A stretch of DNA of 64,000 nucleotides from Piromyces finnis finn. Its lineage: Eukaryota > Fungi > Neocallimastigomycota. A program made the position numbers and the translations under genes. The notes beneath the pieces were generated by a model. The model worked only from the letters and a program-made list of their open reading frames with translations. It was not told the origin of the DNA and ran no database searches. Shown here one piece after another: positions 1 to 64,000 of the stretch. Each line of letters opens with the position of its first letter. Positions within the stretch are counted from its first letter, which is position 1. The stretch spans positions 1,054,001 through 1,118,000 of the forward strand of contig MCFH01000004.1 in NCBI GenBank assembly GCA_002104945.1, read 5' to 3'.

Positions 1-24
1 TTTCACCAAGAATTTAAAATTTAC

Positions 25-79
<55 letters not shown>

Positions 80-80
80 C

Positions 81-151
<71 letters not shown>

Positions 152-210
152 CTTATTTATTTATTTATTTATTTAGTTAGTTAGTTAGTTATTTATTTAT
201 TTATTTATTC
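25..210. repeat. (TTTA)n microsatellite with TTAG/TTCA variants
   Basis: Direct tandem 4-mer array at the window start. Confidence 0.95.
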
Positions 211-1155
211 AGTCATTCATTCATTTATTATTTTTCTATTAATTGCTATATTTACTAATTTTAAAATAAAGTAATTGTAGCTTAATTATCGGTTAAAAGT
301 AAATAGTAAAAAAAAAAAAGAAATATTAAATAATAGAAATAAATACCATTCTCTTCTTTATTACACTTTTTTTATTTTTACACTCATTGTAAATTTTAAA
401 AGAAAGTTTTAATATGTTAAGTATTATCCTCCATAAAAAATTTTTCCTCTTTCTTTTCATTGGGTATAGCATAATTAATCAAGTAGCCTTTTATTATATC
501 AATTTAACTTTACTCATTTTTGGATATTTTATATTATGTGTATGTAACATTGATTAATAAAGTATTATATAGAAAAGTAAATATTAACGTTTCGTAATTA
601 AAAGAATGAGTTTTAATTAATACCAAAGAAAACTTGTAACATTATTTCTTAATAAAATGAAAAATTAAAGTTAAAAATAAACTATATAACTATTAATATA
701 TGGGGAAAAAATAATATAAATTAACTTTTCAAAATATTTTTTTTATTTTTTTTTTTTTTTTTTTTGGTATAATAAATATGAATTTTTTTTTAATTTAAAA
801 TCGTTTAATTAAATAAAAAAAAATTGTAAATAGCATTCCAGAAATTAAATACATTCTAAAATTATTTTTTAATTTAAATATAAATTCATATATAGCATAA
901 CATAAAAATAAGATTTTATTAATATATATCATCTATTTTATCTATTTTAAATTATAATACAATTTAGTAAATTATTCTATATACCTTTAAATAACTAAAT
1001 AATATATATAACACCAACTATATCTATCATAGATATAAATACGTATATATTATTAATACATTTAAAAAGAAAAAAGGAAACATTACTATTCTAAATTAGT
1101 ATTCATTTCTAATCAAATATTTTTAAATATTTTGAGTATAAATATCTTTAACAAG

Positions 1156-4100
1156 ATGGATAATCAAATGAATGTTGCTAACATTCCATCTGTTGAAGAA
1201 GTTGAAAATGTAATTATACAAGAAAATATTTAATATCATTGTCTCTTATAATAATTGTTTATTCCATAAATTATAGTCTATTATTAAAAATATATCTAAA
1301 AGAAAAGAAAAGAAAAAGAATAATGATAATGATTACTTAACAAAAAACTGTTTTATTGAATTATATTTAAATGATTAAATATTTAAATATACTTTAACCT
1401 ATGAATTTTAATTTATATAAATAAACAAAAAATTATTAATGTTGATAATTAATGATAAATATATATAAAAATCAAAACATAATTGAAAGAGAAAATAAAC
1501 ACAAAAAGAAAAATAAGAAATTTTCTAAGAAAAATATATACATATATATACTCTCATTCTAACATTTTAATAATATACAATTAAACAATATCAAAGGTTA
1601 TAAATCAATTTTATGAAAGTTCAAACGATGAAATTAGAAAACCAGCTGAACATTGGTTACATGAACTTCAAAAACAACCATATGCATGGAGGCTTCCAGC
1701 TCAATTACTTAATTCATCTGTAATTAAACTATAAATAATAATTTTTCAAAAAAATTCAAATCATACTATATAAAATATATTTTATTCCAAATTATTTATT
1801 AATTGAAATTGATAAATTATATATATAATATGAATTGAACATTTATAGCAAGTAAGTTCTCAATTCTTTGGTGCTCATACATTTCAAGTTAAAATCTTAA
1901 GAGATTGGTATAACATTATAATATTTGTTTTATTTTATTTTTATTGAATATAAATTTCATAGTAATAGTATTAATATTTAATTATTTTATTAATAATAAT
2001 ATTAATAAAGGAATACTTTGGACCCAAATGAAATTATTCCTCTTAAAAATGAACTTATTTCATGGATTAAAAAATACTCTGGAAGTACTCAAATTGTTTT
2101 AACAAAATTATGTTTAGCTGTGAAGTATCCATAAATAATATTTAATAAATTATCAAGTATTCTTTTTTCTTAATATATAAAAAATAAATCCTAATATTTT
2201 ATATAAATAAAGCTTACATCATTTGCATTACAAGCTTCACCGGAAATTTGGCCTAATTTTATTTCTTCAGTCATTGATGAAATTAATTCAGAAGAACAGA
2301 GACCAGATTTAGATGATAATGCAAAACTTAATTTAGAATTAGCTAAACTTGAATTTTTAACTGTTGTTCCAGAACAAGCTTCAACTGCTCAACTTCTAGC
2401 AAACAGAAAGTAATACATTTTATTTTAATAAATTAAATAAATTATCATGCTACTAATATTTTATTAATTATTTTTATAAAAAAAAAAATATATTTATAGA
2501 GGAAAAATTACCGAAGAACTAACAAATGGATTTTTACTCGTTCTTAATATCATAAATCAAATATTATCTATAAAAGAAAAGAATGATTCAATAATTAAAC
2601 TACAACAAAAAAGTTTAAAATGTCTTCAATCATGGATTCAATATGATCTACCAATTTCGTAAATAATCCTATTATTATATAAAAAATAATGTTGAAATGA
2701 TTATTATTTTTTATCATATTATTAATAAGTAAATTGAATCTAAATATAGAACTTTAGAAGCCATAATTAGTTCAACAATAAATGCATTAATAGAAGTTGA
2801 AAATTTCCAACCTGCTGCAGAAGTATTAATCGAACTATTAACACATCCATCATCAAGAAGATTTGAAAAAACACTATGTGACAATATATTAAAAGCAATT
2901 ACAACAGGATGGATATATAATGAATTCAATAATACCATAGAAAGTATTTATTTTTTGAAAATTTAACACATATGTATAAAAATTAAAATTAAATCGATAA
3001 ATTATTAAATATATATACTTATTCATTATAATTGTAATATATATATGTTTAAAGATGAAGATGAAGAAAGTGTAAGAACAATTTGTAAATTAATGACAAC
3101 TCTTGGGGAAGAATTTACTGAATATATTGCTATTAACTTTTTAAGACCAGATATTATAACTTTCTTAAAAATGATAATGGCATGTACAGCGTTTCCGGGT
3201 TATCCAGCCATTGATCAAGATATAACGTAAATTTTTATTAAAATAGATATCCTTAATCCTCATAAAATAAAAATAAAGAAATAATACATATGAATATACT
3301 GTTAATCGTATTTCTTGATTAAATACTACTATATAAATAATTATACATATCGACAAAGCGACACAACATATAATTTTTGGTTCCTTTTAACTGAAATAAT
3401 TGAGGATCCATACGTTATACCATTACCAAAAACAAATAATAATCCTGATGATAATGATGTTTTTATTTTCAGAAGTCAACCATCTTCAGCATCAGGTTCC
3501 CAATTAACACCAGAACAAGGATTACAAATTAGAAATGCTAGTATGGAAGTTTTTCGTCAATTAATTGAAATTATTAGACAAAAAATGCAATATCCTACAG
3601 ATGAAGAAAAAAGATCATGGAAAAGAGGTAAATTAAATAATTAATTACGCCTAATTTCAATATCATTTTAAAAATGTATAATTACAACTATATATATATA
3701 TTTCTATATTAATATTCATAATAATTCTAATATATAATATAACAATAATACAAAAATTTATTTTGTGTAAAAAAAAGAAAACTTTGAAAATTTCAATGCT
3801 TCAAGAAGAGAAGCTGGTGATACCATTATTTCTGCTTATTCCATTGTTAAAGATCAATCCTTGGATTATTTAGTAAATTTATGTAAGGAAGAATTAGATA
3901 AGATCTACAACGGTAGCTCATGTTGGCAAGTATGTATTAAATAATTAAATTTATACTATTATTCTCTTTTTCTTCAATCATATATTTTAGTAACATTTAA
4001 TAAAAAATTATTTTCATAAAAACCATCACCTATTGATATGAAAAAATAAAGATTTTAGAATCAAGTTTACAATGTTTAAAAGCCATTTCTGAAGCCATTG

Positions 4101-4775
4101 ATATGAGAGAGAATATATATATTTCAAAATTATTTAGTGATGATATATTTAAAAAGATTAGTAATTTACCAAAAGATCATTTTAATAGAGTTAAGATTAC
4201 AATGCTTAATTTAATTGGTAATATATTATTTTATTATTTTATATATAATAATAAATTAATAGCACAAATTAATTAATAATTATATTATATTATATATTAC
4301 CATTTCCTAATTAAGCTTCATATGCTGAATGGTTAAAAAATCATGATACATTTATACCTAATGTAATGGACTTTATTATCAATAGTATTTCGCAACAGGT
4401 ATTATTGTTACCAGCTTCCAAAGCATTCTTAGAAGTTTGTAATCATTGTAAAAAGTCATTAGTAAATTATATTGATATTTTAGTTAATATATATTTACAA
4501 CTTCCTGATTCAATAGTTTGTATCTCTTTTTTATTATTATTAATTATTATAAACTTTTAAAAAATTAAAATTTGAATAATAAATAACATAAAAATCTATT
4601 CCTATGGTTTAATACTATTAGCAAAGAGAAAGATCAAGAATAGTACAAGCCTTAGCTGAAGTTTTACAAACATTACCAAATGAACGTTCTATTCCAATTA
4701 TGTTATTACTACAAAATAACCTTCAAGAAAAAATAAAAGAAACATTGATTAAAATAAATAATGTAATTTTTTTTT

Positions 4776-4815
<40 letters not shown>

Positions 4816-6726
4816 ATATATATTACATTATATACCAGATATACATAATCAAATTATATTAACATTGAACTTTTTTTCTTATTTATTTATTCTACATTAT
4901 TTTTATAAAAAAAAAAAAAAAAAAAAGTCTAATGACCAAAATCCCTTTAAAGAACTTATTGAAATACAACTTAATCATATGGTAGCATTTGCTAAAGGAA
5001 TTATTCCACCAGATGAAAATAGTTTCATTGACATTGAAGAACAAGTCGAATATGAATCAAATATTAATAAAAATAATAAAATAGTATTAAGCCAAGAAGA
5101 ACTACAGCAATTTGAAATATTATCAAATGGATGTTATGAAATTATTGAAATGATATTTAGATTATATAATAATGATTATGAAATCATGTCTGTAAGTAAC
5201 TTTTTTTTTTTTAATCTATTTATATCTAATCTACATGATGTTTATTTTACAATAAATAAAAATAGAAATAAATATTATATATCAAGACGTTATATATAAC
5301 ATTTTTATTATTTATTGTAATAGATTATGTCTCAATTTATCAAATTTTCATTTAGAAGTGTATTACCATTCCTATCACCAAAAATGGAATTGCTTACTTT
5401 ATTATTATGTTCTTGTTATGAAGTTTCCAAACAAAGTAATATTTTAATAATTGTCAAAGATCTATTATGGGTTTATTCATCATACAACAAATATCCATGT
5501 TCATTATTAGAAATAAATAATGATCCAATTAAAATAGATAGAAATATTGTTCTTCTTTTAACTTCTGTTACTCAAGCAACAATTCAATATTTAAATTCCG
5601 AAATTGGTAAATAATATAATATTAATTATTATGAATTGGAATTCTTTTATATATTAATATTCAATATATAAAAATTAGCTGTTTCACAAAATAGGGATAC
5701 TGTTCATTTCTTCTTTAGTATGTTAATAGAAGTAAATATCATTTAAATAATATTTCCTAATAATGATTTATTATTCTATTATATAAAATTTTTATAAACC
5801 ATATTATTAAAATAATATCATCATATTTATATATATTTAGTTTATTAGTATAAAGCCAACTATATTTAAAAACCTTCAACCAGAACTATTGGAAAAAATA
5901 TTTGGTTTACTTTTAATTGCCTTAAAGGTTCAAGATGACAAGTTTGCATTACAACATGTTAAAAAATTCTTGGTTTGTATTAAAATAATTAAATGAAATA
6001 GTACATAATACCGCCTATATAAATAACAAATTCCTAATGATAAAATATATATATAAATAAAAAGATTACCTTTATTTTATGTGATGATGAAACTTCTGAA
6101 TTAAAAGATATATCTCATCAAGTGATGTTAATTATTGGAAATAACATAATTAGAGAAGTGTTATATGTAATTATTAAAATAATAATTATTGAAATTTTTT
6201 TAATTATAAAAATATATTTAATAACTTTTAAAACAATTGTCATAGGGAATTGGTGGTGGTAAACCTCGTTCATTAATAATTGTTTTAACAGAAATTCTAT
6301 TTAAAATGAAAGTTAAATATCCAAATAATGTTAACGAATGGCTTAATGCCTTACTTTCACAAGTAGGTGTTACCTCTTGAGTATTATTATAATAGAATTA
6401 AAAAAAAATATTCAAAAATTAATCATTATCATAATAACTAACATAATACATAGGATGGTTTCCCGTCAAAGCATGTGGATAATACTGTAAAGCAACAATT
6501 TATAAAAGATGTCCTAAGGTAGTTTTTTTTTTTTTTTTTCTTTAATAAAAAATATTATATTCCTATTTGAATTTAACTTCATTCTTAGCTTACTAATGGA
6601 TCAAATAAATTTTTAAATAATTTTATTTAAAGTACAAGACAATATCAAAAGTTTAAAACTGTTATAACAGAATTCAGTATTAGATGTAGAAACTTACAAG
6701 GAACATCATTTGGTTCAGCATTTTAA
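1156..6726 (+). CDS. IPO13: Importin-13-like karyopherin-beta (multi-exon)
   Basis: Spliced by eye: MDNQMNVANIPSVEEVEN|VINQFYESSNDEIRKPAEHWLHELQKQPYAW...QFFGAHTFQVKILRDW...TKLCLA|LTSFALQ...FPGYPAIDQDITDTTYNFW...FSIRCRNLQGTSFGSAF*. The N-terminal IBN-like segment and the C-terminal CRxLxGT motif match the importin-13/transportin-SR family. GT-AG introns throughout. Confidence 0.8.
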
Positions 6727-7314
6727 TTTATAATGCTATAATATTTTAATTCATCTTATTGATTAGATATAAAATATCTACATAAAATCAATATATATAT
6801 ATTATTATTTTATTCTTTTTATTATTATTATTATTTTCAATTTTTACTTTATAAAAATTAATTTAAATAATATCTTAATTTCAAATTATAAAAAAAAAAA
6901 AAAAATACATAAAAACACCTATTATACATTATTTAATATCAAATTAATTAAATAAAAGCATATATATAATTTATTAAAAGTTTTTTTTATTTTTTTTATG
7001 TTTTTTCTCTTTGTTTTTTGTTTGTTTGTTTGTTTGTTTGCCTTATTTTCAATAAAATACACAAAAGATTTTTCTATATTCAAAACCATAATTTTAAAAA
7101 AAAAAAAAATTAATTTATATTTATAATATTTAATTTAATGTTAACCTATAGTTTAGTATAAAAATTCGAATTTCAATCCAATCATTAATAACAAAATTGA
7201 GCAATTTTAAATTTAAAAAAAAAAAAAAAAAAATTGAAATTATATTAAAAGTGTTGAAATTATTATTGACTTTTTTAAATAATTTTTAAAAAGATTTAAA
7301 AAAAAAAAAAAAAA

Positions 7315-7866
7315 ATGGCTGTTGCTCAACCAGATAATCAACAAATTTTCGAAAAAATTGTTGAACTTATTTTTTCAAATTGGACAGCACTTCAATTAGC
7401 TGTTGACCACTCTTTAGCTGGTTTAAAAACACAAGAATTTTATCAAAATTTATATGAAGAAGTAATTAATATTTTTAAGGTTTACAAGGATCAAGTCGAA
7501 GTTTCTGATTTAAATGAAAACTTTTTAGACTTCTTTAGTGAAATTTTCAATATGGATGTTGAAGATGATTCACCAAAACAAGTTGGAATGTTATTAGTTG
7601 ATTCATACAAAAAAACTTTTATTGAAGGAACTGGTATGGAAGTTTACAATAATCTTTTAGCAAAAGGAAAAAGTAATGCTAATAAATTAAGTCAAGTTCA
7701 AGGTGATGATGATGATAGTGATGATGATAATGATTTTGATAATGGTGATTCTATGGATACAGATGAAGCTACCACTTCACAACCAACTTATCATCGTGAA
7801 CCAAGAAGTAAAAAGGTTATTGATGAAGATGGCTGGGAAACTGTTACTAGTCGTCGTCGCCGTTAA
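7315..7866 (+). CDS. TSR2: Pre-rRNA-processing protein TSR2 (single exon)
   Basis: 183-aa ORF with FSNWTALQLAVDH (WGG/TSR2 domain), FNMDVEDDSPKQVG, an acidic tail and terminal DEDGWETV-RRRR. Confidence 0.9.
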   Translation: MAVAQPDNQQIFEKIVELIFSNWTALQLAVDHSLAGLKTQEFYQNLYEEVINIFKVYKDQVEVSDLNENFLDFFSEIFNMDVEDDSPKQVGMLLVDSYKKTFIEGTGMEVYNNLLAKGKSNANKLSQVQGDDDDSDDDNDFDNGDSMDTDEATTSQPTYHREPRSKKVIDEDGWETVTSRRRR

Positions 7867-9568
7867 AATTAGCGTCAATATTTTTTTATATAAGAAAAAA
7901 ATGTTATTATCAAAATAAATTAAAGAATTATTTTTCGTTATATTTATTAATATAATTTATAATCATTTAATAGAATTTTAAATACAGGAGTATCATTATC
8001 ATATATATACATCAAATTAAATTTATTCACACTATAATAAAAGAACTATATAACATTTAATGACAAATCAATTGTAAATACAATTAATAAATTAAATAAA
8101 ATTTAAAAGTAATATAAAATTCTTTTTATATATATATATAATTTTTAATATTATATTAGGCTTCTTAGCCGTCTTTTCAAATTATAATACTATACATAAA
8201 ATTTAGTTATAAATATGCACTGGTTCTATTAACATATTAACCCTTAAATTATAAATAATTTTTCCAATGTTTTTCCTTTTTTTATATATGTAACGCCAAT
8301 TGTAATTTCGTAATTTCCTATAGCACTTTTTTTTTTCATCTTGTTTTTGTATGTTAATGAAGAATAAGTAGAGTTACACGAGTCAAATTTTTAGTGTTAA
8401 AAATGTCAATGAATTGATCAGAATTTTCACGTGATAAAGTGTATATTAGCACATAGAAATATTGAGTATTAACATAAAATTAAGGCTGAATAATAAATTT
8501 TTTATAACTAATATCAATTGAGTATTATATATGTTAATATTTCTGTATTATTTATTGACAAATATATTAAATTAAATGTAATATATCAATGATACACGTA
8601 TAATATTAAAAAAAAAAGATTTCAAAAAAAAAAAAATATAGAAAGTTAATTAATTAATATTTTAATTAAAAATAAAAAGTTCAATTATACATCTTTAAAA
8701 ATAGTGTCAAGGGAAAAATGGTTCAAAAATGATGAAATAGATTGTTTTTTGTTTTTAAAAAAGTCATTTTATATAATATAATATTATTTTAAAGCTGTCC
8801 TAAATACCTAAATAACTACAATTTTTATAGAAGCAAATAATAAATTATTTCTTTTTTTAAAAAAAAAAAAAAAAAAAGATATATTCTAATAAATATTATT
8901 TTTTTTTTCCTCTTCAATTTTTTAATTATTAGCCTAATATTTAAAAAAGATTTAATATATTATAATCTAATATATATTATTAGTAGTAGACATACTATTT
9001 AATATATCTGAAATAGTTATATATTAATATTACCAATATATTTATTTTATTTTTAAATTATAATATAAAAATAATTTTATTTAAAATACTATTATATTAA
9101 ATATTCTTTTCATTTTTAAAAAAAAAAATAAAATAAAAGGGACTCTTTTTTTTAAAATAATAAAAAAAAGGTAACTATTATATTTTATATAGTATTATAT
9201 GGTATTCCTTTTTTTTTTTTTTGGTTATAAAAATTATTATTTTAAGCATAATATTATAAATATGTTAGTGTAAATTAAAAATTAATAATAATAAATATAT
9301 AAATAAATAATAATGTGTCAAGTGAAATAAATGAAAAAATTGTTTAATAATTAGAAAAAGGATTTATAGTATTTTTTACTTTAAAAAAGAAAGAAAAAAA
9401 GTGAAAAGAAAAGGGAGAAGGGAAAAAGGAGAAAAAGAAATATTAAAAGAAAAAAAGATTTAAAATAAATAAATTTTATAATTTACATTGAAAATTTTAT
9501 ATAATTTATTTACATAATACTAACTTTAAAATTATTTTATACATTGAATTTATTAAAGATAAATAAAA

Positions 9569-11739
9569 ATGGAATCAAAAGACCCAAAAAGTCCAATTTC
9601 CAAAGAGGCTTTTACTAGTAAAGCAAATGATATTGATTACGTTTTAATTTTCAATACTACTAAAAATGTTATTCCACCAAAAGAAATTGTTGAAAGTGAA
9701 GATTTTATTAAAGGTATTAATGAAGTTTCTTCTGAAGGAAAACAATTCTCTGACCAACGTCAATTATATGTTTTATATTACTGGAAGAACTTATGCAAAA
9801 TTTTATTAGCTGTTGGTTTAGAATTCAAAGTAAAAAAATTAAAGGAAGGTTACCTTGCCTTATGTCTTCACTGTCCAGAAGACGTCTTAGCAGTTGAATA
9901 TTATAAATTCCGGTAATTTTAACAATTTATTAATAGTGATGTTTATATAAAATTTTAATACAATAATATAGATAGATTTTTAGATCCAATTATTAATCTA
10001 TAATATATATGCTACTTTAATATACACTTTTTTAAATTATAGTGTTCAAGAATATTTAAGAGGTATTGGTGTTGCAAGCGCTGACTTTGATGAATTAGAT
10101 ATCAATGATCCAGATGTTCAAAAAAGTATCGCTGAAAAATTACCAACTTCTGATCGTCTCTATATTATCTATAATTTATTAACTCGTCCAACTTGGGAAG
10201 GTGGTGTTGGTATTTCCACTGAAACAGAAGGTGGTTGGCATCAAACTGGTGGTATGTACTTAGAAAGCTTCTTTACCCTCCACAACAAAGAATTAAATAA
10301 CGTAGGTTTCGCTTAATAATTAACAAAATAAAATTTTATGCTATAAGATGACCTAATAATATTTAATAATGCAAACTCGTTTTAATTATTATAAATAGAA
10401 ATGGATCAAACACTGGTCCAAGAAGTATATTCTTTCTACCGATGATATGACTGATATTCGTAATCACTTCGGTACTAGAGTAAGTTCATTTTAAATATTT
10501 TTATAAGTAATTTAGTAACCTTAAATATAAATAATTGGTAATTTAATTAAAAATATCATTATAAATTTTTAGGTTTCTTATTACTTTGCTTTCTTACAAA
10601 AATACTTTATGTCTTTACTTCCACCAGCTATTGTAGGTTTACTTGCTTTCTTCTTTGATAGAAGATTTTCAATTTTCTACGGTATTTTTATTGTAAGTTA
10701 TTCAAATACTAAACAATATGTTATTACACTAGTAATAATTTACAATATCAAAAATATAATTATTCATTACATCAATATATATAATTTATAGGTTTTATAT
10801 GGAATATTCTTTATCATTTTATGGAACCGTCATGCAGATCAACTCGCCATTTTATGGAATGTAAAGAACTGTTCGACAAATGAAAAAGTTAGACCAGAAT
10901 TCAGACCACAAAAAATGGTAAAAGACAAAGTTACTGGAGATTATGTTCCATATTATCCAAATTGGAAAAGATGGGTTAAACGTGTTTGCTTAACTTATCC
11001 ATTTATTTTCTTATGTGCTATTTTTACTGTAATGGTCTTCTTCTGTGTTATCTGTATTGAAATTTGGGTTCGTGATCTTTACCAAGGTCCATTCAAAACT
11101 ATCATGGTAATTCAATATATTTTATAAATACAAAATATAGTTGATATTCTTAAATACTAAACTAAAAAAATCATCATTTTTGTAGGTTTACATTCCAACA
11201 GCAATTTATAGTACTTTCATTCCATTCTTAAATGGTATTTACTTAAGTTTCGCTAGAAAATTCAACAATTTCGAAAACTACGTTACCAAAGTCGAATATG
11301 ATAATCGTTACGCCGAAAAAGTTTTCGTTTTCTACTTTTTAAATTCCTTCATGTCTTTAATCGTCGTCGGCTGGGCTTATATTCCATTCTCTAAGCAATT
11401 CATTTCTTTATTAAAATTAACTCCATTGGGTTCTCTTATTACTGATATCCCATTACCAGGACCAGAAAGATTAGTAGGTAATTACGTTTATGTTATTTTA
11501 ACTGGTCAAGTCTTAAATCTCTTCCAAGAAACTATTATTCCATATCTTAGTAGAAAAATCACTGGTGCTGCTTTTGGTGCTATTTCTAACAAAGATAAGG
11601 ATGAAGAAAAGGATACTGATCCAATTGTTAAACAAATTGAAAAAGAAATGGAACTTCCAATTTATGATGGTAAATATACATTTAGTAATATAAATATAAA
11701 AAATCTAGCAATATATATATATATATATATATTAATAAG

Positions 11740-11815
<76 letters not shown>

Positions 11816-12698
11816 CTTACTAATATTAATATTATTTTCTTTATACAGTTAATGATGATTACTCTGAAATGGTTGTTCAATTTGGTTATGTTTCCTTATT
11901 CTCAATTGTATGGCCACTTGGTTCAGTTATTTCATTTATCAATAACTGGGTTGAATTAAGATCTGATGCTGTAAAAATGTGTATTAACTACCGGTAAATT
12001 TTCTATTTTAAAAAATAGCAAGATTTTATTATTTAAAATAAATATTTTATTAATAAATTTTTTGGTTTTAATGTTTTAATATTTTAGTCGCCCATATCCA
12101 CAAAGATCAGAAAATATCGGACCATGGATTGGTATTTTAGTACGTAGATATGAATTATTAAAAAAATACATGAAAAAAATATTTCAAAAAAAAAAAAGTT
12201 ATTATTAGTATAATTATTGTATAGAAATGGATTATTAATCTAATATTTTTCTTTTTAAAAAAACAATAAAATTAGTCTCTTTTATCATGGCTTTCATCAT
12301 TAACTAATGCTTGGTTTGTTTCTGTTTTCAGATATTGGGAACCAAGAGATCAAAGAAGTACTACTGATATAAATTACAAGGGATTAGTTACTACTCTTGC
12401 AATAGTAATTATTTCTGAACATCTTTACTTCCTCATAAAAATTCTTGGAAATAGTTTCTTCATGGAATGTGTTCCAGGAAAGAGAGATCACATTGTAAAG
12501 AAAGCTGAAATGGAATCTAAAAATAGAATTCTTCGTAAGGTTGGTATCTGTGGTAGCCAAATTGACTTAATAAAGACTGCTGAATCCCCAGAATTCCAAT
12601 TAAAACAAAACACCTCCTATGGTATAGCTCTCAACGCAATTTATGAAAAATTCAACAAAGAAAACTCATCTGTAAAAGAAAATAAAAAAGACTTATAA
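9569..12698 (+). CDS. Anoctamin/TMEM16 family Ca-activated channel or scramblase (multi-exon)
   Basis: Motifs DYVLIF, IRNHFGTRVSYYFAFL, ENYVTKVEYDNRYAEKVFVFYFLNSF, DYSEMVVQFGYVSLFSIVWPL, NNWVELRSDAVKMC and RRPYPQRSENIGPW, joined by GT-AG introns. Confidence 0.92.
11740..11812. repeat. (AAT)n microsatellite in an anoctamin intron
   Basis: Pure AAT tandem array after the GTAAAT donor near 11669. Confidence 0.9.
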
Positions 12699-13567
12699 GA
12701 AATAATATAAAAAAGATTTTTTGGCTTATTTTTTTTCAATTTTAAGTTTACAAATTTAAAATTAAAGAAAAATAAAGTTAAAAGTACATTAATGATTATC
12801 TTTAAAAAAAAAAAAAAAAGACTAAAGACTAAAAACTAAAGACTAAAACAAAACGAAAAAAAAAAAAAAAAAAAAATTAAAGATAAAATTATTAACATTA
12901 GTATATAATTGATAAATAAATAAATAAATAAAATAAAAAATAACAAATAATATTTATTAAAAAAAATTTTTTTTTTTCAATAATAATTAAATATTATTAT
13001 ATCGGTATATCTTTATTTTTGTTTTTTTTTTGTTTTTTTTTGTTTTTTTTTCTTGTTTTTATGGGATTAACTCTACTGAAATGTATTATGCGTAGTCTTA
13101 ACGAACCATTTAAAATATATATAATACAATAAGAATTAAAAAATTATTAAAATTAAAATAGATATAGATGATAGATATTTTTCCTTAATGAATAAATCTA
13201 AACACATGTTAAAGAATTTTGTAGTAACAATAGATAAAAAAAAAAAAAAAAAAAAAGATTCAATTAATTTTGAGGAATTTCTAAAGGTTTAGTTATACTA
13301 GAAAGCAAAATAACAAATATAAATATGGTTATTATTCCTATTACTAATTACTATTAATTAATTTCTATATATACATTTTATCCTTTTAATATTATAATAA
13401 TATCACACAATGACATAGTTTCATTATGATTTTTTTTTTTCTTTTTTTTTTTTTTTTTTGTTATTTATTTATTGGTTTGTTTATTAATTTATTCTTTATA
13501 ATTGTTTTTTTTTTTTTTTTTTTAAAGTAGAATGATTAAATTGAAAATGTATACTTATAAAAAATAA

Positions 13568-13599
<32 letters not shown>

Positions 13600-13901
13600 A
13601 GAGATTGATATTCATTTTATATTACATAAAATAAATTAATTAAAAATAAATTTTATTGTTATTTTTCTTGATTTTACTATTTAATTATAAAAAAGCATTT
13701 TCATCCCTTTATACACAATTCAATGTACGTATCAAGTATGATTATAAATATAATAACCCTTTCTCTTTTTTTTTTTTTTTTTATTATTATTATTACAATA
13801 ACATTTTCTGTAATAATATGATAATAAATAAAATGAAACTTACATTATTTTAAAAAAAAACACTAATAAAATAAAAGGGTTTTAAAAAAGGTTATTTATG
13901 T

Positions 13902-14978
13902 TTACTTGCGTTGTAAAGCCTTGACCATGAACATTTTAGTCATGCTTGGACCAGCAAATTGTTTTATTTGCTTGCAGTGCATTTCCATTCTTCTAGAAAC
14001 TAATGGGATATCAAGTTCGAAAGAACCGTTAGAGTAAAGTTTTTCAAGGTTTGGAGAAGTTAATTGAAGATCTTCATCAGTGTATTTTTCTGGTTGACCT
14101 TTGCTAACAAGTTCCTTGTTTTCCTTAATTTTCATTTGGTTACTAGCCTTAATCTTGTTAAGTTCCATTTGAACTTGTTTGTACCAGTTGTTGAAAGTCA
14201 TTTGGTTTCTGTTATTCTTATCTATTTCTAAGTTTAATATTTCAAGTTTCTTAATGAGATAGTCTTCGAAATCTAAATCAAGAGCTTCATTATTTTGAGT
14301 TTCTGGAACTAATAAATCAATATTCTTATTTAAGAAGTTTGGAGATGGTTGAGAAAGAACAGAATTAGCATCAACTTGTAAAGTGTTGAGTTCGTCGTAT
14401 TGACTAATTAAACAATCATCATAAATGTTGTTCTTAATTTTAATTGGAATGTTTTCAAAAATCTTAGAAGAATTTAATTTCTTGTTCATATAAGCCTTAA
14501 CATCAAATTCCTTTTCTTTGTAAACTTTCATGAATTCATCAGTAAGTCTGTAAGCATGAAGGTTAATGTTACCTTGAGAAGAACGAACTGGATCGTAAAC
14601 AATAACAACAGATTGTTGAATAGCAGCTTGATAGTTATATTGATTTTCAATGAAAGTGGCATCCCAGAGATTGTTGTCAGCAGTTCTATACCAACCAACA
14701 GTATTAACATCAAAATTCATGTTTCTTAAATTAGTTAACATTCTTAATTGGTAATCAGCACCAGCATTTTGATCTTCCATGTTATCAGCACTAGAGCTTG
14801 AGAATGGGAAACTGTAAGTAATCTTAAGGGTATCCTTAATATCAATACCAAGAATTTGACCAGTAACAGTAGCTGGTAAAGATTCTTGACAGTGCTTAAC
14901 AATTTGAAGAACAACTAAAGAATCAAGTTCGATTTCCTTAATTGGAGTGGTTTCTAAATATTCTTCATAATTTTCCAT
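13902..14978 (-). CDS. EIF3H: Translation initiation factor eIF3 subunit H (MPN domain, intronless)
   Basis: IELDSLVVLQIVKHCQE...VTGQILGID...ITYSFPF...VGWY...NQYNYQ...SVVIVYDP...AYRLT, with C-terminal KMFMVKALQ, matches eIF3h. Confidence 0.9.
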   Translation of the reverse strand: MENYEEYLETTPIKEIELDSLVVLQIVKHCQESLPATVTGQILGIDIKDTLKITYSFPFSSSSADNMEDQNAGADYQLRMLTNLRNMNFDVNTVGWYRTADNNLWDATFIENQYNYQAAIQQSVVIVYDPVRSSQGNINLHAYRLTDEFMKVYKEKEFDVKAYMNKKLNSSKIFENIPIKIKNNIYDDCLISQYDELNTLQVDANSVLSQPSPNFLNKNIDLLVPETQNNEALDLDFEDYLIKKLEILNLEIDKNNRNQMTFNNWYKQVQMELNKIKASNQMKIKENKELVSKGQPEKYTDEDLQLTSPNLEKLYSNGSFELDIPLVSRRMEMHCKQIKQFAGPSMTKMFMVKALQRK

Positions 14979-16199
14979 CTGACGTTTTATTATTACATTA
15001 TTATTTTTGATTGAACAAAGTTGGAATTTATTTTTATTTTAATTATGATATTAAATATTATTTATTTTAATAATGTATTGTATATGTATTATTTTGTTGT
15101 AGTTGTTGTTGTTTACAAAGATTAATAATTTTTAACAAATAATATATTTGATTTTTGCAATTATTTTTAAATAAAATTTATATATATTTTTTCATTGATA
15201 ACATTTTGATTAATAAGGTATTTGAATAGAATGTATATTATAAAATTGATTATTGGTTATTATATATAATTATAATAAAATAATAGTAGTTATAAATATA
15301 TAAAATATTAGTAAGATAAATTTAAAAATTTCATCTTTAATTTTTTAAATTTATTTTTTTTATCTCAATAATTTTCCATTAATTATTTTTATTTAATCAA
15401 TATATTGTGGGCGTATTTATAAATATTAGCATGAGGTATATATAGAGATAATTTTATCAACAATTTAAATTTTATTTATTAATTCCTCTATACAAAATGA
15501 TAAATCCATTGTTAACACTTTAATTTATTTGTATATATAGTTTTTTTTTTGTTTGTTTGATTTTGTTTTTATTTTTTTTGTTTCCACATTCATACATAAA
15601 GCTTATGTAATAATATTTTTCTTCACATCCTTTTCCCACCTTTCACATTTACCATTTCATATATATTACATCATCAATTTATTATATTCTTATATTATTT
15701 TATTATTATGTTATATACCTTCAAATTTACTTTAAGATTTAACAAAATACTTTAATTTTATAATAAATAAAAAAGTGCAAATTTCTAATATAAATTTTTT
15801 TTTTTTCTTAAAATTATTTATTAATATAAAGTATAAACATATAGTTTATAAAAACTGATTGGCTAATATTACTAAATCATTTTATGTATAAGATATATTT
15901 TTATTATATTCTTTATATATTATATTATTGTTGTATCTAATTATGTACATTATTTGATTATAATAACAGAATGTAGAATAATAATTAATATAATGTAATT
16001 AACCTACAAAATATAATATAAAATAAAATTATTTTTAAAAAAGGATTAACCAAACTCAAATTTCTAAATAGCATTGAATGTAATGAATGTAATGGTTAAT
16101 AACATTACACCATTTTGGTATATAAAGCTATTATATTAATTGTTATTATTATTATCATTGCTATATTCTATTATCATTATCATTAATTATTCTGCTTTA

Positions 16200-16268
<69 letters not shown>
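16200..16268. repeat. (TTA)n microsatellite between divergent eIF3h and NIC96
   Basis: Direct tandem array. Confidence 0.9.
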
Positions 16269-16270
<2 letters not shown>

Positions 16271-16700
16271 ATTAGTTATCCTTTATTATTATATTTTAAA
16301 TATTATAACTCCAAAATAAAATACAACCAATCATCATTGGTGTATAATACAAATAATACAAAACTTTTTGTTTTGTAATAATAATAAATAATTATAATTA
16401 TAATAAACAATAAAGTTTTATTATTAGAATATATTTTTTTTCTTTTCTAATAATATTTGTTACTTTTTAAATTATAATCTTTTTTTTTATATATTTTTTT
16501 TATTCTCACAAAATCAGTAAAATTATAATATAGATATAGTAAATTAATAGTAATAAATATATAAATAAAAAATAAAAATAATAAGCATTATTCCAACAAA
16601 TATATTAATCAATTTTATTAATTTTAAAATATTTATATACGAAATCTAGTTTTCGATTGAGATAAAAAAAAAAAAAAAGAAAAAAGAAAAAAAAAAAAAA

Positions 16701-19700
16701 ATGCCAACAAAATTTAGTAAACTTCTTGAGCAATCAAGACAATTAAATAGTCATATTTATAATACTAGTTTACCAATTTTAGAAAGAGATTTAGATCAAA
16801 TCGAAAATCAATCTAGAAAGTTAGCTGCAAAAGCTTTAAGAGCAGGTGAAGGTTTAATTGATACAGGAGCATGTTGTTTATTAGCTAATGGAGGATTTCC
16901 TGTCGAACAGGTATCCCAAATTATGGATAATCTCAACACTTTAACTTTAGCTACTACTTTTGAACCATTACAACCAATACCTGATACAGATATTGAATCA
17001 TTTTTAAATTTAGAATTAGAAAATATTATATTAAAAACAGTAGAACAAGGAAAACTTCAAACTACAAAAGATTTTAATGATTCATTTGAACAATCAATTC
17101 ACAAAGACTGGAAGAATACAAAGCATAAATTATGTGATCATTTAGAACATTCAACAGTTATTAGTAGTAATTCTACTTTAAATTCAATGGGTAAGATTAT
17201 AAAAAAAATAATAGTGAAAATATATTTTGATGTATTTTGTAAAAAATTTCATTCAAATATTTTATTATAATATTGATAGATTTTGAAATTTTAGTATATT
17301 TAATGTTTACATTTATTTGAAATTTGTAATTAGAATTATATGAACAATTAACAATAATAATATATTTATACTTTATTTTAAATTTAATTAAATTAATCAC
17401 TATAATACAAAAATAAATATATTTATTTCAAGTATATCCATTAATCATGAATTATATAAATATATAAAATTAATAATTAATAATTATTTTATTAGATGAT
17501 TTACAAAATACAACCAATTCATTTGTATTCTCACAAGTTCCATTTTCAGGTAATTATCTTATTGTAGTATATAAATAATATATGCATGATATTATATAAA
17601 TTTAATAAATTAATTATTTTTTTTTATCTCTGATAGATTTAACTTCTGATAGTACTAACCAAATTCAAGTAAAAGAATATGCTAATGTCATCAAAAAAAT
17701 AAACCAAATAAGAAATGAATTAAAATCAGCAAAGGTATTCTCTCTTTTCCATGAATGTAGTTTGAAGTTAGCAAGAATTAATTCATCAATACAATCTGTA
17801 AGCGATTCTTGGAAACTATTGACTTATATTTTTAAAGAATCATCTCTTAATAATAAATCAGATGAAAGTTTAATAAAAGAAAAGCAATATGCCAATATAA
17901 GAGGAACTTCCAAAGATATTCCACAAGCTAATACAGATGAATTTAATGCATTAATAATTAATGGATCAAAAAAATACTTCGAAGATACTTTCTGGGAATG
18001 GATTCAAAAAGAAGTCAAAGATAATACCGGAAAGATATTTAATAATGATTCAAAACAATCAGTTATAGATATTATTTCATTATTTATTTCCCTTAGATTG
18101 AAAAAATATGGAGAATGGGATCAGAGTCTTGAATTATTTAATTCATTCCCAATATGGGCAAGTATTTTCTATTTAATTCGTTCTGGACATTTTTCTGAAG
18201 CTATTTATTATATTAATGATATTGATGATAAACTTTTCAATAATAAAAATGATTTGACATTTATTAAATACATCAAAATTTGGATAGATAATAAATTTAA
18301 ATTAAATAAAGAATATCGTGATGAAATTAGAAGTGATTGGAATGAAAGAATCCGTTCATCAATTGATCAAAACACCATAAAAGGAGACCCATTTAAATAT
18401 TGTCTTTACAAAATCATTGGTAGATGTGATATTAATTTCAAACATATTCCTAATCAAATTGTAATTCCATCTGTTGAAGATTATATATGGGTTCATTTAA
18501 CTCTTGTTCAAAGTGGAGTCAACCAAAAAATCAATACTGTTATGTCAGCTATATCCACAACATTCCCAAATACTATTATAGATAATGAGGCTTACACTTA
18601 TGAAAATATGGTAAATAATTTATTAAAATATGAACAAAACTACTTTAATCAAGAAAATATATGGAATATGGTATTGATAATTTGTGGTAAATTTGAAAAT
18701 GTGGTAGACTTTTTATTTTCAAGAGATCAATATCGTATAGAAGCTGTTCATTTTGCAATTGCATTTGCTTATTATGGACTCTTAAGAATAACTAATTCAG
18801 TTTATTCAATTGAATATCTTGTTAATGAAACTAAAACTAATGCTACTTCAAATATTACTAATTCTACATCATTTGATTCTACATTTAATGCACCAACCAC
18901 AAAGAATTCAGGCTTCGGTTTAAACTCAAAATTAGGAAGTTCAAAATCTTCAAAGACTAATCCATTTGTTACAGCACTTAATGTCAACACTGCTAAAAAT
19001 AAATTTAACTCATTTGGATTGGAAAAGGAAGGAAACACTGATATTGATATTACTAATGTTGTTTCAAAATTCAACTTTGCTAGATTAATTCACCAATATT
19101 CTAGTAGTCTTTCAAAACAATATCCAGATGTTGCTCTTCACTACCTTTACTTAATTTGTCTTTATGGTATTAAATTAAATCAAGGTGGAGATAATGATGA
19201 TGATATCGAAATGGAAATTACAACTAAAAATGGAAACAGTTCAGAAGAAGAAAAAACAATTGCTAAGAAATACACTCAATTAACATATAAATATATTCAA
19301 GAATTAGTACTTCTTCAAAAATCAGAAAACATTCCACATTTCTTTGGTCAAATTAGTATTGACGGTGGCATTCAAACTTTAAGTGAGATTGAACAATATA
19401 GAACTCTTATACATATAGGTGATCATCGTCATTTTATAAAATATTTAGTTAAACCAACTGCCCGTAGTTGCGAAAGCGAAGGAAGATTAGCAGATGCTGT
19501 ATATCTTTACAATCTTTCAGAAAACTATGAAACAGTTGTTGATATTCTTAATAAACAATTAAGTGATGCCCTTGCAAGTCATCAATATAGCCTTACTCAA
19601 GATCATCCAGTTATTTTAGCCCAGAATATTATGCAAAATTATGTCAAGCAATCATCTAACTTTGGAAGTTTAGAATCTAAACAAAAAACATGTGCTATTC

Positions 19701-20095
19701 TCATAAAATTAACTCGTTTTATGGATGCCTATCAAAGAAATAGTTTAGCTGAAGCTTTAAATATTATGAAGGAATTAGATATCATTCCATTAGAAGGTGA
19801 TATGACAAAAATCATGGTAAAGGCTGAAGAATTCCAAAGTCTTGATAAAAATATTGTTCGTCTTTTCCCAGAATTATTATTAACTACAATGCGTTGTGCC
19901 TATGGTCTCTGGCGTATGATTAAAAATCAAAAAGAAATCTTTATGTCTGAGAATTCATCTAAAGAACAATTAACACAATTAAATACATTCAAAAAGATGG
20001 CTCGTATGATTATTGTTTTTACAGGAACTATACAATCACGTATGCCAAATGAGGTTTACACTCAATTAAATGAAATAGAAATGGTTATGCAATAA
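16701..20095 (+). CDS. NIC96: Nucleoporin Nic96/Nup93 (three exons)
   Basis: N-terminal FSKLLEQSRQL...LPILERDLDQIENQSRKL; WASIFYLIRSG, DPFKYCLYKIIGRCD, SVEDYIWVHL, EAVHFAIAFAYYGLL, ALHYLYLI; C-terminal RMPNEVYTQL. Confidence 0.92.
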
Positions 20096-20817
20096 TCCTT
20101 TAAAAAAAAAAACTTATTTAATACCAATATTCAAAAATTAAAATTACAATCTGTAAAATGAATTTAATTATATTTTTAATAAGCAATAAATAGAAATAGT
20201 TGTCTATTATTTTTATTATAAATTTGTTTATTTATTCTATTCATTTATAATTATAATATATTATTTTTTTTCAATACCAATATTATAATAATTTCTTTTT
20301 TTTTTTTTTTAATTTTGTAATTTATTAATCGAACATATCAATATAATTCTTAGTCGTTGTTATTTTTCATTTCTTTCTCCTTTTTTTTTTTTTTTTTTTT
20401 TCCTTCTCTAAAAAGATATATAATAATATATAATAATATATAATAATAATTTTCATATTTCATATAACATATAATTTATTATCCATTAACAAAAAATTAA
20501 TAAAAATAAATAATACTCCTAATTGTTTAAGAAATTGATAAATTATTCTTTAAAACTATTTTCAATTCCTTTTAATTTATCTATCATTTGTTCAAAAAAA
20601 AAAAAAGAAAGAAAGAAAGAAAGAAAAATATATATATATATATATTTAAAATAAATCGTAATAGTGATGTTAACATCAAGTATATGATTAAAACGAAATT
20701 AAATAAATGTATTGAAAATCTAAAATTAAAATAACATAGACTATAGAAATCTATTTTATTTATTATTAAATAGATAAGATAAAATGTTTATTTAATTTAA
20801 TCATTTTTATTTAATAA

Positions 20818-21798
20818 TTATTTAAAAATCAGAAAATCAGATTCAATTGTTTTAATAATATTATAAATAGTTTTATTGACGGTTACATCAACATTATACT
20901 TTTCACTAAGTTCAATAACTTTTCCTGTTAAAGTATCAATTTCTGTTTTTTGTTTCTTCAAGATATCTTGTAATGTTGAAGATCTATGGTTATAAGTGTC
21001 TGGAACAAGTTTAGAATAAAATAAATCTTGATATTCCTTTGGAGTACTCCAAAATGTATGATAACCAGAAGCTTTTATAACATTAAATATTTCTTCAATA
21101 ATTTTATTCATAATATTTACTGAATATTCACTTTCAGTTAATTTACCATAGTTCACACGAAGAATAGCACTAAGTGGGTTAAGTGAGCAATTATAAAGCA
21201 TTTTAGCCCATAAATATTTTTCAAGTTCTTCAGTAGTTTCTGAAGGAATGCCAGAGTCATTAATCATTTTAGAAATAATTTCTACTGGCTTACTACTAAA
21301 TATATTTCCATTATCATCTTTTTGTAAAGATCCAAGTAGTATTGGAGCGGTGTGTACAGTTATTTCACTTATATGTCTTTTTGGTCTAATAAAGCCAGTA
21401 ATTACTCTAGCACAAAATATCTGTTCTTTTGAAAAGAAACGAATGTATAATTCATCATTTCCAAAACCATTTTGAAAGATAATTATTTTTGAATTAGGTT
21501 TGAGAATACTTCTATTACTATTTAAAGATTTACTAATATCATCATTTGCTGTTGTTTTACTAGCAATCAAAACGAAATCAAATTCACTTTTTGGAATTTC
21601 TTTATAATCTATATAAACTTTATATTGTTCTGGTGTAAATTCATAATTTGTAAACAATCCTGTTCTCTTAATTCCATTTTCTTTAATAGCTTTGGCTGTT
21701 TCTTCTCTAGCGAAGAATGAAACATTTGCACCTTGTGAAATCATAGATGCTCCAAGAGCCACACCTATTGCACCTGTTCCGATTATTAAGATATTCAT
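20818..21798 (-). CDS. panE: 2-dehydropantoate 2-reductase (ketopantoate reductase), intronless, prokaryote-like
   Basis: Rossmann motif GTGAIG, ASKT, FQNGFG, catalytic-Lys motif LWAKMLYNCSLNPLSA, and SSTLQD...KTEID, all characteristic of ApbA/PanE. Confidence 0.92.
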   Translation of the reverse strand: MNILIIGTGAIGVALGASMISQGANVSFFAREETAKAIKENGIKRTGLFTNYEFTPEQYKVYIDYKEIPKSEFDFVLIASKTTANDDISKSLNSNRSILKPNSKIIIFQNGFGNDELYIRFFSKEQIFCARVITGFIRPKRHISEITVHTAPILLGSLQKDDNGNIFSSKPVEIISKMINDSGIPSETTEELEKYLWAKMLYNCSLNPLSAILRVNYGKLTESEYSVNIMNKIIEEIFNVIKASGYHTFWSTPKEYQDLFYSKLVPDTYNHRSSTLQDILKKQKTEIDTLTGKVIELSEKYNVDVTVNKTIYNIIKTIESDFLIFK

Positions 21799-22563
21799 TT
21801 TAAAAATTTCTTTCTTTTTATTTAAATTCTTTTTTATATATTAATACTTTTATTTTTGTCGATCAATTAAATGTAATTAAATTTTCATAACTTATAGTAT
21901 ATATAAAAAGAAGTTTTTTTTTTTTTTTTTTGAATTTAAAAAGTTGTTTTTAATTATTAATTTTATTATTGTTGTTGTTGTTGTTGTTGTTGTTGTTTTG
22001 GTAGTATTAATATTGTTAAAATTATAAGTGTTAGTATTATTATTTATCTATGTATACATTTATTATTAATTTATTTATTTATTTATTTATCTCTTCTGTT
22101 TTTGTTTTGATTTTTATTTTGTTTTTGTTTTATTTCATATTACTTTTTTTTTTATTATTTATTTATTTTATTTTATTTTTTTATTTTACTGTTAATTAAT
22201 AATATTTGTAATAGTATTAAACTTAAAGAAATTTATTTACATAAAAACAATTTTCAAAGTTTAATAGTTTAATAGAATTAAATAAAAATAAATAATAAAA
22301 ATAGTAGAAATATATATTATTACAATAACTGTTAAAAAAAATATTGATACAAAACTAATATTTAATTAGAATTTTTTTTTTTTTTTGCTTTAATATTTGC
22401 ATATATTAAGTATTAGAAATTAAAGATAAAAATAAAATAATAATGAAAAAAAAAAAAAAAAAAAAAAAAAAAGGGTTTAATAATCATATATAAAAGAAGT
22501 TATATAAGAATATTATAAAAACAAAAAAAAATAATATATAATTATCAATAGTAATTAATTATA

Positions 22564-24142
22564 CTAATTATTTAATATTTTTTTTATATCTATTTCGTTA
22601 TTTTGTAAACGAGTGTTATTTTTTAAATATTGCTCACTCATTGCTTCATTATTATCAACATTATCATCATTAGTTTCATTAGACTAAATTTTAAAAAAAA
22701 AAATAAAAAAAAGTTAATTTATTTAGTTACTACTTTTTTTTTAAATATATAATATATATAAATAAAACACATACTTTGGAATACTTTTTTCCTAAAAAGA
22801 ATCTTACAAATGGAAGTTTTTTCTTCTTTCCATTTGAATTTATCATTGACTTATTATAAAAATTATCTTCATTACTATAATCATGTAATGAAATTGATGG
22901 ATTTACTGTTTCATCACTATTATTGTCAGCACTATTTTTACTATTAAAGTCTACTTTATTTAAGGTATTTGCATCGTTAATTACTATTGTATTTTTATTT
23001 TTATGAACTAAATTAAATAACTTTAGTTTCTTATGTTTCTTCTTATCTTTATTATCTTTATTTTGGAAAGTATTAATATTTGATTGATAATCATTATGTA
23101 AATATGTTTGATTATTATCATAATTATCATAATCATTATTACTTGTTATTGAACTAGTCAATGTTTTAGAATCATTTATATCTGAGTTTGAAAAATAATT
23201 ATTAATTTTTGGAGTATTAGGATCAATAAAGCATATTGATCGGCTTTTTACTTTTCCTATTGATCTACTACTAAATTTATAATGTGATTTAATTAATTCA
23301 TTATTATTAGTTGTTTCATTTTCACTACTACTAGTACTTATTTTAGAGTTAGATTTTGCTACTTCGTCAAAGCTTTGCTCTTTATTGTTTGTATATATTT
23401 TTACATTATTGCTTGGTACTATTTCTTTATGTTCACTATCATTTTTATTATTTTCAATAAATTGTTCATTATCCTCATTATCACTATTGTTATTATCATT
23501 GTCATCATTATCATCATTACTATTCTCACTACAATTATTTAATTCCATATCTATTAAATCAAGATCATGTAAATCTATACCAAAATTACTTTGACTTTGT
23601 TTAAATGAGATAGCTCTATGTATTTTAGGTGAATTATCTGAAAACCAATTTGATAGTTTTTCATTATCTTCTAATGCATTCTCTTCACTATTAAGAATAT
23701 TTGATTGACTATCCTTTAACGATTTCTCTGTTTGTTCATAATTATTATACATTTGATCCCATTTCATATTTGCCCTTTGTTTTTGCATATGCTTATATTT
23801 CTTACTATAACGCATCATTGTATACATACGAATTCTACGTTCTTCTTCGACTTGATCCATTTCTACTGTTCTTTGTTTAAACATTTCTTGTATAATAGGA
23901 TCGTTTAACGGATTGATTTTATTATGATGAACACATAAATTTGAACCCGAAGAATCATGTGAAGGTGTTAATGAAAGATTTGAATAATCCGTTAATTCTC
24001 CACTATCATATTGAAGACAATCATTTTTTTCACTATCTTCATAACTTTTTATTTCTGATATTGGAATTATTAATTCATCATAATTCTTATTATTAGAAAT
24101 ATTTTGGTCATTATTATTATTATATAATTTGCTTTCACTCAT
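22564..24142 (-). CDS. Uncharacterised Asn/Asp/Ser-rich protein (two exons)
   Basis: 470-aa ORF with a GTATGT donor after ...FFLGKKYSK and a second exon (SNETNDDNVDNNEAMSEQYLKNNTRLQ...) after TTAG near 22683. No domain recognised. Confidence 0.7.
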
Positions 24143-26002
24143 ACTTATTATTGTTATATTATTTTATTTTGTATTGAATAATGAATAATGCTATATATTA
24201 TAATTTTTTTTTCTTTTTTTTTAATATAATAATAATAATAGCTTTTGATGTTTAAAAAAAAGAAAAAGAAAAAAGGATTATTTTTTCTTATTATTTAATA
24301 TGCTTTATGAATTAATAAATTGGACGATAATTTTTTCTTTATTTCTTTTTTTTTTTTCAACTGTTTTTTTTAAAAAAAAAAAAAAAAAAAAAAGGCCCAC
24401 GATTATTTATGGTATAAATAATAGAATCAGTAAATAAATTATCGAAAATTATATTACAATATATCACACATTAGACACACAATTATTTACCTTTAATATT
24501 TTATTAATTAAAATACATATTTTTTAATAAAAAAAAATGAAAAATATGCAGTTTTATATATTTTCATAAAAAGTTAAAAAGATTTTTTTGAAAGAATAAT
24601 GACTCCAAAATTTATTATTAAATATTTTGACATTTATAAGGGAAGTAATAATTTATTTGGAAAAAAATACTATATATTTATATGTATAAATATAAAATTA
24701 ATATTATTAATTTTGGTATTAATGAAATATTTTATATTAAAAATATATGTAAATATTAAAATAAAATAATACCTTATTATTTATTGAAATACTTAATAAT
24801 AATAATATAAAGGAAATATGGATAATGTCTTATGTAATAATACACATTTTTATATAGAAATATAAAATATTGAAAAAAGATATATAATTATAATATAATT
24901 AATATAATTTTTATATATACATTTCGATTATTGGGTAATTTGAATTATAAAAAAAATATATCATATTAAATTTATAAAAGTAAAATAGAATTTAAGGGTT
25001 ATGGTAAATAATATAGACCTAACCCGTTTATTTTTCATTATTAATAAAATTCATAGTAAATTGTAATATAAAGGAATTTTATTTTTAAAATTAGATTTAA
25101 AGTTTTATTTTTAATTTCTTGGTAATTATTATTTTATATAAAAAATACTATTTATTACAGTTATGCCGTTTTTTTTAAAAAAAAAATTATAAAATCTTAA
25201 TTATTTAATTAATATCATTAAAAATAAATTTGGACTACATTTTTGATTTATTTCTTTATTATATTTTATTAATTATCCTATTTTATAATAAAATATAAAT
25301 GTATAAAAAATGAAAATAGAAAAAAATCATGACATGATTTTGACATAAAATGACAACAGGATGAATAAAGTAATTTAATGTTTAATTCGGAAAGATTTAT
25401 ATTACAAATTCTTTTTTAAACTATAATATATAGTAACATATTTTCATAAAAGTTTTATTAAATACGATAATAAATATACGAAAAAAAATAAAAACTTTAT
25501 AAAACTAAAAAAACTATTAAAATATTTTATAAAAAGTTATAATACTAATACATACAATTTGTAAAAGTTAATAGCGACTGTAATAATTAAATGCTTTTAT
25601 CAATAATTAAAAAAGTTTATTTAACAGGGTTACAAAATTAAATATAAAATAAGAATGAAATTTTATTATAAAAATTATATACTTTAAATCGAGATAAAAC
25701 TTTTTTTTTTTTTGCTTTATATACTTAATAGGAATTAATACAATCTTTATTAAAGAAAATGTGATATATAAATATTTTTTATATATAGTAAAAATATAAA
25801 TAAATAAACACTGTATATAAAAAAAATATCATACAGATAATATTTAAAAATTCAAAATTTATTTTTAGGTTTAAATAAATTTTATAAAATAATTTAATAA
25901 TATAAATAATATTTATTAAATAAAATATTGAATAAAATAGTGAATATATTTTATTTTTTTTATAATTTTAATATTAATATTTTATAGAAAATCAAAAATA
26001 AC

Positions 26003-26274
26003 TTAAAAGATATTATTATTTATATTCATTACATTATTATTTATTTCTTTATTATTGCTACAAAAGCTATTTCCAAGATTGTCTTGGTAGTTTCCAGTTA
26101 ACATACTAAAATTATTTTGATTACTATAGTTACCCATTACATTATTCGAATTTGATTCATAGGTATAATTATTAAAATTGATTGTATTAATTTCATTATT
26201 TCTTTGATTAAAAGAACTAATCATGTTTTCCGCATGATTACTACTCATTGAATTAAAGCTATTTTGTTGTATAA

Positions 26275-26308
<34 letters not shown>

Positions 26309-28619
26309 TATAGTCATATTGATATTATTTGAATTATTCAATAATTGATTTTGTTGATTACTATTCATATTAAATGGATTATTATTACTAAGATTATTTT
26401 GGTTTTGATAATAATTATTATTATTATATAAATTTGATGAATTATTTCCTTGTTCATATTTTATTTTATTATTCATAATACTACTGAAACTATTTGTAGG
26501 TAGTGTATTATATGTTGAATTATTATTATTATTATATGTCAATGATTTTATGTTATTTTGATTATTCATAAAACTATTATTAAAGTTATTAAAATTATTC
26601 TGATTACTTAAATAGCTATTATTATTGAAGACATTAGTATTATTTTGTCTATTCATAAAGTTATTATTGAATGCATTTGAACTATTTTGATTGTTATTAA
26701 TAGTCATAGAATTCATGCCATCTACTATATTATTCATATTCATGGAGTTGCTAGTTGAATAATTCAATGAATTAATATTCGAAGTCATTGAATTCATTTT
26801 GTTTATTTCAAATGAATTATTGTTTATCATCATATTATTATTATTCATACTCATTAAATTATTATTTTGCATCATTGTATTATTAATATTATTATTACCA
26901 TTGTTCATTCCTATTGAATTATTATTCATCATCATATTATTGTTATTATTACTTGTCATACTATTCATATTATTCATCATATTTATATTATTATTCATTA
27001 ATCCATTATTAATCATTTGAATTTGATTTCCAATTTGAATTTGATTATTAATTGTTGGTTGGAAAATTTCTTCAAGCAAATTAAATGTTTTATTAGAAAC
27101 ACCTTGAATTGGTGATTGCAATTTATCATCTGTTTTTGTTGATTCTTTTTTTGTTGGTAAATTAATTTTAACATTATTAACAGGTGAACTATGATTAGAT
27201 GGGCATTTATTAGCAACTAAAATATTAATAGCTTCTTCAAGATTTCCATTTGTCTATAATTATGAAAAAAACCAAATAAAATTATGTTTAATATATTTAT
27301 ATTTATATATATATATATTAATTAATTAATTAATTAATCATTAATCTAATTAAATACTTTTATTAATGCGGATTTCATTTGAGTTATATCAGTGAAACCC
27401 ATAGATTTTAATTGATTTAATCCGTTGGAATATTCAAAAGACTGAAGATGATTAAGACTTGATTTTCTTGGACTTGGTGTAACTGAACGTCCTGACATAG
27501 ATACGCTACGAGTAGGAAATATAATGGTTTGGGTATTAATATTAGAAGGCTTTTTATTTATTGGATTACTTGACGAACTTGATGAAGATAAAAAAGAATC
27601 TGGTTTTCTATTATTGTTGTTATTACTATTGTTGTTGTTATTGTCGTTATTTTTAATTTGTGATGATTCTGTGAGTAATATTTCAGCAACAGCATCGATA
27701 TTTCCATTAAGTTGCTTCAAAAGCATAAGATTATGGGTTTCGTTACAAAATCCCATATCTTTTAAGCTATCAAGTTGTAAACTATACTTTCTATAATCAT
27801 TATCAGTAAATGATTTTTTAATCTATGAATAATAAATAATAATAAAAAATTTATTGAATTATTATTTTTATTATTAATATAAAACACTATAGAATTATTT
27901 AATAAAATATTTTTCATTACTTCTTCTTCTTTATCTTGAGAATTCATATAATATTTTTTTTCGTATTTATCTCTGATGAAAGTTTCAACATCCCTAATAA
28001 AATAAAAATATTATAGTATTATTCAAATCAATATTAATTGCATTTATACACACATACATATATAATATAATAATTTTATTAATATTACTCATCATTATTT
28101 GATAAAGGTTCTGGTCTTGGATAACCTTTTCCTAAGTATTTATCATTAGATACAGAATTTCCACCTAATCTTTGAAAATCCTAATATTATTTAAATTCAA
28201 TATAATATTTAATATATAGAAATAGATAATAATAGTAGTTTATAAATAAGCATTACTTCTAATTGCTCCATATTCCAATTGTCAAGTGTCAATGATTTGA
28301 CTTTTGAAATATGAGTTCCTAATTTACGATGAATAGATGCACATCTAATACATAAAAATACACCTAAATTTGTTGAAGCCCATTGAGGTCCTAAAAGTAA
28401 TGGTTATATTATTATTATATATTAGTATTTAAACTTTTTTCTTTTTTAGTTTTTTATAATATATAATTATTATCACCACTAATATAAAAAATATTTAAAA
28501 TAATCATAATAATAACCTTTTGCACCACATTCTGCACAATAATTATTCAATGGATCCTTTTCAACCATACTTTTAAAAATTCTTTTTTGTCTATCAAAAT
28601 CTTTTTCTTTCTTTGGCAT
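26003..28619 (-). CDS. ArfGAP-domain protein with two UBA domains and an Asn-rich tail (Gts1/SMAP-like)
   Basis: MPKKEK...[10 protein letters not shown]|[39 protein letters not shown] (ArfGAP zinc finger); [12 protein letters not shown]; UBA1 [30 protein letters not shown]; UBA2 [18 protein letters not shown]|[12 protein letters not shown]. Confidence 0.88.
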
Positions 28620-28802
28620 TTTGCTTATTTGATATTATAAAACTTTAAGTACTATACTTATTTTTCAATTTCTTTTTTCTTAAATAAATTAATATAAAAT
28701 AATTCTTTTAATTTTTATTTTTATTATTATTATTGTTTTATTTTTTTTTTATTTTAATTTATTAAAATTTATGAAATAAAAAAAGTGTTATTTGTGAATT
28801 AT

Positions 28803-28836
<34 letters not shown>

Positions 28837-29501
28837 AAAAGAATATATATAGTATGATACATTTGAAATGTAATTTAATAGGATGATAATAAAACTTATA
28901 TATACTATTTTTTCTGATATTAAAATTATAAATTAAAATTTCTTTTTAAAGTTTGTGAGCATTTGGGTGAAAGAAATACAAATAATAAATGTTTCATATA
29001 AGTTTATTTATATGTGTTTTTATATTGTTATTATTATATTATTATTAATATTATTAATACTTTAAATTATAAAAATTATAAACAAAAATAAAAACTGTAA
29101 TGAACTCAACTCATTTTGTTAATATCTGCAATAGTATTATTTATATTTATAAAAAATAAAACTTAAAATATATATATAAAATTTTTTTTACATTATTTTA
29201 ATGTTTTATAAAGAAAAATTGAAAAATACATTAGGTTACACAAATAGTATTATTAAATCTTAGATGAAAAGGAAATGTTATATTTTATAAATTAGTATGA
29301 AGACAAAATATATACATAAAATTAATTATAGAAATAGGAATGTAGTAATGCAGTATTAATGAACTTTTATTTGTAAGTTTATTATAAAATATTATGCTTT
29401 ATTAACCTTATATTTATTATAAATACTTTATTTTAATATATAAAAATATCAATTGCCAATTAAAAGAACAATTAACATTTTCCATTATATAATTCATATT
29501 T

Positions 29502-32091
<2,590 letters not shown>

Positions 32092-32727
32092 TTTTTATTT
32101 TTTATATTTAATATTTTGTTTTACAATATATTATCAATTATTTTTATAAAAAAAATCAAATAATGAATATCTTTTAAAAATTAAAGTTTTATTTAATATA
32201 AAATTGTTTACATTCTTTATTAAATGATATTTTCATAATAATTAAAATTTATTGAAATAATTTAATAATAAATGTTAAAAATTTATTAATATTAACATAT
32301 CTCAATCATTTTAATTTCTCTACCTTATATAAAAAAACATATATATATATCAAAAAATGTCATAAAAAAAGATTTCATTTTAAAAAATATATTTTTAAAT
32401 TTTTGGTTAATACCAAATGTATTATAGAAATAAATTTTTAAAATGGTTAGGTTAAAATATCGGAGTTGTTTATTAGTACAATTAATGTAAATAATGTAAT
32501 AATAATATTGGTTTTGGTGTAAAAATTTAAATTTTATGTAATCTTAATATATTGATAAATAAAATGAATAATATATTTTTTAAAATTTTATAAGCTGAAA
32601 TTCTAATACAAATTAATTTTAACCAATCATATTATTGATAAAAATAAATTGAATTAAGAAAAATGAATTTACATGACTATAGTTTATTCCTTCTTTTTTG
32701 CAATAACAGTCTAATTATATATTCACC

Positions 32728-33781
32728 ATGAAGTAAGTTTTAGATGAATGGTTGAATGGATGTTTATTTATTTTTTTTTTTTATAGTTTATTGTTTATTA
32801 TTATTATGAATTTACTTATTATTATATAAGAAAATATATGTTAAAATATGAATATGAATAATGAAAGATTGATGGATGGATATGTGAATATTTGCAATAA
32901 ACATCCTGTAATGACATTTAAATTTTGTTCAAGAATATTTATCTAATGTATATTTTTTGATTTATAATTTTAATAGGATTGAATTGTGTAACTTCAGTGG
33001 CACGTATCTCTGAATATTTCTATAATCGAATAAACAACACTTTAAATATATATAAATAATCATTAACTAATGTCATATTTTTTATATTATATATTATATA
33101 AAAATATAATATTATTAATATAAACAGGCTTCAAGGTAAATTCATAACATAATCTTAGTTAATAATTAATATATGTTTATTAATATATAATAAATTATTG
33201 AAAATAGATCTACCCAGGTCGTGGTAAGATTTTCGTCAGATCCGACAGTAAGACTTTCCGTTTCATCAACGGTAAGTGTGAATCTTACTTCCTTCAACAC
33301 TTAAAGCCATCCAAGCTCGACTGGACTGTTGTTTTCCGTCGTCTTCACAAGAAGGGTATTAGTGAAGAAGTTGCCAAGAAGAGAACTCGTCGTACTGGTA
33401 AATTATCAATTGTATATATACACATTAATATTTTATGGAGATATTAACATTTATATAATTATAGTTAAACACCAACGTGGTGTTGTTGGTGCCTCCTGGG
33501 ATGCCATCAAGGCTAAGCGTATGCAAAAGCCAGAAGTCAGAGCTGCTCAACGTCAACAAGCTATGAGACAAAACAAGGAAAAGAAGAAGCAAGCCCAAGC
33601 TTCCAAGAAGGCTGAAAAGGCTAAGGTAATAAAACTAATTTAAAACATATATTTATATTTAATTATATTATTAATTATTTTAAATATAAAATAGAATGTC
33701 GCTGCTCGCGGTAAGGCTCCAAAGATCAGCAAGCAACAAGCTCGTGGTGCTGCCCAAAAGATCCTTCCAACTTCTCGTTAA
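32728..33781 (+). CDS. RPL24: 60S ribosomal protein L24 (eL24), six exons including microexons
   Basis: ATGAA|G ATT GAA TTG TGT AAC TTC AGT G|GC TTC AAG|ATC TAC CCA GGT CGT GGT translates to [27 protein letters not shown]...[16 protein letters not shown]...[11 protein letters not shown]. Codon usage is GC-richer, as expected for a highly expressed gene. Confidence 0.97.
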
Positions 33782-36700
33782 GTTAAACCAATGTAAATTT
33801 GGATAATATATATAATAATAAAGGAACCCTTTAATTTAAAAAAATACTATGAAGTTGCGTATTTAAAATATTGATAAATAATGTGTATAATTAAATTTAT
33901 TTGAAGATATAAATTTGAAGTGATGAATAATTAAAAATAGGAGTTATGAAGTGGTATTAAAAAGAAAGAGTATAACAAGAAAAGAACAAACATAGTCTGA
34001 ATATAATAAGAAAAATAATGGAGGTGTAGTAATGAATTAAATTTTTAAAAATTATTACTTATGGAATTAAGTTTGGAAAAGTAATTTTATGTATTTATCA
34101 ATTGAAATAGAAAATAATTATGATGGTATGATATTTATTGTGGGGTAAAATATTAGTAGAATTGAAGCGTATAGTAAATTCAGGATTTCTAGTTCTAATG
34201 ATAATAATATATAAAGGACTTAATTAATGGTCATTATTAAAGAAACAAAAGTGATTTATTAGTATTTTTCAATTTTATCAAAAGGCATAGTTTTCGTATT
34301 TTTGTTTATAGAATTAATTTATAAAAGTTTTGCTGATTGTGATTCTTACACAATAGTTGATAAGTACTAAAAGTAATAGTATAAGACAACTTTATTTTAA
34401 TTAAAGTAATAATAAAGTTTAAAAATATTTGATGCCGCTTAAAAAAAAAAAGTATAAGACAACTTGTTACTTGTTGTAGAGAGTGTAGAAGTATTATGAT
34501 ACAGAAATGAATGATAATAATATAATTCATAAAGAATTAATATCGAGAAATGAAGAGAATTAGAGGTCTTTTTGTCCTGACTACTCAATACGTAGTTTAT
34601 TATTATTAATTTATATTTTATTTTATTTATTTATTTATATAATATTTATTATTATTATTTTTTTAATAGAGTACATCTTGATTTAGTTGTAATATTAATA
34701 AATACAGTTTTATATTATTAATGTCTAAAAAAAAAAAAAAAAAAAAAAAAAATTGTTGGCCAAAAGGTTTAAGTTATAACCAAGAACGTTATTTTGAAGA
34801 AACAGTAAGAAAAACATAGATAAACTAATGCTGGCTATAACTTTATATTTCGTTAATATTTGATCTTGACTTTTAGTAATATTGGAAGTCATTTACCATT
34901 AGTATATATTTTTATTACGATTTTCCTTTAATAAAAATTACTAGAATATAATTCCTATTTTTTATTCATTTGTATTTCATGTCAAAAGTTTTAATATAGT
35001 AAATAGTCCAAACTATTTACTAATATCTCAGTATAGTAATAATAATAGTGTATATTAAGGTCCTTTATGATGTTATAATTTAAATAAATAAAATCATTTG
35101 AATATGTATAATATTTTAGCTAATAGTAATTCATTCATTAAATATTAAAATATATAATTAATTTGATATTTGATGGGAAATGTCTAAATTATTTTTTAGT
35201 AGTAAAGATTCAAAAATATAAAAGTTTTGTAAATGTTAGCGCCGAGCATTTTTATTGGATTTCTATTTTTGACCAGATACCTCGAATTAAATTATGTGCT
35301 TTATGTTATTAATTAACAATGGACAATATTAAATCTAAATCAGCAATTGAGAGAAAATACTGATGAAACGATATGAAGGATAAGTAGAACAGCCAGTATT
35401 TACATAACTTTGAATTTTCAATAAAATTAAGATCAAATATTGTTAAGAAACAAATATAATTATTATACTCAAGTATGACATTAGCCTTTTTAATTAAAAT
35501 TACTAGATCTTTCAATTTTTATATATTAATAATTTTTATTTTGAATATATTATGTCAAATTTTAATTATTATAATTTTTTTTTATTGATAAATAGTATAA
35601 ATACTTATCAATTATAAAGTGTAACACACTGACTCACTATTTTTTTTTTTTTTCTATTTTTGGAAAAATAAATAAAATATTATAATTACTTTTTTTATTA
35701 TTAAAAAAATAATTGCACTATAGTTAAATAAAAAACACTTTTTAAACATCAAATAAAAACAGACATTTCATCAGAGACCATAAATAATTATTTGATTATG
35801 TTTATATTTTTTAACGGAAGTTATTCTTTCTATTATAGGTTTTATTAATGTATTAATGTCAATAAATCTGAATTAACAATAAATGTATATATATTTCAAT
35901 TTAAATAAATTGATAGAAATGAAAAATCACAAAAAAAAAAAACATAAATCTTGCATTTCTTAATTATACGAGGTGTGATTCAAATCTAATTTACAATATT
36001 CTCACCAAACTTAATATTATGGAAGTATATAGTATATTTATTACATAATTCTTGAATTATTAAGTTTAGTGAGAATAAAACGAATTTCTATTCATTCTCT
36101 ATATTTATTATATAGTTTATCATTTTTAATATTTTTATGTTATTTTTGTTTTAATTTAATATCATTTAATAAACAATATTTAAATAAAATTATTAATTAC
36201 TTTTAAAGGGTATTATTAGTTACGCAGAGAATAATGTATTTTTATTATATTAATTCTATTGTTGTAAATAACAAAATAGAAAAATCAAAGAAATGTATTT
36301 CTTCCTTTTATGTGTCGAAAAGAAAATAAAGACATTAAAAATTTAATAGTTTATTTTTTTTTTTATATAAAATAATAATCATTGAAATTGGTAATTTTTT
36401 AATCTTTTTCTGCGCATTAATAAATTAAACCTTAACCTTAAATTTATTCTTGTATAAGCTATCTTAATTAATTATACAATTTTATTAGTCGAGTTTTTTA
36501 TCGAATAAAATATATTAAAAAATTATATACATTTAAATTGTTAATTAAGAGAAAATAAGGGGATTAAATTAATAAGAATTAAAGCTTTACTATTATACTT
36601 ATTTTTTTTTTTTTTTAAAAAAAAAACAATAAAAACTAGATATAGATAAAAGAAAATAAAAAGGAACAATAATAAAAAATAAAATAAAATAAAAAATAAA

Positions 36701-36846
36701 AAGAATAACTAAATAAATAAAATATAAAATATAAACAATATATAAGAATAATAAATAAGATACCAAAACAATAACAATAGAATAATAATAAATATATAAT
36801 ATTATAATTTTAATTAATAATTAAAATCCCAAGTAATCTCAATAAA

Positions 36847-39800
36847 ATGGTTAAGAAAGTACAATTAAAAAATGCCATTTTATTGTTTATGTTAAATTTT
36901 GGTATAGGCTTAGCAAATGATACTAAGAATTCGCAAAAAGATTCCTATCCTAATTTCATAGACAATAATTATAATTTAAAATGTGGAATATATGACAAAT
37001 TAAATCTTTATTCAAAAGCCTTTTTTTTGCCTAAGACATATATTAAGCCAGTTGAATCATACGAAGCTTCATTCGAAGCAGCATTTCAACATGAAAATGA
37101 CGTTGAGATTAAAAACTCAGTTGTTATAGAAGATAATAAAAATGAAAAAGAAAAAATAAATTTGAAAGATCATATATTATCAGAATCAGAAGTATATTTA
37201 CATGAGGATTTAAGTAATGATTCAATGCCATATAAAATAAATAATATTTGTACGTTTTATGATATAAATGTGATAATACAGGGAGAAGTAAATACTTGCA
37301 ATTTTGAAGATGAATATAATGATGATTACATAGAAAATGAGAATATTATAGGCAATATAATTGATGGTGATAGTATTAAGACAAATGAATCAAATGAATT
37401 GAAGAATGATTATAACAATAATAATAACGATAATAATGATAATAATATATCAGTAAATGACGAATCGGGTAAAGTAATTGATTTATTATCAGATAATATT
37501 AATAAAAGTGAAATCAATGTTAATGAAAAAAATACACCTGATAATGAAAAAGCAGATAATCCAAAAAATATTAACATTGATTTAAATATTTTAAATAATA
37601 CAAGCAATGTTAATATTCAAAAAGGAAAAAATGAATTAGTTGGAAAAAATACTCAAAATCCAATAATAGCTTTATTATCAAAATATTTTTCATGTAAGAG
37701 TTATTTTTATAAGATATATATATTTTTATTAATAATGCTTTATAAATTTCAATATATTAATAAATTATTAAATTTTATAATAATCTAAAGTTGACAAAAA
37801 AAGTAAAAAGGAAAAAACTAAGGAAAAAATAACGAAAGAAGATGAAATTAAACCAATTTTCCCAACAAAAGATTTTTCTTTAACCGGAAAAGAAAGACCT
37901 AATTATGCTTCCTCAGATTGCGCTGCAATTCTTTTAAAATCAAATAAAGAAGCCAAATATGCAAATTCAATCCTTAATGAAAAAAAAGATAGTTACATGA
38001 TTAATGAATGTTCAGCGAAAAATAAATTTGTAGTTATTGAGTTATGTAATGATATTTTAATTGACGCAATCGTAATTGGTAATTTTGAATTATTTTCTTC
38101 TACGATTAAGCTCTTTAAAGTCTCACTTTCCAATAAATTTAATTATCATAATAATAAGTGGACTACTTTAGCGTATTTTCAAGCAGTTAATTCGAGAGAT
38201 ATTCAAGTAATTTATTAATAATAATAATATTATTATGGTTGTATACTTTATGATAAATTTAACATTTAATTTTAATAAATATATATTATTTAAGGTTTTT
38301 AAAGTTGACAATCCAGTGATGTATGCAAGATATGTTAGAATTGATTTTATATCCAATTATGGTTTTGAATCATTCTGTCCATTAAATTTACTTAGAATTC
38401 ATGGTATAACAATGATGGAAGAATATAAAGCCGATGAATATCCAGATTTAATAATAAATAAAGAGGATAATGATGTTAAAGAAGATTTGAAAATTATTGA
38501 AGAAAAATCTATTAATGAAGATAATAAACAGCAAATTAACTTCCATTTAGATTATTTAAGATTAAAATATAATCATTCTAAAGATGAAATTGATAAAAAT
38601 GTTAGTTCTGCACATTCATTAGATTCATTATTTAAACAATATTTTGGTGATAGTACAAATCAAATTAATAATTTACAAGAAAGTAACGAAAGTATAATAA
38701 ATACTGAAACTGGTAATAATAGTTTTAATAGTCAATATCATTCAACATCTGGTAGTAATAATATTGGTGTAAATAACAATAATCATAATAATGGATCCAA
38801 TAGTCATATCCAGCAGCAACAACCAGTACAAGAAAATATATATAAAACTATTATGAGACGTTTAACTACATTAGAAAACAATTCGACAGCTTCTATTATT
38901 TATTTACAAGAACAGAACAAAATGTTAGATCATTATTTTAGTATTATTCAAAGGCTTCAGAACCTCCTTCCATTAGAATCTTTAACAGATGAAAATATTG
39001 GTGTTGCCTCGGCTTCAGCTGTTGAAAATCTACAAATATATTTAGAAGGAGAAATTAAGGAAATGGTAAATAAAAATTATTAATTATTATGCTCTTATTT
39101 ATAATATTATAAGATAAGAATATTAAGTATAAAACTTTTTATTATAATATATGAAGAAAACCATATACTCGAAAAAAATCTTTGATTTATCTATTGAAAT
39201 ATTAAGAGACAAAAGATTATACATGGAAAAATTAAATAACGCGATAGAAAGAATTGAAAGTTTAGAAACATCAGTAAGTTCATAATATTATTTATAATAA
39301 ATTATTAAAAAATATATTTCTAAACTATTATTTATATTAATTATAGAGAAATTACCAACTTGTAGGGTTAATCATTATTATTTTATTTTCAAGTAGAGTT
39401 TCTCAAATTATAAATGCACTTCATTCTTTAATTTTTGATTCAATGCCATTTTCTCACAAATTAAAGAAAAATAATAACTCTAAAAATAAAAACAAACAAT
39501 TGTCAGAAGATTTAAATGATACTTTAATTTATAATAATATACCAAATACTGATGAAAGACCGTTATTAGAGGATGTTGAAAATTATTCCATGTCAGGTTT
39601 TTCTTTGCTTGATGAGGATGAAATTGAGAATGAAATGTAAGTATATTTATAATATAAAATATGTATACATTATATACATATTTTCAATAATAATAAATAA
39701 CTATATTAAAATTTAATTCATTAATAACTAATTATTTATACTAATAATTTATAATATATTTTATATTATATTAATAATGAAAATCTTAACAGTATATTAA

Positions 39801-40219
39801 GAAAGTCAAATAGATCATCATTAAATTCTACAACAATAAATCATTTAATAAATATTCAATCAAAAAGATTATCCTCTTCAAATAAACAAGAATATGTTCG
39901 ATTACCTAAAAATCAACAAGGAAAATCAATTCCTGATATAAATATATATAAGAATTATAATAATTATTATAATGGAGATAATAACATTAACTATCTTAAT
40001 AATTTAGAAAATAATACTCAGAAAAGAAATTCTTTAACCGATCTTGACCTCTATGTTAATCATAATCATAATAATAATAGTACAAATACAGAAACTGAAG
40101 ATGATAGATTTTTTAATAAAAGTGGTTTGTCGTCATCAAAATTATCCTTATTAACCCCATTATCAAATTCATCGAGTGTAATAACCACTAATGCTAAAAT
40201 AAATAAAAACAACAATATC

Positions 40220-40266
<47 letters not shown>

Positions 40267-40285
40267 TAATAATAAAAATAATAAT

Positions 40286-40342
<57 letters not shown>

Positions 40343-40588
40343 CTGAATCATCATCCTTATTCTAATTCACACTTAAAAAATAATAATTCACATGGTTTAT
40401 TAAGAAAATCACAATCAAATGATAATATTAACTATTCAGGTTCTAGTAATAGTAATAAAAATAAAAAAAATAAATGTAAAGAAAATAAGGATTTAAGAGA
40501 AGATTCAGATTATTTATCTATATCTAGAAAAAATAGTAAAGAGAAAATTACATTAAAAAGATTTTCATCTTCAACGACATTAGTTTAA
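36847..40588 (+). CDS. SLP1: SUN-like domain protein SLP1/SUCO (multi-exon)
   Basis: RPNYASSDCAA...SILNEKKDSYMINEC...KFVVIELCNDILIDAIVIGNFELFSS...YARYVRIDFISNYGFESFCPLNLLRIHGITMMEEYK; coiled-coil QENIYKTIMRRLTTLENNST; predicted signal peptide and a C-terminal TM helix. Confidence 0.9.
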
Positions 40589-40918
40589 TCAAAGAAAAAA
40601 GATTAAAACAAATGTTAAACGAATGAGAAGGCGAAATGAAAATAAATAAAACAATGTATATATAAATTCAGTAATAAAAAAAAATTAAATGTAATTAATA
40701 GAATATACCTTTATTTAATATTAGAATTTATATTTTATTATTATTTATTTTAGTAAAAGCAAAGTATATATTCCATAATAAAGTTTAGAAAATAAAATAA
40801 AAATAATGAAAGCTATTTTATATATTATATATATATTATTTATTTATAAATCTAATCTTTTATTTTTAATTTACTAAAAAGGATTAAGTTATTTAAAATT
40901 TTTTTATAAAGCATAAAG

Positions 40919-41153
40919 TGTCAGATAAATTTAGTTTACACTTAAATTTATTTATAAAACTATTTGGGTTTTTATAATCTTTTATTTATTTATATTTATT
41001 TTATAATATAAATATTGTAACTTTCTTAAAATCTTTTTATTAAAAAATAACCAAAGAATAAAAATGTAGTACAATATTAATTTATAATTTTATAAAATAC
41101 AAATACATAAAAAATACATAAAATATTATTTTGGAATGTATTTTATTTTCACA
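40919..41153 (-). repeat. 3' LTR
   Basis: 235-bp direct repeat of 46679-46913, preceded on the minus strand by the polypurine tract. Confidence 0.97.
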
Positions 41154-41161
41154 CTCCCCCA
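41154..41161 (-). other. Polypurine tract (GGGGGAG) abutting the 3' LTR
   Basis: Plus strand reads ctcccccaaag directly after the LTR end. Confidence 0.9.
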
Positions 41162-41175
41162 AAGTTATAAATTCA

Positions 41176-44100
41176 TTATTTGTATTTATATAATAAACTA
41201 TCTCTAAATATTTTCATTTTATTTTTATTCAAGTATTTAGTAAAACCATCTGCTAAATTTTCTTCTGATTTTATATATTCTAGACTGATTTTATTTTCTT
41301 TAATTAATTCTCTTACTTTATGGTACTTAATATCAATATGTTTTGACTTTGGATTAATCGTTTCATTATTTGCGTTGTAAATAGTTGCTTGATTATCAAT
41401 ATTGATTTTTAAGCATTCTTCCTTTATTTTTAATTCACTAAAAATATTTCTATACCACAGAGCTTGCTTTGAGCATTCACAAAGTCCATAATATTCTGCT
41501 TCGGCGGTTGAAGTTGATACACATTTTTGCAGTTTTGAGTACCAGCTTGTTGGTCCATTTCCCAATAAAAATACAAATCCAGTGGTAGATTTTCTTGTTT
41601 CTTCATCTCCCCCATAGTCTGAATCTACAAAAATCTTCAAATTTAAGTTTCTTTCAAAACGGATTCCATAATGAGGATTTTCTTTCAGATATTTGAATAT
41701 TTGTAATACATTCTTCCAATTTTGGATAGTAGGATTTTGTGAGAACCTAGATGCTTTGGTTACTGAAAATAAGATATCTGGACGAGTACCTATGGCTAAA
41801 TATAAAAGACTTCCTATTGCAGCTCTATAAGTAGTAGGGTCAAAAGGCTGATTGAGTTGTTCATCATTCTTGATTGGTGTAGTTGTCTTTGATCCTCTGC
41901 AGTTTTCTAAACCAAATTTGTGTAATATATCCTTTAAATACCTTTCTTGATGTAACAAATACCCATCTTTTAACGTTTCTACTTTGATTCCTATGATGAA
42001 ATTTGCATCACCAACATCCGTGATAACATATTTCTCTTTAATTAATTTAATAGTTTTATCTATTTCTTCCTTTTTACCAGTTATTAGGATGTCATCAACA
42101 TATATTCCAACTAAACATACTAATTTATTGTTTTTGGTCTTTATAAATATGCATGGTTCGCTAACTAATTTCTGAAATCCTAGTTCAATGAGAGTATTGC
42201 TGATGTTGTTATTCCATTCTCTTGCTGCTTGTTTTAAGCCATATAATGCTTTATTTAATTTCCATAATCCTTTTTTATACATTTTATCTCCTTCAGGTGC
42301 TTTCATATATATATCTTCCTTTAAATCTGCATACAAATATGCGGCCTTAACATCTAATTGATGGATTTTATAGTTATTAATTGCAGCTATTCCTATTAGG
42401 ATTCTTAATGAGTCTTGTTTTAGAGTAGGAGAAAAGGTCTCATTGTAGTCTTCTCCATATTCTTGTGTAAAACCTCTGGCTACAAGTCTAGCTTTGTATT
42501 TTTCTATCTCACCAGTGCTATTCCTTTTTATCTTAAATACCCATCTTGAATCAATAATATTGGCGTCTTCTGGAACTTCATCTATTCTTTTGAACACTTT
42601 TCTTTCTTTCATATTTAGCAATTCGGCTTCTATTGCTTTTATCCACTTATCCTTATCTTTTCTTTTAAATATATCATTATAGGAATTTGGCTCCTTGATT
42701 TGTGCTATAGTTAGCGCCACTTCCTTAATTTTCTTCTTTTCTGGTTCATGTTCATGTGGCTTACTAAATTTTTCTTCTATGACATCTTCACTTGGAACAA
42801 GTTTCCGCTTTCTTGGGAATTTTTCTTCCTTTGGTGGATGATTTTCATTTAATTTAAAATTTTTATTGGATTTTAATTTTCTATTTAGATTTCTCTTATT
42901 CAAAAAATTTTGTTTTGATAATAACTTTTTCTTATCAAAAAATTTTTTTTTAGATTTATCTTTATTGATTGGATCTTTAATTTCATTTTTATTTTTTAAA
43001 TTTCTCAAATTATATTCCTTTTTATTTTGATTATTTAAATTACTTTCTTTTTCATCAGAAATATTTTTAAATTTGGACTTTTCTTCAGGAATATTGATAT
43101 TTTCTTTATTCAAATTTCTTCTTATTTCATTCTCATTAATAGGTATGTAATTTTTCTTATAATATTCTTCATTCTTATAATTTACTTTTACATTTGAATA
43201 ATTATTTTCTATTTCTTTTCTATTATTTTTATTTATATTATTTTTGACACTCTCAATATTTTCAAAATCAATTTTCTTTCTTGTTCCTAAATCAATGTCA
43301 GGACTCAGGATATTTAAAAAATCATTATTGTCAATTTCTCCAGTTAAATCATTTATCTCCATTTCTGATGGTGTTTTTAATACTTCTTCAATTAATTCAT
43401 TTTTATTTACAATGTCTGAATTTTCTTCTATAAAATAAACATTTCCTTTTGCATTCAGGTATTTATTATTCCTTTTATTATCCTTTGATATATTTGAATT
43501 GTCTTTACTGTTTATATTTTTATTTTTCTTGTCGTCATTTCTCTTTATATTCACTTCTTTAATTTCACAAATTTCAGTTTCGTCAGCACTATTATATTTT
43601 AAATTATTATATTTTAAATTATTTTCTTCCAAGGTAAAGTTATTTATATTGCCGTCGTTACTTCCTGAAATGTCATTATTGTTTTCTTTTTCTTTATTGG
43701 TTTCACTTACAGATTCCATTGAAGTACTTATTTTAATTTCTTTATTTTCTTCCATTTCTTCAATTTTCTGGTAATTATTTTTGTTCAAACGTTCTTTTTT
43801 CTTTTCTTTTAGTTTAATATAGTCTAAGAGATTTAAGTCTTCTTCTTCTGAGTCTTCTATATTCATATTACTATCATTAGTGTCCTCGCAGACTTGCATA
43901 AAACTTTCAGAACTATTATTTTTTTCTTTATTTAATAGTGACGTGAGCTTATCCAGCTTTTCTTCTATATTTCTAAATTTTTCTTCATAATTTACTTCTT
44001 TTAAGTCTTCTTTATTACTAGTTTTATCATTGAGTGTTTCTAGGTTTTCATTCATTAATTTATCATTTTCATTTGAAATGTCCTTTTCTTTTTTGTCTTT

Positions 44101-46629
44101 ATTGTTATTGTTTTCATTTTCTTTATCATACATATAATTAAAGTTCCTTACTTGAAAAGTTTCTGTATCTTGACTATATGTTTCATTATTATTTTCTTTT
44201 TCTAAATTATAATTGTAGTCACCAGGTTCTTCTTCTAAAAAACCTACGACTCTTTTCACTTTAATTTTCCTTGATTTTATGTCGAATATTCTGTATCCTA
44301 CTGAAGATTCATCATATCCGATAAAGATTCCCTCCTTAGTTTTGTCTTGAAATTTTGGAATGTTACTGTCATCTAAATAATACACTTTACATCCAAATAC
44401 TCTTAAATTTTTATAATCAACTTTTCTGTTGTACATTAATTCAAATGGTATTTCACCATTAATTCCACTGTGCGGAACTCGATTATGAACATAGTTCGCT
44501 GTTTTCACAGCATCTTCCCAAAAGCGACGACATAACCTTGCGTCCATTAACATTGCAGTAGCAGTTTTTATTAACTTTCCATTGAATCTTTCTGCTCTTC
44601 CATTCTGCTCCGGATTTCCAGGGACGGTGAATTGTTGAGTTATTCCATATTCGTTACATAACTCCTTGAAGTTATTAGAAGTGAATTCAGTTCCATTATC
44701 GCTTCTAAGATATTTTACTTTGGATGATAATTCATTAGTAGTTTTATTCAGCCAATTTCCAAATTCTTTGAAAACATCACTTTTATTCTTGACAAATATT
44801 ACCCATCCATATCGACTGTAATCATCTAAGATACTTAAAAAGTATACGTTGTCATGAATTGATGGTGTGATTGGACCTACCAAATCGATGTGTACTAGTT
44901 CCAAAACACTTGATGCTCTACTATCTGACCTTTTATGAGGGATTTCTTTCATTTTGCTTCTCATGCATATTGTACAATTGTGAATATTGTTCTTTTCATC
45001 ATTATTGTTGAAATTCAGATGCCCTATTCTTCTATGCCAGTATTCACCATTGTTTCGTACATTATCGCACATTGAGTAATTATTAACTACATTACCTTCT
45101 TTGATGTACAAATTGAATACATCATATTCATTTGCTTTAACTTCGTATACATTATCTGTTTTCTTATCTTTTATATATGCAAATACATTATTGTTCTTCT
45201 CATCAAAGATTATTTGGTAGCCACTTTTAACTAACTTGGCAACAGAAATTAAATTTCGTTTTACATCTGGGATGTACATTACATCTTCTAATTTTATTGG
45301 TTCTTCATTAATAGATCCATTTACTTCACCCATATGTGTTGACTTTGTAGTCGCTCCATTTGCATAATTGATTGGTTCTACATGTTCAAAAACATTTTTG
45401 AGAATTCCTATATCTTTGGTAATATGATTAGAAGCACCAGAATCTAAAGTCCATGTAGTAAAACTTGTAGGTACATTTTCACAAGATACGTAATTGCATG
45501 ATTTATTATTACATTCATCATTGTTATTGTCAAATAATGCATTGTAATCAACTGTAAACAAATCTTGATATCCAACTTCTGGTTCAAAGTCTTCAGTGGT
45601 TTGTTTATTTACTATTTCACCTGTTGCTAAAAATGCTTCCTTGCCTTTATTTTTCTCTTTTCTTAGCCTTCTTGTAACTTCTTCTGAAAGTTCTTTTTGA
45701 ATACGACATTGTTTTACAGTATGTCCTTTTTGATGACAAAAATAACATGTAATGTTTTGTTTATTTTTGTTATTCCAATTTCTTTCTTCATTGGACTTTT
45801 CTTTTCCTTTATTTGTATTTTTATTATGATTATTACTTTGTTTGTTGCGGTAGTATTTAGTACTTTCCTTTCTTTTATCACCTTTGTAACTACCTTCAAC
45901 ACTAAAGATATGTCTAATTCCGAAGGTTTCAGATTTCTCTTTCGGATCAAATTTGTTCATCTTATCTATCATTCTTGCTGTGTCCTTTTTGCATTCTTCC
46001 CAGTCTTCATGCTTAAGGACTGTGACTTTCCTATATTTTTCTGGTAAGGCTTGATACAGTAAACCAATTTTTTCTTCATCATCTATTTTCACATTTAGTT
46101 GTTCTAACTTATTAAAGTTGGAATTTAACTTATTTACAAATCTTGAGAAACTTTCTTTCGGGTCGTATTTTAAGGAGTTTGTTTCCTTAATAAGCCTATT
46201 CTTTCTTTCTATTTTATCCCCTAAATAAATGTCTTCTAATAGTTTCCACATTTCGTAGCTTGTTAAAGACCTATCTTGGATATCTTGTTGGCAGTTTGGG
46301 CCTAAAGTATACCTAATTAAAAATTGGATATTCCTATCTGTTTTTAAGTCATCTTCGGTTACGTTCTTATCATAGTAGGTATTGATTTCAAAAGGTGCCT
46401 TTAGATATTCTTCTCCGTCGATATCCATTCCTTCGTCACTTTTGATCTTTGGGGTTTTGTTTTCATCAACCCAATCTTCAAGACCATAATAATTTAAAAT
46501 ATTCCTCATAAACATTTGCCACGTTATGAAATTTTTATTGTTCAATTCATAAGTGACCTTTCCTAGCATAACGGTAGGATCGAATATAGGAATTGATCCA
46601 GTATCTCCGTTAGATTTTCTTTTTGACAT
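41176..46629 (-). CDS. Copia Gag-Pol polyprotein, 1817 aa (Gag-ZnK-PR-IN-RT-RNaseH)
   Basis: CYFCHQKGHTVKQC zinc knuckle; WTLDSGASNH protease; WHRRIGH..CTIC; integrase LVHIDLVGP/DDYSR/LRSDNGTEF/PEQNGRAER and FIGY..GY; RT KARLVARGFTQ, YGLKQA, YVDD; RNase H DSDYGG/EAEY/DNQ/KHIDIKYH/LADGFTK. The IN-before-RT order is diagnostic of copia. Confidence 0.98.
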   Translation of the reverse strand: MSKRKSNGDTGSIPIFDPTVMLGKVTYELNNKNFITWQMFMRNILNYYGLEDWVDENKTPKIKSDEGMDIDGEEYLKAPFEINTYYDKNVTEDDLKTDRNIQFLIRYTLGPNCQQDIQDRSLTSYEMWKLLEDIYLGDKIERKNRLIKETNSLKYDPKESFSRFVNKLNSNFNKLEQLNVKIDDEEKIGLLYQALPEKYRKVTVLKHEDWEECKKDTARMIDKMNKFDPKEKSETFGIRHIFSVEGSYKGDKRKESTKYYRNKQSNNHNKNTNKGKEKSNEERNWNNKNKQNITCYFCHQKGHTVKQCRIQKELSEEVTRRLRKEKNKGKEAFLATGEIVNKQTTEDFEPEVGYQDLFTVDYNALFDNNNDECNNKSCNYVSCENVPTSFTTWTLDSGASNHITKDIGILKNVFEHVEPINYANGATTKSTHMGEVNGSINEEPIKLEDVMYIPDVKRNLISVAKLVKSGYQIIFDEKNNNVFAYIKDKKTDNVYEVKANEYDVFNLYIKEGNVVNNYSMCDNVRNNGEYWHRRIGHLNFNNNDEKNNIHNCTICMRSKMKEIPHKRSDSRASSVLELVHIDLVGPITPSIHDNVYFLSILDDYSRYGWVIFVKNKSDVFKEFGNWLNKTTNELSSKVKYLRSDNGTEFTSNNFKELCNEYGITQQFTVPGNPEQNGRAERFNGKLIKTATAMLMDARLCRRFWEDAVKTANYVHNRVPHSGINGEIPFELMYNRKVDYKNLRVFGCKVYYLDDSNIPKFQDKTKEGIFIGYDESSVGYRIFDIKSRKIKVKRVVGFLEEEPGDYNYNLEKENNNETYSQDTETFQVRNFNYMYDKENENNNNKDKKEKDISNENDKLMNENLETLNDKTSNKEDLKEVNYEEKFRNIEEKLDKLTSLLNKEKNNSSESFMQVCEDTNDSNMNIEDSEEEDLNLLDYIKLKEKKKERLNKNNYQKIEEMEENKEIKISTSMESVSETNKEKENNNDISGSNDGNINNFTLEENNLKYNNLKYNSADETEICEIKEVNIKRNDDKKNKNINSKDNSNISKDNKRNNKYLNAKGNVYFIEENSDIVNKNELIEEVLKTPSEMEINDLTGEIDNNDFLNILSPDIDLGTRKKIDFENIESVKNNINKNNRKEIENNYSNVKVNYKNEEYYKKNYIPINENEIRRNLNKENINIPEEKSKFKNISDEKESNLNNQNKKEYNLRNLKNKNEIKDPINKDKSKKKFFDKKKLLSKQNFLNKRNLNRKLKSNKNFKLNENHPPKEEKFPRKRKLVPSEDVIEEKFSKPHEHEPEKKKIKEVALTIAQIKEPNSYNDIFKRKDKDKWIKAIEAELLNMKERKVFKRIDEVPEDANIIDSRWVFKIKRNSTGEIEKYKARLVARGFTQEYGEDYNETFSPTLKQDSLRILIGIAAINNYKIHQLDVKAAYLYADLKEDIYMKAPEGDKMYKKGLWKLNKALYGLKQAAREWNNNISNTLIELGFQKLVSEPCIFIKTKNNKLVCLVGIYVDDILITGKKEEIDKTIKLIKEKYVITDVGDANFIIGIKVETLKDGYLLHQERYLKDILHKFGLENCRGSKTTTPIKNDEQLNQPFDPTTYRAAIGSLLYLAIGTRPDILFSVTKASRFSQNPTIQNWKNVLQIFKYLKENPHYGIRFERNLNLKIFVDSDYGGDEETRKSTTGFVFLLGNGPTSWYSKLQKCVSTSTAEAEYYGLCECSKQALWYRNIFSELKIKEECLKINIDNQATIYNANNETINPKSKHIDIKYHKVRELIKENKISLEYIKSEENLADGFTKYLNKNKMKIFRDSLLYKYK

Positions 46630-46664
46630 ATTAAAAAAAAAACTTACTTAAATATAAGAGCAAT

Positions 46665-46678
46665 TGAGACTCTTAATC
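46665..46678 (-). other. Primer-binding site complementary to the tRNA-Lys(CUU) anticodon arm
   Basis: Element-sense GATTAAGAGTCTCA starts immediately after the 5' LTR. Its complement TGAGACTCTTAATC equals eukaryotic tRNA-Lys(CTT) positions about 27-40. There is no TGG/CCA-type PBS. Confidence 0.8.
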
Positions 46679-46913
46679 TGTCAGATAAATTTAGTTTACA
46701 CTTAAATTTATTTATAAAACTATTTGGGTTTTTATAATCTTTTATTTATTTATATTTATTTTATAATATAAATATTGTAACTTTCTTAAAATCTTTTTAT
46801 TAAAAAATAACCAAAGAATAAAAATGTAGTACAATATTAATTTATAATTTTATAAAATACAAATACATAAAAAATACATAAAATATTATTTTGGAATGTA
46901 TTTTATTTTCACA
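46679..46913 (-). repeat. 5' LTR
   Basis: Identical to the 3' LTR at an exact offset of 5760 bp. Confidence 0.97.
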
Positions 46914-47138
46914 TAAAGCATGCCTTGATTAAATATATAAGTTTTTTGCATTATATCACATATTTTATTGAATAATTAAACATAGACATAATCAGTATAA
47001 TTATAATAATAATAAAACTTTTATAGTATAAAAATATTTAAAGATGAATTATAAATTTGTGAAAATTATTGTTAAAATTAATAATTAATTTATTATTAAA
47101 AAAATAATAAAACTTTTTTTTTTTAAATATTTTTAATT

Positions 47139-47343
47139 TTATTTTTTAATATTTGAAAGTTTCATTATTTTTGGGTATCTGATGTGTAACCTATTTCCTT
47201 CAAATTTCTTTTTGCATTCTTTTTGTATGGTGTTATATAAATGATAATAAAATAGTTTTCCTTCATAGTGAAAACTGCAATCCCATTGGCATTCAATATT
47301 ACAATTATTAATTAATGTTTATAATTACAAAAAAAAAAAAAAA

Positions 47344-47398
<55 letters not shown>

Positions 47399-49022
47399 TT
47401 AAGGATGTTTTATATAGGTATGTATAATGAAGTTGAAATAAATATGATATGAGATAGTAAATTATATATTATTGAAATAAATGATTTTATAACTTGAAAA
47501 AGGATATCTTTCAAAAAATGACATTAAAGCCATTAAATTTGTTAGATCATTACCATCTTTCACAAACCAATTTAAGGATTCAATAATTTTATTTTGAATT
47601 TTTTCTATGAAATTTATTACTTCTTCATATAATTCATAATTATTATTAAATATTATAGATTTTACATCGCATTCAATATCATTAAAAAGTTCTACCCATT
47701 GACGAATTAATTCTTCCACATCATGATAATTTGTTATTTCATTTTCTTCATTTATTGAATTATTATTTTTTACTTTTTTGTTTATTATTGTTTTATGTTT
47801 ATGCAATAAAGGCGAATGAGGGATTATATTTTTGTTGAAATTATTATTCTGATTATTAAATTCAGATGGTGAAGTATTTTTTATTACATTAATTAGCTGT
47901 AAGCTACTGTTATTATTGTTACTGTTGTTATTGTTGTTGTTACTGATTTTATTATTAAAATTACTATTTTCATCGTCATTATTACTGTTATTGTTCTTGT
48001 TATTATTATAGTTATCCTTTTTTTTTCCAGTATTGATTTTATTAGTATTACTTTTAGTATTATTCCAAAACTGTGTCAATGTAATAATGCTATTTTCTTT
48101 TTTCTCTTCTTTTTCTTTTTTATCATGATATATTTGAATTATTTCTTCTTGAATCGTTAAAGGTAGTTCATTCATTACATCCAAATCAATCTACAGTTTA
48201 ATAAAAAATTGATAAAAAAATTAATAATATGTATATATATATTGAATTGTGATTTATAATTTAAAATTCTTGTAACTTACTTTTGATGGTGATGGTAATA
48301 ATTCATTAATCTTATTTTCTTTTTTTGTGGATAATGTTATCGATTTATTATTTTTAGATTCAACTGATATAGTATTTTTCTTTTTTCTTCCTCTTTTTTT
48401 TCTTTCTTTTTTAACTTTTAATAATGTGTTATATACTTTATGCTGTGTTTCATTATTAATAATATCTGCTTTATGAGTGCTTACTATATCTTCTGGAGAA
48501 TTATTGTTATTATTTATTTTATCAACACTATTATTATTTTTATTACTATTTTGTGGATTATTATTATTGATAATACCATTTTTACTTAAATTATAATATT
48601 GAATTAATTCTTCTTGAATTTCTTTAGGTAATTCACTTAATACTGAAGGATCGATTATTTCTTTATTCATATCTATTATTTCATTATTATCATCATCATC
48701 ATTATTATTATTATTACTACTACTGGTACTACTACTATTACTACTATTATTATCATTATTAAGTATTAAGTAATTATTTATTGAATTATTAGAATAGTTA
48801 ATTTTTACATTATTGCAATTATTATCATCATCATTATTAGCATTATTATCATTGTCTTCATTATTATTGCTTAAACAATTATTTATTGTGTTAAATTTAA
48901 GCTTTTGCTGACTATCTATTATAATTAAATTAAAACATAATATGTATATTATTTTATTAAATAAAATCTTATTTTTTATTTATTTATTTTTTTTTATTTT
49001 TAAGTAAATAGCAATAATAAAA

Positions 49023-49071
<49 letters not shown>

Positions 49072-49688
49072 TATTATTTACCATGTAAATTAGATAATTC
49101 TTTTAATTTAGATAGTTGTACGCCAATTCCTCTTACTTCCTTTATATTTGAGAAATAATATTTATTTTATTATAATAATTCTATTAAAAATTATTTATTA
49201 TGCTATCATATTTTAATTATAAGATTATACCTTTGGATTAGGTTTTAAACTACTAATAATATTCCATGAATATTTAGAAATATCTTCAGATTTATATATA
49301 TAAGTGTGAAGATTTAGTGATTTTGACATATTTTTACAACTACCATGACCAAGTCGTTTCATTGGTTTATCAGCATCTTCATATCGTATTTTAAGCTTTA
49401 TTGTCAATTTTTGTCCTTTTTTATTTTCTCTTTTCATTCTTTCAGATACTTCAATAGCCAAATCGTTAATAAATTTCTAATTAATAAAAGTTTATTATTT
49501 ATAGATATGAGAAAAAAATTTACAAATATTATCTTACTTATGTTTATGATTTTCTTACCTTAAATTGCTCATCATTATTAAAACGTATACCCCATGTAAT
49601 TTCTGCTGAAATTGATCTTCTTTCATTACTTTCACTATTTAATTCTCTATCATCAATTCCCCTATATAATAAATAAATAAATAAAAAA

Positions 49689-49759
<71 letters not shown>

Positions 49760-49792
49760 ACAAACAAACAAATAAATAAACAAACAAACAAA

Positions 49793-49879
<87 letters not shown>

Positions 49880-50627
49880 ATATAATGATGTTGCTTATTT
49901 CTTATTTATTTTTTTTTACCTGCATAAATTATATAATTTTTGCCCTGTTTTTTTACCAAATTCTTTTTGTAAAGTTGAAAGTGATAATCTATTTTTTTTA
50001 TAAAATAAAAATATTTTAATAATTAAAATGCTGATTTATTTAAATTAAAATAATATGATAAATATTATACTTTTGAAGATCCCCGCAATTATTTATATTC
50101 TATTTTATAAAAGGTTTAGTTTATTTCATTTTTATTACTTATAAAAATTAAAAAACAATAATATTAATACCATATCATTGAATCTATATATAAATATATA
50201 AATATAAATATATAAAACATATAAAACACCGTTAATATTTATAATAAATACTAATTTAAAATAAATAAATAATATCAATATTTTTGGTATATTACCTTTT
50301 TGCAATTGACCATCCCACACCTGGCAAATCACTAACTTCAAATTGTTTAATAAAGTTTTCAGGCGCAGTTGGTGATAAATAAAATTCACCATTTGGCTTT
50401 GCTTTTTTTGTTGCTAATCTTGCTAATAATAGGTTAGTTGATATTCCAATGCTTGCATTACACTCTGTTTTATATTTAATTTCTGCTCTTATACTTTTTG
50501 CTTTTTCAATTATATCCGCTTCTTCTGTGCCAGTTCTTGGTAACCATATTTCAATATAAGCTTTGCAATTTATAAACATATTTATTATTATGAATTAGCA
50601 TAGTATAAAATTTTTAATAAATAAAGA

Positions 50628-50688
<61 letters not shown>

Positions 50689-53090
50689 ATTAATATTACC
50701 TTCATCACAACTAACTGCTTGAATATTATCACTGTTATTGATTAATACATTATATAATACTGTTGTAACTCTTTCATAATTTTCAAACTTTGATTTTAAA
50801 TATTTCATTTATATATTTATGTTTATTTATTATTAATTTACTTAGATTTATATATATCAATTTTTGTATGATTTTTATTATTGTAACAAGTATTAACTTA
50901 CTTCATATGGAATTACAACTAAATTAGGACATACTTTTTTTGCATGTGCAATTCTAATTTATTAATTTTAATAATTAAGTGTGTATATATATATTCATGA
51001 ATATATTATTTTATCATTCATTTTTAAAATAACTATTATAAAAAATAAATTATGTACAGCATTCCATTTTTCACTCCAAATGCTCTTGCTACATAATTAC
51101 ATGATGCTATGTCACTTCCAGAATTTTTTCCCGAAGAATGACTAACACCTACCGGTTTATTTATTAATTCAGGTCTTGAAATGAGTCCTACACTACATTA
51201 GAGTATTTAAATTATTTTTTTTAGAGAACAATTGAATTATTGAATTATTAAATTTATTTTTTCATTATTACCTAACAAAAAAACAATCCATATCTACATG
51301 CTATATATGATATAGGCAATACGTATTTATTAGTTTAATGCAAGATGTAGGGTAAATTTATTAATCATAATATATATATATATTCTTTACCATTATAAAT
51401 TTAGTTTTATTTGTATAGTCTTTAAATTTTGATATATTTATTTGAGAATTTATAATAGACTTAAGTTTATTTTTCCATAAACTAAGATAATGTAGTCTTT
51501 TTTTTTTAATTATATGATAAAATTGTTAAAAATTAATATTTTTTTCATAAATGTATTAGTATTTTATCATATCAACCTTGAATTTTCGTAATAATTTGCT
51601 ATAAAGTTAGGTGCAATACTTGAATGTTTAACATCCCATTTAGATTCGAGACTTTTATTTATTTCATTTTCATTTTCATCGTTTTCAATTTCATTCTCAT
51701 TTTCATTTTCATTTTCAATTTCATTCTTATTTTCATCTTCATTTTCATCTTTTTTTCCTTTATTTTGTTTTTTTTCATTAATTATATGTAATGTTTGATT
51801 AGTGTTACTTACTAAATTAATATTTGCATTGATTTCATTATCTTCATTATTATTAGTGCAAAAAGTATTGTTATTATTATATTTTATTTGATTGCTACTG
51901 TTAGTAATATCATCATAACTCTCATTACCGTTAATAATATCATTATTAAAAGCAGTAGATGCAATTTCTGAATAATTTGAATTTTGATTATTACTATGAA
52001 ACTTTAAAAAAATATATGCATTGTATTAATTTTCTCATATAAATAAAATAGTATTAATATATAAAACATTTTTGTTCATTTTTATTACGTTATTTAAAAA
52101 CATATTTGCTATTGAATTTTTATTAACTATACTATAATCTTTAATTGGCTTTAATTTTTTTTGTTGAACTGAATCGACAATCCATTTTGGTTTTATTATA
52201 ATTTTCGAGGCATTTTCATATTCTTTTACTATAAATTTTTTTTATATTATAAAAAATTTAATATAAAAAAACTTAAAATGTATTTATTAAATATTTTTTT
52301 TATTTTATTTTATTATTTATTTAATTCTTTACTTTTTGCTGAATTAAGTTGTGAAGCAATAACATGAGTAACCTTTTTAAATTTTTATGAAAATAATATT
52401 ATTTTATTAATAACCTTTTTTTTTTTTTTTTTTTTTTTTTGATTTTATTATTAATAATAGAAAAGATATTTTAAAGAATATAAATTTACCATATTTGCGT
52501 GATAATAATATTCGTATTGTCCTCTATCCAATATATATATTAAAAAAATGAAGAATCCATCATTTATTTTTAAGCCTTTATTATTATTATTATTATTATT
52601 TTTAATTTATGCTTTATTAAGTTAATATATCATATACCCATGTTGAATTATTATTCTTCTCAATTCTTTCTGAGATGGAATTGTATAACCTTAAAAGTTT
52701 TTGATTTTTTATATAATTTTTGAGTAAAATTTTAAATTTGCAAATAGTTATTCATATAAACAATAAAATAAAATTATTAACCATTAATGTAGAAAACACA
52801 ATTCTTAAATATTTGAGGAAATTCTTCTTTGTACAGTTCCTGTCTATATTATAAAAAAGTATTTTTATAGTATATAAAAATGAATTAGTTTTTTAAATAA
52901 TGAATAGATAATTTAATTGTAAAGTCTTATTTTATTTTTTTATAAATTATAATATTAAATAATTTATTTTTAAATACAATTCCTGAGCTTGGATTCTTAA
53001 TTTTTTCTTTTTTTGTTTTGTATAATCATTAAAAGAATTTATTTTATTTTCACTTTCATTTCGTTTTTTATTATTTGTTTCTTTATTCAT
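47139..53090 (-). CDS. REV1: DNA repair protein REV1 (BRCT + Y-family polymerase + 2 UBM + CTD; multi-exon)
   Basis: BRCT IFKNCVFYING|YTIPSQKELRRIIIQHG; HVDMDCFF; DIASCNYVARAFGV; QAVSCDE|AYI; GISTNLLLARLATKKAKPNG; DLPGVG; RGIDDR; UBMs IDPSVLSELPKEIQEE and MNELPLTIQEE; CTD. End exons are approximate. Confidence 0.93.
47317..47507 (-). other. U12-type AT-AC intron in REV1
   Basis: 5' splice site ATATCCTTTT (47507-47498), branch point TCCTTAAC (47405-47398), terminal AC (47318-47317). Splicing restores ...SFFER|LINNCNIECQWD in frame. Confidence 0.85.
49670..49880. repeat. (TAAA)n microsatellite in a REV1 intron
   Basis: Direct tandem array with CAAA variants; a second shorter array lies at about 50628-50687. 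Confidence 0.9.
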
Positions 53091-53229
53091 TTATAAATAA
53101 TATTAAATATAAAATTTAATATAATAAAAAATTTTTATTAATAAAAATTTATAAAAATAAAAAATACGAAAATAAGAATATATGAAGAAATATTTTTTAA
53201 ATATATTAATAAATAAAATATTGTAGTAA

Positions 53230-53942
53230 ATGAATAATAATTTTAGTAATAATTCTTATAATAATTCCAATAATAAATCATTTAATAATACGAATAATCG
53301 CAATCGAAATAATACTCGAAATAATAATAAAAATAATAAAAAATCTAATACATCAAATAATAAATCATACATTAAAACATATAATAGGTCATTTAATTCT
53401 TCAGAAAGTAATGTCAATAACTACAAAAAAAATAATGATTCTTTTAAAAAATCTAATGTTAACAACGATCCTTTAGCTAGTTGGAAAAAGAAAAGCAATG
53501 GAGATAATGATAATAATAAAAGATGGGAAAGAGTGGGTTATATAAGCAGAGAAAGTATAAATACTAAATCTGAAGAGTAATTAAATTTATTTTGGATATT
53601 TTTATTTATAGCAAATATAAATATTTAAAATATATAAAATTTCATTAACATGACTTAAAATAACATACCATATTAAAAGTCTAAGGCAACCAGAAATTCA
53701 AAAGCAATTTTATAAATATATTTTAGAAGAAGTAATATTTATTTTTTAATTTTAATTTATCATTATGTAATTATTTGTTATTCATTATAATTTACATTAA
53801 ATATTAAATAGATAGATAAAATTGATTTAATACAGATAAAGGAACATACTTTAGATCCAGTATTAGCTTCCTTAAGTAATTATTAATATATTAATAATAT
53901 AATAATAATATAATATAATGTAATATAGTATATTTATTTATT

Positions 53943-53975
<33 letters not shown>

Positions 53976-54890
53976 TTTATTTATAAAATATACTTAATAT
54001 AAATATAAATTAAAGGGAAGTTAAGAGAAGGAATAGTTTCAGCTGGTCAAATAAATGAATTTAATATTGAAGGTTTGGATATTATAAAAATATATATATA
54101 TATATAATATTTTTAGGTATAAACTATTTTATTTAAAATAATTAAATTTATATTAAAAATATATAAAGTATTTGAATTATCAAGTAGAATGTCACTTAAA
54201 GCAAAAAATTTCGAGGAATTATGGAAAAGTCTATCATATCTAATAACTACGCTTTATAAAAACTATGAATATAGAAATAATACCACACAAAATGACAATA
54301 GAGCTGAATATATTAAATATTATTTACTTTATCTTATATGTCGTATCCCTCCAGTAAATGTTAATAAGTCTTTAATTGGAAATCCTCAAGAAGTTCTCAC
54401 AATTTATAATTCGTTGTCTTCGTATTTAAAAAATAAAAAAGAAATGACTTTTATTTATAATCTTATAACTTTGTTTAATATCGCACCAATTAACTACTTT
54501 AGATTTAGTGAATTATATAAGAAAACTAGTGATAATGATAAAATTATTATGCAGGTAAATTTCAGCTAGTAATAAAATAGCAAAATAGTTCTTATTATAA
54601 AACTTTTAATTTTCAAATAATGAATAATGAACAATTAATAAATGTTAATTTATTATATAAAGTGTCGACTTCCTAGAATAAGACAACAAACTCTTTCAGT
54701 TTTAACAAAAGCATACTTTACTTTACCAACGAAAGATATTCAAGAATGGCTAATTATTAATGATTATGACAGTTTAAAAAATTATTTACTTGAGAATTGG
54801 AAACAACTTCCAAATGCAAGTAACGAAAATTACGAAGAAAGAATTACTGAGGAACAAGTTACATTAAGAGTTCCTAAGAAAAGAAAATAA
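53230..54890 (+). CDS. PCI/SAC3-GANP-like domain protein with Asn/Arg-rich N-terminus (multi-exon)
   Basis: Spliced motifs LASLRKLREGIVSA, YYLLYLIC, NYFRFSELYK and RIRQQTLSVLTKAYFTLP are typical of helical PCI-fold proteins. The exact family is not established. Confidence 0.55.
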
Positions 54891-55288
54891 TCATTTTTAG
54901 TAAAATTATAATTAATTATAAAATGTGTCAAAAAACAATTTTATATTTTTTTATTATTATTATTGAATAATATATATCTTTAAGCAAAACATTTAGTTAT
55001 TAAATAATATTTATAGTTTACAATTTAATTAATTTTATTCGTAATATTTGTAATGAAACCAATTTAATAAATAAATTAAAAAGTACGATGAATATTAGGA
55101 TATTAGGTATATATATCTTTAAATGTTTAAATTATAGCAATGACAAGTATATTTTTTTCTACGTCTAATATGTATTATGAGTATATTTGATGTAAAAATG
55201 TTCTTATAAATATATCAATATATAATTATTTACAGTTTAAACTGTTGGATATCAACTATTATTATTATTATTATTTTGTATATCATTA

Positions 55289-56903
55289 TTACACAGCATT
55301 GCTAGCATGTTTATTTATAATTGTACCCTCGTTTTTATTGCCTTTCTTTTTCCTTAATTCCTTTTCCCAATCATTTCTAACTTTACGATATAATAACATA
55401 GTTGCTTGAGCATCTTCAACCTTTAAATATATTTAAATCAAACATTATTTTTATAAATTGCCATATTTATGAAAATAAAATAAAATAAATAAATAAATAA
55501 ATAAATAAAAATAAAAAAACATTAGAAAATTTATGAATAATATATTTGTATATTATTAGTACAATTATTTTTAATAAAATTTATCTAAGCATATATAAAA
55601 TTACCGATGAGTGTTCACCCCCTTGAACATCAAGCCCTAAAATAACCTTTGTTAACTTTTTTAAACTTGGAGTACGACCATTAGTAATTTTTCTGAAAGG
55701 TTTGTAATGTGAAGTATCACGAACTAATTTATATGGATGATCCAATAATAATGCTCCAAAATCATGTTGTAAAGCATGTCCAACGACAATTTTATCTTTT
55801 AAAATATCAGCAACTTCTTTTTGAACATCTAAGAAAGGTTCAGCTTTTTTTTTTTTTTTTTTTTTAATAAGTTATATTTAGAATATTATTAAAATTAATA
55901 AAAATATTCGAAAAAAGTATGAAGTATTATTTATATTTATTCATTGTATTTAATTTATGCATATTATATTATTCAATGAGAATTTACCATCTTTTAAAAT
56001 TTCTTTGGTAATTCCACTAACATGAGTTCTATAGTCAACAACTTTTTCTCTTGGTAAAACGAATTTATCCAAGATAACATTTCCGTAATAATTAACAATA
56101 CTAACTCTGGCCAATACTGATTCCTTTCCTTCCAAACCAACACCTACCATTTCACAATCCATAGCTACATATTTACCAATTCTATTTAATATTGAAGATT
56201 TTTTTTTAATATAATTGAATTATGCATTGAATATTTAGACAAATTCTAAGATATACCTTGTTTTGGAATTACTTCCACCTTCTTGTAACGAATAAGATTG
56301 TTTATCATTTGTTTTACTTTTTTGTTTTTTTTCTTTGTTGCCTTTTTTGTTATTATTCTTTTCTTCTTCTTTATTAATTTCGTCAAAAATCGAATCTAAA
56401 ATTTTTAAATCTCTTGCGGTTGTGATTTTATCTTTATTTTCATTATCGGATATGCTATTATTATTATTATCATTATAATATTTCAAAAGTTATAATTATT
56501 AATTATAATTTATTTAATTAATATATTAATTAATTTTTTAATTTTATAATTCCTATATATTTCTAAAAAATTATAAATATTTACTTGGATTCATCTAAAT
56601 CTTCAATATTATTTTCTTCGACTTTAGAGATTTTCTTTGTTTCTGAAATTTCTTTATTATTATTTATTCTCTTTTGCTTTTTATTACTTTTATTATTCAA
56701 GGAATCCGATTTTCTTTTTTTATTGTCATTCTTTTTTAATTGCTTTTTGTATAAATTTAAATTATAAATAATTATATATATATAGTATATAATATATGTT
56801 AAGAAATAGGTTTAAATATCGTTTAATATAATTGATATAATAATACCTTGCTTAATTGTTTCCAATTACTCGAGCTTCTTGCTTTACTAAGAATTTTATC
56901 CAT
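55289..56903 (-). CDS. REX4: RNA exonuclease 4 (DEDDh family; multi-exon)
   Basis: N-terminal SSNWKQL; [13 protein letters not shown]...[11 protein letters not shown]...[11 protein letters not shown]; [11 protein letters not shown]; RDTS; PSLKKL; HSS|[11 protein letters not shown]. Confidence 0.93.
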
Positions 56904-57906
56904 AATGTCTGTATTTATTACTTTTATATCTAATAAAACTTTTTTTTTCTTCGAAATCTATATATAAAAAAATAATTGAATTTTGAATATAGTCTTTATT
57001 TTTTTTATAGTCTACTTAGAATACTTATTTAATAATAATAATAGTAATAATACTATAGTATTTTTTCAAAAATTTAAAGTTCCTTTTTTTTTTTTTTTTT
57101 TATTTTAAAACTAAAATGTTAATATTCTCCAATCATATTTCAAAAAAACTGTAATATTAATCTGCTTGAAAATTTGGTGTTGATTCAATTATGTAGGAAA
57201 ATTTTTATGGTTAATAAATAAAAAATTTTAATTTTTAATAATTCCTTTATATTTAATGTAAAGTAGAAATATTAAGTTTAACAAATATCCATATAAATAG
57301 ATATTTAAACAATATCCTCATTTATAATATAATTTACATAATTAATAAATATTATAAAATTCGGATTATAGAGTTTGTGTAAAATATTGTGAATATCGTG
57401 GTATATTAATTTTTTAAACATTTTTTAAAGTTTATTAAATTATTCTTATATTTTAATTTTCTTATATTTTAATGGATAAAAAATTATTTATATTTAATTT
57501 ATATATATATTTTTTAATAATTATTTTTATATTGAAAATTGATACGAAAAAAATTAAGCATATTCCATATTGTGAATCATGTTTTATTTTCATTATAATA
57601 AAGAATTGTTAATCAAAAATGAATGCTATAAAATTGAATACTACTAATTAAACTATATAAAATTTTACTTTTAAACTTAATCATAAGTGTTTTCATCGAA
57701 AATAAAATATTACATATTATATATATTATATAAAATTGATATTTAAGTCAGTGTATACTTCAGAAGTTTAAAACATCTTATTAATAATTATAATTATATA
57801 TTGATAATTATAATTTTTTCATTCATTTTAATTTTAATAATAAATGAAAGTAAGAGAAGGAATAAACATTGTATTTTCATTTATTTAATAATATAATTAT
57901 ATAAAT

Positions 57907-62021
<4,115 letters not shown>

Positions 62022-62530
62022 CATTATTGATTATTATTTATATTTATACTAATTAATTCCATTTTCATTTTAATAGTATTATTATTTATAATTGATAAAA
62101 ACTTTTAACATTCCAATTATTATTCTTTTTTTTTTTTTTTTTCATTTTCAATTTTATAATACTATCCCAACTTTTTTTTTTATTTATTCATTAGAAAATT
62201 TTATTAAAATAGATATATCGAAATATATAAAATTATTGACAAACTATATATACCACTATTATACCATTATTATATTATATTTATTATATATATATTTTAT
62301 TTTTTATTTTTTTTGTTACAAGAGGGTTAATTTTTTATTATTAATTAATATAGATTAAAAATTAAATAAAAATAAAGTTTTGTGAATATTTAAATTATTT
62401 TTTAAGATTTGTTTATTTAATAATAAAAATATTTTTTTTCGATGTTTAAAAAAAAAAAATATACTACTTTTTAAAAAAGAGTTATTTAGATTAAAATTTT
62501 TTTATATAAAAATTAAAAGATCTATTAAAA

Positions 62531-64000
62531 ATGATATCTAAAAAATCAAGATCAAATATATCTAGTAGCAAACTATATAATAAACAAATTGAGAGAGTGC
62601 CTTTTAGAACTTTGTAATATTTGTTATCCATACTTCTAATTATTTTATATTATAAATTGGTTACAAGTGAAGATATGTTAATTTTTTTATATTATATTTA
62701 ACTTTTTTTTTATTAGTTTACATAATCATGAATTATTTTCACCTGATAAAACATCAATACCAATGGCGAATTATTCAAAGGCAGAAATAAGAAATGATGT
62801 TAAATATGAAACAATTAATTCATTAAGAGATGGTGTATATCATCACAGAGATTCAACAAAACCAAAGTTTCTTACACAAATGATAGCATATATAAAAAAA
62901 GAATTTGCTGAACTTGGAATAGAAAAGTAATCTATTAGCAATAATATTATCTTTAAAAGTATAGGATTAATATTAACTATTAATATTGTTATAAAAATTC
63001 TTCGATAGTTCAAAACCAGGATGCATTGAAAGATTACAAGTGTATAAAACAGTTTTCGGTATATAGATTTTATCTAAAATATATATGTTTTATTATAGAC
63101 TAAAATTGTATTATAAAAATATTTGGTAAAAGATTTCTTCATGGAAGAGTTTAAAACATATCAACCAATTTTAAGCGATATAAAAAATGAATATGAATTA
63201 AATCTACAAAATGCCTTAAAAATGGAAGATGAATAATATCCTTTTTAAAAATTAATATTAATTGATATATTTAATTATATTTTATGATTTCCTTAATCAA
63301 TTCATTATTATTATTATTGTTTTATGCAATTACTTATTTAATTAAAAGCAAATATTCTGTGCTAAAATATCAATCGGAAAAACAAATTGAAGAACTTAAG
63401 CAATTATCAAAAAATGAATATGAAGAGAAAATGTATTTCAAAATAATTATATCTTTTTTATAAATTTTTTTTTATAATTATATGTTGTTAAAATTAAAAA
63501 AAACTTTTTATATTTTTCATTACAGAGATAAATTAAACAGAGAAATTGAACGATCTAAAATTCAATTCAAAGAATTAAAGAATGAAAAAGAGCTATTAGA
63601 AGATAAAATCGATAAGCTGGAAATAGCTGAAGTTAATGATGTAATAATGGATAAACAATTCTATTATAAAAAAGTTTTTTCATTTTTTTATGAAAATATA
63701 ATGACAAGTATTATATATAATTATAATTTTAGGAACGTTTATCTAATCGTGTATATCACTTAGAACAAGAATTAGAAAGAACTAATAAATATTGTTCTGA
63801 ATTAATCCAACAAAAGGATTCTGAATTAGAAAGATTACACGATAATGTTAAGCATAGTATATATTCAAATATTATATATAAATTATAAACATTAAAAATA
63901 TATATAATTTACTTTTTTTAATATAATTAATCATTAACATATTTAATTATTAAAAAATAAATTATTTTAATAGTGAATTTAAGAATATTTGAGTTGGTAG
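62531..64000 (+). CDS. TSNAXIP1: TSNAXIP1-like coiled-coil protein (partial, runs off the window)
   Basis: Spliced KPKFLTQMIAYIKKEFAELG...ERLQVYKTVF|DFFMEEFKTYQPILSDIKNEYE resembles the TSNAXIP1 N-terminal domain as recalled; followed by coiled-coil exons. Confidence 0.7.
63236..63333 (+). other. U12-type AT-AC intron in the TSNAXIP1-like gene
   Basis: 5' splice site ATATCCTTT (63236-63244), branch point TTCCTTAAT (63289-63297), terminal AC (63332-63333). Splicing removes an in-frame TAA and gives EDEY-YLIKSK. Confidence 0.85.

Follow-up and report, generated by a model that had tools for sequence, protein, structure and literature searches.

U12-type splicing is taken to be marked, and mechanistically constrained, by a short and fixed interval between branch site and 3′ splice site, an assumption that is also built into programs for finding minor introns. 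The optimum spacing of the branch box from the 3′ site in U12-type introns is 11–13 nt (Turunen et al. 2013, PMC3584512). In the gut fungus Piromyces finnis, the last intron of a REV1-like gene carries a consensus U12 branch box 82 nt from its predicted 3′ splice site, which raises the questions of whether this is a U12-type intron, where its branch forms and how its 3′ site is chosen. We examined these questions in the window (the whole 64-kb stretch of DNA analysed), in the orthologous gene of Neocallimastix lanati and in a survey of the P. finnis genome.

The last intron of the REV1-like gene

The gene is multi-exonic and runs on the minus strand from ∼53000 to 47139, the AT-AC intron being its last. 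It is called REV1-like because its exons match IMS, IMS_HHH, IMS_C and, weakly, UBM: the Y-family core is represented in the upstream exons by Pfam matches to IMS (28.4 bits) and IMS_C (22.7 bits), both over the cut-off, and by IMS_HHH at 18.9 bits, under the cut-off, and UBM-like motifs in the penultimate and an upstream exon score 18–20 bits, below the cut-off of 23.3. A Pfam search of the C-terminal exon pieces, each taken separately, found no family, and a PDB sequence search with profiles of either C-terminal exon returned nothing meaningful, so that ‘REV1 CTD’ is a positional label only. Hence, of the original prediction that splicing restores the frame of the REV1 CTD including its Trp, the frame and the Trp are retained, whereas homology to a known CTD finds no Pfam or PDB match. 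The features discussed below are as follows.

47508–48184, minus strand: penultimate coding exon, for which the upper bound given is simply the start of the open frame
47317–47507, minus strand: predicted U12-type AT-AC intron, 191 nt, phase 2 (the orthologous intron of N. lanati is 153 nt and annotated AT-AC)
47499–47507, minus strand: 5′ splice site ATATCCTTT of the minor type, following exon AG and identical in the N. lanati orthologue
47398–47405, minus strand: U12 branch-site consensus TCCTTAAC, sole copy in the 64-kb window
47319–47397, minus strand: spacer from box to 3′ site, 79 nt, with 0 AC and 0 AG
47317–47318, minus strand: terminal AC of the intron, in the context AAAC/ATTAATTAAT; the junction AC/ATTAATTAAT is also found in N. 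lanati
47275–47276, minus strand: first AG downstream, 42 nt beyond the AC, an in-frame alternative 3′ site that was rejected
47139–47316, minus strand: final coding exon, in which the split Arg codon is followed by 58 codons; 81% amino acid identity to the orthologue

The penultimate exon is an open frame of 225–227 codons that runs up to the 5′ splice site and ends in phase 2 as ...SFFE + AG (TTT GAA AG at 47508). Splicing at the AC at 47317 keeps this frame, the split codon AG+A giving Arg, followed by LINNCNIECQWDC... and by the stop codon at 47141–47139 (the latter position corrects an earlier note). From its first base the intron reads ATATCCTTT, in agreement with [A/G]TATCCTT, and TCCTTAAC agrees with TCCTTRAY, the box complementary to U12; its complement, the GAGUAAGGA box, is retained in the U12 of P. 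finnis. The candidate branch A is 47399 or 47400, and the distance to the last intron base is 82 nt (counted from 47399, the second A). Both signals are on the minus strand where the original prediction placed them, and the spacer that it put at ∼80 nt without AC or AG measures 79 nt and consists of TTTT merging into (TA)16 (47394–47363), T18 (47362–47345), A, T15 (47343–47329) and GTAATTATAA. We file the intron as a variant because its box is 82 nt from the 3′ site, compared with 17 nt in the orthologue. The T18-A-T15 tract, 12 nt upstream of the AC, resembles a polypyrimidine tract, a feature that U12-type introns are expected to lack, and is probably a microsatellite rather than a splicing signal. 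The predicted RNA fold of the intron is not more stable than that of shuffled sequences (z = −0.86), and a (TA)n hairpin alone does not account for the spacing.

In a window of ∼20% G+C, neither signal is enriched by itself: the ATATCCTTT 9-mer is found 4 times against 3.5 expected and the TCCTTAAC 8-mer once against 1.19 expected, the latter having a chance frequency of ∼9e-6 per position, or ∼0.002 per intron of 191 nt. The combination of a 5′ site that ends a frame of 225–227 codons with the box and an in-frame conserved exon is far beyond chance.

Two other observations concern the same locus. The REV1 introns at 49544–49791 and 50595–50808 (minus strand) contain long repeats with a 12-nt period whose translation gives (FIYL)n pseudo-ORFs; they too point to unchecked expansion of microsatellites or minisatellites within REV1 introns. 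An intact copia-type gag-pol ORF of 1817 aa (window positions 41176–46629, minus strand) ends ∼500 nt downstream of the REV1 stop.

Choice of the 3′ splice site

Among 1.8 billion representative proteins the only close relative of the upstream exon was P0001, the product of a read-through ORF; the metagenome contig that carries this ORF is identical to the N. lanati assembly GCA_016946835.1. A protein homologue search with the 225-aa Asn-rich exon gave no match and one with a two-sequence profile gave P0001 only; metagenome scans with a profile of the last exon and with one of the upstream exon found no relative. The orthologue comparison is therefore with one species, N. lanati. There the exon end and 5′ site read ...TTTGAAAG/ATATCCTTT, the consensus box TTCCTTAAT lies 17 nt before the AC, and the exon resumes with ATTAATTAAT, as in P. 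finnis. The public N. lanati protein KAG4094996.1 spans the junction as ...MTFFERLINSCSIECQW... (FFE-R-LINS); because it reads across the junction, the 153-nt AT-AC intron is already contained in a public gene model. This entry (JACVTC010000059.1) is a stand-alone model of 131 aa that is really the C-terminal end of REV1, the N. lanati REV1 gene model having been split upstream yet with the AT-AC intron included.

The last 76 aa of the penultimate exon are 57% identical between the two species, and the last exon has 81% protein identity and a dN/dS of 0.06, with synonymous sites nearly saturated. Moreover, for the 13 whole codons between the AC and the downstream AG, pS is 0.80 and pN is 0.06, which indicates that this segment is coding, and therefore that both species use the AC as 3′ site. 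The AT-AC termini at the true junction are thus given by the orthologue together with the substitution pattern. This agrees with the proposal that the site used is the first AC after the spacer, which now has behind it orthologue conservation, the public N. lanati model and coding-type substitutions in the AC-to-AG segment. Judged from these comparisons, the intron is very likely a real U12-type intron ending at the AC at 47317.

An AT-AG intron using the AG at 47275, or a U2-type intron with other boundaries, would be an alternative at this junction. The AG had been expected ∼40 nt beyond the AC, with loss of a Trp-containing segment if used; it is indeed 42 nt away, and as a 3′ site would remove 14 codons, the Trp among them. 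In favour of the AG are its in-frame position, the TTGC in front of it and its presence in the orthologue as well. Against it, the substitutions between AC and AG are of the coding type (pS 0.80, pN 0.06), the public N. lanati protein contains this segment, and introns with AT-AG termini are disfavoured (PMC3584512); for a U2-type intron, no GT 5′ site fits the frame. Both the AG 3′ site and GT 5′ sites were rejected on frame and substitution pattern, and we regard such boundaries as extremely improbable.

The intron might, on another reading, be poorly spliced or often retained because the branch box has moved away from the 3′ site, as a decaying gene end or as regulatory retention, and a large part of the mRNA would then encode a REV1 that ends in ...FFERYPFSSYKIIYFNNI at a stop codon and is without its last 59 residues. 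This would be in keeping with the suboptimal spacing, the unusual AAC/ end and the long microsatellite; read-through stops after 18 codons (ORF 47462–48184), and no public protein with the own C-terminal exons of P. finnis was returned by protein searches. However, the last exon is intact and 81% identical to that of N. lanati with a dN/dS of 0.06, from which it follows that it has been translated in frame along both lineages, and the same architecture is present in CLP1 and URB2 (see below), genes that are essential in yeast. Poor splicing or retention is accordingly an improbable description of this intron.

Spacing of box and 3′ site across the genome

The REV1 introns of the two species barely align, apart from a shared (TA)n, in front of which P. 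finnis has TCCTTAAC and N. lanati a degenerate TTCCAAAC; the T-run/TTGTAATTAT stretch of P. finnis is where the proximal box TTCCTTAAT of N. lanati aligns. In this two-species comparison the consensus box is in different places.

A second AT-AC minor intron is present in the same window:

63236–63333, plus strand: AT-AC minor intron of 98 nt, ATATCCTTT...TTAC

Here TCCTTAAT is located at 63290–63297, 37 nt from the terminal AC with (ATT)n between them, and the exon upstream matches TSNAXIP1_N; the intron had been put forward as a second example of wide spacing and is a real AT-AC intron of that kind.

We then searched the whole genome for ATATCCTTT followed by a branch box within 20–400 nt and compared the counts with a reversed control. 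There were 28 matches for ATATCCTTT with TCCTTAAC (9 in the control) and 38 for ATATCCTTT with TTCCTTAAT (13 in the control). We retained 29 introns in which one open frame ends at the 5′ site and another resumes at an AC; because a consensus box at most 400 nt from the 5′ site was required and the 3′ sites were mostly placed by open-frame continuity, the survey is neither unbiased nor exhaustive. The box-to-3′-site distances were 9, 11, 11, 11, 13, 13, 13, 13, 14, 18, 20, 23, 24, 25, 29 and 29 nt in 16 introns and 33, 34, 37, 41, 43, 48, 48, 62, 64, 67, 82, 168 and 423 nt in the other 13. Thus long spacing recurs, as had been suggested, with 13 of the 29 AT-AC introns (∼45%) at 30 nt or more, and the textbook peak at 11–13 nt is also present. 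The long spacers often cross microsatellites or T-runs. In ∼130 minor introns of ∼150 nt, <1 incidental TCCTTAAC would be expected genome-wide, compared with at least a dozen long-spaced boxes seen. Since ∼45% of the surveyed AT-AC introns have spacings of 30–423 nt, the minor spliceosome of this lineage appears to tolerate spacing far beyond the 11–13 nt optimum of animals and plants.

The minor introns of this genome are apparently nearly all AT-AC: against the 28 and 9 matches given above for ATATCCTTT with TCCTTAAC, the pair GTATCCTTT and TCCTTAAC gave 2 matches and 5 in the control, so that a GT-AG sample could not be built. Most minor introns of animals and plants belong to the GT-AG subtype.

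The introns end in TAC/ in 27 of the 29 cases and in AAC/ in two, the REV1 intron and one other (L007), and the AAC/ of the REV1 intron may be a weak 3′ site. Between box and 3′ site, the 12 long introns other than that of URB2 contain 3 AC or AG dinucleotides compared with 28.8 expected from the 5′ parts of the same 12 introns. This depletion comes partly from low-complexity inserts, and it looks as an acceptor-exclusion zone would. In 12 of the 13 long introns the best match to the box in the last 40 nt is no better than background (5–6 of 8 positions); the exception, L008, has a 7/8 proximal box, TCCTCAAT, and hence some of the long distances may be only apparent.

For several introns the junction can be placed on protein grounds. 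In CLP1 (L027) the exons abut at positions 59/60 of the CLP1_N profile with the box 168 nt upstream, and in an NF-YB-like gene (L059) the Pfam profile junction is 42/E/44 with the box 67 nt away. In XPG (L013), taken as a control with a proximal box at 9 nt, the junction is 31/D/33, and this exact junction indicates that the Pfam-continuity method works. CLP1 skips an AAAAC 30 nt before the TAC that is used; therefore a ‘first AC’ rule is not strict.

The URB2 gene (L009, contig C46) has an AT-AC intron of 533 nt. Its only TCCTTAAC is 423 nt from the first AC, and ∼390 nt of this interval are (ATTTT)n. Its predicted junction corresponds to the annotated Anaeromyces robustus protein ...VELIKGLMHCF.... 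In the orthologues a near-consensus box is found 32 nt from the AC in A. robustus and the distance is ∼34 nt in a third species. The URB2 5′ splice site of this third gut fungus is ATATCCTTAAC, which itself contains the branch-box 8-mer.

These data bear on a reading in which the REV1 intron is U12-type and ends at the AC, and a non-consensus A near the 3′ site, such as one in GTAATTATAAAC, forms the branch, the distal TCCTTAAC serving only to recruit U11/U12 across the short 5′ part or being a relic. Such a branch would suit the strong preference of minor spliceosomes for 11–13 nt (PMC3584512), TTGTAATTAT aligns with the functional TTCCTTAATTAT box of the orthologue, and the AC skipped in CLP1 is not predicted by a pure scan from a distal branch. 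However, with 5 of 8 positions the proximal stretch agrees with the box no better than background, and the GG of U12 would find no C there for pairing; a perfect box would occur by chance in a 191-nt intron with p ∼0.002; and a single consensus box, with none in proximal position, is also found in twelve further long introns. We therefore hold a proximal branch to be unlikely, and from the sequence evidence the distal TCCTTAAC box is probably the branch site of the REV1 intron.

Minor spliceosomal RNAs

The retention of a minor spliceosome in this lineage, which the original prediction assumed, is not new, because minor introns and snRNAs have been published for P. finnis and Neocallimastix (Larue and Roy 2023, PMC10639083; PMC11347168), with 129 minor introns given for Neocallimastix californiae in the available text of the second study (Olthof et al. 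2024, PMC11347168). It is borne out by our search of the 56.46-Mb, 232-contig genome with Rfam models, in which U11, U12, U4atac and U6atac were all detected. U12 (66.6 bits, cut-off 53) and U6atac (52.1 bits, cut-off 33) scored above the Rfam gathering scores, and U11 (38.2 bits, cut-off 39) and U4atac (49.2 bits, cut-off 53) just below them; the U11 and U4atac candidates have conserved cores or stem sequence and Sm sites. The U12 candidate retains the branch-pairing sequence AUGAGUAAGGA. Among the proteins, a search of the P. finnis genome for PDCD7 (U11-59K) gave no match, with the control silent too, and a search for zf-U11-48K gave one match, to a domain that is not specific to the minor spliceosome.

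The sole U6atac candidate (52.1 bits; C112:211500–211648) reads AUGAGCCGAGAGA, compared with AUGAAAGGAGAGA in the family consensus, so that, of the two G's expected to pair with CC in the ATATCC 5′ site, one has been substituted. A genome search for a second U6atac with the canonical box found none, the other 20-mer match not being a U6atac. The U11 candidate (C152:317514–317628) has a well-conserved core and an Sm site, and its 5′ end, AAGAAAAG, is without GGG; in animal U11 this GGG pairs with the 5′ splice site. The U6atac and U11 candidates are thus without the canonical G's that pair to the CC of the 5′ site, a point against the model given below. The change of spacing might be linked to these unusual 5′-site-pairing boxes. 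On the minus strand, ∼550 nt from the U11 candidate, there is a match to a SNORD14-like C/D box snoRNA, with 52 bits against a cut-off of 64.

Relation to known systems

The REV1 intron resembles the canonical U12-type AT-AC introns of animals and plants in its ATATCCTTT 5′ site, its TCCTTAAC box, its AT-AC termini and the four detectable minor snRNAs, and also in its host gene, which is of the DNA repair and information-processing class (PMC3584512). It differs from them in that the box is 82 nt rather than 11–13 nt from the 3′ site, with (TA)16 and a 33-nt T-rich tract filling the gap, and in that canonical minor introns are without a polypyrimidine tract and have the 3′ context YAC, whereas this intron ends in AAC (PMC3584512). 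It belongs to the same lineage and is the same kind of intron as the minor introns published for Neocallimastigomycota, as far as the available text of those studies goes (PMC10639083, PMC11347168).

In the available text of the Neocallimastigomycota studies the classifiers score a branch box only near the 3′ site (PMC10639083, PMC11347168), and in that of the Physarum study the branch window extends from −45 to −5 (10.1101/2020.10.12.336362). The boxes of REV1 (82 nt), NF-YB (67 nt), CLP1 (168 nt) and URB2 (423 nt) are outside such windows; at 82 nt the REV1 box would therefore be missed by a window of −45 to −5. In the accessible portions of this literature on the minor introns of Neocallimastigomycota and Physarum (PMC10639083, PMC11347168, 10.1101/2020.10.12.336362) we found no description of unusual box spacing. 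To that extent the genome-wide departure in spacing is new and the retention of minor introns is known.

Physarum polycephalum, according to the available text of Larue et al. (10.1101/2020.10.12.336362), is likewise a lineage whose minor splicing departs from the textbook, with a changed branch motif (TTTGA), a matching change in U12 and a tight spacing of 9–12 nt. In P. finnis, by contrast, the motif and the U12 box are canonical and it is the spacing that is relaxed.

Some introns of the major spliceosome have distant branch points with an AG-exclusion zone and select the first AG. Like these, the REV1 intron has a long pyrimidine-rich stretch free of acceptors, and acceptors are depleted in the long introns surveyed (3 compared with 29 expected); unlike them, it has a minor-type 5′ site and box and ends in AC. 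By these shared features, the distant branch point with its AG-exclusion zone would be the closest mechanistic analogy.

A model for distal branching and its meaning

The best explanation overall, to which we assign a probability of roughly 0.6, is a genuine U12-type AT-AC intron with its branch at the distal box and its 3′ site at the AC. The branch would form at TCCTTAAC, the sole box complementary to U12, at its distance of 82 nt from the 3′ site. An ancestral proximal box, which is still 17 nt from the AC in N. lanati, may have decayed in P. finnis, as the comparison of the two species suggests, and box and 3′ site are now set apart by the (TA)16 and T-run tract. Once the first catalytic step is completed, the first suitable AC downstream, with the stretch before it kept free of AC and AG, would be taken as the 3′ site. 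Such a search for the first AC is, as a selection rule drawn from sequence patterns, a tentative proposal whose chances we put a little short of even. More speculative still is its extension to the lineage, in which the minor spliceosome of gut fungi would have lost the strict spacing rule and would settle on whichever suitable (T)AC comes first downstream of the U12 box, be it tens or hundreds of bases away, which we consider possible but rather doubtful.

If the only U12 box in an intron can indeed be 30–400 nt away from the 3′ site, the spacing constraint is not intrinsic to the minor spliceosome, and these fungi would provide a natural system for the study of acceptor choice in the second step. 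Current catalogues would then under-score minor introns in AT-rich fungi, and public gene models would be broken at such introns, an example being the C-terminus of N. lanati REV1, which appears as a separate protein of 131 aa. In the REV1-like gene, synthesis of the last 59 residues of the C-terminal region depends on the removal of this intron. Moreover, if this model is true, microsatellites could expand in minor introns (to 82 nt in REV1, 168 nt in CLP1 and ∼420 nt in URB2) without killing the gene.
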